Shown here: one piece after another, positions 1 through 64,000 of the stretch | Layout: every line of letters starts with the position of its first letter | Position numbering within the stretch: the first letter of the stretch is position 1 | Assembly: GCF_000372725.1 (NCBI RefSeq) | Contig: NW_005201287.1 | Coordinates: 1,085,081 to 1,149,080, forward strand | DNA length: 64,000 nt | Direction of reading: 5' to 3' | Origin: Emiliania huxleyi CCMP1516 | Taxonomy: Eukaryota | Notes under the pieces: generated by a model | What the model saw: the letters and a program-made list of their open reading frames with translations, nothing else | What the model was told of the DNA's origin: nothing | Database searches by the model: none | Program-made: the position numbers and the translations under genes

Positions 1-490
1 CCTCGACGACGTGTGCTGCCTGCTCCGCCTCGGAAAGGCGTCGGCGACCCCCCCGGCCGTGTCTCGGCCTGCGTCCCGGCTAACCCTCCTCCGCCTTGGC
101 CAGGTGGCCACGATCCGAGCCCTCCTCGCGGCGCGCAAGCTGCTGCAGGGCGGCGCCGAGTACGGCTACCTCCTCAACCGAGCGTGGCTCGACGACACCG
201 TGATCTGGCTGCAGCGGGTCCCGGCGCGGCGGCTCGTGCGGCTGGCAGCTGCGCTCGAGGCGGCAGCACCAAGCAAGCCGACGGTGGGCTGGCCACTGGA
301 GCAGTATGAGGCGCTGGCACTCGAGGACGAGGAGGGCGGGGAGGGTGAGGCGAGTAGCTCAGAGAGCGGCGACAGCGACAGCGGTGAGAGTGGAGAGGGC
401 GGCGAGCGCGAAGCGGCTCCGGGTGGCGCAAATCATGCCGACACAGGGAGATCGGAACGGGGTATGGAAGTGGAAGGAACCTTGGTATGA
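1..490 (+). CDS. SHQ1: 3' end of H/ACA RNP assembly factor SHQ1 (GC-AG intron 38-103)
   Basis: Spliced LRLGK|VATIRALL..YLLNRAWLDDTVIWLQ..LAAALE..K..VGWPLEQYEALA plus an acidic tail matches the SHQ1 C-terminal pattern; CTAAC branch point in the intron. Confidence 0.75.
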   Translation, partial: LDDVCCLLRLGKASATPPAVSRPASRLTLLRLGQVATIRALLAARKLLQGGAEYGYLLNRAWLDDTVIWLQRVPARRLVRLAAALEAAAPSKPTVGWPLEQYEALALEDEEGGEGEASSSESGDSDSGESGEGGEREAAPGGANHADTGRSERGMEVEGTLV

Positions 491-1479
491 CTACATCAAC
501 ATGAGTGACACACGTATTTCGTCGCCCTGTGTGTGTCCTCTCTGGTCTCTGCACTCTGGACTCGATCTGGCATGTTGTGCGAGTATATGGGCAAAAGCGT
601 CGAAAATGCGCGGAAAAATTTTTTACGTGCGTCCCAAATGCGCGTTTGCGGCTTGCCTGTGCTCTCGGCCGCCTCGCTGAGCGGGACCGAGCGCGGTGCT
701 GGTGGCGCCGACACTGCGGATCCGTCGAGCACTGCGATGGCTGCTGAACCAGTGAGAGTCGGCAGCGCTGCCTCTGCGGATGGTGCGCCTGCACAAACCA
801 CGCCAAGCGACTGCAAACTGGGCGCAAACCTGTCTGGCAATGCTCTGGGCGAGGATGTCAATGTGGAAACCACTCGAGACCTTCAGCTTGATCCTGCCAC
901 GACGACTCGCACCGCAAACGCGGGTCCTGCACTTCCTCGCGGTGCTGACATCTCTGTCCTGCGCCATGTTGACGCCAATTACTCTGCTTTCAACATGCTC
1001 AACGAGACGGGCGCTGCTGCAGCGCTGACTCCCAACGAGGCCGCACGACTGAATTGGAATGCCGCACAGCTCAATTGGAATGGCATGCCGAGCGCCGCGC
1101 TCCCTGGCGGCGGCGTGGCTGCGGAATAAGCTAGTCTATGGTCACCATCCTCTCCGGCTACGACAATGTGAACGTCATCTGGTCCTCACGGGGGTGACCC
1201 GTCTCCTCTTCTGCGTGTGATAGGGGGTAGACAGCGCCCAAAATCAACATCCTTCTGCTCTTCGACCTCAGCCTCGCTGCCCTCTGCGCGGCTGACCTAA
1301 CCTGTGCTGCTGCTGCTGCTGCTGTTGCAGCTGATGCTGCTCCTGCTACCCTCCCGCCCGCCCACCCTGCCCGCCCGCCCTGCCCGCCCGCTCGTAAGGG
1401 GTCTTCACCTTCACACTGGTCTGGCCACAGGTGGGCAACCCTCCCGTCGAAGGTCAAGCGGTCTCAACTTCGCGCTCTA

Positions 1480-2470
1480 CTGCCCGCCCTCGCCCTCGCC
1501 TACCGCCTCCCGCCTCCGCCCGCCGACCCGCCGCCAGCTCGTCCGCCAACCCGTCGTCTCTGTCGCCTCTCGCCCGCCCGCCATCGCCCTCGCCTTTCAC
1601 CTCCCGCCGCCTCCCGCCGACCGCCACGCCAGCTTGCCTGCCGCCCTGTCGTCTCGCCTGTCGCCTGCCCGCCCTCGCCGCCTCTCGCCGACCACCACGC
1701 CAGCTTGGCCGCCGCCCTGTCGTCTCGCCTATCGCCCGCCCGCCCTCGCCCTCGCCCCCTCCTCCCGCCACCACCCTCGCCTCACCCTCCCGCCGCCTCG
1801 CCGCTCGCTTGCTCGCTCGCGCGCCCGCTCGCGCCTGGCTTTCTACTTCCTCGTGATCGCCCGAATCTCTCCTTCCTCGTGATCCACCCTCGCCTCACCC
1901 TCCCGCCGCCTCGCTGCTCGCTCGCCGCTTGCTCGCCCGCCCGACTTTCTACTTCCTCGTGATCCGAACCGCCACCACCCTCGCCTCACCCTCCCGCCGC
2001 CTCGCCGCTCTCGCTCGCCGTTCGCTCGCCCGCTCCCGACTTTCTACTTCCTCGTGATCCATCTCGCCGCCCGCTCGCTCGCTCGCGCTCGACCTCCTAC
2101 TTCCTCGTGATCCACCGCCGCCACCCTCGCCTCGCCCTCCCGCCGCCTAGCCGCTCGCTCGCCGCTCGCTCGCACGTTCGCGCTCGACCTTCTACTTCCT
2201 CGTGATCCACCGCCGCCACCCTCGCCTCGCCCTCCCGCCGCCTGGCCGCTCGCCTGCCGCTCGCCCGCACGTTCGCGCTCGACCTTCTACTTCCTCGTGA
2301 TCAACCCGCCGCCACCCTCACCCCCCGCCGCCTAGCCGCTCGCTCGCCGTTCGCTCACCCGCTCGCGCCAGACCTTCTACCTCCTCGTGATCCACCCGCC
2401 GCCACCCTCGTCTCGCCCTCCCGCCACCTAGCCGCTCGCTCGCTCCTATCCGTGCCACGCCTATCCGTGA
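1480..2470 (+). repeat. Pyrimidine-rich degenerate minisatellite (~60-100 bp units)
   Basis: Recurrent TTCTACTTCCTCGTGATC..CCACCCTCGCCTCACCCTCCCGCCGCC units. Confidence 0.85.
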
Positions 2471-2905
2471 TCCTGCCGTTACCGCCCCGTCCTTGCTCCT
2501 TTCTGCCGTGCCGCTCCTTCCTCCGTGCCGCGCCGCCCTTGCCGTTTAGCCCGCCGCCCCCCCTGCCGTCCGTTACCGCCGTGCCGCCGTACAGTGCCAC
2601 GCCCCGTGCCGTATGTCCCGCCGTCCGATGCCCTGCCTGCCGTCTGTTGCCGCCGCTCTGCCTTACCGCCAACCGTTGCCGTGCCACGCCGCCTTTACAC
2701 ACACACCTTACTTCCTGCTCGACTGAGTTTGCGATGAGAAGTGACCCGAGCCGCCGGGTGCCCCGCAGCGGCCTCGCTGGGCCAGAACGTCGGCCCCGAG
2801 TGCTCCGCAGCAGCCTCGCTGAGCCAGAACGTCGGCTCGCGAGGTGGGGTGCTAGTATGAGCCCGACCCAGGTCGTAGTGTTCTTGCTCCCAGCGCTTGC
2901 GCTTC

Positions 2906-2969
2906 GGCGGTTAGTGGTGCACTAACCTCCGAGAAACCCTTCGGGTCGCTCCTCATCGCAAACCCTGTC
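2906..2969. repeat. Short structured dispersed repeat (second copy 5364-5429)
   Basis: TAGTGGTGCACTAACC..CGAGAAACCCTT..GTCGCTCCTCATCGCAAA.CCTGTC in both places. Confidence 0.8.
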
Positions 2970-3020
2970 AGCAGAGTCTCCTACGGGAATGTACGTAAGA
3001 GCTACATACACTGAGAGAGA

Positions 3021-3300
3021 GAGACATTCGGCGGCGGCTTCTCGCCGCCGGCAGTTGCAAAGATCAACCGCCTTGCGCGCAAGGCTCAACGCTCGGGCGT
3101 TGACCGCACCGCGTACCCTCCCCACTCCCGCCTCTCATTTGTGTCACACCACGCGGAACGCATCTCCATCGCTTCGGTGAAGGGGGTGAACCGTGCCATC
3201 CTCGATCGCCGTGCAAAGCTCGCTTCCGAGCTCTCACGCCGCGCGTAGGGCCCTTAGGGGCCTAGAGAACACAACCCCCTCTCTCTTTTCTCCCAGTAAG
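3021..3300 (+). mobile_element. 3' fragment of CRE-like (RLE endonuclease) non-LTR retrotransposon
   Basis: Frame 3021-3248 reads ETFGGGFSPPAVAKINRLARKA..FVSHHAERISIASVKGVNRAI..*, homologous to 52468-52720. Confidence 0.75.
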
Positions 3301-4294
3301 CTAAAAGTACGTACACTGAAAAAGCGTGTCTCGAGTTTGTGGCAGCCCCACAGCCGGCGCGCGCCGCCAGGAAGCACCGCTCGCGTGTCGGCGGCACTCC
3401 CTGGCACCCAGTGAGTGCCGCGAACCGACCAGACCGAACAGGCTCGATGCCGCGCTCGCTGTGGGGCTGCCACAAAGTCGCCGCCGAGCGTGCCACCGAC
3501 GGCGTCCCGGCGGAGGTGATGGAGTGTGAGACCTGAGGCTGCGGAGGTGACGCCTGAGGTACCGGCCCGTGTACGGCGACTCAGCCGGCGACCGCCACGG
3601 GCTCAGACGAGACTTGTCGACGCGTTCCGGCTCAGCTTCACCGTGGTCATCGGGCGTCTGTCGACGTCAGGACCACCCATACAGCTCGCGGGTTTGAGGT
3701 CGCAAGAGCCAAGATGGTGGCGTTTGGACATCCCAACCATCACACAAGACAGCCTGTAGGTGATGGCGGGACGGCGCAGTGTTTGTGGCACTCGGCAGTA
3801 GGCACCCGCGGCACAGCCCCGCGGTCGGCTCTCGCGGGCTGCGGAACCGGCCCCAGAAGGGGACGGTCCGGGCGAGTGTGGCAGCTCCTGCGCTAGTATG
3901 GGCACCCTCTATCACAACACTACTGATCCTGGCCATTAGAGCTGCCAGGGATAGCGTCAGGAGCTGGTAGTAGTCAAAACCCCTCATATTTGAGACATCG
4001 TGGCCCATATACTCGCACAACGAGCCATCTCTGCGGCGCGCGGTGCGAGAGAGAGGCCGTGAACAAAGACGTGCGAGCAGGCGCTTCTCGAGACGAGCGC
4101 TTGCGAGCGCGAGCAGCAGCTGTGAAACACACATGACACAAAAACAAACATAATGAGAACGCGGTCAACTCGGAACTCGCAAGACGCAACTCCCCGCGGG
4201 GCCGCGCCCGGCCGGGGCCCGCGCCCCGGGCCCGGCCCGCGCGAGCGAGTCTACACACATCACACGGTGATAATTCGTAAAAAAAAGCATCGTA

Positions 4295-5246
4295 TCAGTT
4301 TGACGAGATCGGAGTCCCATTATCTTGGGACGAGCTCGGCCCTGCACCGCCGGAGCTGGCGTTGACCACGAGCTGCTGCTTGGCGGCGCTAGAGCAGCGC
4401 GTCTCCCGCAGCAGCTCGAAGGTGGTCGAGTCTCTCACCCGCCACTTCGCGCCGCTCGACGTCTGCTGCCGGTGCGTCTCGCCCTGGAGGATCTGCGCAT
4501 ACCAGATCTCCTCCCCCTCTCCACTTAGCCAGAGCAGTTCCATGGCGCCGGCTCGGTTGCTGCTCACGTGTAGAGTCACTGCGGAGGCCGGCTCGGTGGA
4601 GGCCGGCTCGCCCGGGGCCCCGTCCTCTCCCCGTTGGACTTGCTTGCCTCCTTCCTTTGCCTCCCCGGCCGTGCTCTCCATCGCCGCCACCAGCTCTTTT
4701 ACGCGAAGTCCTGGCGATCGCGGCTCCTCGCCTTGCTCCTGTGCGTCGAGGAGGGTGAGCACAGCCTCCTCGCTGACAAGGCGAGTCTCCACGAGCCGAG
4801 CTATCAAATCGGCGAGCACCTGACCGCACAAAGCATTTTCACGCAACGGATCCGCCAGCCGAGGCGACCCGGCTTTCAGACTGGTAGGATGCCGGCGCTG
4901 GTGCTCCCGCGAGGCGCGACTCGAGCCTACGGCGAAACGAAGGATGTGTTAGATGGTGGCTCATCAACGGCCCTCCTTGCGGCGCCGGCCTTGTGGTCGG
5001 CTTCTGGCGACAAGACGCCTCCGTTAGCAGAAGGTGCTGCTCAGCCTCGTCGGACGTCGTGCACTCAGCCTCTGCCGAAGGCTTCTCGCACCGCAGCCGC
5101 CATCTCTGCTCCTTGAACGTGCTCTGGACGCGTGTCGATCCTGATTCCACCACTCCGTAGTCGACCTCGTCGTCACCGTTAACCCAGAAGAGTCGTGCCT
5201 CACCCGGCAGCCCGTTGCACGCCAACAGCTCCACAGTGGTTGACAT
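4295..5246 (-). CDS. Probable spliced gene with two VHL-beta-like domains
   Basis: N..GEARLFWVNGDDEVDYGVVESG....QSTF....WRLR and N....MELLWLSGEGEEIWYAQI..G....QQT....KWRVRD; exon structure not resolved. Confidence 0.5.
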
Positions 5247-5431
5247 GCGAGGGTGTGAGCGATGAACAGGGGGATCTCGCGGGCCCGCAAGTTTGGTTGA
5301 GGAAGAATTTTTTTCCTTTTTGGGGCGCTGTCTGAGCCCGCTGAGGTGCAGTGTTCTTGCGCAGGCGGCTATAGTGGTGCACTAACCCCGAGAAACCCTT
5401 AAGCGTCGCTCCTCATCGCAAATCCTGTCCC

Positions 5432-5592
5432 GTGTTTACTTTAAGGCCCTTGCCCTGCGAACGCGCACCCCCGGGGCTAGGGCTCTCTTGCCCGCAACCC
5501 GATCCCGATCATCCGGCCCGCTGGGTGCGCTCCTTAGCTCCCCGGCCCTGGATGTGAGGCTAATGACTGCACTCCAAGACCAAGTGCTCCAA
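5432..5592 (+). mobile_element. 5'-truncated copy of a retroposon family ending in (CTCCAAGTG)n
   Basis: Near-identical to 10329-10483 and the reverse complement of 45040-45193. Confidence 0.8.
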
Positions 5593-5718
5593 AACTCCCT
5601 CGCACAACAATGGGGACGGGGAAAAAATGATACGACCCTCCCGAAAGTGGTATTAGTACCGACCCAAAAGGGGGGTAGCATGGGCCATGGCCGATTCGTC
5701 GCTGGCTCCCACTGACTG

Positions 5719-6490
5719 GTGCCGCCGCCTTTTCCTACCCTACCGCCACTTTCGCCTACGCCTCCTTCACCTCCGATGCCCTCGGGGCCCTCGCCATCCT
5801 CACCACCACCCAACCCTGCGCTGCCGTCGCCCTCGCCACCGCTGCCCTCGCTGCCGCCGCCCTTGCCCCCGCCGCCGTCCTCGCCGCCACCTCGTCCTGC
5901 GTTGCCCCAGCCCACGCCACCGCTGCGCAAGCCGCCGCTGCCCTCGCCGCCGCCGCCCTCGCCGCCGCCGCCCTCGCCGCCGCCGCCCTCGCCGCCGCCG
6001 CCCTCGCCGCCGCCGCCCTCGCCGCCGCCGCCCTCGTCGCCACCGCCCTCGTCGCCACCGCCCTCACCGCCCTCGCCGCCGCCGCCCTCGCCGCCACCGC
6101 CCTCGTCGCCACCGCCCTCGTCGCCACCGCCCTCACCGCCCTCGTCGCCACCGCCCTCGCCGCCACCGCCGCTATCTTTGGCGCCACCACCCTACCAGCC
6201 GGGGCAATCGCCGCCGCCGCCTTCTCCGTCGCCGGCTCCTCTTCCCAATTCACCTTGGCGATCACCGCTATTGCCACCACCACCCTCACGAGTAAGACCC
6301 GCATCGCCGCCGACCCCGCCACCGCTGCCCTCGCTGTCGCCACCCAGCCCGCGGCCCCCCTCACCGCCCTCGCGGCCGCTCGCGACAACCTCCGCCGCCC
6401 TCGGCGGCTCAAGCTCAGGGAGCTCCGACGTTGCCGCCGTGGGCGCTGCTGTGGGTGTCGCCGTGTCGCTCGCTCTCCTCGTGACAACTG
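5719..6490 (+). CDS. Extensin-like (SPPPP)n stalk plus transmembrane helix; exon or gene remnant
   Basis: Long SPPPP repeats followed by VAAVGAAVGVAVSLALLV; no clear start. Confidence 0.45.
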
Positions 6491-7237
6491 CGTCCGCTCC
6501 GGACGAGCCTTGCGAGCGGCCCCAACCAGGTCGATGTTGTGGAGTAGGCACCATTCGCGATCCTCCTGCTGCGCAGCCGCTATCGCGTGCGCGTCAGCGG
6601 CGATGGGAGCTGCTGCCGCTGGCGTCTGGCGCGTCGCGACAAGCCATTGCCGTTCTGGCCTTGGTGCCGACGTTCGAGCACGAACCCGGAGAATCACGGC
6701 GCGCCAGTCCGTGCTGTGCGCAACAACGCGGCGCTGGAGCGCGCTCGCTCCCAACACCACGAGAGCACCTCGCCGCGGGCTTGTGCGGGCCGCCGTGGCG
6801 CCGCACCAGGCGCGCTTCCTCCCGGCGGTAATGAGGGCGACAGTAGCAGCAGCGTCCGGGACAGCCCTAGCTATACCTACACCGACGATAGCTCCGGATC
6901 GGTGGGATCATGGGCGACGTACACGGGGTAGCGCGGGGAATTTGATGGTCGGGTATGGTGATGTTTGTGATGGTCGGGGGTTGGTGATGCGTGAGTATGG
7001 ACGAAATGTGTGAGTTTTCTAGCTGTCCATTGTCCCGCTGTGTCCCCCGGGACACCCGGCTTCCGTGTTTTTGAATACTGTATTGTAGGATCTAGTGTAG
7101 ACTTTGTCACACACACAAGTACGACGATGTACAGACGGTCCAGTACAGACTGGACACTCACAGAGTCAGTCGTACGCGACGCCCGTGCGGGACGGCAGGA
7201 AGAGTGAAGAGAAGAGAGAGGCGTTACCTCGTTAGCA

Positions 7238-7313
7238 CAACAATAAATAAAAACGGACACCTCTCTTCAGGATCTTGGCGGTAAAAAGGAACACAACCCC
7301 CCCCCCCCCGGCG
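7238..7313 (-). mobile_element. 76-bp retroposon 3' end with (TTTA)n tail
   Basis: TSD CCTCGTTAGCA at 7227-7237 and 7314-7324; shares ACGGACACCTCT..GGTAAAAAGGAACA with 20238-20298. Confidence 0.75.
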
Positions 7314-7579
7314 CCTCGTTAGCAGCTTAGCACAAAATAAAGAATACGTGTGAAATCTCTCGATGTGTGTGTCCTTGGGAGACGAGCTCTGTGAAAAGCC
7401 GTACAGGAGCCTCTCTCTGAAGACTGAACATGATGACGCATCATGGTCATGCATCCACAGTTCTCAGTTGATCGATTCACGCGCCAGCCGCCACATCACC
7501 AGCAACCCGCACGGTGCGTCCCACGCACCCACTCGGTCTGCACACCTGGGCTACTGGCCGGGCGGCCCCCGTCCTCCTC

Positions 7580-9893
7580 TCAGTCTAGCTGCTCCATCCC
7601 GCTGCCCGCCGCCGCCGGCTCCTCCCCTGCGCCGTTCCGCTCGTCCTGATCCTCGACCGGCGCGGGCGCGCCCTTCGCGCCGTCGGCGAGAGCGTCTGCC
7701 GCCGGCGCCTCGCTCCCTCCAAAGGCGGCGGTCGCGTACGGCGAAGCGTCCGGCTTGGCGGGAGGCAAGCCGCGTTCGCACCGCTCCTCCTCGGTGAGCC
7801 GCGCCTCCGCCAGCTTCGCCGCCGCCTCGGCCGCCGCCGCCGCAGCAGCTGCCGCCTCCTCGGCCTCCGCAGCCTCCCGCGCCTCCTCGGCCGCCTCGCG
7901 CTCCGCACGCTGCTTGACGAGGCCGCGCACGAGCGACGCCATGCTGCCCACGCCCTCGTCGCTGTACGCCTCGACGTCGTCGGGCGGCGGGAGGCCGAGC
8001 TCGCGGGAGAGGAGGAGAGCGCACCCCTCGAGCAACGTCACCAGCGAGTGCGACAGCCCGCCCTCCTCCTCGGCGGCGGCGCCAGCGTCCGCCTGCCGCG
8101 CGGCCGCCGCCTCGAAGTGCGGGAGACCGCCGCCTACGGGACGTGTCCAGGACACGTATGGACGTGTCATGCACGGCCTCGAGCTGCGCGAAGCCGCCGC
8201 CGTCGACGAGCTCGGCGGCGGAGGCCGCGTCGCCGATCAGGCCTGCGAGCGCGCGCGCGCCGTCCGCCTGCACCTCCTCCGAGCCGGCCTGCCGCACGCA
8301 CAGCCGCAGAACCTCGGCGGCGGGCGCCTGCAGCCGCAGCCGCGCCAGCAACGGCGCGTCTCCCCGCGCGAGCTGCGCCACCAAACCGACCGTCGGGCCG
8401 ACGAGCGCCGCCTCCTCGGCCGCCGACGCGCCGCCGTCGGCGTCTGCGTCGGCGCGAGCTCCGACCGTCTCGATGGCCACGAGGAGCTTGCGCAGCACCT
8501 CCGCCTCGAGGACGGACGCGCGGACCACGTCGTTGAGCGAGGCGAGCATCTGCAGCGCGCGCACGCCGACACCCGCCACCGCGCCGGTGGGGTGGGCCCG
8601 GACCGCGTCGCAGAGCGTCTCGACGCCGCCGTCGAGCACGAACGGCTTTGGAGGCACCGCGGGCAGCAGCATCCGAACCGCGAGGACGAGCTGCGCCGCC
8701 GTCGGAGCGTCGCGCATGTGCGAGCGCAGCGCGGGCAGGAGGAGGCCCATCGCGCCGCCGTCGGCAGCGATCTTCTTGACGAAGCCCCGCCCGCGCATGA
8801 GGGAGCAAAGCAGCCTCCACGCGTCTGCCGTCACCTCGCGCAGCTGGCCGTGCATCCGGACCGCGCGCAGCAGAAGCGGCACCGCGCGCGCGTTGAGGGC
8901 CGCAACCACCGCCCCGTCCGCAGCCTCCTTGGCGCTCACCGCGACGGCACTGCCCGCGTCTGCGCCTCCGTCGCCCCCGCCGCCGCCCGCCGCTCGCACC
9001 GCCGTCTGCGCCGCCGCCGCCTCGGCGGCGGCGGGCGAGGCGGGGTCGATGTTTGCCTCGATTGCGGCGATGCACTCGCGGAGGGCGGCCAGGTCTCGGG
9101 GCCGCTGCCCCATCCGCTGGACGACGACGTCCAGCCGCGCCGGCGGCGGCGGCGCGCCCTCCGCTGCGGCGTGGGGCACGCCGCCGGCGACGGGCGGCGG
9201 CGCGGGCTTGGAGGCGATGGCGGGGAGGGGCGCGAGGATGGCTGGCCAGAGCGAGGGCCTGACTTTTGGCAGGTCGATCACAATCTCGTGCGTGTCGGCC
9301 GAGAGGTGCCACATGCACTCGGACGCCTCCACCTCCGCGTGCAGCTCGCCCGCCACGAGCGGCTGCGGCCAGAAGCGAGCGCGCAGCACGAGCCGCGTCG
9401 CCGGCCCGTGGCTCGGCGCCAGCTGGAGCAGCACCTCGCTCTTGGTGGTCCCGTCAGGCACCGCGACGGCGATGGTCAGGTCCGTCTCCGACTGCGTCCA
9501 GCGGTACCCTCCCCCGTCGCCCGCCGTCGGGTCCGCACGCGGCTCCTCCTTCTTCCGCGGCCGCGGCGGCGGCGTGGGCTCGGGCGGCGGCCACTCGCCA
9601 AAACGGTCGGGCACGGCGGCGGCTCGCGCGGCGGAGGCGTGAGCCGCGAGTGCTGTGAGCATCTCCTTGCGCGCGCGTAGCGGCAGGCCGCCGAGCGCCG
9701 GTGCGATCTCCGCCAGCGCCTGCTTGAAGCCCAGCGGGTCGCGGGCGTCCTTTGGCACGTCAGCAAAGTCGAGGAGCCGGTTGAGCGTGGGCTCCGGCCA
9801 GCCGCGGGGCAGCTGCGAGCCGCTAGCCGCGCACAGGTCGCCGCGCAGCGCCTCGCCCGACCGGAGCGACTTGGCACGGAGCGTGCTGGCCAT
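7580..9893 (-). CDS. CS (p23/NudC-like) domain + armadillo-like repeat protein; intron 8134-8200
   Basis: YRWTQSETDLTIAVAVP..GELHAEVEASECMWHL..IDLPK..LWP; ARM-like helices; splicing joins the 780-aa and 196-aa ORFs in frame. Confidence 0.75.
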
Positions 9894-10177
9894 TGCGCGT
9901 GGCTGGAGCGAAAGCGAATATTGGGCCGCAAAGAGGGGGCCGCCAAAGAAGAATTTTGCCTGATCTGTTGGCGACGAGACACAATGCCGCCACTCCCGCC
10001 CGGGGAGGCCCCACCCGGGCTGTCGGCTCCCTCGGGGCCAATGGGGCTAGCCGACGGAGGTGGGGCGGAGGGACCGCCTCCGAAGAAGAGACATCAAAAA
10101 AACGACTGCAGAGGCAGTGGGGCGACGCCCGAAAGGCGAGCAAGAGACCGAACCAGACTGAAGATTCACCCTGAAGG

Positions 10178-10483
10178 GTGGGGGACGAGGCCGGGCAGTG
10201 TACACGTTAGACAGTCGTGTGTGTACGTGACGGGTGGTGTCGTAGTGTCCGTGTCCACTAGCTCCGAGTAGAGGGGGCGTTCTGCAGTTAAGGGGAAACC
10301 CGGTACACGGAGCCCTCTCGGAGAACTGTGTTTACTTTAAGGCCCTTGCCCTGCGAACGCGCACCCCCGGGGCTAGGGCTCTCTAGCCCGTAACCCGACA
10401 CCGATCATCCGGCCCGCTGGGTGCGCTTCTTAGCTCCCTGGCCCTGGATGTGAGGTTGATAACTGCACTCCAAGTGCTCCAAT
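10178..10483 (+). mobile_element. ~300-bp copy of the (CTCCAAGTG)n-tailed retroposon family
   Basis: Matches the reverse complement of 45040-45346 over its full length. Confidence 0.85.
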
Positions 10484-10647
10484 GTCTGTGTGTTGGCGGC
10501 GTACCGTCCTCCATCCCTCCCTTGGGTTGTCTGTTTTCTTTCTTTCTTTGAAACCACGCCCTCAAGCTGGCTGTCCTGCCGACACCAAGCCTTCAAGCCG
10601 GTCCTCCGGCTTCCTCGCACGCGCCAGCCGCCACAACAAGCTCTGAC

Positions 10648-10799
10648 TGTTAGACCTAAAGGTCGGCGGTTCGACCAACTAGGCCACCTTCAACTAGGCC
10701 ACCTTTTGCGCAATTGCGCAAAAGGTGGCCTAGTTGGTTGCGCAAAAGGTGGCCTAGTTGGTCGAACCGCCGTCCGCCGACCGACCTTTAGGTCTAACA
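10648..10799. repeat. Palindromic MITE-like element
   Basis: TGTTAGACCTAAAGGTCGG...CCGACCTTTAGGTCTAACA centred on GCGCAATTGCGC. Confidence 0.8.
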
Positions 10800-11029
10800 A
10801 AACAGGAGCTCCTCTTGGTACTTGGTCTTGGAGGCGCACCCTCCTGCCCGCCCCAGTCACCTCAGCGCGCTCAGGACCTTGAACTCGGGACTCGAATCAG
10901 ACACCCTCACGAGAGTCGATCCTGCTTTGTCGAAGCGCCGACCTTTAGGTCTAATAACAAAGCAGGATCGACTCTCGCGAGGGTGATTCGACCCCCCACT
11001 CCCCCCCCGACCACGCCCCCCCCACCACT

Positions 11030-12170
11030 CTGCACTCTGGGTGCGGTCTCGAAGAGCGTCGACATGGTGAGCGCCGAAGTGAGCGCCTCGCCTCTCAATC
11101 CGAACGCGTCTCTCAGCCACGCCCGCAGCTCCGGGACGATCTGTGCCACGATCCGCAGCGGGCCACGACCCCGCTCTTGGACCGCCTCGGAGCACGCCCG
11201 GACAGCCGCGGCGGGCAGCCGCTGCGCCCCGAGCCACGTCCGACTCGCCCACACCGCAGCGAGGCACGTCGCTCTTTCCGGAGTCATGCCGTGGCGCAGC
11301 CCCCCCGTGTTGACAGTCAGAACCGTGGGATCCTTGCCCACTTCAAAGGCATGGAGCTGGCGCCACACCCCCACTCCCCGTCTCCCAGCCGCCCCGCCAT
11401 CCACCGGGAGCCGGCGATCCGGTGCGAACCACAACGAGTCCGCCATCGCAGCCAGGTGGGCCGACCTCTCCATCGCGACCCCTCCCAGCTCCGTTTTGCA
11501 CGCAGCGCAGCCATACCGGAAGTGGGCGCGCGTGTCCGGGCCGCCCTCGCATAGGTGACACGCGGCTCGGGGGCGAGCCCCTTCCAGCCGCACTATCCTC
11601 CGGATGGCCTCGGCGTCCGGCCCGCCCTGCGCCTGCAACTCTGACGCCGTGCAGCTCATTCTTCCTAGCGCGGCCCGCATGGCCTCCTCCAAGAGCGGGC
11701 CCGGGAGTGCTCTGCGTAGGCCGGCCGTCACTTCCAGGTCGACTTTCCCGTCAGCGCCCAGTCGTAGGAGCAGCGTCGCCCTCCTATCCCCGGGGCTCGG
11801 CGCGTCCTCATCCTCCTGGAGCAGCCTCTGCGCCTTGACCGCCTCTACTCGCTCGCCAATCTGCTTGTACGGGTCACCGAACAGCGGCCTCCCGCCCCCT
11901 GTATAGTAGTAGGTCGCCATCTCCTGCCCGTCCTGCGGCTCCATCGCCCCGTAAAAGTCGAGCTCCCTGCTCCGCCCACGTTGGGCGTGGTGTCCCGCCA
12001 GCAAGTCGCACCCGTGGTTCAGCCTCGCTAGCAGCCCCGTTCTGCCGTCCCACCGTTGCCTCTGGCCACGGTTGTGGTACGCCTGCTCCCACCCACCCAT
12101 GCATGTGGCGACAAAGTCGATGCCTCGGCCGTTGTATCCGTCGATCACCCGGCCCTGCTCTCGGAGCACC
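11030..12170 (-). mobile_element. C-terminal fragment of a non-LTR retrotransposon ORF (CCHC zinc knuckle)
   Basis: CHLCEGGPDTRAHFRYGC (C-x2-C-x8-H-x4-C); no RT core visible. Confidence 0.55.
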
Positions 12171-12331
12171 CCCGCTTAAGACGTTCGGACCATGTCCCTC
12201 ACCGACTTGCTCCCCGGTGGGTTCTCACGGTACCCTCTCCGACCGCATCGGGGTACCCGGGTATTGCCCCTCTCTGCTCCAAGAGGCCCCGAGAGAGCGT
12301 GTGTGTGCCTCTACTCGCCCGGCTCGAGTCA

Positions 12332-13258
12332 ATGCGACCATCGCTTCACCTATCTTCGCCACTCGCCGCGCGCGCCGGCTCCTCAGTCATCATGGGCGGA
12401 GATTACGCTGCCGCCGCGTCGGCTCTCTTTGCAAACGTCCGCCTCCCGGCCTCGATCGTGGCGGGGGTGTTAGTCCCGCTCAGCTTTGGCTACGTGCTGC
12501 CGCGAGAGGGCGAGGTGTTCAGCCCGCGCACGCAAGGCGCCCTCATCCGGGTTTACCGCGTCCTGAGCATCTGGGCCTACGTCTCGCTGGTTGTCGCCAT
12601 CGTCGACGCCAGCGTCGCCATCAACTCGCTGGCAGAGAATGCGCACGCGCCCGCGGCATCGGTCGCAGATTTGATTGCTAGCGAATATCAGCTGCCGTGG
12701 GTGGCGATGAACGTCAACTTCTTGTTTGGGCTGTGCTCGGTGTTTGTGCTGGTGGCGCTTCGCGCGCTGATGACGTGGGGGAGCGACGAGGCCAGGGTGG
12801 CGGCGGGCTCGTGCGCCGCGGCGCTGCTCTTTGCGTTGTCCACCATCGACGAGCAGGTCAAGGCGGGCTCTTTCGCCGACGGCCTGCCGCAGCTAGTATG
12901 CCAGTACTGTACACTCACGCTCGGCGTCGCCGGCGCGTCGCGCAGCCCTCTCCTGATTGGCGGCATGCTGGCCGCGGCTGGTTCCTTCGTCGGCGCCAGC
13001 GGTCTGGTCGTTGGGGCGATGGGCGCGGGCGATGAGGCGGAGGGCGGCGATTCGACGGCGGCGGCTTACCGCGACCATGTCGGGGCGGGGCAGCTGACCA
13101 CGAATGCAGTCGTCGCCGAGGCGGAGACGCTGGCCGCCGCGGCGGAGCCGGCCGCGACAGAGCCGGAGGCGGAGGCGGCGGAGGCGGCGGAGGCGGCAAC
13201 CGTAGCGGAGCCTGGCGCTGCTGCGCCGGCAGGTGATGAGCCAACGGGAGGATGTTGA
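12332..13258 (+). CDS. Multi-pass membrane protein, unknown function
   Basis: Intronless ORF with about 5 hydrophobic helices and GC3-rich codons. Confidence 0.65.
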   Translation: MRPSLHLSSPLAARAGSSVIMGGDYAAAASALFANVRLPASIVAGVLVPLSFGYVLPREGEVFSPRTQGALIRVYRVLSIWAYVSLVVAIVDASVAINSLAENAHAPAASVADLIASEYQLPWVAMNVNFLFGLCSVFVLVALRALMTWGSDEARVAAGSCAAALLFALSTIDEQVKAGSFADGLPQLVCQYCTLTLGVAGASRSPLLIGGMLAAAGSFVGASGLVVGAMGAGDEAEGGDSTAAAYRDHVGAGQLTTNAVVAEAETLAAAAEPAATEPEAEAAEAAEAATVAEPGAAAPAGDEPTGGC

Positions 13259-14159
13259 GCGCATGTTTGGTCGTTTGCCGATGGCGCGCTCGCACTCAGG
13301 ACTCAGTACACGCATGTGCCAAAATGTGATGTCCCGTTCCACTTCCAGACGACGGCCGCATGCCGCGGATGTGGTCGTGTGCCCTGACTACCGAGCATGC
13401 CGCATCGTGACAGTCAATGCACTAAATACTACGGGGGAAGGACCGTGAGTTGACGGAAATCGGGGGACGCGCGACCCACCTCGCCACAGACGGTCCCGCG
13501 CCTCGCCGCTAAGACGGCTACACGACCGCGGCTCGTGTGCGTGTAGCCGTCTTTGTCCGGAGTGAATACTCCAACGCGCTCGTCGGTGGCGGCGTCCCCC
13601 CATTTCGCCGCGCTCGGCGAACCTCGACAGCGCTTTCGGTGGCATGTGCAGCTCTTTGACTTTGTGCGCCTGAAGCCCGTGGAGAGCAGCTCCTCTCTCT
13701 GCTGCTCACACGCTCTGCACAGTTGACACAGCCTACTGTGCGGCTGCCACAGCTGTGACAGCGATGGGCTCGCCCTCACTGGCCCTCAGTCACTTGTGCT
13801 GCGGCTTGTGTGAGCGACACTCTGCTCGGCGCGACTGCCGGCCGCACTGTGAGAGATCATGGGTGTGAGAGAGGTAAAACCACGCTACCAGCGCTTGATC
13901 ACATCGGCCCCGAGGTCAGATCCTTCTACTCTGTTGATGACAAGACTTGTCTACTCGCTGGAGCCGAGCAGGAGGGCTTGGCGCACAACCCCTGTTCAAC
14001 TCAGGGAACAGGGTCCTTCCCCTTTACATACCCATTTGCATTTCTTACTCCAACCTGCTCCTTTGGCTCCACCGCCTACTGAGTCTGAGAGAGACACGCA
14101 CTCCGCCCGAAACCGCGAAAAAGTACACATTGACGCTCTCGAAAGAACCCGTCACGGGC

Positions 14160-14669
14160 TCAAGACGCGCCAAGGCGACTGAGGCGTAGAGAGATTGCGG
14201 GCACGAGAGGCGGCGCGATGACGATCGTTGCATAGTCGTCAGCAGAGTTGTACCATACCGCTCGAATGCGGGTGCGCCATCTCGCGAGCAGATCGCGCGC
14301 AGGCTCGTTGAAGTCGAGATCGACCCTCAATTGGCCGCTCGGCTGCGGCACCAGTCGATACGGAGTTGGCTCGTCCAGAGCCAGCCGCCCAAGCAGCGTG
14401 ATGCGCGCCATGCCGCGACCGTGGATGTGGAGCCGGAAGGTCTGCCTGCCGACGATTGGCAGGACCACAGTGCACTCGTACACAGCACCGGGGGTGAGAG
14501 CGGCAGCATCCGGAGCCCTCCTACTCTGCGTCAAGCAGTGCCATAACTGCGCCAGGTCGTGCCGCTGAAGAGCGCTGCCGACCCCGCTGCAGGATGGCGC
14601 TGCAGAGGGCGCGGACGCCGCGGAAACCTCGGCTGGCGCCACGAGGAGCGCCGTGAGGAAGAGGTTCAT
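14160..14669 (-). CDS. Hypothetical secreted/targeted protein
   Basis: MNLFLTALLVAPAEVSA signal-like start followed by globular-looking sequence. Confidence 0.55.
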   Translation of the reverse strand: MNLFLTALLVAPAEVSAASAPSAAPSCSGVGSALQRHDLAQLWHCLTQSRRAPDAAALTPGAVYECTVVLPIVGRQTFRLHIHGRGMARITLLGRLALDEPTPYRLVPQPSGQLRVDLDFNEPARDLLARWRTRIRAVWYNSADDYATIVIAPPLVPAISLRLSRLGAS

Positions 14670-14827
14670 CCACGATAGAACAGCAGCTGCTGCGCTCGGA
14701 CCGGCGCCCGTCCGTCCTGGAAGATTCAGGATCAAAAAGAAATAAAAAATTGTTCTGACGAAGGTGTATTTAGAAAGCTAACATCTCTCTCTCTCTCTCA
14801 AGAAAGCTAGCGGTGGGGGCGCGCGAG

Positions 14828-14874
14828 AGAGATTTTTAGCCATACCAAACAACTCAAACACTCACACGTCATTT
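14828..14874 (-). mobile_element. 47-bp 3' terminus of CRE-like element
   Basis: TSD CGCGCGAG at 14820-14827 and 14875-14882; matches the 3' UTR at 52414-52450. Confidence 0.8.
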
Positions 14875-14883
14875 CGCGCGAGC

Positions 14884-15490
14884 GGTAGGTAGGTAGGTAG
14901 TAGGTAGGTGTTACCTCCTGTCTAGGCAGAGACAAGGAGGGCCCCCGCACACACGAACCCACACATACAGAGAGGGACGAGTGCACGCATTGGGCATCAG
15001 AGAGCCATAAGTGTTTGTTTGTTGTTGTTTGGTTTGAGCCAAGCAGGCACACCCGCGCGCGAGCGATTAGGCCAGGCCCGAAGCCTGACTCAAGCCAAGA
15101 GGCGCAGCGAAGCGCTAACGCGAGCCATCGTGGCCGCGGTGCAGCCCCGCACGGGTTTAGTGCGCGAGATGCGCTCGGGCGACGGAGGAGCCGGAGGCGG
15201 GCGGAACTCGGCCGGGGCGAGGCCTGACCGCAGCGTCTCGCGCCACGCAGCGCGATCAGCCGCGAGTAGATGCCAGCGCGCCGAGTCGATGCCGAATTTC
15301 GCGAGTGCCTTGAAGATCGACCGCCCGTAAGTCATGCGCGGCGCACCGATGGGCCGCCGGTGGGGCACCCACGCGGAGAGCATGCGGCGCGGGGCAGCCG
15401 GTCGTAGTCCATGCGCGCGACGTGGCCGAGCCAGCGCAGCTGGCGGCGGGCGATGTACATGTCGATCGAGAGCCGGCCGTATGCTGCGAC
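14884..15490 (-). mobile_element. 5'-truncated RTE-clade non-LTR retrotransposon
   Basis: QLRWLGHVARMDYDRLPRRML..RRPIGAPR..W..LAADRAAWR (frameshifted); (CCTA)n tail at 14884-14908. Confidence 0.8.
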
Positions 15491-15929
15491 AAACCATTTC
15501 TGGAAATGTTGTCGATAAATTTAGCGGGAGCACGGTCGGAAGGGCGCTTTTGTCGCTTTCGCGGCAACACCGAGGCTTTCTACCGGAACATGGTCTACCA
15601 CCACCACCCTCGCCCAGGGATCTACAATGCTGTCTTGAGGTCCGACAGGTTCGGCACCGGGCACCGCCTCGGTATACAAAATGCGCCTGCGGGCGGACCC
15701 TTACAGATCACAGATCACCGGAACATGGTCGTGGGGCATGGGCCCTACTGCGAGGAGGGAGAGGGAGGGGGGGGGCAGGGAGAGGGGGGGAGGGGGGTGT
15801 GAGGGGTACGCCTCGGTACGGGGGCGAGGGCATGGAGGGGGAGAGGAAGAGCAAGGGCGAGAGGGGGCAGGGGACGGGTCGATGGCATACTAGGGGAGGG
15901 AGGGTGGTGGGCGGCGACCGCCGCATACC

Positions 15930-16347
15930 GTCCTATGGCGGCGAGTATCGCTACGCCAGGGAGGACAAGGACGTCGACGTGCAGCTGCTGCTGTTCGAGT
16001 CGTTCGGTGGGTTCGGGAAGGGGGTCGGCGAGATCCTCTGGAAGGCGGCGAACGTGCTGTGCAGAACAAACTGACGCGGGCCCAGTAGCAGTACCTCAAC
16101 GAGGTGACTTGGACCACCAAGAACTGGCTGGGGCTGCAGAAGCAGCGTATCTCAGTCGTTCTTCACACGGCCATCGCAGAGCAGATTGTGAATGAGCTTG
16201 CCTGCGGCGAGGGCGGTCGAGTGCACGGAGCTAAGTGCCTCGCCGTCCTCGCAGGAGTCGCTTAGGCGGCTCCCGTGGTATACCTGTGTTAGTGCCAGTG
16301 CGCGCCAGTCCCGTGCCCGGAGGGAGCTTGGTTGTAAAATTCTTTCT
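15930..16347 (+). mobile_element. 3' fragment of a second CRE-like family
   Basis: QLLLFESFGGFG..W....KQRISVVLHTAIAEQI with stop/frameshift; its 3' UTR recurs at 28487, 51895, 61272, 62827. Confidence 0.7.
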
Positions 16348-17303
16348 GCCCGCAAAGAAAAAATAAAACGGGGCGCTACCCCCAGTATCGCAGTCTTTGT
16401 TAGTATCATTTTTCTTGAGTTTTGTTCCTGATAAATTCGCGGCGTTCGCGGCGAGCCGAGCCAGGCCACGGCGCTCGGCCTGCTGAGAGAAGACCTGCCC
16501 GGACGGCAATGACAATTTACCCGACATCAATCGACGACGGCAAGCTCGAGAACTGCGCCTCCAAAGTCGCCCAGATTCGCCTCTCGCGGCGTGCTGAGTT
16601 AGTATCGCCGGTGCGCCAGCCGGCTCTGCTCCACAGCAGGGCATGCCTGACTGGCTCCTGCTAGCCGTGCGTCCTGGTGGCATCCATAGCCAGCTCAGGT
16701 GGCCTCAGGAGGTCGCCTCGCGCACGACGCGGCGTCGCACAGCACCGCTCCGCGTTACTACCGAGTTAGTATCGTCGACCCACAGAGACTGCTCTTCTGT
16801 AGGTGGAGCCGACAAACGCCGGCCGGATCGGCCCCGCCGCCCCCATCGCCGCCGCCTGGGCGGCGGCGGCCTCGGCGGATCATCCGGCGCGCCGCGCGCC
16901 CGACGGGGAGGTGCTCACCACCCCTGGCTCCTCACCCCGCCACGCCTTCGTGCAGACGCCGTGGCACCCACCTCAGGCGCCGCCCGGACTCGGTTGACGG
17001 CCGCCCAAGTGCTTGGCTCGTGCCCAGCCGACCGGCAGGCGATGCCCACTCACTGCTAGGCTAATCTCGGGCTGTCAAGCGGCGGTGTGGTGCCGTGAAG
17101 GGCACCGGGAACAAAACTACGATAGTTAGTACCGTGCGGGGGCAGTGCATTAATTCTGTCAAAAATCCAAATCTGCTCCATGGAACTTATTGGGCTAGGA
17201 TCATACGTCCGGGAGGCCCCCCTTGCGTGCCGCAACGACCCACAGTGCTGGTACCACTCTGTTCACGTTCACAGGTCGTATCAGGAACATAACTACGATA
17301 CAG

Positions 17304-18338
17304 GAGGGCGCCTGGGTCTAAATTTAGTGCGGTGTGAAGTGTTTATGTACTGCATCTTTAGTGCACTTTAGCGCGAATTTAGTGCGAATTTAGTGCAACT
17401 TTAGTGCAAATTTAGCGCAAATTTAGCGCAAATTTAGTCGACTTTACATCCAGATTTAGCGAGGTTTAGTGCGTCTTTAGTCCAGCCGCGCAGTAGGATC
17501 CAGCCGCAGCCCCTCGCTGGGCCTCCCTCCCCCTCTCCCCCTGCAGTTCCCTGCCCACTCGCAAAAGTTCCCCGTCCCATCCCGCGAAGTAAACCTGCTG
17601 ATATCAGCCTAAAAGGTGCTTTCCGGGCTGCTTCTCCGGGCCCGCCGAGCGGCAAAACGATTGCCGGGAAGCGGGGCGTGAACATAACGACTTTACTGCG
17701 ATGGCAGAGCAGACGATGGTGGCGCTGCTGTGGCAGCAGGGAGATGCGAGGGGCACGCTCAACCTGCCGGCGTCGACCAAGGTGGAGGACCTCAAGCTGC
17801 GCCTCAACGGTGGTCACGGGCACAGCATGGGTTGTGCGGTCGGAGGTGGTGCTTGCGGTGGCGCATTCAACTGTGCTGGTCCTCCTCTCGGGAATCGGTG
17901 CTGTGCCTGTGCTCAGTCGGGAGATCTTGCTCTGGAGGGCGGCATATCTAGCCTCACTGGGAGCCTGCCTTTGGGTCATGAGGGCAGGGGCCAGGCATCT
18001 CCTGTGGTGCATTCTTGGCAGCCAAGGAGCAAAGCACGCGGCCCTGGCTAGCTGTGGTGTGGCCGGGAAGCCGTGCTAAAGGTGCGTGCCCGCACTAAAG
18101 ATGCGGGACCCACACTAAATGTACTGCAGCTGCCCGCACCTAAAGTGAACTAAATGTGGCGCTAAATTGGAGATAAAACACACTAAATATGTGCTAAATT
18201 TGCACTAAATTTGCACTAAATTTGCACTAAATTTGCGCTAAAGTCGCACTACACACGCACTCGAACACGCACTAAATAGCGCACTAAACTATCACTAAAG
18301 TTCATTCACACGCACTAAATTTAGACCCAGGCGCCCTG
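17304..18338. mobile_element. hAT-like non-autonomous element
   Basis: TIR (C/G)AGGGCGCCTGGGTCTAAATTTAGTGCG; 8-bp TSD CGATACAG at 17296-17303 and 18339-18346; inverted subterminal TTTAGTGC arrays. Confidence 0.9.
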
Positions 18339-18426
18339 CGATACAGGGGGTAGACCGCCGCTAACTGGCTCGCGCTCGCTCCGGAAGCAACAGTCGAGAC
18401 CGGGCGCACGCCGTCGCCGGCCTCTC

Positions 18427-19011
18427 ATGAACACGCTCGCCCGCAACGCCGCACAGGACCATGCTTACGCGACCGCACGCAGCGCCGCTGGCGACGTGTA
18501 CGGCCGCATGCAGCGGTCCACTATGTTTGCCAACGGCGCGCTCCTCATCGCCGCGGGCTTTTTCGGCCTATTCAACGTGCTCACCCTCCACCTGCCAGCG
18601 ACGATCCTGTCGGCCTATGTGATCCTGTTCGGACTACTCATGTGTGGCTTCGCCACCGGGCTTGGGCAGGATAGGATCCGCAAGTTCTTTGGCTTCCTGC
18701 ACTCAGGCGCCTGCGCGCGTCGGCGGAGGCCGCCGCGAACCCGTCCCGACCACACCCTCACCACACCCTCCCACTCGGCCGCCGTAGGCCATGGGCAGCT
18801 TGTCTTTCTGCTCGTCGCCGGCAACCTCTCGTGGACAGCGGGGACGCTCGGCATCGTGGCTGCGGTGGCGACCAACGCGCACGGCGTGTACGCGTGGCGG
18901 AGGGGAGGAGAGAAGGCAGGCCTCGCTGCCGCGGAGGGCGGGTTTCGTGCTGGCGGCGTCGGGTACGGCGGCGTGGGGAGCGAGTGGCCAGAATACTCCG
19001 TCAACTTGTGA
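18427..19011 (+). CDS. COPI-associated/TVP15-like Golgi membrane protein; GC-AG intron 18707-18787
   Basis: ILSAYVILFGLLM..IRKFFGFLHS|GHGQLVFLLVAGNL. Confidence 0.7.
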   Translation: MNTLARNAAQDHAYATARSAAGDVYGRMQRSTMFANGALLIAAGFFGLFNVLTLHLPATILSAYVILFGLLMCGFATGLGQDRIRKFFGFLHSGACARRRRPPRTRPDHTLTTPSHSAAVGHGQLVFLLVAGNLSWTAGTLGIVAAVATNAHGVYAWRRGGEKAGLAAAEGGFRAGGVGYGGVGSEWPEYSVNL

Positions 19012-19402
19012 GAGCGCGAACCCACACGTGTTCGTGTGGTGCTCGTCGCTATAGGAGATTACGTCGCGCTCCGGCCCCTCCCCCGCAGTGCTCGGATCAT
19101 CAGTATAGGCACATAGCTAATTTAATTTCATCCAGGGTCGTGAACACGGCGGACGGCGGGGGCCCACTCCTTTGTACCCATCCGGACTGTCTAGGGACAC
19201 TATAACCCCTTGCTTGAGCTTGTGGTTGTCGGCGGGTGTTTGTGGGCTCGTGAGTCGTGTGCTTGTGTGACTGACTGTGCGCGGCGACCCCCCCACACGG
19301 TGAGGGAGAGTTCGGAGTTGTGTTTTGGCTTTTGCCGGTGTGGCCCCACAGTGCCACAGATGGGCCCCAGCAGCGCCCAGCCGCCCAGGCCCCCTCCTAT
19401 CC

Positions 19403-20155
19403 GGCACGTTGTGCGAGTATATGGGACACGATGTCTCAAATATGAGGGGTTTTGACTCCTACAAGCTCCTGACGCTATTCCTGGCAGCTCTAATGACCAG
19501 GATCAGTAGTGCTATGATAGAGGGTGCCCATACTAGCGCAGGAGCTGCCACACTCGCCCGGACCGTCCCCTTCTGGGGCCGCTTCCGCAGCCCGCGAGAG
19601 CCGATAGCGGGGCCGTGCCGCGGGTGCCTACTGCCGAGTGCCACAAACACTGCGCCGTCCCGCCATCACCTACAGGCTGTCTTGTGTGATGGTTGGGATG
19701 TCCAAACGCCACCATCTTGGCTCTTGCGACCTCACACCCGCGAGCTGTATGGGTGGTCCTGACGTCGACAGACGCCCGATGACCTTGGTGAAGCTGAGCC
19801 GTAACGCGTCGACAAGTCTCGTCTGAGCCCGTGGCGGTCGCCGGCTGAGTCACCGTGCACGGGCCGGTACCTCAGGCGTCACCTCCGTAGCCTCAGGTCT
19901 CACACTCCATCACCTCCGACGGGACGCCTTCGATGGCACGCTCGGCGGCGAGTTTGTTGCAGCCCCACAGCGAGCACGGCGTCGAGCCTACTCACTCCAG
20001 TTGGTTCGGCACACTCGGTGGGGTCCACCGAGTGTGCCGAACGCGCGAGCGGTGCGTCCTGGCAGCCCGCGCTGGCTGCGGAGCTGCAACAAACTCGAGA
20101 CACGCTTTTTGGGACATTTTCGACGCTTTTGTCCCATATACTCGCACAACATGCC
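19403..20155. mobile_element. 753-bp MITE, same family as 569-4026, inverted
   Basis: 25-bp TIR GGCA(C/T)GTTGTGCGAGTATATGGGAC; TSD ATCC at 19399-19402 and 20156-20159. Confidence 0.9.
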
Positions 20156-20237
20156 ATCCGCTAGCTATGGCCTGTACACCGCGCTATATTATAGGAGCTA
20201 GAGATGTGTCCACCGCTTTATGATATAAACTCAACAT

Positions 20238-20298
20238 AAATAAATAAATAAACACGGACACCTCTACTGTGAGATGGGTAAAAAGGAACAGGCCCCCG
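20238..20298 (-). mobile_element. 61-bp retroposon 3' end with (TTTA)n tail
   Basis: 14-bp TSD TATAAACTCAACAT at 20224-20237 and 20299-20312. Confidence 0.8.
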
Positions 20299-20336
20299 TA
20301 TAAACTCAACATGATATGACCTCTCTGTTTTATTCA

Positions 20337-21586
20337 TTATTCCCCGTACTGTTCCGCAAAGATGCGCTCAAGCACCTCGCCGGACAAGGGGTCGTCGGGC
20401 CGACCGGGAGAGCCCTCGGCCTCCGCAACCTGCGAGCGCCCACCGCCCTCGCCGCCCCCGTCCTCTTCTTGCCGACTGCTTGCCTGCGGATCAAGCACGC
20501 CGGCGAGGTAGCGGGACAGCGGGCGCGCCCCTTCGGCTGTCACGCTGCGCAGCTCGCCCCGCCGGATCTTGTCGAGGAGCAGCCGCTGCGAGCGACGCGC
20601 ATTCGAGAGCCAGCTCGGCAGCTCGGGGGCCTGCTGGCCAGCGGCGGCTACAGCCGTGCTCCCCACGGGCTGCAGGTAAAACAGCTCGTCGAGCGACTGC
20701 GCCGCCGCGCGGTAGTCGCCGAGCGCGGCCGCGCACTCTGCCGCCGCGTCCCACGCGGCGGGGAGGGTGGGGCAGCGGCGGACGGCGGCGGCGGCGGCCT
20801 CGGCTGCCTCGTCGCCTCTCCCGAGCTTGGCCAGCACGCGAGCGTGCATCGCGCACACCCGCGCCTGCCACCTGCCCCGCGCAGACCCGCCCGCCGCCAG
20901 CCCGGCCGGCGCGACTCGCTCGCCCGTCCACTCGACCCACTCGCCCGCCCCCGCCCCCGCGACCAGTGCGGCGCCTTCGAAGCGGAGCCCGCGGTCGGCC
21001 AGGTGTAGCCGCACCTCGGCGCCGCCGCCCGCCTCCGCCTCGTGCCACACGCCCGCAAACGAGCCGCCCTCCGCCCTGCCCCGCATCGACCCGGCGCCGC
21101 GCCGGTACTCTCCCTCCAGCTCCGCCGCAGCGTCTCCGCCCCCGGCGGCACCGCCGCCCTCGGGCCCGCCTCCCGCCTCCGCCTCCGCCGGCGAGCGGAG
21201 CGCCAGCCGAGTCGCCTGCAGCGCCGCCTCCCCCTCCTCCGCCCCGCCGCCGCCGTAGCTCGCCGGCGCGGCAGGCGGAGCAGCGGCCTCCGCGCCGCCG
21301 GGAGGGGCGAGGCAGAGGCGCGACGAGTAGAAGCTCTCCACCCACTCGCCCGCAAAGCCGCGCCGCCGCGCCGCCGGCGGCGGAGGCCACCCTCCCCGCG
21401 GCGGCGGAAGGCTGCGCACATACTCGGCGGCGGCGGCGAGGGGCGGCAGCGCCTCGGAGCAGTCCGCGGCCGACCAGTCCCGCGTGTCGAGGTCCTCGAG
21501 CAGGTCGCCGCGCGCCGGCCCGTTGACGCGGTCCCCGAGGATGGCGCACGCGGCGGCGTAGTCTCGGTACGCCTGCTCAGGCGGCC

Positions 21587-21628
<42 letters not shown>

Positions 21629-21629
21629 A

Positions 21630-21718
<89 letters not shown>

Positions 21719-22202
21719 CGGCCTGCGGTTCGGGCGGTTCGGGCGGCCAGTGAGGGTGAGGGTCGGGCTAGGAGCACGCCTGCTCGAGGGTGGCGGGCGG
21801 CAGGCTCTCGGCGCCGCACTCCGCCTCGAGCCAGCCGATCACGTCGTCAATCGAGTTGAGCCGAAAGTAGGGCTTGCCGTCGCGGCCCTCGCCGCCCGGC
21901 ATGCGCGCCCCATCGCCGCCCATCACGAGCTTGGCGTTCACGCCGCGGCTGCAGCGGATGAAGCAGGGGCCGGGAGAGACGCCGAGCCCCGGCGGGCCGA
22001 GCACGCGCAGGCACTCGATGGCGCGGAAGGCAAAGCCAAAGCCGAAGAGGTTGGTCGGATTGCGCTTGCCGCAGATGTTGGAGTTTGTGCAGACCACGAG
22101 GCAGCTCGGCGGCACTGGCGCCTGGCGAGGGCACGCGGCGGCGAGGGCCGGGCCTCCGAGGAGGAGCGGGAGGAGGCGGGAGCCGCGTAGCGAGGCGTGC
22201 AT
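20337..22202 (-). CDS. Thioredoxin-like [2Fe-2S] ferredoxin domain + TPR protein; intron 21573-21779
   Basis: VVCTNSNICGK..GPCFIRCSRGVN; TPR-like AAWDAAAECAAALGDYRAA; splice EQ|AYRD keeps frame. Confidence 0.65.
21587..21712 (+). repeat. (TGAGGG)~21 telomere-variant array inside an intron
   Basis: Direct reading of the sequence. Confidence 0.95.
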
Positions 22203-22638
22203 CGGTCGTACAAAATGAACTGCGACGCGGTCAGTCAGTCAGTCTTAGAGGACAGGCCCACAGTGTGAGCGTGTGCACACAAGCTCACAGCTTCACGCGA
22301 CATGGCTTGAGCACTCGGCTTTGGATTCTAGCCTGATTCTAGCAGGTGGGGGACCGCGTTGCTAGTGCGGCACCTGCCCCGGCCGATCGGCCCGGTGTAC
22401 ATCACCACGTCGCCGACCGGAGAGGACAGCGGCTAGTATTGCCACCGGCGTAATCGCTCCTCGCGTCGACAGCCAAGGTCTCGCAAGCCGCTCATCGGTT
22501 CCCTGCGGAAGGCGCTCCTCGATTCGCTGCGTCTCCGCTCGGTCGTCCATCGCCGGATCGCCGCCAGCCCCGCTCAGGTCGCGTTCGATCGCCAGCTCTC
22601 CAGCTCGTCGTTTGGGAGAGATCTCTCTCTTCGTTTGG

Positions 22639-22695
22639 GAGAGAGAGATTTTTAGCAATACCAAACAACTCTAACACTCACACGTCATTGTTTTG
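22639..22695 (-). mobile_element. 57-bp 3' terminus of CRE-like element
   Basis: TSD TTCGTTTGG at 22630-22638 and 22696-22704. Confidence 0.75.
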
Positions 22696-22954
22696 TTCGT
22701 TTGGTCACCGAGGAGAGAGAGAGAGAGAGATTGTGTGTGTTTGTTCCGAGGAGTCGCGAGTCGGAGCGCCTCAAACTCCAGGACGTGCCACCTGGACGCA
22801 TCCCTCCTTGTCCCGCTTATCGAATTTGTGCACTCGTATCACACTCGTGCCGTATCACACTCGTGCCGTATCACAGATAAAAGAAAAATCTGTCGGTGTG
22901 AGGCCTCCTTGCTGCGTGTCCAGCCCACGGAGCGTCCGTGTTGTCGTACCAGCC

Positions 22955-25900
22955 ATGCTGCGCCTCTCCGGCGCTCGGGGCGCGCTCGGGGCGCGGCGCC
23001 TCGCGGTCGCAGCCGTCTCCCACCCCGACGCGTCCAAGCTCATCTCCTCGCTCGAGTCGTCCAGCAAGACAAACCTCTCGCAGGTCGTGCCCTGGTTCGC
23101 GGAGCAGATGCCGACGACGTACTTCCGGATCTTTGGCGAGGAGACGCAGCGCCGCCACCTGCGCGCCATCTCCACCCTCTTCGACGACGACCTCAACCTC
23201 AAGACCCTCAGCCTGACGTCGCACCACGGCGGCGCCGGCGGCTGCCCCGGCCGCGGCCCGAGCGCCGTCTACCACACCACGCTCTCGCGCGGCGCGGCGA
23301 CGTCCGCGGCGGCGCGGCTGGCGCAGCAGGTCGCGGCCCTCCCCAGGGAAGCCGAGCTCCGCCGCGTCCTCGTCTTCCGCTCCGCCGACGACCGGCTCTG
23401 CCTCGACATCCTTGAGACCGGCTCCGCCGACGCGCCCTTCTCCGGCGAGGACGCGGAGCAGAAGGCGGCGCTGGTTGCGCTGGAGGGGTACGCCGCGCGC
23501 CTGCGGGCGGGCGAGCTCGTCGGCCAGTCCAACCACGTCCCTCCGTCGGCCATCCTCTCGGACGGCGAGGTTGCCAAGTTCCTGCGCCGCTGCTCGACGA
23601 CCTACGTGTGCCAGCACGAGCCGCGGCTGCTGTACAAGCAGATGCTGCTGACGCAGTCGGTCGCGGGGACGGAGGACGTGGCGGTCGAGTTCGAGGACGG
23701 CTACGAGTACGGCTCGCACAACGGCGCCGCCACCCTCATCACGGTCGCGCTCGGCGACAGCAAGCCGCGCCGCGCACTGCAGGGCACGCTCGCGACGCTC
23801 GACATGCACGGGCTCCAGGTCGAGCGCGTCCTGGTCGACATGATCGGCGACCCGCCGTCCGACAAGCCGGGCCTGCCCTCGGCCGGGGTGACGCTCGTCC
23901 GCGCCATCGTCCGCTCGCCCGCCGGCGCCGTCGCCGACAACACGCAGCTCGCAAACGACCTGCGCCGCTTCAAGTGGCTCGACGACTCTGCGCTCTCGCT
24001 CGCGGCGGCGCACCCGTCGCTCGGCCTCGAGCGCGCCGAGTCGACGGCGGCGCTCGCCACGCTCTCGCTCGCCCTGCTCGACCACCCGCTCCTCTCGCGC
24101 AACAACATGCTCTCTCTCCTCGAGCGGCCCGCCTTTGCGCCGCAGCTCGCCGCGCTCAGCGATGTCTTCGCCGCGCGCTTCGACCCGACCAGCCCTATGG
24201 ACGACGCGGCCTTTGGCGCGGCGATCGACGACTTCGACAAGTCGGTCGCCGTCGGCTTCCAGGCGGAGGAGTCGCGCTCGCTCCTCCACGCGATGGGGCG
24301 CTGCCTCCGCCACACGATGCGCACCAACGCGCCGCTCGCCGAGTCGCGCCGCGCGCTCGCGCTGCGGCTCGACCCCGCGCTGTTTGCGCAGCCCATCTCG
24401 CAGCACGCGCCGCACGTGCTGCAGCTCCCGTACGGCGTCTTCTTCGTCGCCGGCCGCCACTTCTCCTCCTTCCACGTCCGCTTCGCCGACGTCGCGCGCG
24501 GCGGCTTGCGCGTCGTCGCGCCGGCCGACTCGGAGGCGCACGTGGCCGAGTCGCGGCGCCACTTCCTCGAGTGCCTCAACCTGGCCTGGGCGCAGCAGCT
24601 GAAGAACAAGGACATCCCCGAGGGCGGCTCCAAGGGCGTGTGCCTCGTCACGCCCGGCTCGAGCAGCAAGGAGCGCGCGGAGCTGCTGCACGGCTCCGTC
24701 AAGGCAACCATCGACGGCATGCTCGACCTCATCAGCCCCGGCGCGCTCGCGCGCCTCGGCGAGGCGGCGGAGGCGCCGGCGGACCGCGTCGGCCGCGGCC
24801 CGGAGCAGATCTACCTCGGCCCCGACGAGAACATCACGCCGGACGACATCGACTGGGTCGTGCACCGCGCCGCGGAGCGCGGCTACGCGCGGCCCGCCGC
24901 GTTCATGTCGTCCAAGCCGGCCGAGGGCATCAACCACAAGGAATTCGGCGTCACGTCCGAGGGCGTGGCGGTCTTCCTCGACGTCGCGCTCAACGCGCTC
25001 GGCCTCTCGCCGCGCACCGAGCCGTGGTCCGTCAAGCTGACGGGCGGCCCCGACGGCGACGTGGCGGGCAACATGCTCCAGATCCTGCACCGCGAGTACG
25101 GCGACAAGGTGCGCGTCGTCGGCATGGCGGACGGGTCGGGGTGCGCCGAGGACCCGGCGGGCCTCCCGATGGCGGAGCTGCTGCGCCTCTTCGAGCAGTC
25201 CCTCCCCCTCTCCGCCCTCGACCGCGCCGCCCTCTCGCCGAGCGGGCTGCTGACGACGGTCGACACCGAGGAGGGCTTCCACGCGCGCAACTCGATGCAC
25301 AACCGCGTGGTCGCCGACGCCTTCATCCCCGCCGGCGGCCGGCCCTCCGCCATCAACGGCTCCAACTGGCGCGACTTTCTGCTGCCGGACGGCACCCCCT
25401 CGGCCAAGGTGATCGTGGAGGGCGCCAACCTCTTTGTCACGCCCGAGGCGCGGCAGGCTCTCTTCGAGGAGTGCGGCCTCCCGATCATCAAGGACTCGTC
25501 GGCGAACAAGTGCGGCGTCATCTGCTCGTCGCTCGAGATCGCCGCCTCCATCGTCCTCGAGCGCGACGAGTTCGTCGCCCTCAAGCCCGCCTACGTCCCG
25601 GCGGTGGTCGACCGGCTGCGCGCCCTCGCGCGGCTCGAGGCGTCTCGCATCATGGCCGAGTCGCGGCTCCGGCCGCACGTGCCGCTCCCGAAGCTGTCGG
25701 AGCAGCTCTCGCTCGCCATCCTGCGCGTCACCAACGCCGCCGCCGACGCGCTCGAGTCGCTCGAGCCCGAGCGCAAGGAGCGGCTCTGGCCGCTGATGCG
25801 CGAGCACCTGCCGGCGCCGCTCTTCGACGCCTACTCGACCCGCATCGCCGAGGCGCTGCCGTGGGAGTACCAAAAGTCGCTCATCGCCGCGTCGCTCGCG

Positions 25901-26137
25901 TCGCGGCTAGTCTACCGCGAGGGGCTCTCGTGGGCCGAGTCGCTGCCCAGCGAGGCCCTCCCCACCGTCTGCCTCGAGTACCTCCGGCAGGAGCAGCGGA
26001 TCCGCCAGCTGGCCGAGGACGTGCGCACCTCGAGCCTCGGCGAGCGCGACGAGGTGTCCGAGCTGCTCATCCGCGGCGGCGTGCGCGCCGCCGTCGAGAG
26101 CGCCGAGCACACCCGCGGGGCGGCGATCGCGGCCTAA
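22955..26137 (+). CDS. GDH2: Large NAD-specific glutamate dehydrogenase, probably mitochondrial
   Basis: FHVRFADVARGGLR, QQLKNKDIPEGGSKG, YLGPDEN, GINHKEFGVTSEGV, GGPDGDVAGN, IVEGANLF, DSSANKCGVICSS. Confidence 0.95.
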   Translation: MLRLSGARGALGARRLAVAAVSHPDASKLISSLESSSKTNLSQVVPWFAEQMPTTYFRIFGEETQRRHLRAISTLFDDDLNLKTLSLTSHHGGAGGCPGRGPSAVYHTTLSRGAATSAAARLAQQVAALPREAELRRVLVFRSADDRLCLDILETGSADAPFSGEDAEQKAALVALEGYAARLRAGELVGQSNHVPPSAILSDGEVAKFLRRCSTTYVCQHEPRLLYKQMLLTQSVAGTEDVAVEFEDGYEYGSHNGAATLITVALGDSKPRRALQGTLATLDMHGLQVERVLVDMIGDPPSDKPGLPSAGVTLVRAIVRSPAGAVADNTQLANDLRRFKWLDDSALSLAAAHPSLGLERAESTAALATLSLALLDHPLLSRNNMLSLLERPAFAPQLAALSDVFAARFDPTSPMDDAAFGAAIDDFDKSVAVGFQAEESRSLLHAMGRCLRHTMRTNAPLAESRRALALRLDPALFAQPISQHAPHVLQLPYGVFFVAGRHFSSFHVRFADVARGGLRVVAPADSEAHVAESRRHFLECLNLAWAQQLKNKDIPEGGSKGVCLVTPGSSSKERAELLHGSVKATIDGMLDLISPGALARLGEAAEAPADRVGRGPEQIYLGPDENITPDDIDWVVHRAAERGYARPAAFMSSKPAEGINHKEFGVTSEGVAVFLDVALNALGLSPRTEPWSVKLTGGPDGDVAGNMLQILHREYGDKVRVVGMADGSGCAEDPAGLPMAELLRLFEQSLPLSALDRAALSPSGLLTTVDTEEGFHARNSMHNRVVADAFIPAGGRPSAINGSNWRDFLLPDGTPSAKVIVEGANLFVTPEARQALFEECGLPIIKDSSANKCGVICSSLEIAASIVLERDEFVALKPAYVPAVVDRLRALARLEASRIMAESRLRPHVPLPKLSEQLSLAILRVTNAAADALESLEPERKERLWPLMREHLPAPLFDAYSTRIAEALPWEYQKSLIAASLASRLVYREGLSWAESLPSEALPTVCLEYLRQEQRIRQLAEDVRTSSLGERDEVSELLIRGGVRAAVESAEHTRGAAIAA

Positions 26138-26656
26138 GCGCCCCGCGCGCGGCGCGGCTCAAGGCGGCGCCTCTCTCTCTCCACTCGCCGGCCCGCCCTG
26201 CGTGGCCTTGCGAGCCTCTCCCCTCCCTCCATTGCAGCAGCCCCATGACCATGCTGTCCAGTGAGTCCCGCCAGTCTGTCGTCTGTGCCGCGGGGCCTCG
26301 GTCTCGCCCTCTGAGTGCGATCGGGTTGACGACTCGAGGCCCCGTTCTTTACATAGTCTTGTGCGTCCGGCGTGCGGCCCTCTCTCTGCTCGCGAGAGAG
26401 AGAGAGGTGTCTGCGCGGCCCACCCTTTAGCAGAGTCCGGTCGTTGTCAACGTGCTTATTTATTTCAGAATAGCCACCACCCTCTCCACGGCCGTCTCCT
26501 TCACACGTCACACACGTCACACACACGTGTGCACCGCGTCCGCCGCCGTCCGCGTCACGAGGCGCGAACGCACCCCTCTAGGATATGGACCTCGTAAAAA
26601 CAGGGTGGTGCTCACGCGAAAAAAGGACCAATCGACGCGATGTGCAAAGCATTAAT

Positions 26657-26841
26657 CCCTGGGTCTGGACGATTTTTTCACGGTATCCGCGGCGAGATAT
26701 GGCGCGGGAAACACCGAGGGAGGATCGGGCAATTCGCTATTCGGGGAGAGGAACACGGGGAGATACGGGGTAATAGAGGGGAATACGCGGAGATAGAGGG
26801 AGATATGGGGAGATAGCGCAAAAAAATCGTCCAGACTAGGG
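26657..26841. mobile_element. Short MITE
   Basis: GTCTGGACGATTTTTT / AAAAAATCGTCCAGAC inverted ends, internal GAGATA repeats; no clear TSD. Confidence 0.7.
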
Positions 26842-26919
26842 GCTAGGGCTAGCATACAAGAAGAGGAGAAAGAAGAGGACGCGGACACCAGTGATGACGA
26901 AACAGAAGCTAGCGCAGAC

Positions 26920-28137
26920 CTGAGCCCTGGCCTCGACACCTCGACACCAAACCTCGACACCGACTCGACACCTCGACAACCCATGCCAACTCGACAAACT
27001 CGACACCCCTCGACACCATCTAGGCTGAAACCATGCTCGTCCGTGTCAAGGTGCCAAACTCGACACCTCGACACCCCTCGACACCCCTCGACACCGCTCG
27101 ACACCGCTCGACACCGCTCGACACCGCTCGACACCGCTCGACACCTCTGATGATCCTAACACAGCAGAGACGTAGACCCATTGGAGTCACAGAGTTAGAA
27201 ATCAGGGTTGCAGCAGCAATCAAACTTGGCTGGCAGTACTTTCATCCCTGAGTTGCAGCCTCTCAAGTTCTAGCTCAAGTTGCAGCTCAGTTGCACCCCT
27301 GTTGATGCAGCAAACATGGCAGTACTCAGGTAGCCCTAAGGTGCTGCACAGCACCTTGTACAGTGGCAATGAATCCTCACACCAGTGAGCTTGTGCCATG
27401 AGTGCAGACCTGTGGTCCATTGCGCTTTGTGCACTGGCGACGCTGCAACGGCGACGCTGCAGCGGCGGCGACGCTGCTGCGATGGGGTACTGTAGCCCTT
27501 AGCTGCTGGACAGCACCTTGTGCAGTGGCAATGTCCACTGACTCATGGCACCAGCCTTGTGCCATGAGCGCTGTGGTCAGTTGCGCTTTGTGCGCCGGTG
27601 ACGCTGCAGCAGCGACGCTGCTGCAGCAGCGACGCTGCTGCGGTGCTGCGCCTGCACAGCACCTTGGTGCACAGTGGCAATGACTCCCGGCACTTGATGT
27701 CCTCAAATGTCCACAGAGAGTATACTGGTTGTGCTCAGGTTGTGCTACATCAACAGGGTGCAACTGAGGCTGCAACTAAGCTCTAAGGGATGAAACAGCT
27801 TTGCAACTGCTGCCCAACTTTTGTTGTATGTTGATGGGCTGCAACTGCATCCACCTGCCACCTTGGACACCTCGATACCTCAGACGCCTCTTGACAACAC
27901 TCGACACCCGCTCGACACCCTCGACACCCTCGACACCCTCGACACCCTCGACACCCTCGACACCCCTCGACACCCCTCGACACTCCTCGACACGGACAAG
28001 CATGGTTTCAGCCTCGACAGGCCTCGACAGGCCTCGACAGGCCTCGACAGGCCTCGACAGGCCTCGACACCTCTATCCCTCGACAGCAGCTCGACACCCT
28101 CGACACCGGGCCTCGACACCTCGACACCAGGGCTCAG
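26920..28137. mobile_element. Non-autonomous TIR element with 8-bp TSD and CTCGACACC subterminal arrays
   Basis: TIR CTGAGCCCTGG/CCAGGGCTCAG; TSD GCGCAGAC at 26912-26919 and 28138-28145. Confidence 0.9.
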
Positions 28138-28974
28138 GCGCAGACGAGAGCAGGGCAGACCCGGGGACTGGGGAGCCGGAGCAGACGGCATCGGCCGCCG
28201 AGGGAACGTTGGGAAGAGGCACGAGGAGGGCGGCCGGACCTCAACCGACTATGGAGGACCCGTCGCCAGACGACGCGGGCAGACGAGACGGGGAGGCGGA
28301 GCAGACGGAGACGCGCAGGGCGAGACGAGGGAGGGAGCAGGACGTTGCGGAGATCAGCAGGAGGATGTACGAAGAGATTAAGAGCAGCAGGGACCCGAGG
28401 GACCATATGGAAGACGGCTAGTGCTAGTCCCCCAAGCCCCATCGGGAGGACGACCCCGGCTAGTCGCCGACCACACCCACAAAGAATTTTACAAACAAAC
28501 TCCCTCGCACAAAGAACACAAAGATCGCACGGGCGGGGACGTGTTCCTTTTTACCGCACATCGTTTTCTTGGGTTTCAAATTCTTTATTTATTTAATATA
28601 ACAAATATGAGTAGCGGGACACCCAGCTGGCACCGGCAGCCCGGCGCCCCTCCCGGGGCCGGCTCCGATGTGGTTGCTCTCGCAAGCGTTCCTTCCCGTC
28701 GCGGTCGTACGTTTTAAAACCGCACCAAGCTGGAAGAAGCCGCAGCGCACCGCGCTGAGCATGCGCGGCACGGACGTCTCCTACGCTGCTGATAAGGCAA
28801 ATGATGTTATCGCCGGCTAGCTGCAGCGCTGCCGATGCTCCTGCCCAAAAGCGCAGAAGATGTGCATCGGCGCTGGCTCCTCTCTTCTCGACACCGCACA
28901 CAGAACACACTCACTAAATGCAACAGAGTACGCACTTGATGCCGGTCGCCGCCCACTAGGTCCATCAGCTCGGC

Positions 28975-30873
28975 ATGCTGGCAGGCTTGGCGATGCCGCC
29001 GCTCATTGGCCTCCACACCCCGGAGCTCGAAGATGCGCACTCGTTTTGCCGCTCGTCGAGCTGGCTCATCCCCGGGTACGTCCTGCTCGGCAGCTACCCC
29101 GGGTCCAGCCCCGGGCGTCCCACCTCCAACGCGTGCACGCGGGCGAGGGAGACGGGCGTCAGCACCTTTGTCTGCCTGCAAGACGAGCTGCCGCCGCAGA
29201 CCGAGGCGTGGCCAGAGGAGGGCGTGCCAAACCTCTCCGAGCGCGCAAAGTGGGCGGAGGGCAACTTCCACAGCTACCGGGACGCCGCCGGACCGAACGC
29301 GTCCTTTCTGCACTTTGGGCTGCCCGACCTCAAGCCGGCGAGCTCGCTGGACGCCCTCGACGCGATCGTGAGTGTGCTGCACCGCCGGATCGAGAACGGG
29401 GAGAAGCTCTACATCCACTGCTGGGGCGGGCGCGGCCGGACCGGCCTGGTGGCGGCGAAACCGGCCCGGTGCTCATGTGAACGGTGCCTGGCCTCACAGC
29501 TATGATTGTGAGCAGGTCGCGGCCTGCCTGCTCGGTGCTCTCTACGGTGAGCTCGATGCCGACCAGGCGCGGAGCGGTTTACAGATCGGAGAGAGAGTAG
29601 TTCATGCAGCCCATTCTTGATCACGGCACCTCCCGGACAGGCGCTGAGGCGGGTGCAGTGCTACTATGACCTGCGGCAGCCGCTCGGGCGGGACGCGGCC
29701 GGAGCGCGCAAGTGCAGCCCAGAGACAGAGGCGCAGGCCAACCAGGTGCGCGATTGGTTCTCCTTCAAGCGGATCGTCGCCCGCGCGGACGTCGCTCCTC
29801 AAGAGATAGGCTGCACTTGGAGCATCTACAGCAGGGGAGTCCGGGTGCTGCGAGGCATCTCCACGCCTGGCACGACGGCGGAGCGCATTGAGACCGTCGG
29901 ACCGAGCGCAAATCATCCGCTGACACGCGCCGAGGCGCTGACGCGAGTCGGTGACGCGGAGCTGCTCGGCAAGGGTCAGTTTGGGAGGGTCTTCCGAGGC
30001 AGCTGCGACGGCACCACCCTCTGTGACGTCGGCTGCTCGGAGGGCGACGTGGCGATCAAGGTGATGCCTGACGGCGCCCCGTCGTACGAGCAGTCGAGGC
30101 TCGCGCTCGAGGCAAAGGTGATGCGTGCGATGAGCGGCGTGCGGGGCTTTCCAGTGCTGCACTACGACGGGCGTCAGACCGTGTTTGGGCGGCCGAGCGA
30201 CGTGCTGGTAATGGACATGCTCGGCCCTTCGGTGCGCTCCCTACTACACCGCCACCCGCTCGGAGCCTCGCGCGCCGTGCGCAAGGTGGGGCACGACGTG
30301 GTGCGTTGCCTGCGCGAGCTGCACGCGGCGGGCTTCATCCACAACGACCTCAAGCCGCTCAACATCCTGTTTGGCGCAGCCGGCACGGGCCGGGAGGAGG
30401 AGGCGCACGTGCTCGACTTTGGGATGGTGACGTCGACGGGCTGCTTGCAAGAGGCGGTGGAGGGCTGCGAGCTGTCCGCGGGCGGCGCGACGCCGCTGTA
30501 CGCCAACTTGGCGCAGCTTGAGGGGAGGCCGACGGCGCCGGTGGACGACATCGAGAGCCTGTGGTACTGCCTCGCCTTCCTCGAGGGCGGCGAGCTGCCG
30601 TGGATGTGGGAGCCGCTCGAGCGCGTGCGCAACATCAAGCGGCGGCTGCTGGTCTCCGAGTGCGCCGTCGCCTCGGACACGTGCGACTCGCAGCTCACGA
30701 GCGCGGAGGCCTGCTCGACCGCGCACTGCCTGCGGACGTACGAGGACTGGGACTGCTCCGACACGCTGCACGAGCTGTGGGGCGCCGTGCTCGAGGGACA
30801 GGCGAGCGGCCTGGTGGACTACGACGCGTGCCTCGAGGCGCTGGCGGAGCCTGAGGCGGAGAGTGGGGACTAG
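28975..30873 (+). CDS. Cys-based protein phosphatase fused to CK1-like kinase; introns 29449-29515, 29567-29640
   Basis: YIHCWGGRGRTG; GKGQFG, VAIK, MDMLGPS, HNDLKPLN, DFG, DDIESLWY, GELPW; both splices in frame. Confidence 0.8.
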
Positions 30874-31014
30874 CCCCGAGACGGGTGTGTGACATCGAGT
30901 GGTGACATATGGTCGGCAGGCAGCCATACATGTGTCCCCTCGGGTTTCTTGTCGCCAGTGCTCGCGCGTGTGCCTCGACTAGAACTCGCGGTGGGCGTGG
31001 GTTCACAACGGTAT

Positions 31015-32784
31015 ATGCCGCCGAAACGGGCCGCAACGTCACCGGCGGCGTCCGGCAAGCGCTCCAAGGCCGCCGTGCCCGCCGCCGAGCCCGCCGAGCC
31101 TGCAGAGGAGGCGCTCGATCCAGAGACGGTGCGAGCGTTCCTTCCAGTCGCGCTCTCTTCTGTGCTGACGGAGCAGATCGAGGAGACTGGCCCGTTCAGC
31201 AGTGAGGGCGCGATGCTCGCGATGCTAGAGGCGCGCGTGACGCTCGCCGTGGCGCTCTTCAAGCTCTCGTCCGAGTGCTCGCAGCGCGTGCTCTCCCACT
31301 CGTCGCGAGACTTTGGAGAGGGGCAGGCCTCTGCGGTGGAGCGAGCCTACGACCACGCGCTGCCCGCGCTGCGCGCGTGGGTCCTGCGACTCGGCCGTGC
31401 ACTCGCCGCGCGCTCGCCGCTGCCTCTCGCGAGCACCGGGCTGCCGCCGCGCTTCCACCGGCTGTGCGAGGTGTATGACCTCTCCGCGGACGAGCGGACG
31501 CTGCTTGGTGGGCTTCTGCTGCTGCGCACCTCGCACGCGTTTGCGCACGTCAAGCTGGGCTCGCACGTGTCGTACGGCGGCGGCGGCGGGCTCTACGCCT
31601 CCTCCTCGAAGCCCGCCGTCACCCTCTGCTCCATCCTCGGCTGCCCGCTCTCGTCGCTCGCCACCCTCCAGCGGCCAGAGCGGAGGCACGTCAAGCAGGG
31701 CGTGGTGCTGCAGGGGCAGCAGCTGCTCGCCGAGGTGCCGGCTCTGCAGCCCGAGGCGGTCCTCCTCCTGCTGGGCCTCCCCCTCTCCGAGTCGCAGCTC
31801 TTCAACATCGAGAAGGCCGACGCCATGAAGGTGCTCGTCGAAGAGCCCGGCTTTGAGCGGCCCGCCGCGGCCGCCGCAGCAGCAGCCGCGGCCGCCGCGG
31901 CCGCCGCGGCCACCGCGGCCGCCGCCGCGCTGCCCAAGGCGGTGGAGGGCGGCCCCGCCGCCGCCGCCCTGCCTGGCCACGGCTCGCTCTACTCGCTGCT
32001 CCAGATTGAGGCGGCTGCCGAGCGGTCCGCCGCCAACGGCGTCGCCGAGGGCGACGCGGAGGAGGGCGAGGCCAAGAGCGCCGAGGCCAAGGGCGCCGAG
32101 GGCGAGGAGGGGGGGGAGGCGCCGCCTTCCGGCTGGCGCAAGGGGCGCAAGGCTGCGGCGGGAGGCAAGTCGACGGCCGGCGCGGCGGCCGAGGCGACCA
32201 ACGGCGCCGCGGCGGGCGGCGGTGAGGCGGAGGGCGAGGCGGTCGAGGACGGAGCTGCGGGCGGGGCCAAGCTCCGGAGCGGGCCGTATGAAAACGACCT
32301 CGAGTACCTGCAGGACATGTTCGCCCTGGCAAAGCTGCGCTCCGACGTGGCGCGCGTGCGGCGGCACATGGAGGAGCGCGGACAGGCGGTCGCGTCGAGC
32401 AGTGGCGGCGGCGGCGGCGGCGCCGACGGCGGCGACGCAGACTCGGACGACGCCGACCTGCCTCCGCTCGACGAGCCGTACTGGGCGATGGACGAGTACA
32501 GCTACGAGATGGAGGCGATGTCCCGGGGCCGCTTCGGCCGCAACATGCGGCACGAGGCCTCGAAGCAGGCGCGGCACGACTCGAAGCGCGCGCGCAAGCT
32601 GCAGGCGCGAGCCGAAAAGCTGCAGGAGCGCATCTCTCGCAGGCTGGCACAGATGTCGGAGGCGGACGTGCGGCTGCCTCGGCTGGAGCGGCTCGCGGCG
32701 GCGCTCGGCTTCTGCGAGTTTGAGAAGAACGTCGTGGTCGCGATGATCGGGCAGGCCATCGCGCCGCGATCGATTGGCATCATG

Positions 32785-32819
<35 letters not shown>

Positions 32820-34987
32820 CCCCTCGGCGCGGCGCCTGCAGCGGCCTCTTTGCGCCACTCGACCCGCCTGTCTTGCGATTAGGCTCGCCGTCCAAGACGA
32901 TGCAGGTGGAGGTGCTGCTGCGCGCCTTCTCCGCCTCGCTGCAGCAGCAGATCCGCAACCGGCGCCACTTTTATAAGTCGTCGGTCCTCGTGCGCGAAGG
33001 GATCCTCGTGCTACACGGCGACGAGCTTGGCGGCGACCTCTCGCAGACGATGGCGGAGATCGACCGGCGGATGCTCGACTTTGTGGTCGGCCTTGACACC
33101 GAGTTCTCCGAGCTGATGGACGGCTCGCACCTCTACACGCCGACGGTCGACATCAACGAGGTCGTGCTGTCGGAGGCGAAGAAGACGCTGGTCGTGGACA
33201 CTGTCCGCCACTTCGACACCTTCACCTCGGCGGCCAAGGAGCTCGAGCTGCACAAGAAGCTCTCCTACGGGCACGGGATGGTGCTCCTCTTCTACGGCCC
33301 CTCCGGCACCGGCAAGACCATGCTCGCGAACGCGATCGCCGCCATGGTCGGCAAGAAGGTGCTGATGATCAACTTTCCGGCGCTCGGAGCCAACTCGGCG
33401 GGCGCAATCCTAAAGCTCGTCTTCCGCGAGGCCAAGATCCACGACGCGGTCCTCTTCTTCGACGAGTGCGAGTCGATCTTCATGGACCGCACGAAGGGCA
33501 ACCTGCAGGTCAACACCGTCCTCACCGAGCTCGAGCGGCACGAGGGACTCTGCGTCCTCGCCACCAACCGGCCGATGGACCTGGACGAGGCGATGCACCG
33601 GCGCATCACTCTCGCCATCGAGTTCACCAAGCCCGACCTGCTGCTGCGCGAGAAGATCTGGCGGAGCATGGCGCCGCCAAAGCTGCCGCTCGGCGACGAC
33701 ATCGACTTCATGGCGCTCGCGCGCAAGTTCGAGCTGCCGGGCGGCTTCATCAAGAACGCCTGGCTGACGGCGCTGTCGCTCGCCGTCGCGCGGGAGGGCG
33801 CCGCGTGCAAGGTCACGCAGGCGGATCTGCACGCCGGCGCGTCGCACCAGCTGCGCGGGCGGCTCGCGATGTCCAAGATGGACCGCGGCATCGTCCCGAC
33901 GCGCGGGCTCGAGGAGGCGAGGGACCCGCGCCCGCCCTCCCAGCTTCCTTCTCCCTCCCAGCATCCTTCTCCCTCCTCCCCCCCCCCCCCCCCCCACGGC
34001 CCCTCCCCGCCACTCCTCCGTCGCCCCTCCCGCCTCGCACCGCACCGCCCAGCCGAGCGAGCAGTCGGCGCGGGTAGGTGGAGCTGCCCGCCTCGGTCAA
34101 GGACAAGCTCCGCCAGATGGTCTCCTACTCCAAGGCGCAGGCGGTGCTGTTTGGCCAGTGGGGCTTCGACAAGCAGCACGGCCGCGCGCAGGGCATCGCC
34201 GCGCTCTTCCACGGCCCCCCCGGCACGGGCAAGACGATGGCGGCCGAGGTCTGCCCGGCTCGACTGTGGCGCCCTCCCAGCTCACCCATCTAAGGGCCGT
34301 CGCCCTCGCCCCCAGGCTGTCGGGTTTGACATCGGCCGCCCGCTCATGGTGGTCAACTGCGCTCAGCTGATGGACAAGTACGTGGGCGAGTCGGCCAAGA
34401 ACATCGAGAAGGTCTTCGACGAGGCCAAGGCGCAGGAGGCGGTGCTCGTGTTCGACGAGTGCGAGGGCCTGTTTGCCGAGCGGAGCTCCGAGGGAGGCTC
34501 GACCGCGCGGCACGACTCGATGAACATCGGCGTGCTGCTGCACCACATGGAGACCTTCTCGGGCGTCGTCGTCGCCATCACGAACCGGTTCCAGCAGATC
34601 GACTCCGCCTTCCACCGGCGCTTCAAGTTCATCCTCGAGTTCCCCACGCCCAACGCCGCGGCGCGCGGCCGGCTCTGGCGCCTCCTCGTGCCGAAGGAGG
34701 CGCCGCTGCACGCCGACGTCGACTTTGCGAGGTGGCGCCGTGCGCCGCAGCCGGGGGGGGGGGGGGGAGCTGGGAGTCACGCCCGGAAGCACCGCCGCAG
34801 GTTGGGCGAGTCGTACGAGCTGTCGGGCGGCTCGATCAAGTCGGCCGTCTTCCGCGCAGCGGTCGAGGCGTCGCTGATGCCCGAGCCGTCGGAGCGCATC
34901 ATCACCATGGCGGCGCTGCAGGCGGCTGCGCGCGAGGAGCTCGACAAGGACGGCGACTCGCGCCGACCCGCAGTCATGTACACGTGA
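31015..34987 (+). CDS. Tandem AAA+ ATPase (introns near 32820-32882, 33917-34077, 34249-34315, 34732-34800)
   Basis: GPSGTGKT/LFFDECE/ATNR and GPPGTGKT/LVFDECE/ITNR. Confidence 0.9.
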
Positions 34988-35640
34988 CCTGAATCGCGTC
35001 GGAACGGCACGGGGCCGCAACCCGAGCGAGGGACTCGGGCCAGTGCACGCATGCTGGCCGCTTTGCAACGATTAGTACTGAGGAGCGAGGGCATGTGGGC
35101 CCACGGGTCGCGCGCAGCACGATGTGAGACCTGACGCCACTCACCACGAACACCCGTGGCACACACCGCACCGCCGCGCGGGGAGATGTGAGTCCTACCC
35201 GCACGCGCGTTTTGAGTCTCGCGGGTCCGCGTCCGGGGGGAGGAGAGACACTGACAGGCGCCGGGGAGTCGAGAGAGAGACCACAGCTGGGAGAGAGGAG
35301 ACTACTCTACGCGGCGCGCTACGGAGAGAGAGGTGTATCGAGCACAGAGGATGATGTATTTGTCAAGATCAGAGACAGACCATCGGACACCCATGCGGAC
35401 ACCACGGGCGCGCGCAGCAGTACCGGCCGGCGCGACCATACTTACATGTACGTCTCTCAGTGTTGAGAGAGTGCAAAAACCGCTCAGTCCAGCATGGACA
35501 GGAGGTCCGGCCCCGGCCTCCAGCCACGAGGAGCGGGGGCCGGGGCGGGGGCGGGGGCGGGGGCAGCTGGCGACGGCGGCGCTGGCAGCGGCGGCTCGAC
35601 CTCCATGTCCTCTTCTTCGGTGTCGGAGCCCGGAGGCAAG

Positions 35641-38273
35641 TCAACCATCTACAGGAAACGGGAGCGGTGAAGGCGTGCCTGGGCGGCGGTGGGAGTCCCA
35701 CTCGCTGGGCCGCGCCCGCGGTGCGTTCGGCGGGGCGGTCTCTCTTTGCGGCGGCGGTCTCCGCGCCAGCTGATCTGCCAGATAGCCAAACAGGTCGGCG
35801 CACGCGCCAGGCATGGTGGGGGGCCGGCGCTTCGCGTGCGGCGGCCCGAAGCTGGCGAGCAGCTTAGCGACCTGCCCGACGCGGGTGTCGGCAGGCAGCA
35901 CCTACAGCCGGAGGGCGAAGGAGCTGAGCGCAGTATTCCCCGCACCCTCGTCACACTCCCCCCTCGCCCTGCTCTGCACCTCCTTCAGCGCGGTGAGGGC
36001 GCGCGCCAAGCTCGCGTCGCCGAACGTCAGGTAGCGCAGGGACGGCCGGCGAGCGCGCGACGCGGCAAGCCACTGCACGACCGCCTTGAGCTGGACGCAG
36101 CCGCCAAAGGCGCCGCACCCCCAGTTGCCCGTGCAGAGGGGGCGGAGGGGCGCGTCGGGCGTCTCGCCGTCGGGAGGCGCAAACCCGACGAACGCCTGCG
36201 CGCAACACGCACTTTGGTGAGGGAGGCCCCTCTCTCCCTCGCCGCCTGCACGGCCCGCCGGCGCCTTGTTGAGCTCCCTCTCGATCGCGCCGCGGGAATA
36301 CTGCCCCAGCCGCGTCTGCGCGTCGCGCCCAAAGGCAATCGCGTCGATGGCGAGCAGCTCCGTCTCCGCGGGAGGCTCCGCGGGCGAGCCGGCGGCCGCC
36401 ACGTGCGGTCCCGCAAAGGCGAAGGTGGCGTGGCCGTAGCCCGAGTAGTTGGAGAAGCGCTCGAAGCCGCGCATCAGCAGCGCCTAGGGAGTGTCCAGGA
36501 AGCGTCTTGGGAATGTGCAGGAGGCGTCTGGCAAGGCGCATCAGCAGCGCCTCGTGAGAGGCCATCGGCTCGGCGATCGCGCGGCTCACAATCAGCTCGG
36601 GGCAGATCAAGAAGCGGATCTCCTCCTGCACCGCGCCGTTGCGAAACACTCCGCCGCCGATCGTCGCGTTCGCAAAGTCGAGCTGCGTGAAGTGCGGCCC
36701 CGAGTCCTCGATCGTCCCTCCCTCCACCGCCTCCACCGGGCAGAGCGGCGCGTCGCTCATGCCCCACGCCTCCTCCCCGTGCCCGCCCAACGACAGCTCG
36801 GACGTGTCGCCGACGAGCCGGCGGAAGGTGATGGGGCGGAGGCGCCACCCGCCGGCGGCGTCGCGGCGGCGGCGCGCCACAACGCCAAAGTATTCGAGCA
36901 AGCAGCGCCACTTCGCCTCGTGCTGCGACGGCAGGGACGGCGGCGCCCCGTGCCTGCCCGGGTTAGGCATCTCGCCGATCAGCCAGCAGAAGGAAAAGTA
37001 GGGGAGGACGGACGAGCCGCGGCCGCCTGCAAACAGGTTGGGAAGACGTTCAGGGACGGCTCTGGTGGGCGAGGAGCAACGGGCCCGTCGCCGCCTCGGC
37101 CGCGCGGGGTGTCGTTCCGGTTGGGCATCGTGCAGAAGAAGGCGTTGGCGAGCAGGCAGGCGCACTGCTCGGCGCTCAGCTCGACGCTGCCTGGCCCGCC
37201 GGAGCGGAGCAGCCGCAGCGGCGCGCGGAAGTGGCGCGGCGTCTCGAGCACGAGCTCGCAGAGCGTGGGCACGATCTCGCCGAGCAGCTCGGCGCGACCC
37301 GCGTCGTCGAGCACCGACCCGAGCAGCGCCTGCAGCCGGCCCAGCCCCCACTCGCCGCCCACCGCCCTCCGCAGCGTGGCCATCGTCTCGAGCAGCGCGT
37401 CGACGTCCGCTGGCGGCCGAGAGAGCGCGCGAACCACCACCGGCCAGAGCGGAGCGCCTATTCGCGGACGTCTGTGAGCAGAAGCGGCGCTAGTGTTCAC
37501 CGAGGCGCCTCTGGAGCGGTGGTGCCGTCTGCGCAGCGTGCGCGCGGCGAGCAAGGGAGGCGGACATGCGACCGGTCCCACCGGTCGTCGTAGTCGGCGG
37601 GGAGGCTCGAGGGGGTTGGCACGGTCGACGCAAAGTCCGCCTCGAACTCCACCTGCGCCGCCGCGTCGTCGTCAAGCCGCGGCTCCTCCTCCTCCGTCTC
37701 CTCGCCGGACGCGTCTGCGAGAGACCCCTCTGCCGTGCCTGCGCCCGGGACAACCGCCAAGGCGCACTGCTGCGTCACCCACGCGGCGTCCACGACCGGT
37801 ACGCCCTCCTCGCGCATCCTTGTAGTCATCGGGCCCTCCTCGTCCGGCTGCGTGGAGGGTCCGAGCAGCAGGTGTGTGGGCGGGTCTGCACCTGGGTGTC
37901 CAGCCGCAGAAGTCTCCAGCCGGCCGCCGGCAGACAATATCTCGTTGCGCAGATCGGCGAGCTCGTCCTCGGCGCCCTTCCAGCCGGCAAACGCAATCAC
38001 GCTGCCGCGCAGCGGGGCCTCGGGCGTCACGAGGAGCGCCGCCGGAGCAGCCACGGACGGTACATTGATGTTGGCCTGCGGCGCCGCGGCCGTTGCTGGG
38101 GCCTGCACGGGATCGAGTGAGCGTTCGGACGAACCGCCGGGCGCCGCGGCCTTCGCGGGGAGCAGCCAGCTGTCGAGCGTCTTGGGCATGTCAGTGTTGG
38201 TGAACCTTCTTTCGCGCCAGTCCGCGCCCTTGTCGTGCCAGTGTGCTGTGAGAGAGGCTTGTTTTTCTTGCAT
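35641..38273 (-). CDS. PARG: Poly(ADP-ribose) glycohydrolase with N-terminal BRCT domain (about 5 introns)
   Basis: LLANAFFCT, DFANATIGGGV..GAVQEEIRFLICPEL, TGNWGCGAFGG; BRCT-like LRGSVIAFAG..GG..THLL..PVVDAAWV. Confidence 0.9.
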
Positions 38274-40097
38274 TTTTGCCAGAGCAAAAGCAAGCCCACT
38301 CAACCCCAAGTACTCACCGTTCTTACAGTGGTGTAGCTTGTGCAGAGGCTGCAGCCTCTGCTGGGGCGGAATGCGCGGGGTTTGCGGCGCGATGCCCTCG
38401 GCGAGTACATGCTACTGCTGTGCCGCACGCTCTCCTGCGCGCGCGTGACGTGTGGGACGCGTGCGCTGCGCTCAAACGTCGCGATTTGGCAATAGGCGCT
38501 CGAGCCGGCGCGCAGCGGACGGGTGCGCCGCGCAGGGGGGGTCGGGGGGGTGCGAGAGGGGGAGTGGGTCGGGCGCGCACCGGCCGGCTCCGGGAGCGGC
38601 CGTCACGTCGAGGAGGGGGGCTGTCGGTGGCTCGAGCGGCTCGAGGCGCGTTGCTGCTGCGCCGCCGCCGAGCCCTGGTGCCGATCAGGCGCCTGGCGGC
38701 AGGGGCGAGCTGCGGTCATCGTCGCTGGTGCGGCGGCGGCGGCGGCGGCTCGCCCTTCCTTCCGCGGGCGGCTCCGCTCCCGCCGCCGCTCCCCGCACCC
38801 AGCACACGCCGCTGAGCAGGCACTGACGCACACGCGCCTCACCGCCACCACGCTTCTCTCTCGCAGGTCAGGGTGGCCGGGCCGTCGGTGCTGCTCAGCG
38901 GCGACAGACCAACGTGTGTACGTGCACGTGCACGGCGCCTTTGCGCGCCGCGTTGCGGAGCGATGCGTGCCGCGTTGCGGAGCGAGGCGCGTGTGCGTAA
39001 TGCGTGTGGTGCGTGGAGAGAGCGCTTCTGCTGCTGGGTGCCGCACCACTCTGCCAGTTGAGAGCGGGCGGCGCTGTTTTCAGTGTCGGTGTGTGGCTGA
39101 CTCCTCCTACGTACTGTGGTGGGGGTATGTATGTATGTATGTTGGGGATCTGCTTTGTATTCGGATCCTTTGTATTGTTGGGGATCCGCCGGAAACTCGC
39201 GCCCAAATCTCGGGCGGCGGTCGCTCAACAGCCAGGGCGCGAGCGGGCACGAACGATCTTGTCCGTGGTCGTGCGCACGCACACCATATTGCCATTGTTA
39301 CGGCAAGGCGCCATTTGAGGGAGGTGCGGACCATCCCTCAGACGATCCTTGCGCGCTGGCGGTGTGGTGCGGGAGACCGCAGGAGCGAGAGGGGCGGGCC
39401 GGGGCCGGAGGGAGGCGGACGCGCGGGCGGGCGCGCGGGCGTCGAGGGTGGGGCACGGACGCGCCTGGCGCCAACCGCCTCGGCTCCGTACGCGGTCGTA
39501 GCATGAGGGTACGTAATAGAAGGAACTCCGTCGGAGCTTCCGGTTTGCGACATCTTTTTTGGGCCGGGGGACCAAGGCACTCTTGCTCATTTTCTCTCTC
39601 TAGGTATTCCTAAGAATAGGGCGACTGGCGACGGCAAAAATGCAAGCCCCGCCCCTGGCCACTGTTTAGAATTCTTTTCTCCCGGAACAGGGGCCGGGAT
39701 GTTGCGACGGAGGGCCGGAGCTATGGGCTGGCGCCACGACGTTGCAGGACACGGAGGGGTGGAAGGAGCTGGTGAAGGCGGGAAAGATTCTGCTCTTCGA
39801 CGAGGATCGGGCGGTGGTGATGCGATATGCTCCTGGCGGGGGGCGCGGTCGAGGGCGCGGGGGTGGGTCGCGCAGTGCCCGCTGGCGGGGCAAGCGGCGA
39901 GGGGGTCGCCGGGGGGGTTGGGATGATGGGGATGGTCTTTTCGGCGAGCACTACGGTGCTCGCGGATTCGACTGTCCCCCCGATCGTGCCCACCTCCATG
40001 AGGACGACGGCGCCTTCTAAAGGTCCGTCGCAGGCTGTGCCTCTTTTGGTACCTGTGTCGAACCTGTGTGCTGTGCGAGAGAGTTCTTTTTGTTGAA

Positions 40098-40905
40098 TTC
40101 TTTTCTGGGATAGAGAGCAGCCTCGCTCTCAATCCTAGAAGTCGAAGGATTGTGAGCAGCACTCCTCGCAATCGTAGCATCTCTGTGCGATTGTGAGCAC
40201 CCACGCTCGCAATCCTACGTCTTCTAGGACTAAGAGCAGCTCCACTCCCAAGGTGACTGGTGACGCCTACGACTACTACCAGTGCGCTCGCAATCCTAGC
40301 AAAGTCTAGGATTGCGAGCAGCACTGCTCACAAATCCTAGCAACATGCCTCCGATTGCGAGCAGGAGCGCTCGCAATCCTACATCTTGTAGGACTATGAG
40401 CGGCTGCGCTCACAATCGTACCAAAGATCCAAGGACTGCTAGCAGCGCACAGAGGGCGCTCCCAATCGCTCCAGCCGCGAGCGCTTGTGAGTGAGCGCGC
40501 CGGGAGGGTCTCCTCGCAATCCAAACAGCGATCGCACCGATTGCGAGGGGACCCGCTCGCAATCCTAGACGTCGTAGGACTGTGGGCGGTGTCGCTCGCA
40601 ATCGGCGAAAGTTCTAGGATTGCGAGCGCTCCTGCTCGCAATCGGAGGCATGTTGCTAGGATTGTGAGCTAAGCTGCTCGCAACCCTAGAGTTTGCTCGG
40701 AAAGTGAGCGCGCTGGTAGTAGTCGTAAGCGTCAGCAGTCACCTTGTGAGCGGAGCTGCTCTTAGTCCTAGAAGACGTAGGATTGCGAGCGTGGGTGCTC
40801 ACAATCTCACAGAGATGCTACGATTGCGAGGAGTGCTGCTCACAATCCTTCGACTTCTAGGATTGAGAGCGAGGCTGCTCTCAATCCTAGCCTGGTAGAA
40901 AAGAA
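40098..40905. mobile_element. Foldback-type palindromic element built from CTCGCAATCCTAG subrepeats
   Basis: ~40105-40380 is the reverse complement of ~40615-40890. Confidence 0.85.
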
Positions 40906-43297
40906 GGTTCACCGTCAGTGTGGAGGCGGCGCACGAATGTAAATTCTTTTAGCCTACGCACCCCGCAGCGGGCTTGCAGCAAAAAGAATTTCACTTCCGG
41001 CGGTTACCAACTACAGTTCTACACTCCAAGTGCGCCAAGTGCTCCGTACAACAAAACAGCTAGCTGTCGAGCGTCTTCCTTGGGCATGTCAGTGTGGAGG
41101 AAGTTGCTAGCCAGGTTGTAGGGAAGAATTTTGATACCCGTCAAGACGCCTGCTGGGGGCAGCTTCGTGACGAGCCGTCTGCTCCCCCCCCCAGCAGGCA
41201 CACACACTCAACTCTCTCTCTCACACACTTCAACTAGACAGATAAGGAGGAGAAAGGGGACGGTGGTGGGTTCGACGAGGAGAGAGAGAAGGTACTGGCG
41301 ACGCGCACAGACTGACGTCTGCTCTGCTTCTGAAGTGCACCTCTGAGGCGCCTCAGAGGAAACGACGCACTTGTCTGTTGTCATAATTTTTCGTCAGATT
41401 CGATCTCGTCGCCAGACTTCGATTTCTTTCTCTTTGTCAGGCCATGTGCCGCTCGCTCGCCAGCCCAAGTGACTTGGACGCGCGGTCGAGGGCACCCCAC
41501 CGTTCTTGGGACGCGCTGGCGCTCGCCAGCGATCGTCGTCGTCCCCCCACCCATGGCCATGGACCCAATTAGCCTTTTTTTCTTTGAGGCTGGGTCGCTG
41601 GGTGAAATTCTCAAAAAGGTGCAGCACTTCTAGCCGACATCGACAAAAGTCCCTCTCTAGCCCCGCGGCGAGCGGCCCCGCCGGAGGCGAAGAAAATTTC
41701 GCCATCTAGCGCTCGCAACACATAGATTTGAGAAGAGATGCATAAATCAACACCTCCAATCTTCGGGGGAGTGACGGATAAAGGCGTGCGAAAGAGCTAA
41801 TGAATCCGAAAGCAGCGAATCCAAGTGATGGCCCGCCGCAGGCGAAGAAAATTTAGGGTTGGGGTTCCCCTATGCCAAAGAACTCTTATTAGAGGATTTC
41901 GGCGGCCGGCGCGCCGAGGCACAGCGGTTCGCGCTGCCTGCTCGCGCTGGTTACACCGTTGCTGTGGCCGTCTTCGTCCGTATTGTACACCGAGCTGGCG
42001 CCACAGCAGAGTACAACAACGGCTCGGACTAGCTGCTCCACGGTACTACATCATCAGAGGGCCCGGCAAGGTCCACGGCGGAGCTGGCGGTGGTGGGAGT
42101 GGTGGTAGGAACGAAGGCGCACCTGTCGGCGATTCACCGCCGTTCGTTCCCGTCTCTCAAAGCTGGTTACACCGTCGATGCGCACATCGAGGCGCTCGTG
42201 GACGAGAGAGACGTCGCCTCCTCTTTCGTCCCGGGGCACTGTTCACGCCGGAAGGCCCCGTACACTGCCAAGTACATTAGCCTTCATCTCTCCTACCGCC
42301 GGCCGGGAGTGCAGCCGCCACCAGTGAGATTGTCCTCGACGTTGGCACCTGCGAAGTAATGAACAACAGGCAGTGCGTCATATGGCGCTATGATAGCCCT
42401 GCGGTGGACGTCCTCGACGCAGACGAGGCGGAGCTCATCTGCGCGGCGCAGATCGCCGACTGTCTCTCCCTCCCTGCGCGAGTGGTTGCACCACCCTGGA
42501 TGAGGCATCTGGGCTGGGGCAGGGCCGTTAGTAGAGGAGGGCGACTGAGGGCGCGAGGCCGCCAATCGTCAAAGTCTGCTGCGACTGACTGTCGGTCACT
42601 GACTGAGCAATGAGCAATCGCATCGGCGGTTTCACTCACGCTCACAATCGGGTTACATCCAGGTCTCTGTGCGGGATGTGCTGGGGGGCTGCCCCCCAGT
42701 CGATTGCCGCATAGTTCGTCGATGTAACCCTACCAGAAAGCTGTATTCACACCTACCCTTCCAAAAAAAGAAATGTCCCTGCTTTTGTCGAAGATCCGGC
42801 GGGTTTATCGGAGCATCACCCCGCTCCGAGATGGGCAGATGCGAGAAAGCTCGTCTCGCAGCTGCGAGAAGGTATATTTTACAGTTATTTTTTTTTGCGG
42901 GCGTGCGTGTTTGTGTGTGAGCGCACAAGCAAGACCCAACAACTACAAGCCGCGCAAGCGTGCATGCCTGTGAGGCTGTGTATGTGTGTGTCGCCCCGGC
43001 GCGTCGGCAGCGGTCGCCGCACCCTCCAGCCAGCCAAGGGCCGCCGCCGCGGACCAACCCAGAGAGCGAGGACTGCCCGCTAGTCATTCCTAGTAGACGT
43101 GCCCGCGGGAGGTCTGCGTTGCATGTGCTGCGAACTAGTCAGGGGACCTTCGAAGGGGACCTGCTGGCGTGCTATAACGGTCCAGTGTGACTACAAAGCG
43201 GTTTGTGGCGCAAGCTATGGGATCGTCCCGATGCCACATGGGCGATTGGGGGCGTCCCCTGCGCACCCCCCTATCTTCTCCCGATGCGAACACGCCC

Positions 43298-44811
43298 TCA
43301 GCAGGCGCCGTAGACGATCGTCATGAGCACGTCGGCTTGCGAGATGGCGGAGGCGTTCGGCGGCGGGGTGATGCAGAACATGGCGTTGGCCTGGCTGAGC
43401 ACGTCCGGGATGCGGGGCAGCGCAGCGCCCAGCCCGAGCTCGTGCGCCAGACGCTGCACATTCTCGATCAGAGTGGTGTTGGTGGCGGTGATGGCGGTGG
43501 CGGTGGTGATGGCGGTGGCGGTGGTGATGGCGGCGGCGGCGGCCGCCTCCTCCGCCTCCGCCGCCGCCGCCGCCGCCTCCGCCTCCACCTCCTCCGCCTC
43601 CGCCTCCGCCTCCTCCGCCTCCGCCTCCCCCGCCTCCTGCGGTGGCGGCGTGGCGACGTCCGGCGAGGCGGCCGAGAGGTCCATCCTCCGCTTGTTGACG
43701 ATGTTGTTGCCGCTCTCGGTGCCGGGCGGCCCGTCGAGCTGGACGGTGATCCACGAGACTGCTCGAGGGAGGGAGGGGGGGGGGGGGGGGGCTAGGGGGG
43801 TTGGGCGGCCGCGCCGTTTGTCGAGACCGTCGTGCCGGAGCGGCCGGCGTGCTTGCCGCGCACCACCAGGACGGCCGTGCCGGGCGCAGCGACGTCCTCG
43901 CTCGCTCGGGCCACGGCTTTCCCGCGGGCCGAGCCGGTCGAAGGCACGCGGGGGGAGAAGCCTCCCGCTGCCGCACCCGCCCGGCGCTGCACCAGCCTCG
44001 CCCACGCTGCCACGTCCTCCCCCTCCTCCACCGCCAACGCAGAGGCGGCAGGCGTGGGGGCCTGCAGGGCCGAGGCACGGGGGAAGCGGACGTGCTCCTT
44101 GGGCTGCCGCCGCTGCGCCGGGTCGCCGTCCTCCCAGTCCAGCGTGAAGAAGGCGCCCCCGTCGTGGACCTCCGCGACCGAGGCGCCGTACCACGAGGCC
44201 CGCCCGTCGGCGAGGACGTACCGCCCCTCCACGCGGGTCCCGACGGCGGTGGAGGGGGGGAGGGCAGCGGCGAGGGAGGAGGGGAGGGGCGCCTCCCCCA
44301 CCGCCCGCGCGTAGGCCACCGCCGCCTCCACCGCCGTGTCGAACAAGCCGAGGGACACCTGCCTGCCACCGGAAGCGCGGTACGCTCGGAACCGGCGTTG
44401 GGCGCCCGCTTTGGCGTGCGACACGCCCCGGTAGCCGCTGCTGCTGGTCCCCGAGAGGTGCAGCCGCAGCCCCTCAGACTCCGCCTCCACCTCCGGCGAA
44501 GCGCCCTTCGCGCGCTTGGAGGAGCCCGAGTCGGAGGTCGAGCGCTTCTTCTTGCGGTTGCCCTCTGCCGCTGGCGCCGCCTCGGGTGGCGCGGCGATCG
44601 GCGCCTCCGGCTCCTCCCCCGGCGCCTCCCCCACCGCCCGCGCGTAGGCCACCGCCGCCTCCACCGCCGTGTCAAACGCGCCGAGGTAGACGCCTCTGAT
44701 CGCCACGTACTTTTTGCGGCCGCGAACCTTGTACACGCCCTTGTAGCCGGTGCTGCTGGTGGGGGAGAGGTGCAGGCGAAGGCCCTCAGCCTCCAACGCG
44801 ACCGAAGGCAT
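43298..44811 (-). CDS. Protein with two AP2 domains, Tudor-like and KOW-like domains; intron near 43763-43813
   Basis: AEGLRLHLS..STGYKGV..LG.FDTAVEAAVAYAR x2; VGTRVEGRY..WYGASV..LDWEDGD; VVRGKHAGRSG. Confidence 0.8.
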
Positions 44812-45039
44812 CGGTCTCTTTTTGGGTGGGAGGACGCGATAGCCTGGTGTGATGATGTTGATTGACTCGCGGCCCATCGAGCGCTAGCTAGACGTGCGAG
44901 TTAGGCGCCGCTGATGAAAAACAAAAAACGGGCAAGTACGACCAACCTCGGTCAATCATGCTCCTGAGCCGAAACTCAGTCAAACAAGTTTTTGTCTCAG
45001 AGCCTCGCCTCCCCTCTCCCCGCGGCCACAGAAACAACT

Positions 45040-45346
45040 TGGAGCACTTGGAGTGCAGTCGGCAACCGCACACCCAGGGCCGGGGAGCTGAGAAGCGCAC
45101 CCAGCGGGCCGGATGATTGGCATCGGGTTGCGGGCAAGAGAGCCCTAGCCCAGGGGGTGCGCGTTCGCAGGGCAAGGGCCTTAAAGTAAACACAGTTCTC
45201 CGAGAGGGCTCCGTGAGTCCGTGTACCGGGTTTCCCCTTAACTGCAGAACGCCCCCTCTACTCGGAGCTAGTGGACACGGACACTACGACACCACCCGTC
45301 ACGTACACACGACTGTCTAACGTGTACACTGCCCGGCCTCCTCCCC
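45040..45346 (-). mobile_element. Copy of the (CTCCAAGTG)n-tailed retroposon
   Basis: Reverse complement of 10178-10483; candidate TSD ACAACT at 45034-45039 and 45347-45352. Confidence 0.85.
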
Positions 45347-45421
45347 ACAACTAGATTCGCAATTTCACGGGGACGCACGAGCCACGTCAGTCAGCACGCC
45401 CACCACACGGAAATACATGCG

Positions 45422-46231
45422 ATGACGCCGCGCGCGGTGGGAGCGAGCGGCGCGGCTCACGCCCTCCTCGCGTGGGTGCTGCTTCTCTGGGACGGGTCGG
45501 CGCTGGGCCAGATGGATCAGATGCCTCGCAAGCCAAAGCCAGCGCCGCTCAACGGCGACCTTCCCTACATCCGATGCCAGACCTGCGAGATCATGGTCGC
45601 GCAGGCGCTCGGGCGGGTGAAGGAGGTGCTGGAGTCGCAGGCATCGCCGGCGGAGAAGAAGAAGAAGGGAGCCAAGCGGCGGTTCGAGCACTCGAGCAGC
45701 CTCGGCAGCGTCGAGGGCGCGGTGGAGGATATCGTGACCGGGCTGTGCGATGCAGAGGGCAAGTACGGGGGCTGGATCTCTGACTACGACGTTGTCAAGC
45801 GAGATAGCGCATTGAAGCTCGAGAGCCAGGTCGGAGGGGACGTCGCCGGCGGCCACTGCCGCCGCGAGTGCCGCACCATCGCAAAGGCGTGCGCTGGCGT
45901 CCTGGAAGACGTCGAGTCGGACCTCGGCGACCTGCTGATTTCGGCCGCCAAGTCGGGCAGGTCGGCCGGGACGACGGCGCAGCGGGTCTGCGTCAAGATG
46001 GCCGGCGTGTGCAAAAAGGGAAAGACGCCGGCGTGGCCCGAGGGCAAGGTGCGCAAAAACGAGCAGTTCAAGCCCAAGACGGCAAAGGACAAGCAGACCG
46101 AGGAGCTGATGGCGTCGCTGCAGAGCATGCCCGGGATGGGCGGGCAGGGGCTCTCGATGATGACGGGCTCCGACATCGACCTCGGGGAGAACAAGGTGGA
46201 CCCCATTGACGAGCTCAAGGATGAGGTCTGA
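45422..46231 (+). CDS. Saposin-like Canopy/DUF3456-type ER protein
   Basis: Signal peptide, CQTC..LC..C..C pattern, C-terminal KDEV. Confidence 0.7.
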   Translation: MTPRAVGASGAAHALLAWVLLLWDGSALGQMDQMPRKPKPAPLNGDLPYIRCQTCEIMVAQALGRVKEVLESQASPAEKKKKGAKRRFEHSSSLGSVEGAVEDIVTGLCDAEGKYGGWISDYDVVKRDSALKLESQVGGDVAGGHCRRECRTIAKACAGVLEDVESDLGDLLISAAKSGRSAGTTAQRVCVKMAGVCKKGKTPAWPEGKVRKNEQFKPKTAKDKQTEELMASLQSMPGMGGQGLSMMTGSDIDLGENKVDPIDELKDEV

Positions 46232-46807
46232 CATAGTCCTGGATGGGCAATGCATACGCCTAGTTGGGCCTCAGATCGCCCGACCGCGTCCCGGTGCTCT
46301 GCCGTCGGATTTGTGACTCCGCCGCACCGCGCCGCGGCCGGGGGCCCTCCGGAGGCCGAGGATGGCCGTGGCGGACCGGGGACGAGTTCTGGGAGGTGAA
46401 GTGTCGGTGAGTATATTGTAGTATGTAGAAGAAACCAATCATGTCCACAATATCTCTCAGTCTAGCTAAGCCTGGGAAGGCGATGCCGGAGCCGTAAAGC
46501 AGCTTGATGGTGCTTCGCCGGCGTGCGTCCCGGAGCGGTCCCGGACGGGCGGTCCGTGGGAGGAAAACGAGGATCAGCGCCGACGGCGCTCTGATTCGAC
46601 TTTTAACTTCAAACAAAGACAGTGGCACGCGCCGCAGCGTGGTGCATGCCACTGTCAGGAGCGGATCCGTCAGTTAGTCGTGTTCACGCCTGCATCGTGA
46701 TTCTCACAACCTGCCCTCACCGTGTGACATCAACATTCTTTTGCAGCGTCAGGCAGTCCTCCCATCGCCTCCGTCGTTCACTGGCATCGCTGAAAGGCCC
46801 GGTGCGG

Positions 46808-48336
46808 ATGCTGCGCAGTCTCGCGCGGCCCGCCGCCGCCAGCTCCTCCACCTTTGCGGCGCGGCGGCCGTGGGCGCTTGCGGCGCGCCGGCTGTTCATC
46901 CAGACTGAATCGACGCCGAACCCTGAGGCGCTCAAGTTCCTGCCGGGCAAGGATGTCTTGGAGAGCGGCTCGCGCGACTTCCGCTCGCTCAAGGACGCGC
47001 AGGCGTCGCCGCTCGCGCGGCGGCTCTTCGCGACCGAGGGCGTCACGTCGGTCTTCCTCGCGGCCGACTTTGTGACGGTGAGCAAGTCGGACGAGATGGA
47101 CTGGGTCGCCCTCAAGCCGCAAATCTTTGGGGCGATGATGGCGCGCGCCGCCGCCGCAGACACACCCGCGCGCGCCTCCTCTGCACGCGCTCCGCTCGCA
47201 GCGGCGACGCAGCACACTGCCTCTGCTCAGGACTTTTACGCGTCCGGAGAGCCCGTGCTGTCGGAGGAGTCGGGGAGCGAGGAGCTGGACTCGCTCGTCA
47301 TCACGGACGACGACTCCGAGGCGCGCGCCTCGCTGTGCGGGAGGCGGGGGGCGGGAGCGGTCCCTGTCGAGTGCCCCTTGAGGGAGCCTCTCTCCCGCGG
47401 TGCAGGTGGTGCAGATGATCAAGGAGCCTGCTCGAGATGCGCGCCCGGCGATGAGGTGAGAAGTGAATTGAGTCGAGGTGTGATTTGGTATCAAGGAGCT
47501 GCTCGAGATGCGGATCCGGCCGTCGGTGCAAGAGGACGGCGGCGACATCGTCTACCGCGGCTTCGACGACGAGAGCGGCGTCGTCACGCTGCAGATGCAG
47601 GCGCACCGCCGGGGCGGGAGAGGGGACGGGCGGAGAGGCGGGAGAGGCAGCGGCGGGGCCGTCTCTTGCGACTGCTGCAGCCGCGCCGCCCCGTTGTCCG
47701 CAGGGCTCTTGCGCCGGCTGCCCGTCCTCCTCGGTCACGCTCAAGGCTGGCATCGAGAACATGCTGCGCCACTACATCCCGGAGGTCAAGGAGGCGCGCG
47801 GGAGGAGGGGCGGGGAGGAGGAGGAGGAGGAGGCCTGGCCGCGAGGGTCGAGGGTGGGATGGGGGGCGGTGGAGAGGGGCGGCGGAGGGGCGATGGCGGG
47901 GGCGGGCGATGAGAGCACACCGCCCGCACCCGCGCAGGTCCGCGACATTGCAGCCGACGACGAGGAGATGGGATTCGAGGCCCGCCGGGTAGCAGCGAGT
48001 AGGGAGAGCGTGCGGGCAGGCGGGGAGAGGTGGCGGAGAGGGTCGGGTGTGCATGTCCAGCCTCGTCCGCACCACGCACGCGCCCCAACACCATCCCGCC
48101 ACCACCCGACAGACGCCGTGGTGACTGCTCTGGTGACTGCTCTGCCTGCCCGAGGAGCCCCCGCCCACCCCGCCCCGGGGGTGTCGCTGTGCGAGACGTC
48201 GACCCGCGCCGTCGTCTGCGCTCCCCTGTCGCCGCGGCGCAGCCATTCCAGGCGGGGAGGCGAGCTCGTGCCTCGCCTGCCGCAGGTGAACATGATGGAC
48301 TTGGTCAAGACGAAGCCGCCGAAGCCCAGAGACTGA
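46808..48336 (+). CDS. NFU1: Mitochondrial Fe-S scaffold NFU1 (about 6 introns)
   Basis: [75 protein letters not shown]. Confidence 0.95.
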
Positions 48337-48686
48337 CCGGCCGGGCTACCAGGCTGTGGCGAGGAGCAATTTTGCGCAGGGCTGGGAGGGTCGGGGGGCG
48401 CGCAGGGCGCAGCAGCCTGTCGGTTCTCATTGTACCTCGTGGCGCGGTTTCACGTGCGTCCGTGCTCCGTGGGTCGAGGAAGGGCACGCAACTCTTGTAC
48501 TTAGGATTAATGAAATAGCTCCCCAGGGCACTTGGATCACTCGAAAAATTAACTTTTCTTTTCCAACCACACACTCGCTCCCAAGGCCCGGGACGATCGA
48601 CTATCCTATCTCCCAAAATCAGAGGGAGCCCCTACCAGCGGCTCGACCCACGCGGCCCTACCCGGCACGCCCTGGCTGAAGAGGAA

Positions 48687-49418
48687 GTGCAGCTCGTTGC
48701 GGAGACGGAAGCGTTCATCGTCCTCGGCACGTCTTCGAGGGAAGGGCAAGGTCTCAGCATCGCCGGGCTCGACGTTGGCGTGGCAAACCTGTCCGCCGGC
48801 GCACGGTGGGCGTTTCTCGCCACGAACCTGCCATATTTCGTCGTAGCGGCCACCGTGCACAGCTATTCGACGGTGCCTGCATCCTGCGACCTACCCGCGG
48901 CGTGGCCGTTGATCGAGACGAACGAGTGTCCCTTTGGCGCCGCGTGCTCCTCGCCGGCCTTCTTTGCCAGCGTCATCCTGCTGCTCGGCCTCGTCAGCAC
49001 TTATTGGCACGGGGCCCAGAGTCGCCTCGCTCCGGCTCTCTACTGCCGAGCCCGCCTGCAGACGCCGCGCTGGCAGCGGCGGCTCATTGTCTCCGACATC
49101 TCGTGCTCATGCCTAACCTTCACGGTCGGCTTGGCCTGTTTCGGCGTCGCGCGCACGGTCGAGTGGCTGCTCCCTGCTCTCGCGCTCTTTGTCGCCGGGT
49201 CGGTCGCCAAGCGACGGCGCCGCTACGCTCAGTACGCGGTCATCCACGGGCTGTGGCACGCGATCAGTGCCGGCGCGATCCACAACATCGTGCTTGTGGA
49301 GCGGACGCCTCTCGCCTTCCTCTACACACTGCTGCACAACTCGTCGTCGTCTCATGATTCCAGCATGGCGCATGCTCCTGAGTCCGAGCTTCAGCTCTCT
49401 CTCTACTCCTACGAATAG
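48687..49418 (+). CDS. Hypothetical membrane protein (start unresolved)
   Basis: Hydrophobic helices with STYWH and HGLWH motifs; no in-frame ATG seen nearby. Confidence 0.5.
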   Translation: MQLVAETEAFIVLGTSSREGQGLSIAGLDVGVANLSAGARWAFLATNLPYFVVAATVHSYSTVPASCDLPAAWPLIETNECPFGAACSSPAFFASVILLLGLVSTYWHGAQSRLAPALYCRARLQTPRWQRRLIVSDISCSCLTFTVGLACFGVARTVEWLLPALALFVAGSVAKRRRRYAQYAVIHGLWHAISAGAIHNIVLVERTPLAFLYTLLHNSSSSHDSSMAHAPESELQLSLYSYE

Positions 49419-49489
49419 CGTTCTTTTTCTCTTTTTCTGTTTTTTTGTTTTTTTGCCATCGAGCGTCGTTGTCGGTTTAGTTTTCACTA

Positions 49490-49761
49490 AGTCGCGCTCC
49501 CAATACGTGCATCACTTTTGTGACAGGTCTCAGACTTTGAGCGGCCATATCTCGGTAATAACTATTGTCTATTGTCCTAATTGATGGTCCACCGGGTGAC
49601 CGGCGCTAAGACCGGAGAACTCATCGCCATTTCGAACGGGCGCCGGGCGCCCGTTCCAAATCCGAAGAGTTTTCAGGTGGACCATCAATAGTTACCGAGA
49701 TATGGCCGCTCAAAGTCTGAGACCTGTCACAAAAGTGATGCACGTATTGGGAGCGCGACTG
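49490..49761. mobile_element. Tc1/mariner-type palindromic MITE
   Basis: ~69-bp perfect TIR (C)AGTCGCGCTCCCAATACGTGC..., TA on both flanks. Confidence 0.85.
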
Positions 49762-50148
49762 TAATAGCAAATAGGCAAAACACAACGCTCTGTTGGTGCG
49801 CCGACCCCTCACACTGGGACACAACCCCTCATTCCCAACCTTTACTTTCGCCCACCTTCGGCTGAGGGCTGACAAGCTGCCGAGCCCAAATCACTGTGAA
49901 CGCAGTGATTTCTTGTTGGTTTTCAAAAATCTCTCTCTTGAGTACATGCCGCATCTCACTTCTCAGACGTTTCACCATAATATCTCTCTCCCTTGCGCGG
50001 CCAGGCGTGTATTTTTCTTTTCCGGAAAGAATTGAAAGAGCCGAAAGAAAGTGCTGCAAGGCTTGCACACCCAAGAGCGCTGCGAGCCCTTTGACCCTCC
50101 GCGAGTGATTGGAGGCGGCCTTGTGTGCATGCAGCGAGTCACGCTTGA

Positions 50149-51597
50149 ATGGACCGCCTTCAGCCTCTACTGCTCGGTGCCGATGCGCCGCCTACGGAAG
50201 GCCGCAGTCCCGCACGCTTCGGAGGCAAGAGCATCGGGTTCGTGGCCTCCATCGCCCTCACAGTCAACAACATCTCCGGCGCTGGTATGCTGTCCTTTCC
50301 GCAGATGTTCCAGCGGGCAGGGCTGCTGCCCAGCCTCGCAGCGCTTGCCTTGGTCTGCGTGCTCTCCACTCTGTTTGCGACGATGCTCTCCGACACGATA
50401 GCTCGCGTTCCGGGCAACACGGGCTTTTCCCGCCGGATCGAATTCTCAGACCTCTTCCACAGGTTCATCGGGCCTCGCACGGCCCTGCTGACGCAGGCGG
50501 TCTTTTACCTCAACCTGCTGTCGCAAAACCTCGCGGCGATCGTGGCGTGCGCCCAGATGTTTGACAGCTTCGCCGGCAGCTTCTACCCGGGAGCGACGTA
50601 TGCCGTGCGCGTGTCTCCGTCGCCCGTCTCGCTGGTCTCCTGGGAGCCGAGCGCCTGCAAAGGCCCGCACAGCGTGAGCATGGGGCGGTGCGTGCCCTTT
50701 GCGGACGAGGGCGACGGCGCGATGCTGGTCAGCGCGGGGTACGTGGCGACCACGCTCGTGCTGGCGCCGCTTGGCCTGATGACGCTGGAGGAGAACATGG
50801 CTCAGCAAAAGGTGTCCTTCGTCGCGCTGTTCACTCTGACGGCGCAGTTCCTGTTCACGTTCGCCACGAGCGGCTCGGGGCACGACGTCCCTTGGGTGGG
50901 CGAGTCGTGGATCGACGCCGTCGGAGTCGTCATCTTCAACTTTGCGTTTTGCGTCACGGTGCCGAGCTGGCTCAACGAGAAGGCGCCCTCGGTCAGCGTC
51001 AACCGCGTCTTCTGGACCGCGACGGTCACCTCCACGCTCCTCTACGCCGCCGTCGGCTACCTCGGCGCGCGTGCCTTTGCCGACGCGCCCGAGAACATGC
51101 TCTCGATGCTCCTGTCTCCGCGCGTGGGCCTGCCGACGAGGCTGTGCGCCACCCTCTTCGGCGTGCTCATCGTCGGGCTCGGCGTGCCCATCTTCTGCGT
51201 CATGATGCGGTACAACCTCGTCAACGGCGGGCTCTGCGGCGAGCCGTGGGCGCACGTCTGGTCGAGCGCCGTCCCGTTTGGAACCGCGTGGATGCTCTAC
51301 CAGGGCAACGTGATGCTCAAGCTGCTGGCCTACTCGGGCATCGTCCTGAACGGCTTCATCGACTTCCTCATGCCCGGGCTCGTGACGCTCGTCTCCCTCG
51401 GCGCTGCGCACCGCACCCTGCAGGCGGCCGCCGGCGAGGCACCGCACGCGCCCGTCCAGCCCCTGCCCGCGCGCCTGCTGCCCCACTACCGCAACATCAT
51501 CCTGGGCATGGACGCCTGTCTCGCCGTGCTCCTCCCGCTCGGCTTCTGGCTGCAGCTCCAGTCGGACCGCGCGGCCGATGCAGACGGGCTTAGTTAA
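50149..51597 (+). CDS. Amino-acid transporter (AAAP/Aa_trans)
   Basis: NNISGAGMLSFPQMFQRAG, FNFAFCVTVPSW, about 11 TM helices. Confidence 0.9.
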   Translation: MDRLQPLLLGADAPPTEGRSPARFGGKSIGFVASIALTVNNISGAGMLSFPQMFQRAGLLPSLAALALVCVLSTLFATMLSDTIARVPGNTGFSRRIEFSDLFHRFIGPRTALLTQAVFYLNLLSQNLAAIVACAQMFDSFAGSFYPGATYAVRVSPSPVSLVSWEPSACKGPHSVSMGRCVPFADEGDGAMLVSAGYVATTLVLAPLGLMTLEENMAQQKVSFVALFTLTAQFLFTFATSGSGHDVPWVGESWIDAVGVVIFNFAFCVTVPSWLNEKAPSVSVNRVFWTATVTSTLLYAAVGYLGARAFADAPENMLSMLLSPRVGLPTRLCATLFGVLIVGLGVPIFCVMMRYNLVNGGLCGEPWAHVWSSAVPFGTAWMLYQGNVMLKLLAYSGIVLNGFIDFLMPGLVTLVSLGAAHRTLQAAAGEAPHAPVQPLPARLLPHYRNIILGMDACLAVLLPLGFWLQLQSDRAADADGLS

Positions 51598-51992
51598 AGG
51601 CGTAGCGGGGGGAGAAACAACGCCGCGCGCTTTGCAAAAAGCTGGCGGGAGAGGCGCATATACGGGGAAAGACGCGGTGGCGGACGCTCTCTGGTCGTAC
51701 TGGGAGCACTCGTGGCGGACGGTGCGATCGGTGCGGTCGGTAACCTATAACCTTCAGGGCCGGGCCTCGAGGCACGAGGGCCGGGCGTCATATATGTTTT
51801 ATAACCGACACACACTTTTCATGAGACCCCACTTTTGCAATTTGCCAATGGCCCAAACCAACACACGGCGGATGGGGCGGCTAATATAGAATCGTTTTTA
51901 CAACAAAGCTCCCTCGCACGACACTGGGCACGGGACTGGCGCGCGGCTTAGAAAGCGAGAGAAAGAAGGAAAACGGGGGGTGACGGTCCTCC

Positions 51993-53500
51993 GATTTTAG
52001 CAATACCTTTATGTGATGTTACAGGTGGGTTAAGAGGGAGATGTGCGCGACCGCGAGCTGCGGCGTGCGGGACCGCCGGGACGGCGGGCGGGTGATTGCG
52101 ACTCGCGGCCACTTTTGGCGACTTTTGGGACGCGCGTCGATCGGCCGAGATTCGGCATGGCAGGCGAGGGTGTCACGGCCATGATCGTGGCTGCTGACGC
52201 CGGCGACAACCCGCTGGCGGACCGCCGCGAGGACCGGAAGGCGGCAGAGCGGGAGAGGAAGGCCAAGGTGGCGAAGGTCGCCTCGCAGGCGACGAACGCG
52301 ATGGCGGCAGTGCGGGCGCAGCTCGATTTGCGGGAGAAGGGGGCAGCAGACAAGGCGGCGAACAAAGCCAACGACGACGCGGGGGCGCCGGTGAGGGCGT
52401 CGTCTACGATGCTCAATACCAAACAACTCTCTAACACTCACACGTCATTTGGGGCCTGGAGCCCTGTTCACGCGCGCGCGAGACGTGCAGACAGGGTTGC
52501 CAGGTGAGAGCGAATGGCGCGGTTCACGCCTCGCACAACAGAGAGAGAGATGCGCTCTGCATGGTGGGACATAAAAGAAAGCGAGTACTTGGGCGAGTAG
52601 GCCGTGCGGTCGACGCTGCCGCGCGCGGCTTTGCGCGCGAGGCGGCGCAGCTTGAGAACGGCGGTGGGCGAGAAGCCGCCGCCGAACGTCTCGTGGAGCA
52701 GCAGGTTGAAGTTGTTGCGCTTGACAAAGATCGCGTCGTGGTAGAAACCGCGATGCGCCTTGACGTAGCCGTGGCCGTTCTTGTGGTCGAAGGGTTGGCC
52801 GGGTTGCCCGCGCGCCTTGCAGCCCATGTTTAGGCGGCGGGCCTTCTCTTCGGTGTTGCCGAAGGCGTAGGAGTGGCCAACGGAGGCGGGCGTGCCGCCG
52901 CTCGAGGCGTTGCCAACGCCCGCCGAGGAGGTCTTGAGGAGGGGCGTCCAGAGCTTGACTTCATTCACCTCATCGCATCCTCCCGGGCCAGCGTGGGGTT
53001 CCGCGAGGTCGACCTTGTACCCCTCGTTGTACTGCCGGGTGAGCTCTGGTTTCTCCTTGTCACCGTGCACGTCCGGCGCGTTGGCCGGGGCGCGCATCGC
53101 GTCCGCCCAGGCGGCGAGGACGCCGTCGTGGGGCCGCCGGGGTGGTGGGCCTTGTTGTAAAGGTAGTCGCCGAAGAAATCGACTGGCATGCCCCGCTCGA
53201 GCGCGACCCGAAGGGTGGGAAGCGCCACGGAGAGCCAAAGGCCGAGCTTCCGCTGGAGCTCGTCCTGGAGGGCGTCGGAGGAGAGGGCGGTGGCGTACGT
53301 GCCGTCGACACGGACATCGAGGGCTTTGCCGGCGAAAGGCGTTGAGGCGGAGACAAAGCGCGCGGCTTCGCGGTTGTTGACGGCGCTGTCTCCGAGGGAC
53401 GGGTTGTTCTTGACGTGCACGTCCCGCGCCTTGACGAGCTCCTGGTGCGCGAACCAGTCCTGTTGTTGTTTTGTCCTCCGCGCTCCGGCTTCAACAAGAC
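51993..53500 (-). mobile_element. 5'-truncated frameshifted CRE-like retrotransposon, with a 406-bp insert (52008-52413) in its 3' UTR
   Basis: LQRKLGL..DFFGD..H; DLAE..EVK; LLHETFGG; ERISLSVVRGVNRAI; CAATACC duplicated at 52001-52007 and 52414-52420. Confidence 0.8.
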
Positions 53501-53791
53501 GACACATAGCTGTAAACATGGTCATGCTACATGCATGGAAGAGAGAGCTAGATTTCTTGTTGGCTTCTAAAAATCTCTCTCTCTGCATGGAGGAGAGCCT
53601 TTGTGCTTTGAGCATGGACGGCGCGACGGTCGAGGCGGATAACAGGCTTATTGGCTGCCGAGGCTTCGCGATTTCTCTTTTCCGGTGCCAGCCCTGGGGG
53701 CCGGAGCGTCGTGGAGCGTCGTGCCTGGAGCGTCGTGCCGGCTGCGCAGCGCGTGTGAGTGTGCCGCCCACAACACTGCCCACCATCCCCA

Positions 53792-55505
53792 ATGGCAGCC
53801 ACAGCTCCTGTACGCCTGCTCGTGCTCCTCTGCTGCTGCGCCGCCGTGCATGCCTTCGCTCCGGCGCTCGCTCCAGGCTCGCCTTTGCGCCGCCTCGCGC
53901 CGTGCCGCGAGCAGTGCTGCTTCTGCCCGCCGGCCGAACGGCCGGCGCGGTGCGAGCTGCGGCTGAGCGACGCTGGCGCTACACCGCCGAGCCCGGCAGT
54001 CGCAGGGCTCGGCGGCCGCACGCTGCTCAAAGCGAGGCTGATGCTTCTGGCGACGGCAATGCTGTGGGGCACATACCCCGTGAGCATGAAGCTGATCTAC
54101 GCGGCCCCCGGCGCGACTCTCACGCCGATCGGGACCACCGCCATCCGCTTCGCCGTCATGGCGCTCGCCGCCCAGGTCGTCCTGCTGGTGCAAGCGCGTG
54201 CGCCCGCGGGTGGTGGCGTGGGCGGCGGCGAGGGCGGCGGCGGCGGCGACACCTTCTGGCGGAGCGCATTCGAGCTCGGCGCGTGGGGTTGCGCCGGGAC
54301 GCAGCTCAACTCGATGGGTCTGCAGCAGCTCTCCGCCGTCCGAGTGACGCTCATCCTCGCGACGGTCAACATCTTGACGCCCGCACTCGCCGCCATCTTC
54401 GGCACCTCCGACAGCCAGCGATCCATCCCGCGGCGAACGTGGCTGGCCTGCGCCCTCTGCCTCGTCTCGACCGTGCTCGCGGCGCGCCTCCCGCCCCTCA
54501 CCGCACGGGCTGCCCCGCCCCGAGGCCTCAGCTCGCCGCCGGGCTGCCCCGCACCGAGGCCTCAGCTCGCCGCCGGGCTGCCCCGCACCGAGGCCTCAGC
54601 TCGCCGCCGCCTCCTCACCGCAGGTGCAGGTGAGCCCCGCCTCGCCGCTCGTCGCCGCGGCCGCCTCGCGCCTCTCGCCGCCGGACGGGTGCGTCCTGGC
54701 CGCCTCGCTCTGCTACGCCATGTGCAAGGTCCGCCGCCTCCTCCCCTGCCCCTCCCCCCTCCGCGGTCTCTCTCCCCCCCTCCCCCTTCCCCCTCCTCAC
54801 CTCCCTCCCGCGCCTCCCTCCTTCCCTCCGCTAGCCCCACGCCCCTCCCGTGCCCGAGCCGCCCCTCCTCCCCCGCGGCCCGCAGGTGCGTCTCGGCTCC
54901 TTCGTGGAGCGGCACCCCCCCGCCAGGCTCGCGGCGGGCCGGCTGCAGACGCAGGCCCTCCTCTCCTTCGCACTGCTCGGCCTGCTGGGCACGCTCGGGG
55001 GTGCCGCCACCCTCTGGCCAGCTGCCTCTAGCGGGACGCGGCGAGATCAGCCGAGATGACGCGAGCTGGCCCCGGGCGAGTAGGTATCCACAGCTTCGGC
55101 GTGGGGGCGCTGCTCCGCTGGGCGTCGCGAGTGACTCTGCGGCAGGCGGCCCTCCTCGTCGGCTCGGCGCTGCTGCCCGGCGTCATCGCCACGCTGCTCC
55201 AGGCTGCGGGGCAGCGCGTCGTGCCTGCCGCGAGCGCGCAGCCGATCTTCGCTCTGATGCCCGTCTTCGCGGCGCTCTGGGCATTCTTCGTGCTACACGA
55301 GCCAATCAGCCCGAACGAGGCGATGGGCGGGCTCGGCACCGTCGCCGCCGCCGTGATCGCCTCGTCCGCGACGCCGGGTTCTCCGTCCAGCGCCGCACTC
55401 CGGGCGTCCGTGTCGGCGGACGGGCATTCTTCGGCCGCAGGCTCCACGGCCGAGACGGCGCCTGTGCCCACGAGAAGCGCGAGCCAAAGAGGGACGGAGA
55501 TGTGA
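53792..55505 (+). CDS. EamA/DMT transporter, probably plastid-targeted (3 introns)
   Basis: Signal ..AVHAFAP, LWGTYPV, AIRF, QAAGQRVVPAASAQPIFALMPVFAALWAF..HE. Confidence 0.85.
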
Positions 55506-55745
55506 GTCGGGAGCGGATGCCGCAGAGTGCGGGGAGCTCGAGAGAGCGACCCGGGGCGGGCCGCCAGGGCGCGCAACGTCGAGAGAGTGAGACGTGAGAG
55601 AGACAGTGCGGTGAGAAAGCGAATACGGGCTGCCCTCTCCTCAGGCCTGAAACGATGCGGTCAACGTGTAGGGTGTTTCGTTTTGCGCATCCCACTGTGC
55701 GTACCGACGATCCCACGAGAAGGAAACCACAGCACACCCGAGATA

Positions 55746-57089
55746 CTAGTCCGCGACGGCCCGCGATCCGAACGTGCGATCGAGCCTTGCCGCCGCCCAC
55801 TCCGCCGACTCGAGCGCCGAACATACGGTCGACCCCCTCTCGCCCACGGCCTCGCCGGCGAGGAGCAGCCGGTCGCACCCGCTGTCTCGGAGCTCGCGCC
55901 AGACGCCGCAGCCGCCAACGGACGGCGACGTGTAGCCGCCTTGCGAGAATGGGTCCGAACCCCAGTCCACCTTGATCGCATCGAGGGCCTGCAGCTCCTC
56001 ACCCATCCCGTAGACGGCGCGCAATTGGCCGAGCAGCCTCTCCGCCGCCTCCTCCGTCGTGAGCGCCTCGCAAAGGGCGGAGTCGCGAGGCCCAGCCAAG
56101 AAGCCAGCGGCGATGAACACGCCGCCCGCCGCCTCACGCAGCCACACCTGCCGCGCAAAGCTCTCCTCGTCGCTGCACAGGAGCAGCTCGCCCCACCGCC
56201 CTTCCGTCGCCGGCTCCCCACTCCTCCTCTCCCAGACCTTGTGGCTCAGCTGCAGCATCACCTTGGACGCGCCGTGGCACTTGACGCGCCGCGCCGCCTC
56301 GAGCAAGCCGCACCGGACGCCGCGCAGACCGAGGGCTCCCGAGGCGAGTACCGGGAGGGGCACGGTGACGACCGCGCAATCGAACGCCTCGCCGTCGACT
56401 CTGACGCAGCCATCGCTCGCCGCCACGACGCCGACCGGCCTGCGGAGGTGCAGCGAGGCGCCGGCGGCGGCGGCGCGCTGAGCGAGCGCGACCATGGCGG
56501 CCGCGTACTGGCCCTCCATGTGGAAATCGGTGGAGCAGTCTCGCGCATCGAAGAAGTGCTCGCGCCGGCGCCACTCCTTGACGCCGAGGTCCTCGAGACT
56601 CGTCGCATACTCGACCGCCATGAAGGCGTCCATCGCGCGCTGCGCCGAGGGCGGCAGCGTCGAGGCCAGGTCCGCAAACGTCGTGTCGGCGCGAGCATCG
56701 CTCGCCCACGAGTCGTCGCAGAGCACGTCGTCCCAGCACTCACGCATCCGCAGCGTCGCGGCCACGTCGCGGCCATTCCCATCCACAAGAGCGCCGTCGG
56801 AGTAGAGCCGCACGCGGAGCGCCTCTGGTGCGTCCTCCGCGTAGTCGACAAGCGGCCGTGGAGGCGCGAGACCCGCAGCAGCGCACAGGTCAAAGACTGG
56901 GCCTCGCCCGTGCGAGAATTCGGCCCCCAGATCAACCGGAATGCCGCCGAGAGTGCCTCCCGCGCAGCGGCCGCCGACCCTGTCGCGCGCCTCGTAGACT
57001 GCAACCCGCCAGCCTCGCTCGCCGAGCAGGGCGGCCGAAAGGAGACCGGAGGCGCCGGCGCCAACGATGCAGCAGGAGGGCCGCGTCAT
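55746..57089 (-). CDS. Flavin-containing amine oxidase
   Basis: IVGAGASGL, EARDRVGGR, DLGAEF, VVTVPL, W..DPFSQGGY, LAGEA..TVCSALESA. Confidence 0.9.
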   Translation of the reverse strand: MTRPSCCIVGAGASGLLSAALLGERGWRVAVYEARDRVGGRCAGGTLGGIPVDLGAEFSHGRGPVFDLCAAAGLAPPRPLVDYAEDAPEALRVRLYSDGALVDGNGRDVAATLRMRECWDDVLCDDSWASDARADTTFADLASTLPPSAQRAMDAFMAVEYATSLEDLGVKEWRRREHFFDARDCSTDFHMEGQYAAAMVALAQRAAAAGASLHLRRPVGVVAASDGCVRVDGEAFDCAVVTVPLPVLASGALGLRGVRCGLLEAARRVKCHGASKVMLQLSHKVWERRSGEPATEGRWGELLLCSDEESFARQVWLREAAGGVFIAAGFLAGPRDSALCEALTTEEAAERLLGQLRAVYGMGEELQALDAIKVDWGSDPFSQGGYTSPSVGGCGVWRELRDSGCDRLLLAGEAVGERGSTVCSALESAEWAAARLDRTFGSRAVAD

Positions 57090-57864
57090 GCAACGTGACG
57101 CAGCGGATATATCTCGCGAACACGCGCCGAGCCGTCCGGGTGGAAAAAGAATTGGCCCGCGCAAAGCGGAGTTGGAAAAACAAGCGAGGGCTGCTGTCAT
57201 CATTAGATTTATATGCTCAACATCTCTCCTTAGTAGTCAAGAAAGAAACACACACACATCCGTCACTAGAATTTGTTCGGTCAATAAAAACGCCCTCGCA
57301 GGCAGAACACCAGTCCCCATACCAGTCATGGAAAACATGTCCATCAATCAAACAACCCTCTTCCGCAACGGTATCAACAACAACAAGAGTACACACGTGT
57401 CACTCAACCCAGGTCTCGCTCCCCCTCATTCCGTGACCGTGTGCCGCCGCAGCAGCCGGACGACGTCACGGCGCACGACCCAGTCAGACTCGTCCTTCCC
57501 TGCGTGCAGCGAGACGCGGATGGCGCCGTCGCAGCTGCGGATCTCAGCCACATCACCCGGCCACCACGCCTCATCATTCAGCCAGATCTCGAGCTCACTG
57601 TCCACCCCCAGCTCCCCCTCTGTGACAGCTGGAGGAGTAGACGACCTTGACCGGCGAGGTCTGGGTGGTCTCAACAACCTTCGAATCCGAAAAGAATTCC
57701 GAGCGTTAGCCCGTACCCGATCCCGATCATCATCATCTGGCTCGCTGGGGTGCGCTTCTTAGCTCCCCGGCCCTGGATGTGAGGCTACCGACTACACTCC
57801 AAGTGCTCCAAGTGCGCAACCGCGGGCCCCGAAATCGCAAATCGCACAGTGACAGTCAGAAGAC

Positions 57865-58973
57865 ATGAAAAAACCCTTCTCCCACAAGAAAGACCGGCCA
57901 CGGCTACGTCAAGGCGCATCGCGGTTTCTACCACGACGCGATCTTTGTCAAGCGCAACAACTCCGCACAGCCTACTCGCCCAAGTACTCGCTCTCTTTTA
58001 TGTCCCACCATGCAGAGCGCATCTCTCTCTCTGTTGTGCGAGGCGTGAACCGCGCCATTCGCTCTCACCTGGAGAGAGAGAAATCACGACTCTCACAGTG
58101 ATTTGGGCTCGGCAGCTTGTTAGCCCTCAGCCGAAGCTGGGGCCGGTCCCGTAGCCGAGAGAGCCCGCGCCGATGAGTTCGACGCGGACGGGGGGGCCTG
58201 CGGAGAGGCCAGCGAGGTGGCGATCGCTGTACTTCATGGTGCCCTCGGTGGGGCGGCTGACAAGCCAGAGGTCGATACTCTGGACGACCCATAGGATGCC
58301 ACGAATGCCTGAAGGAGAGGGAGGCGAGGCCAGAGGCAGGCTCAGCTGCTCTCGGGTGATCCCGCTTTGGTGGCTGAAGGACCCGATGGTCCTGTCACAT
58401 TCGTGTTCCGAGTCGTGGGGGTAGAAGAATTCGAGGTAGAATCGAGTCAGCACATCCTTGTAGTACAGCGGACCGCCAGGCTCGCCGGCAGCATCCGCAG
58501 GGGAGGCAGCATATGAGGCACCAGTTTTCTGGAGTGCTCAGCAGCTGCGGCCGCGGTGGCAGAGTCGGCCGCGGTTCGAGCGAGCAGCTTTTGGCTGCGG
58601 GTTCGAATCGCGGAAGGCTCATGCCCTCGCGGAGCGACGCGGGTCGCGCGGCGCGCGCGTGTGCGAAATGCGACAACAGACGACAGATGCCAGAGGCCTG
58701 AGCGCTGTACGCCTGAACTTTTGTCGCCGCAATCGACACCGCCGCCATCTTGACGAGCAGCGCGAGCGCGCTCGTCGGCGGCCAGCCGTCGCGGGCCGGG
58801 CCGAGCCCGGCCTCAACCGGCCGCGCCGCCGCAGCAGCTCTCTCTCTCACCTGGCAACCCTGTCTGCACGTCTCGCGCGCGCGTGAACAGGGGGCTCTCC
58901 AGGCCCCAAAAATGTGACGTGTGAGTGTTAGAGTTTGATCTGAGTTGTTTGGGGTATTGCTAAAAATCTCTCT
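57865..58973 (+). mobile_element. CRE-like 3' fragment split by a 771-bp insertion (58073-58843)
   Basis: Homologous to the reverse complement of 52414-52795; CTCTCACCTGG at 58062-58072 and 58844-58854. Confidence 0.85.
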
Positions 58974-59057
58974 GAAGACATGCAAGACGGGGTCCCAGGG
59001 AAGGCAAGCAAAAGCCTTATCGCGCGCGCTAGACGTTTTCACGTAAACGCACGTTTT

Positions 59058-60836
59058 TTATTTGGTGTGCACAGTGAGAAAGATAGCTAGAAGAAACCCC
59101 CCGCGCGACGGAAGCGGCCTGACTAGCCGCCGTACATGAGGGAACAGGGAGGAGGGAGGAGGGGAACGCGTGCACGGCGGACGGGCACGCGAACGGCCCC
59201 CTCCCCGCGGTGTCAAAGGGCTGTAGAGTGTCTGTTGGTTCCGAGCGAGAGACGGCTGCCGGTGCTGCGCGAGTGCGGGGCGCTGCGATCGGGCTCTAGC
59301 GGCGGAGCTCACTGCTGCTGCTCCCCCTGCTGAATGCGCTGCAGCGCCGCGATGAGTTCCGCCATCTCGCCCTGGCCCGCCGGCGCGAGGGGACGGGGAG
59401 GCGGCGGCCCGCATAGCGTCCCCTGCGCGTGCTTGCGCTGCAGCGAGGGGAGCGCCTCGGCCACCGCCGACCAGCCGCTGGCGGCGAGGGCGCTCGCCAC
59501 TCGCTTGTCGGCGGCGGCGGCGGCCTCGATCACGACGGCAGCCTCGATCCAAAAGGGGCGCAGCGGCGGCGGAGAGGCGCGCGGCGGCGGCGCGGCGGCG
59601 CCGTCATCGCCGCCGCCGCCGCCGCCGCCTCTGGCGAGCTCTGGAGCGAGGGCGGCGACGACAGAGTGGTGGAAGGCCCAGCTGCCGGAGAGGGTCGCTT
59701 CGCGGAGGGCGCGCGAGCCTCCGAGGAGGGAGGCGCGCACGAGGGCGAGCGCCGCCACCTGCGAGGGGCGCGAGGAGGAGCCTCTCGCCGCTTCCCTCGC
59801 CAGCCTCCGGTGTGGGGGGGAGGGAGCGGCGGGGCGTTGGGCGCGGGGCGGAGGGCGAGTGACCTGCAGCAGCGAAGCGGCCGGGTAGTGCTCCAGGAGC
59901 GTCGCGGCGCGGCTCGCCGGCGGCGGCTGGCAAGCAGCGAGCGCGGAGGAGAGCACGGGCCGCTTGGCCGAGACGAGGGTCACCTACGGCCGCGAGAGAC
60001 CCCACCGTGCCTCTACACCATGCCATTGCCTCCTCTCCAGCCTCGCCGTCGGAGGAGGCGCGCCGCACCAGGAGCTGCAGCAGCCGCAGCCGCGCCAGGC
60101 CGAGCGTCGGCCGCACGGCGCCCGAGCCGCCGCTGGCCGCGGGCAGGTCGAGCAGCGAGCACAGAGCGGCCGCGTTGGTGGAGCACCACTTTAGGGCCTT
60201 GGGCAGCAGCTTTGGGTTTGTGCCGGGGACGAGAGCGTCGACCTCGGCTTGCGCCGCGCGCAGTAGCGCGTCGGCGGCATCGGCGGCGGCGACGCCGTGG
60301 GCCGTCTCCGCACTTGCAGTCAGGAGCGTGGCGGTCGCCTTGTCAAAGCTCAGCCCCTCTGGGCCAGTCTCGTGCCTCGCGCTGAAGATCTCGCCGATGT
60401 CTGGCGCCGCCGCCGCAGCAGCAGCAGCAGCTTTTTTGCGCGCAGCCGCCGCCTTCTGCTTCTCGCGCTTGAGCTGGCTCGCACTCTTGCCAGCGCCAGC
60501 AGCCTCGGTGCCAGCAGCCTCGCCGCCGTCAGTGTTCGCAACAGCCTCAATACCGCCGCCGTCGCCGTCGCCGGCACCGCCGTCGCCGTCGCCGGTACCG
60601 CCGTCGCCGCCCTTCTTCTTCTTCTTCTTGCGAGGCTTTTTGTCCGCCTGGCTGGGTAGCATAAAGGCAGAGGCCTCCTCCATGGATGGCAGGAAAAAGA
60701 ATTTTGATCTACTATGGAGAGCAAGCGATCGGCAGGCGGCGGCGGCGTCGCAGGACGAGGCAGAGGAGAGCGACGCGACAGGGGAAGAAGCGACAGGAGA
60801 GAGAACGACGAGAGTGGGACGACCGCGGGGTGGCAT
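59058..60836 (-). CDS. Hypothetical multi-exon protein
   Basis: Protein-like exons in alternating frames separated by GT/GC-AG intron-like tracts; ends uncertain. Confidence 0.45.
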
Positions 60837-61372
60837 GAAGGTTGCAGCGAGAATCGGCGAGAGACTGCGAAGAGAGATAGGAAGAGGCGGACGCCCAAGG
60901 GTGGGCGACGGCTAGCGCACCACACCCCTCTCCTTAAAATCCCTGTGTGGTGGCGGCGTGCCGTCCTCCCATCCAGAAGCGACGGACACGAATCCCTCTC
61001 CGAGCCTCCGCATACAGAATCCTGTCTCGGGTGGCAGAATCGCTAGTGCAGAATCCTCAGGCCTGGACAGGGTTCTCCAAGACTCTATAATCCCTGGTGG
61101 CGGCGGCATGCCGTCCTCCCATCCCTCCCTTGGCGTGTCTGTTTTCTTTCTTTTCTTTCTGTGCCCTGCCGAGGCTGCCGTCTCCCCCATCCCTCCCTTG
61201 GATTTGTTCTTTCTTTCTTTCTTCCGGTCACCAACTACCGTCCTCCCATCCCTCCCTTTGGGTTCCTGCTCTTGGCGCGCACTGGCACTAACACAGGAGA
61301 CAGGTACACCACGGGAGCAGAAGCACAAACTTTGAGGGCCCTTAATCGAAGCAGGCACTCACACGCATCCCG

Positions 61373-62449
61373 TCACTTCCCGTACATCCCAAGCAAGACG
61401 GCGCCTCCGATGATCACCAGCACGGAGACGGAAAAGAGGAGCAGGGACGGCGCGCCTCGGATCTCTCCGAAGAAGAGCGCGCCCCAGAGCCCCGCCACGA
61501 CGATGCACGTCTGGGTGAGGGGGTACCCGACGGCCTGCCCTAGGTGCAGGGTAGCGAACGTGGACTCGAAGTTTCCGATGGCCCAAAACACGCCGGTGAT
61601 GAGACCGGGCAGCGCGAGCTCGGAGCACAAGAGCGGCGGCTGCGGTCGGAAGGGGACCCGCGCGTATAGCAGGAAGAAGATGGGCTGGACCGCCGCCACG
61701 CCCGTCGCAAAGGTGGCGATGTACCCCATCCCGACGCTCGCCCCGTCCTGCCCAGAGCGCTCCTCGGAAAAGTAGTGGAACGGCACCATCAGCGAGCCAT
61801 TAAGGAGGCCGCAGCCGAGGGCGCCCAGCCAGCCAGCCCCCGCCCTCGCGGCAGCACCGCCCACGCGGCCCTCCGCCGGATTCAAGAAGGCCTCGGCTGC
61901 GGCCTCGGCTTCCGGCGGGCCGAGGCTGCCGCTCTGCGCTGTTGCCACTCCGGCGACGCCGGCAGCCAAGGTGCAAAGCGCCGCCACGGCGCCGGTGACG
62001 GAGCTGGGCCGCTCAGCAAAGACGAGCGTGCCCCACAGAAAGCTGACGATCATCGTCGTCGATCCCCACGTCGCCACAGCGACGCCATAGCCGATCCCGT
62101 CGATGCCAATTTTGCCACACATCATGCTGCTGATCCAAAGGGATGCGCCCGCAAACCCCCAGAAGGAGAAGGAGAAGGGCGTGAGTGCGAGGACGAGGAT
62201 CGAGCTGAGGGCAACCCCGGCCGAGAAGTAGAGCTGAAATATGGGCGGGTCTGCGGCGGACACCTCTGGGAGCTTGATGAGGATGCCATACGAGCCAAAC
62301 GCCCACACCGCTCCCGCCACGGATACCCACCCCGTCGCTTCGGACGCGGACTGCAGGCAGAGTAGCGTGCCGGCGAGGCAGGCCGCGTTGATGGCCGCCA
62401 CGCCGATCGAGGCCCGCCAAATGCGCGAGCTGTCGTCCGTGGGCGGCAT
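61373..62449 (-). CDS. TMEM144: TMEM144-like (DMT) transporter
   Basis: AFGSYGILIK, FQLY, GYGVAVATW, GVFWAIGNF, LGQAVGYPLTQ, GLWGALFFGEIRG. Confidence 0.8.
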   Translation of the reverse strand: MPPTDDSSRIWRASIGVAAINAACLAGTLLCLQSASEATGWVSVAGAVWAFGSYGILIKLPEVSAADPPIFQLYFSAGVALSSILVLALTPFSFSFWGFAGASLWISSMMCGKIGIDGIGYGVAVATWGSTTMIVSFLWGTLVFAERPSSVTGAVAALCTLAAGVAGVATAQSGSLGPPEAEAAAEAFLNPAEGRVGGAAARAGAGWLGALGCGLLNGSLMVPFHYFSEERSGQDGASVGMGYIATFATGVAAVQPIFFLLYARVPFRPQPPLLCSELALPGLITGVFWAIGNFESTFATLHLGQAVGYPLTQTCIVVAGLWGALFFGEIRGAPSLLLFSVSVLVIIGGAVLLGMYGK

Positions 62450-63078
62450 GCTTTGAGTGTTGTTGAAGGATGGTAGTAACGCTTTGAGTGTTGTTGAAGG
62501 ATGGTAGTATGGCAGTGCGGTCGGAGGGCGGCCGGGTCGCGCCGGAGCGGCCAGCGCGGGGAGGTGGGGGTGGTGCAAAGTAACGCGAAGGACGAAAGTC
62601 GCGCAAAAACTCTTTAATTTAATTCACCCGATAGATCTACCATCATCTGGCCCGCTGTGGGTGCGCTTCTTAGCTCCCCGCCCTGGATGTGAGGTTACCG
62701 ACTGCACTCCAAGTGCTCCAAGTGCTTCCACGTTCATGAACCACTTCCTACTTGTGCAGGCCCGGTTTCCCGGGAGCTAGCCCATATCTCAACGCGGCGC
62801 ATCTGTTTTAAATTCGTTCTTTCTTACTGGCGCGCACTGGCTCCCCGCACAACAGACCTGTAACACAGGGTCTAGAACATCCTGCTCAAAGACGAGATCG
62901 GCAAGCCGCTTCCACACACGCGAGTGAGGGCACGTGCTGTATCCAGTTCCACATTCGATCTCTTCAACGGGGTGGGGGTGGGGGTGGGGTGGGGTGTGTG
63001 CGCGCGCGATGGGGGAGGCAACGGGCACAGGGGTGCTCGAGTGCTGGGCCGCCGTACTGGCCGCCTAAGCCCGGCCGG

Positions 63079-63347
63079 CTCTCGACCTTTGATTCGCTAC
63101 CTGTAAGGGCTCGCGACCATAGCCTGCACGAGCCAGCCCTCCCCAGCGCTGCCTTTGCTTTCGGTCGAGTGCCACTGGAGGATAGCTCTCGACCTTTGAT
63201 TGGTTACCTGTATGAGCTCGCGACCATAGCCTGCACGAGCCAGCCCTCCCAAGCGCCGCCTTTGCTTCTGGGGCTGAGACGCTTGTGTCGGTCGAGTGCC
63301 ACTGGAGGATAGCTCTCGACCTTTGAGTGGCTTCCTGTATGAGCTCG
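63079..63347. repeat. ~2.3 tandem copies of a ~107-127 bp unit
   Basis: CTCTCGACCTTTGA..CCTGTA..GCTCG recurs at ~63079, ~63186 and ~63313. Confidence 0.85.
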
Positions 63348-64000
63348 TACCCGCTGGTGCCAACGGATCCGCCATCCACGGCTCGGCTTCTGCACCTCGC
63401 GTGCATCGTGAGCTTTGCCGCGGGGGGGAGGTTGCCCGACGTGATGCATGAAGCAATCATGGGCGAGAGCGGCATATTGACCTCGTTCCTGCAGCCCTTT
63501 GAGTAGAACATGTGCGGCGAGCAGTCGCCGTTGCACGGCAACGACGGCCGCGACTCGAAAGCCCGCTTGAATTTGGCATCGCGCCTCATGTAGTTGATCA
63601 AAACGCCGTCCAGCCATCGGTAGTTGCCCACGCCCCCAACGTTGCCACTCGGCACCGTGCGGTTACTCGACGATAATACAAGAAGAATACGCAGCTTGGA
63701 AGTTGCAGACGCCTATAAAGAAAAAACAGCCAGCTAAATTTCGGCGGCTAAAAAGCAAAGGACGGGCGCTTTTGATCGGCAAAGCAAAGTTGGAGTAACG
63801 GCGACCGCGTCGCCACAATGCCAGTCGCCTGTCGAGCAGCCTTGGCGGCGCGCATGCGCCGCAGGGTTGACCGACAGCCGCGCGCCTCGAGCCTCTCGCT
63901 CCACTCGCGGCACGACGCGCCCCGCGCGCCGGTCAGCGCAGCAGGAGTATTGCGACATGCTGCACAACGCCAGGGACAGCACTGAGAAGCTGGCGCCAGT

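Follow-up and report, generated by a model that had tools for sequence, protein, structure and literature searches.

How does a short spliceosomal intron come to hold a long copy of the exon that follows it, and to share its 3′ end with an intron of an unrelated gene? Where most new spliceosomal introns come from is still an open question, to which discrete introners are only part of the answer. Two introns in a stretch of 64,000 nucleotides from the alga Emiliania huxleyi CCMP1516 (contig NW_005201287.1, positions 1,085,081 to 1,149,080; hereafter the window) raise the question directly. An earlier note, written from the sequence alone, had described both features and read them as the mark of a propagating intron sequence, a candidate introner family.

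A genuine 67-nt GC-AG intron in a CS-domain gene

The intron at 8134-8200 (minus strand), first proposed in that note, is confirmed. Comparison of RNA contigs with a DNA contig identifies it as a 67-nt, phase-1, GC-AG spliceosomal intron: RNA contigs from two studies (X13 and X15) cover 7313/7368-8126 and resume at 8194, a skip of 67 nt that can slide by 8 bases over a range that includes the GC..AG register 8134-8200, while the contig from DNA run X7 crosses the site with the intron retained. Read contigs were compared for 4 of the 22 runs, and the skip is present in two of the three RNA-type runs (X13 and X15); in RNA run X4, the assembly is broken into two contigs at the intron. An alternative splice register retaining the upstream copy of the duplication described below is absent from both X13 and X15. 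The same locus is represented in a metagenome (L039), where the intron is identical.

The host gene has a single long first coding exon (8201-9893, minus strand) and a second coding exon (7580-8133, minus strand) that is supported by the RNA contigs and by protein alignment across the junction. It encodes a 748-aa protein with a CS domain (Pfam PF04969, E 9e-9) and likely also an ARM-like helical part, the latter a weak lead from a protein atlas (score 0.76) in which all leads for this protein scored below 0.9. The spliced protein aligns through the exon junction to P0004, P0005, and P0007; BLASTP with exon 2 alone gave no match to P0004 or P0005, and only the junction-spanning alignment succeeded. 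An Rfam search of the window returned 0 matches.

The exon start is duplicated inside the intron

The intron lies between the two copies of a 26-nt direct repeat, 8109-8134 and 8176-8201, that agree at 21 of 26 positions (81%) with a spacing of 67, exactly as the earlier note had claimed. The upstream copy (8176-8201, minus strand) consists of the last exon base and the first 25 intron bases and supplies the GC donor; the downstream copy (8109-8134, minus strand) consists of the last intron base and the start of exon 2 and is the one retained in the mRNA. The translations originally given, GGGFAQLEA for the intron copy and GGGLPHFEA for the exon, are also correct, and the homologue P0005 reads GGLP at the downstream copy. 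One of the five differences between the copies is synonymous. The window has three repeats of at least 21/26 at GC/GT..AG pairs 55-80 nt apart; none of 30 triplet shuffles has any.

The second intron, in a PARG gene (36484-36550, minus strand), is also a 67-nt GC-AG intron and carries a perfect 17-bp duplication (AG + 15) together with a filler of the family described below. This junction, like three others in PARG, matches P0040, a protein with 92% identity; it is on this match and on the sequence, not on read contigs, that the PARG introns rest. In metagenome locus L084, the allele of 36484-36550 has 2 substitutions. Another PARG intron whose junction matches P0040 (37027-37094, minus strand; 68 nt) has a decayed 21/30 duplication and an unrelated filler.

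The shared 3′ end belongs to a dispersed filler family

The part of intron 8134-8200 that is not exon copy is a 42-nt filler (8134-8175, minus strand) that belongs to a family of 11-12-mer minisatellites and supplies the AG acceptor. The 3′ motif that it has in common with the PARG intron occurs at 2 sites in the window (8134-8152 and 36484-36500) against 0.00 expected from 100 shuffles, a count made with a search pattern built from those very two sites. Scanning metagenome contigs with the pattern gave 82 loci, of which 10 are E. huxleyi-like and represent eight distinct places; these were tied to the window by BLAST, except L080, which was assigned by style only, and the other 72 were judged to be chance matches from GC content and from context by eye rather than from taxonomy. 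The eight places are the 8134-8200 locus, PARG, three further intron ends (in two GalE paralogues, which share one identical intron, and in an RluA-like gene), and three sites inside longer 11-12-mer arrays (L007, L031, and L080). The labels GalE, RluA-like, and PP2C come from translated motifs, with no family search behind them.

The introns of the host, GalE, and RluA-like genes have 22-24 nt in common at the 3′ end, and the last 24 nt of 8134-8200 are identical to the end of the GalE intron, although the search pattern itself dictated 17 of these letters. Counting all loci, a similar 3′ part of 22-40 nt is found in the non-homologous host, PARG, GalE, RluA-like, and PP2C genes, and the PARG filler is 81% identical to the L007 array over 53 nt. 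Similarity does not run end to end: the 5′ parts are locus-specific exon copies, and the filler begins at no fixed point on its 5′ side. Since the same 3′ end is common to the GalE, RluA-like, PARG, and host introns and to the 11-12-mer arrays, a dispersed filler family exists. The motif, anchored at the acceptor, occurring also in arrays, and lacking a fixed 5′ end, is thus one repeat unit of a minisatellite that is dispersed in the genome. The array patterns gave 0 matches in viral contigs and 0 in prokaryote genome contigs; the motif itself had 3 matches in viral contigs, all in AT-rich, non-algal context.

Thus the shared 3′ sequence reported by the earlier note is real and extends to further genes. 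Its description of both intron interiors as ~10-bp tandem units holds for PARG, where TRF finds a period of 22 in 2.3 copies, but not for 8134-8200, which has two 9-nt copies 21 nt apart, no clean array, and no TRF entry. At 26931-28133, outside modeled genes, the window also contains extended arrays of a CTCGACACC-like 10-mer that are similar to the filler unit. The 2013 genome paper by Read and colleagues is said to describe 10-11-bp tandem repeats in E. huxleyi introns.

Could the family be a DNA transposon of the MITE or Helitron type? The common 3′ end would be compatible with this, as would the small hairpin that precedes the terminal TAG in three of five motif introns, and introner families of E. 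huxleyi have been tabulated in print. In 8134-8200, a perfect inverted repeat of 8 bp (8141-8157; spacer 1 nt) lies inside the filler, and the filler folds with z -2.64 (4 of 200 shuffles were equally good); the PARG intron has no comparable fold (z +0.68). However, inverted repeats are internal only, and terminal inverted repeats (TIRs) are missing from nine introns, with 4-6 matching positions of 15 when counted from where the intron starts and 4-9 when counted from where the filler starts. The duplications are long and unequal, at 26 bp here, 17 in PARG, ~30 in the RluA-like gene, and 16 (decayed) in GalE. On both points the earlier note, which had set these introns apart from MITE-type introners, was right. 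Helitrons are described as making no duplication (PMC12130899, in the part available), whereas 26 bp are duplicated here. A genuine MITE in the window (13430-14024) is also unlike these introns in having 14-bp TIRs and a short duplication, and we regard an origin of this type as very unlikely. That element, ~595 bp long and present in high copy number, has its TIRs at 13434-13447 and 14009-14022 and a duplication that is probably 3 bp; since it is missing from the X7 (DNA) and X15 (RNA) contigs, it is a polymorphic MITE-like insertion.

Long duplications recur around unrelated fillers

Is the duplication part of the filler family? We curated 40 introns from codon-model predictions and hand reading, 5 chosen by the motif and 35 not, and 10 of the 40 have outside support from RNA contigs or proteins. 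Doubtful models were excluded, namely every intron of L007 and L080, two EamA introns, five other window predictions, and predictions that join genes; the intron common to both GalE paralogues was counted once. For each intron, a score was taken for the match between its start and the exon that follows it, and the matches of that start to every other exon served as a null that keeps the splice consensus. Four of the five motif-bearing introns exceed the 95th percentile of the null, so that the flanking duplications expected of them from the earlier note are present. For the 35 others, the mean anchored score is 5.76 versus 2.63 when permuted, a value reached in 0 of 20,000 permutations; 11 lie above the 95th percentile and 8 above the 99th, one of the latter being a low-complexity artefact. 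These figures are to be read with the caution that several duplications were spotted by eye before the intron list was fixed and that 15 of the 35 introns lie on motif-selected contigs. Restricted to the window, the count above the 99th percentile is 4 of 20 introns, the artefact included, and among non-motif introns with outside support it is 2 of 8. An annotation-free scan for duplications gave 21 hits versus 12 in the control, mostly tandem arrays, with 0-1 in 20 shuffles; its threshold of 16/20 missed both seed introns (8134-8200 and PARG).

The copies are ~14-30 bp long, with no fixed length, and strong copies are concentrated in short introns (9 of 18 introns of ≤75 nt versus 3 of 21 longer ones; Fisher p 0.035). 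Mismatches between copies fall on codon positions 1, 2, and 3 in the proportion 20/13/12 (45 sites, the 4 mis-phased sites of SHQ1 being dropped); as there is no third-position excess, this is as expected for neutral decay. The idea that the copies differ mainly at synonymous sites was rejected, since only 11 of 49 differences are synonymous. Donors are GC in 24, GT in 15, and GA in 1 of the 40 introns, and 97% of the exons in the curated set start with G.

Individual cases illustrate the range. A GA-AG intron of NFU1 (47424-47495, plus strand; 72 nt) has a 22/26 duplication, a further 6 nt on the 3′ side, and an unrelated filler; joining the five NFU1 introns as read, this one included, reproduces the transcript-derived protein P0011. 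Another database protein, P0009, departs from the conserved frame at this junction, where P0011 is correct. In exon 1, NFU1 has 100% identity to a UniRef entry labeled Emiliania huxleyi. In a gene for a dual-specificity phosphatase, a predicted GT-AG intron (29449-29515, plus strand; 67 nt), with boundaries read by hand, has a 19/26 duplication and an unrelated filler. In the RluA-like gene (L011, 2239-1822, minus strand), three consecutive introns each have a junction duplication of 15-30 bp, around three unrelated fillers. Throughout the non-motif set, the fillers of duplication-bearing introns are unrelated to one another and to the motif family, and SHQ1 alone scored, weakly, against the latter.

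The long junction duplication therefore recurs independently of the filler; it is not part of the shared filler family and is the more important of the two features. The reading of these introns as an introner family stands insofar as a small dispersed filler family exists over the last 22-40 nt, and not insofar as the duplication was held to belong to it. Similarly, a propagating sequence accounts for the 3′ end shared by unrelated genes and not for the equally strong duplications around unrelated fillers.

The elements follow one another as copy, filler, AG, and second copy, or in mirror image. Comparing intron ends with upstream exons gives a weak signal overall (p 0.026), with two clear mirror cases in which the 3′ end of the intron copies the end of the upstream exon: a predicted 66-nt intron of SHQ1, known from a gene model (38-103, plus strand; 15/19), and a GalE intron (23/29). 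The end of the PARG intron also matches its upstream exon end, at 10 of 14 positions, which would fit the simple case that a 67-bp stretch of exon with AG|GC inside it was duplicated in tandem in the genome. However, 5′ copies can be perfect or nearly so (PARG 15/15, an RluA-like intron 23/24) while the remainder of the intron is no copy of the upstream exon, and as a general account tandem duplication is scarcely credible. For 8134-8200, it was rejected: the 3′-side score against the upstream exon is 1, and the filler is not an exon copy and occurs in other genes.

Relatives lack the introns at these sites

P0006 (~41% identity), a genomic-type ORF on a 345-kb contig, reads through the 8134-8200 site. 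P0045 reads through all four tested PARG sites, yet has in-frame introns elsewhere, and P0046, on a 28.7-kb contig, reads through the same four. The WK/AEL intron of GalE, which bears a duplication, is missing from a paralogue. Within E. huxleyi no empty allele was seen, the 8134-8200 intron being present in X7 and in L039. Protein comparison thus makes us favor a gain of the 8134-8200 and PARG introns in this lineage, with the proviso that the intron-less relatives are distant (40-48% identity) and may have lost them.

If the introns were older, could their ends have been rewritten later? Slippage, or aborted copying from spliced cDNA, might alter the ends of existing introns, with the motif spreading separately by ectopic gene conversion or being kept as a favored acceptor signal. 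Such events would explain nested modules, consisting of an exon-start copy and filler, at the 3′ end of longer introns in the PP2C gene (L031, 2280-2461, with a 70-nt module at 2392-2461) and in GalE (L064, 1689-1448, minus strand). These re-duplications at existing junctions indicate that duplications can postdate the intron, and repeated exon-plus-array units in L007 are also suggestive. An identical 72-nt intron in two diverged GalE paralogues (L064, 1857-1786; L081, 1506-1577) is a further point for rewriting, although the assembly may have merged them: the tract around this intron is 91% identical over 186 bp versus 75-83% elsewhere, and transfer by gene conversion or assembly merging is likely. 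The 3′ motif is moreover better conserved than the junction copies. While the last 24 nt are identical, 17 of them by virtue of the search pattern, the copies have decayed by 20% in 8134-8200 and by 31% in GalE, which fits poorly with a joint origin of filler and duplication. Against later rewriting, the introns are missing at these sites from genomic ORFs of relatives and from a paralogue, mismatches have no third-position bias pointing to a diverged coding template, and the origin of the introns themselves is left unexplained. We consider it improbable.

Origin of the introns

What process would yield copies of variable length around diverse fillers? The simplest is that a break with staggered ends is filled in and receives an insert, and we hold it about evenly balanced whether these introns were gained in this way, a duplication of 14-30 bp giving the donor and copied filler giving the AG. 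For 8134-8200, the gain would likely have occurred in the Emiliania lineage. A staggered DNA break would likely have been filled in, so that ~26 bp of exon became duplicated, and a filler of ~40 bp, likely copied from a dispersed 11-12-mer repeat or from the 3′ end of another intron, would have been joined between the copies. The first copy, starting G|GC, would then act as the donor and the filler ending TAG as the acceptor, and the intronic copy would have decayed neutrally afterward. We infer the break, the source of the filler, and the timing. A copy starting G|GC can work as a donor because the alga splices GC, GT, and GA donors, and with the donor in the first copy and TAG in the filler, splicing restores the coding sequence exactly, as the RNA contigs confirm. 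More generally, since nearly all exons start with G and all three donors are usable, the first copy would readily become a donor and leave the mRNA unchanged; permissive GC and GA donors may let almost any duplication turn into a splice site. The same process with other fillers likely produced a sizeable minority of the short introns of this genome.

It is also possible, though unlikely, that the inserts were captured from RNA. Non-LTR insertions typically make variable duplications of 14-30 bp. Such a scheme, RNA-borne and introner-like, would use the machinery of a non-LTR retrotransposon and target-primed reverse transcription to copy short RNAs at nicks in genes. The templates would be either a SINE-like RNA with a repeat tail or excised introns, copied from their 3′ ends, and each insert would be truncated on its 5′ side, end in AG, and be flanked by long target-site duplications (TSDs) of variable length. 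A long duplication of variable length with a 3′-anchored, 5′-truncated insert is what is found here, although the pattern is not exclusive to target-primed reverse transcription. Sequence sharing is tied to the 3′ AG and weakens in the 5′ direction, other fillers likewise resemble intron 3′ ends, and the motif is on the sense strand in five of five motif introns, although the search was written so. Non-LTR introners make up ~5% of classified introner families in the available part of one survey (PMC12130899). On the other hand, no reverse transcriptase gene is present among 34 ORFs scanned in the window, no element was seen by eye next to the arrays in L007, L031, and L080, and no source element was found. 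Poly(A) is absent, the mirror cases would require a donor at the truncated 5′ end, and the L080 array would be antisense to a predicted gene.

Returning to staggered breaks, a doubtful extension is that introns seed introns: the 3′ ends of excised-intron RNAs, with their 10-12-bp repeats, would be copied into staggered cuts genome-wide, with no dedicated element. If true, this would explain the origin of at least a fifth of short introns as well as the placement of intronic repeats.

Comparison with known systems

Repair of staggered double-strand breaks has been proposed for neointrons of Daphnia pulex, which carry the same kind of scar (PMC4202315; reviewed in PMC3443670 and PMC3296678; all as partly available). 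The likeness lies in the direct repeat between exon and intron at the junction, which is found here too. In the available part of PMC4202315, however, the Daphnia repeats are 4-12 bp and the introns AT-rich, whereas the introns studied here have repeats of ~14-30 bp, mostly GC donors, a clustering of lengths at 64-72 nt, and one family of fillers that recurs across genes. Introners that take the donor from a TSD and carry the acceptor are described for Symbiodinium, Polarella, and Aureococcus (bioRxiv 10.1101/2022.06.06.494994, 10.1101/2020.10.14.339549), with TSDs of 3-8 bp in the passages available (same preprints; PMC11282704). As in those introners, the duplicated target gives the donor, the insert gives the acceptor, and the mRNA is unaltered. 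They differ in their fixed 3-8 bp TSDs, frequent TIRs, and end-to-end similarity, as opposed to long variable duplications, no TIRs, and similarity limited to the last 22-40 nt.

The main-text passages searched in the introner papers make no mention of E. huxleyi. In supplements, as far as available, it is listed with 5 families and 653 elements (PMC9860276) and, for CCMP1516, with 3 families, fam11, fam24, and fam4 (LTR) (PMC12130899). The latter source gives fam11 6 copies with splice coordinates ~66 apart and GT/GC donors, and fam24 5 copies of ~70 nt with "10bp terminal direct repeats" that co-opt the 5′ and carry the 3′ splice site. Compared by description only, both are similar in length to the introns studied here and fam24 follows the same splice-site logic, and the motif filler family may already be among these published families; the table rows available for fam11 and fam24 do not mention 15-30 bp duplications across unrelated introns. 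Donors in E. huxleyi introns are given as 56-65% GC and 4% GA (PMC4028052), with which the GC majority and rare GA of our curated set are in line, and neither junction duplications nor the origin of introns come up in the available passages of that paper. Those of PMC2784329, PMC10290126, PMC13334186, PMC11347168, and PMC5177918 likewise contain nothing on junction duplications. In the open-access literature, we found no description of long junction duplications in E. huxleyi introns; the 2013 genome paper lay outside this search and may bear on the point.

Since the duplication and not the filler is the common feature, clustering introns by full-length similarity would miss most cases. If about a fifth of short introns carry readable duplications at graded stages of decay, the age and origin of introns could be read singly, and because the alga is sequenced, cultured, and represented by many strains, existing genomes could then separate break repair from capture of RNA.

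Other elements in the window

A dispersed repeat of ~320 bp and very high depth occurs at 10181-10492, 45027-45346, and 5432-5578, and also in L081. Another dispersed element forms a 709-bp inverted pair (3319-4026 and 19403-20110; 92.5% identity), and a long inverted-repeat structure lies at 10648-10799. At 21587-21715, an array of 21.5 TGAGGG units was read by the codon model as coding (an LT repeat) and is probably non-coding or mis-predicted. Finally, a large gene at 30874-34987 encodes a winged-helix variant domain and two AAA domains and has four predicted introns.

Follow-up and report, generated by a model that had tools for sequence, protein, structure and literature searches.

Two repeat-filled 67-nt GC-AG introns in Emiliania huxleyi, each opening with a long copy of the start of the next exon

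The window analysed here, a 64,000-nt stretch of the Emiliania huxleyi CCMP1516 genome with a GC content of about 56-75% per 2-kb bin, carries a PARG gene on its minus strand (35484..38189). RNA joints, cut analysis, the reading frame and the Pfam domain PF05028 give a model of seven exons and 762 aa, with introns at 37458-37525, 37027-37094, 36484-36550, 36196-36264, 35902-35979 and 35649-35715. The intron at 36484..36550 is 67 nt long, has GC-AG ends and, in phase 0, separates the E codon from the A codon of HE|ALLMRGF. The initial annotation had described it as a GC-AG intron bracketed by a perfect 17-bp direct repeat, so that its first bases copy the beginning of the exon that follows, and both points hold. 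The 17-bp AGGCGCTGCTGATGCGC occurs twice on the minus strand (36552-36536 and 36485-36469), perfectly and at a spacing of 67 nt. The donor-side copy (36536..36552, identical in the conspecific metagenome contig L001) consists of the exonic AG and intron bases 1-15, and the acceptor-side copy (36469..36485) of the intronic AG and bases 1-15 of the next exon. For the 12 bases that extend past the consensus-like AGGCG, the probability of a chance match is about 1.4e-7 per site. The repeat allows 18 equivalent cuts, and valid ends are found in one only (AG|GC...TAG|GC), which corresponds to intron 36484-36550. Its removal joins positions 3-72 of Pfam PARG_cat_C to positions 76-206 and yields the 762-aa frame, whereas its retention leads to a stop at residue 681.

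The splicing assumed in the initial annotation is borne out by RNA. Seven of 17 sequencing runs were compared with the window, X8 and X10 being from one sample. RNA contigs X11 and X13, from two studies, skip exactly 36484-36550, the 17 repeated letters fitting either side of the joint, and the intron is kept in the DNA contigs X3 (36254-38197, with 3 gap letters) and X8 (35574-38195, with 12). It is also present in L001, with both repeat copies intact and two substitutions in the sequence between them; outside introns, this contig matches the window at 3,361 positions and differs at 22. The comparison of the PARG region listed 15 of 74 RNA joints, of which nine in long records were kept and six with at most 22 letters on one side were dropped; among those listed, eight of the nine kept joints occur in both RNA runs and that of 37458-37525 in X11 only. 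As the segment is gone from RNA, present in DNA and has GC...AG ends, it is a real spliceosomal intron, and the same applies to the second intron described below.

Between the two copies of the repeat lies a filler of 50 nt (36486..36535, minus strand), whose composition the initial annotation had missed. According to TRF (period 22) and a unit table, it comprises a 6-nt spacer followed by four decayed 11-bp units, AGACGCCTCCT, GCACATTCCCA, AGACGCTTCCT and GGACACTCCCT, which are of the GACAC type and end in CCCTAG. The periodicity is significant (18/22 periodic matches, shuffle p 3e-4), units 1 and 3 differing at 1/11 positions and units 2 and 4 at 3/11. By eye, the filler might pass for a decayed copy of the downstream exon, and this was rejected because the similarity is not significant (local p 0.77 for the downstream and 0.86 for the upstream exon, 0.08 for the best anchored alignment). 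On the same figures we reject a tandem genomic duplication encompassing the whole intron. Since it copies neither flanking exon, the filler came from elsewhere. One score-40 match near 59930 lies inside an open frame, was reached by 1/100 shuffles and is probably due to chance. Judging from the differences between its units, the filler looks older than the perfect duplicate beside it, a combination that calls either for a template that was already decayed or for two time layers.

A second 67-nt GC-AG intron of the same build is present at 8134..8200 in a CS-domain gene, also on the minus strand (7580..9893; two exons, 748 aa; supported by Pfam PF04969, RNA pieces and frame), and is the only intron seen in this gene. 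Its first 25 bases, with the G before them, duplicate the beginning of the exon that follows: the donor-side copy (8176..8201) is decayed, being identical to the exonic acceptor-side copy (8109..8134) at 21/26 positions, of which the first eight match exactly. The 41-nt filler between them (8135..8175) is made of GACACGTCC / ACGTGTCC units ending in CCCGTA. The locus was first noticed by eye during a scan for AG|GY repeats, and the intron was predicted from the sequence before a 67-base RNA jump was seen there. Records X12#9 and X13#16 jump from 8126 to 8194 with no letters between, and DNA records X9#23 and X10#1 retain the intron, in keeping with the frame. The two RNA records are the basis of the splicing call, the 15 of 98 joints listed being short-sided rows only. 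The peptide of the exonic copy (GGGLP) is closer to that of the homolog P0051 (AGGLP) than is the intronic version (GGGFA), as expected if the intronic copy decays, although this concerns one homolog compared by eye. Because the upstream exon ends in CG, the acceptor takes its A from the filler, and the duplicate can account for the donor only. The idea that the repeat supplies the splice sites is therefore retained for the donor, but the repeat need not supply both.

The initial annotation considered the PARG intron the clearest case of a pattern repeated across the window, and the ten introns confirmed by RNA allow this to be assessed. Eight of them are 67-69 nt long and seven have GC donors; with this proportion here, and 56-65% GC donors in E. 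huxleyi according to the accessible part of a published survey (PMC4028052), the GC donor of the PARG intron is ordinary. Scored over 22 nt, the PARG and CS introns agree with the next exon at 17 and 14 positions, and the exact overlap at the junction is 17 and 8 nt, respectively. Both exceed all 90 mismatched pairings of introns and exons, for which identity is at most 13/22 and overlap at most 7 nt. In the other eight confirmed introns the overlap is 1-7 nt and no higher than in shuffled pairings, with permutation p values of 0.07 (overlap) and 0.37 (identity), and AG|G[CT] junctions alone yield 3-7 nt. A scan for the duplication only ranked the PARG and CS introns first of 95 donor-acceptor candidates 64-72 nt apart, and a scan for the repeat only again placed them on top (34.3 and 32.1; next independent locus 18.5), with a matrix built from these two introns. 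Over their last 45 nt, the two resemble each other more than does any other of the 45 intron pairs (32.5, with a mean of 16.6 and sd of 4.4; shuffle p 7e-4), the similarity being confined to short repeat units at two loci. The filler motif has two matches in the window against 0.01 expected, a rarity that is post hoc, since the motifs were built from these two loci and the CS locus was first seen by eye.

More generally, AG|GY repeats are not enriched in the window at the usual intron distance of 64-72 nt: with tandem arrays left unmasked, overlaps of at least 6 nt amount to 4.11 pairs per distance, versus 3.75 at 40-59 nt and 4.25 at 60-63 nt. Over 50,938 candidate pairs the distribution of overlaps is close to that of three Markov simulations up to 11 nt, and no simulated pair exceeds 14 nt. 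The pattern thus marks one repeat-filled subset, two of the ten confirmed introns, and not the whole window, where the remaining eight are at background. A second intron of the same build in one window does speak for a recurring process, as the initial annotation had inferred. In 9/10 cases the next exon begins with GC or GT, compared with 17% of the exonic positions that follow a G (p about 1e-6); this would fit donors recruited from duplicated targets, and equally an ordinary proto-splice-site preference. Searches for further copies in public collections gave 6 and 51 matches in viral contigs and one in prokaryote genomes, none of which appeared haptophyte-like or of the same build by eye, a result without bearing on the host genome.

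Other repeats are present in the window. A 1,218-bp transposon-like element has 11-bp inverted ends, an 8-bp duplication and 31 GACAC cores, and is rich in CCTCGACAC units, one base from the CCTGGACAC core of the introns. It aligns with neither filler above background and serves as a lead for the filler source only. A 34-bp array at 54497-54609, in an EamA gene, was considered as a tandem-born intron (2 x 34 = 68) and set aside, because it appears to sit inside a longer intron. Finally, a putative (CCCTCA)n case at 21586-21722 is closer to mammalian interstitial telomeric repeats than the GACAC introns are.

Distant relatives lack the PARG intron. Three distant haptophyte-type orthologs (L002 and, from the same lineage, L003-L004) read AAC GAG|GCR CTC at this site, with one AG|GC copy and no intron; L002 is genomic, judged by its own GC-AG intron, and its two visible introns sit where the PARG gene of the window has none. 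Homologs P0006, P0038, P0013 and P0011 (contigs of 18-127 kb) continue uninterrupted through the PARG site, as does P0052 (345-kb contig) through the CS site. The spliced product aligns to homologs without any indel at the PARG junction. As many as 79/80 loci align unbroken across this site, many of which may be transcripts or distant paralogs, and the intron-absent count was taken from L002-L004 and the proteins on long contigs only. An intron position conserved in distant lineages, which would have spoken against the initial annotation, is not seen in these orthologs, where the site is present in a single copy; no intron-absent allele, which the initial annotation had proposed to look for, was seen in conspecific DNA (X3, X8 and L001 for PARG, X9 and X10 for CS), in contigs that drop rare variants. 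In a tree built from 22 of 26 rows, four without anchor motifs being left out, the PARG protein groups with P0003 in a clade of 16 rows (99/97), and the cluster of P0003 includes a Chrysotila/Pleurochrysis record. P0001, with 97% over the catalytic portion, is represented by a spliced-type protein only. With intron-less orthologs and homologs at both sites, a gain in this lineage is the simpler reading of these alignments, undated because the nearest non-sister PARG homologs are about 0.9 changes per site away in the tree.

On balance, we think it likely that both introns were created in one step, by the insertion of a repeat tract at a staggered cut that duplicated about 17-26 bp of the target. 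A tract of 40-50 bases, made up of a GACAC-type tandem repeat with units of 10-11 bp, would have entered an exon at such a cut, and gap filling would have duplicated the target bases. The left duplicate would then provide the G|GC donor, and the acceptor would be formed by the ...CCC(G)TA end of the filler with the target G, or by the duplicated AG. Splicing would remove the filler with one duplicate and restore the original mRNA exactly; the survivors would be those inserts that splice cleanly at the usual intron size of the organism, and their intronic copy would decay after insertion (0/17 positions changed in PARG, 5/26 in the CS gene). Splicing is documented at both loci by two RNA studies each, and the class as known comprises two members from one window, with two duplication lengths, 17 bp and about 26 bp. 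The reading of the PARG intron as an insertion with a long target-site duplication is partly supported, by the GC-AG intron itself, the duplicated exon start, the single-copy orthologs and the second case; its extension to the whole window is not. As to how the tract arrived, we infer, with a mild preference, the repair of a staggered break that captured an abundant repeat over target-primed reverse transcription of the repeat tail of a retroelement. Insertions of 5'-truncated non-LTR retroelements have target duplications of variable length, and the filler would then be the 3' tail of a longer element. No longer element ending in the filler repeat was found in the window.

Two other histories appear unlikely, to about the same degree. 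The introns may be older, their 5' ends having been overwritten later with the start of the next exon through local template switching or partial cDNA recombination, provoked by a hairpin-prone intronic repeat. The perfect duplicate beside a decayed filler in PARG, the main fact against a single step, agrees with this view, as do the hairpin into which the CS filler folds, the fixation of the PARG intron in all conspecific DNA seen and the frequency of tandem repeats in other introns here, such as the array in the EamA gene. However, both duplicates start within 1-2 bases of the splice junction, the two introns share their length of 67 nt, orthologs from other lineages are intron-less at both sites, and the introns visible in L002 lie at positions that are intron-free in the gene of the window. 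Alternatively, the introns could have grown locally and stepwise, from an exonic tandem duplication with G|GC followed by slippage that expanded an 11/22-bp unit to a spliceable length, the likeness of the two fillers reflecting convergence on a favoured repeat or acceptor context. The PARG intron indeed parses as 23+22+22 with a period in phase with AG|GCGC, filler unit 2 begins with GGCGCC in L001, and tandem duplication is an accepted route to introns, as argued in the part of the source at hand (PMC3443670). Against such growth, the filler shows no significant similarity to the repeat (p 0.56), an unspliceable intermediate would probably disrupt the PARG catalytic domain, and the other eight introns are without the motif, which is thus not a general acceptor signal.

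Less probable than either is a decayed classical introner, meaning a DNA transposon of the non-autonomous kind, with terminal inverted repeats and a short duplication of fixed length; it might belong to the 67-nt family of E. huxleyi that has a match to RepBase Novosib-1_EmiHux. Introner families are indeed listed for this species, one of them 67 nt long with three GC and three GT donors (PMC12130899, Dataset sd07), and the window contains the 1,218-bp element with its inverted ends, 8-bp duplication and GACAC cores. Instead of the fixed short target duplication typical of introners (about 2-9 bp; 3-9 bp in the cited part of PMC9860276), the two introns have unequal ones, 17 bp exact and about 26 bp at 21/26. 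Neither has terminal inverted repeats, a hallmark of many families but not all, the best candidates pairing 5/10 and 6/10 complementary bases, and the 1,218-bp element is outside the top 10 tiles for either filler. Chance agreement atop an AG|GCG consensus, or an assembly artefact, is hardly credible: AG|G[CT] junctions do produce overlaps by themselves and the candidate pairs do resemble simulations up to 11 nt, but the per-site probability and the simulated maximum given above stand against chance, and an artefact is refuted by independent DNA assemblies that retain the PARG intron (X3 and X8) and by both copies in L001. The CS intron of the same build also speaks against this reading.

A much more tentative extension is that Emiliania-type haptophytes host a genome-wide intron factory, which would write tracts of 10-11-bp, and telomere-like, repeats into exons with long variable duplications, the duplicate becoming the donor and the TAG junction of the repeat the acceptor. 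Such a process might also account for the GC donors: 80% of the exonic G|GY sites in the window are G|GC, so that it would, if true, explain both the majority of GC donors and the 9/10 next exons starting with GY. Apart from introner bursts, it is still largely unexplained where new spliceosomal introns obtain their sequence. The two introns seen within 64 kb, with a common filler family and long copies of the landing site, one fresh and one decayed, provide a signature that can be counted genome-wide in existing genome and RNA data, and each gain would be timed by how far its duplicate has decayed. Screens for introners would miss the gains of such a factory, and those that depend on copies similar from end to end and on duplications of fixed, short length would undercount them. 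The 2013 E. huxleyi genome paper reportedly describes repeat-rich introns. Should the class be common, these and the majority of GC donors (PMC4028052, as far as the accessible part goes) would be tied to one mechanism; should it be rare, the two introns would still be an unusually clean pair of insertion scars.

Among known systems, the neointrons of Daphnia pulex are attributed to the repair of staggered double-strand breaks and have exon-intron repeats of 4-12 bp as well as internal ones (Li et al. 2014, PMC4202315, in the part available). As in the introns described here, the end bases of the adjacent exon are repeated at the intron's other end, internal repeats are present and splicing removes the insert exactly; both of our introns have the exon-intron repeat, and internal repeats are significant in the PARG filler, as given above. 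They differ in the length of the repeats, 17 and about 26 bp here, and in their filler, which in the available account of Daphnia is AT-rich and mostly without known source, whereas one GC-rich 10-11-bp repeat family fills two unlinked introns here. Empty alleles segregate in Daphnia, and none was seen in the five conspecific records named above.

Literature on insertion scars at introns is relevant in several respects. Direct repeats of 4-30 bp near intron borders have been read as scars of insertion (Rogers and Bendich 2025, PMC11782384), a range that includes the 17-bp PARG repeat, in what is, in its accessible part, a survey across intron classes without repeat-family filler or age test. 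Repeats of at least 5 bp are also found in 26% of conserved introns in Drosophila (PMC3296678, accessible part), so that a short repeat says little by itself. Tandem genomic duplication of an exon segment containing AGGT (PMC3443670) resembles our case in that both splice sites flank duplicated AG|GY and coding is unchanged; as set out in the part of the paper at hand, the whole intron is then an exon copy, whereas here only its first 15-25 bases are. Interstitial telomeric repeats were inserted at double-strand breaks in mammals, with target duplication at 6/130 rodent and 4/25 primate loci (PMC2246262). They likewise consist of a tandem-repeat tract at a break, sometimes with target duplication, but are made of telomeric hexamers, and intron creation goes unreported in the available part of that study.

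In Symbiodinium and Polarella introners (10.1101/2020.10.14.339549, PMC9860276, both in part), the donor also comes from the duplicated target and the acceptor lies at the end of the insert, the mRNA is unchanged and GC donors are tolerated. Their duplications are fixed at 3-8 bp, inverted ends are frequent and copies are similar from end to end, in contrast to the long unequal duplication, the lack of inverted ends and the decayed minisatellite body observed here. For E. huxleyi CCMP1516 itself, the accessible rows of PMC12130899 report fam11 (six copies, 67 nt, three GT and three GC donors, RepBase hit Novosib-1_EmiHux, duplication uncalled), fam24 (five copies, 70 nt, "10bp terminal direct repeats", 2-bp duplication) and fam4 (45 copies, 4-bp duplication), and related rows appear in the supplement of PMC9860276. 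Length and GC donors liken fam11 to the introns described here, in rows that give no sequence, but it is called "carry 5', co-opt 3'", the reverse of these introns, and no long duplication is reported in those rows. The filler motifs were not found in 14 supplement files. In the literature covered, which includes few subscription papers, repeat-filled introns with long target duplications are undescribed in haptophytes; the supplement of the 2013 genome paper may describe these repeats. The PARG and CS introns resemble both the break-repair introns of Daphnia and introners, and differ from them in their longer, variable duplications and in their minisatellite body.

Intron lengths in the window are narrowly distributed, with eight of the ten introns confirmed by RNA (33917-37525) measuring 67-69 nt, and the exon that follows opens with GC or GT in nine of the ten. 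On the minus strand, a candidate intron of 207 nt (21573-21779) contains an in-frame stop and has a junction repeat of 10 nt, GAGCAG|GCGT. A (CCCTCA)n tract lies within it at 21586-21722, with the 10-nt repeat CAG|GCCGCCT on both sides; removal of these 137 nt would leave 70 nt, close to the usual intron size. This tract may represent a second repeat family that was inserted with a duplication. In the EamA-like gene on the plus strand (54484-54886), a 34-bp array (3.3 copies, 96% identity) probably falls in an intron, and inspection by eye revealed a possible micro-exon of 6 nt near 54624 (CAG|GTGCAG|GT).

A single RNA contig of X11 spans 32882-38197 and covers the convergent genes for an AAA-ATPase (plus strand) and PARG (minus strand), which suggests that their 3' ends may overlap, although such an overlap is beyond what a contig can demonstrate. 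Compared with the window, the PARG copy on the conspecific metagenome contig L001 carries an in-frame deletion of 12 nt in the linker (position 2031 of the contig; window 36376-36387) and two amino-acid-changing substitutions immediately upstream of the intron. The haptophyte-type genomic ortholog L002 has its own GC-AG intron at about 620-735 of L002, a position where the PARG gene of the window has none.

Other repeats are also present in the window. A stretch of 244 nt, judged by its matching ends, occurs twice in opposite orientations (3516-3759, plus strand; 19670-19913, minus strand), about 16 kb apart. Complex tandem or dispersed repeat blocks lie at 1480-2530 (periods 53-146), 40100-40900 (GATTGCGAGC family) and 63065-63400 (periods 107-127). 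An inverted-repeat element of 174 bp (26663-26836), with arms of 25 nt that are 88% identical, encloses a 10-bp GGGAGATA-type array. At 26920-28137 lies an element of 1,218 bp whose right end reads CTCAG|GC; it harbors 31 GACAC cores on one strand, compared with 1.6 per kb elsewhere. With its 11-bp inverted ends (CTGAGCCCTGG) and 8-bp target duplication (GCGCAGAC), this element looks like a non-autonomous DNA transposon.
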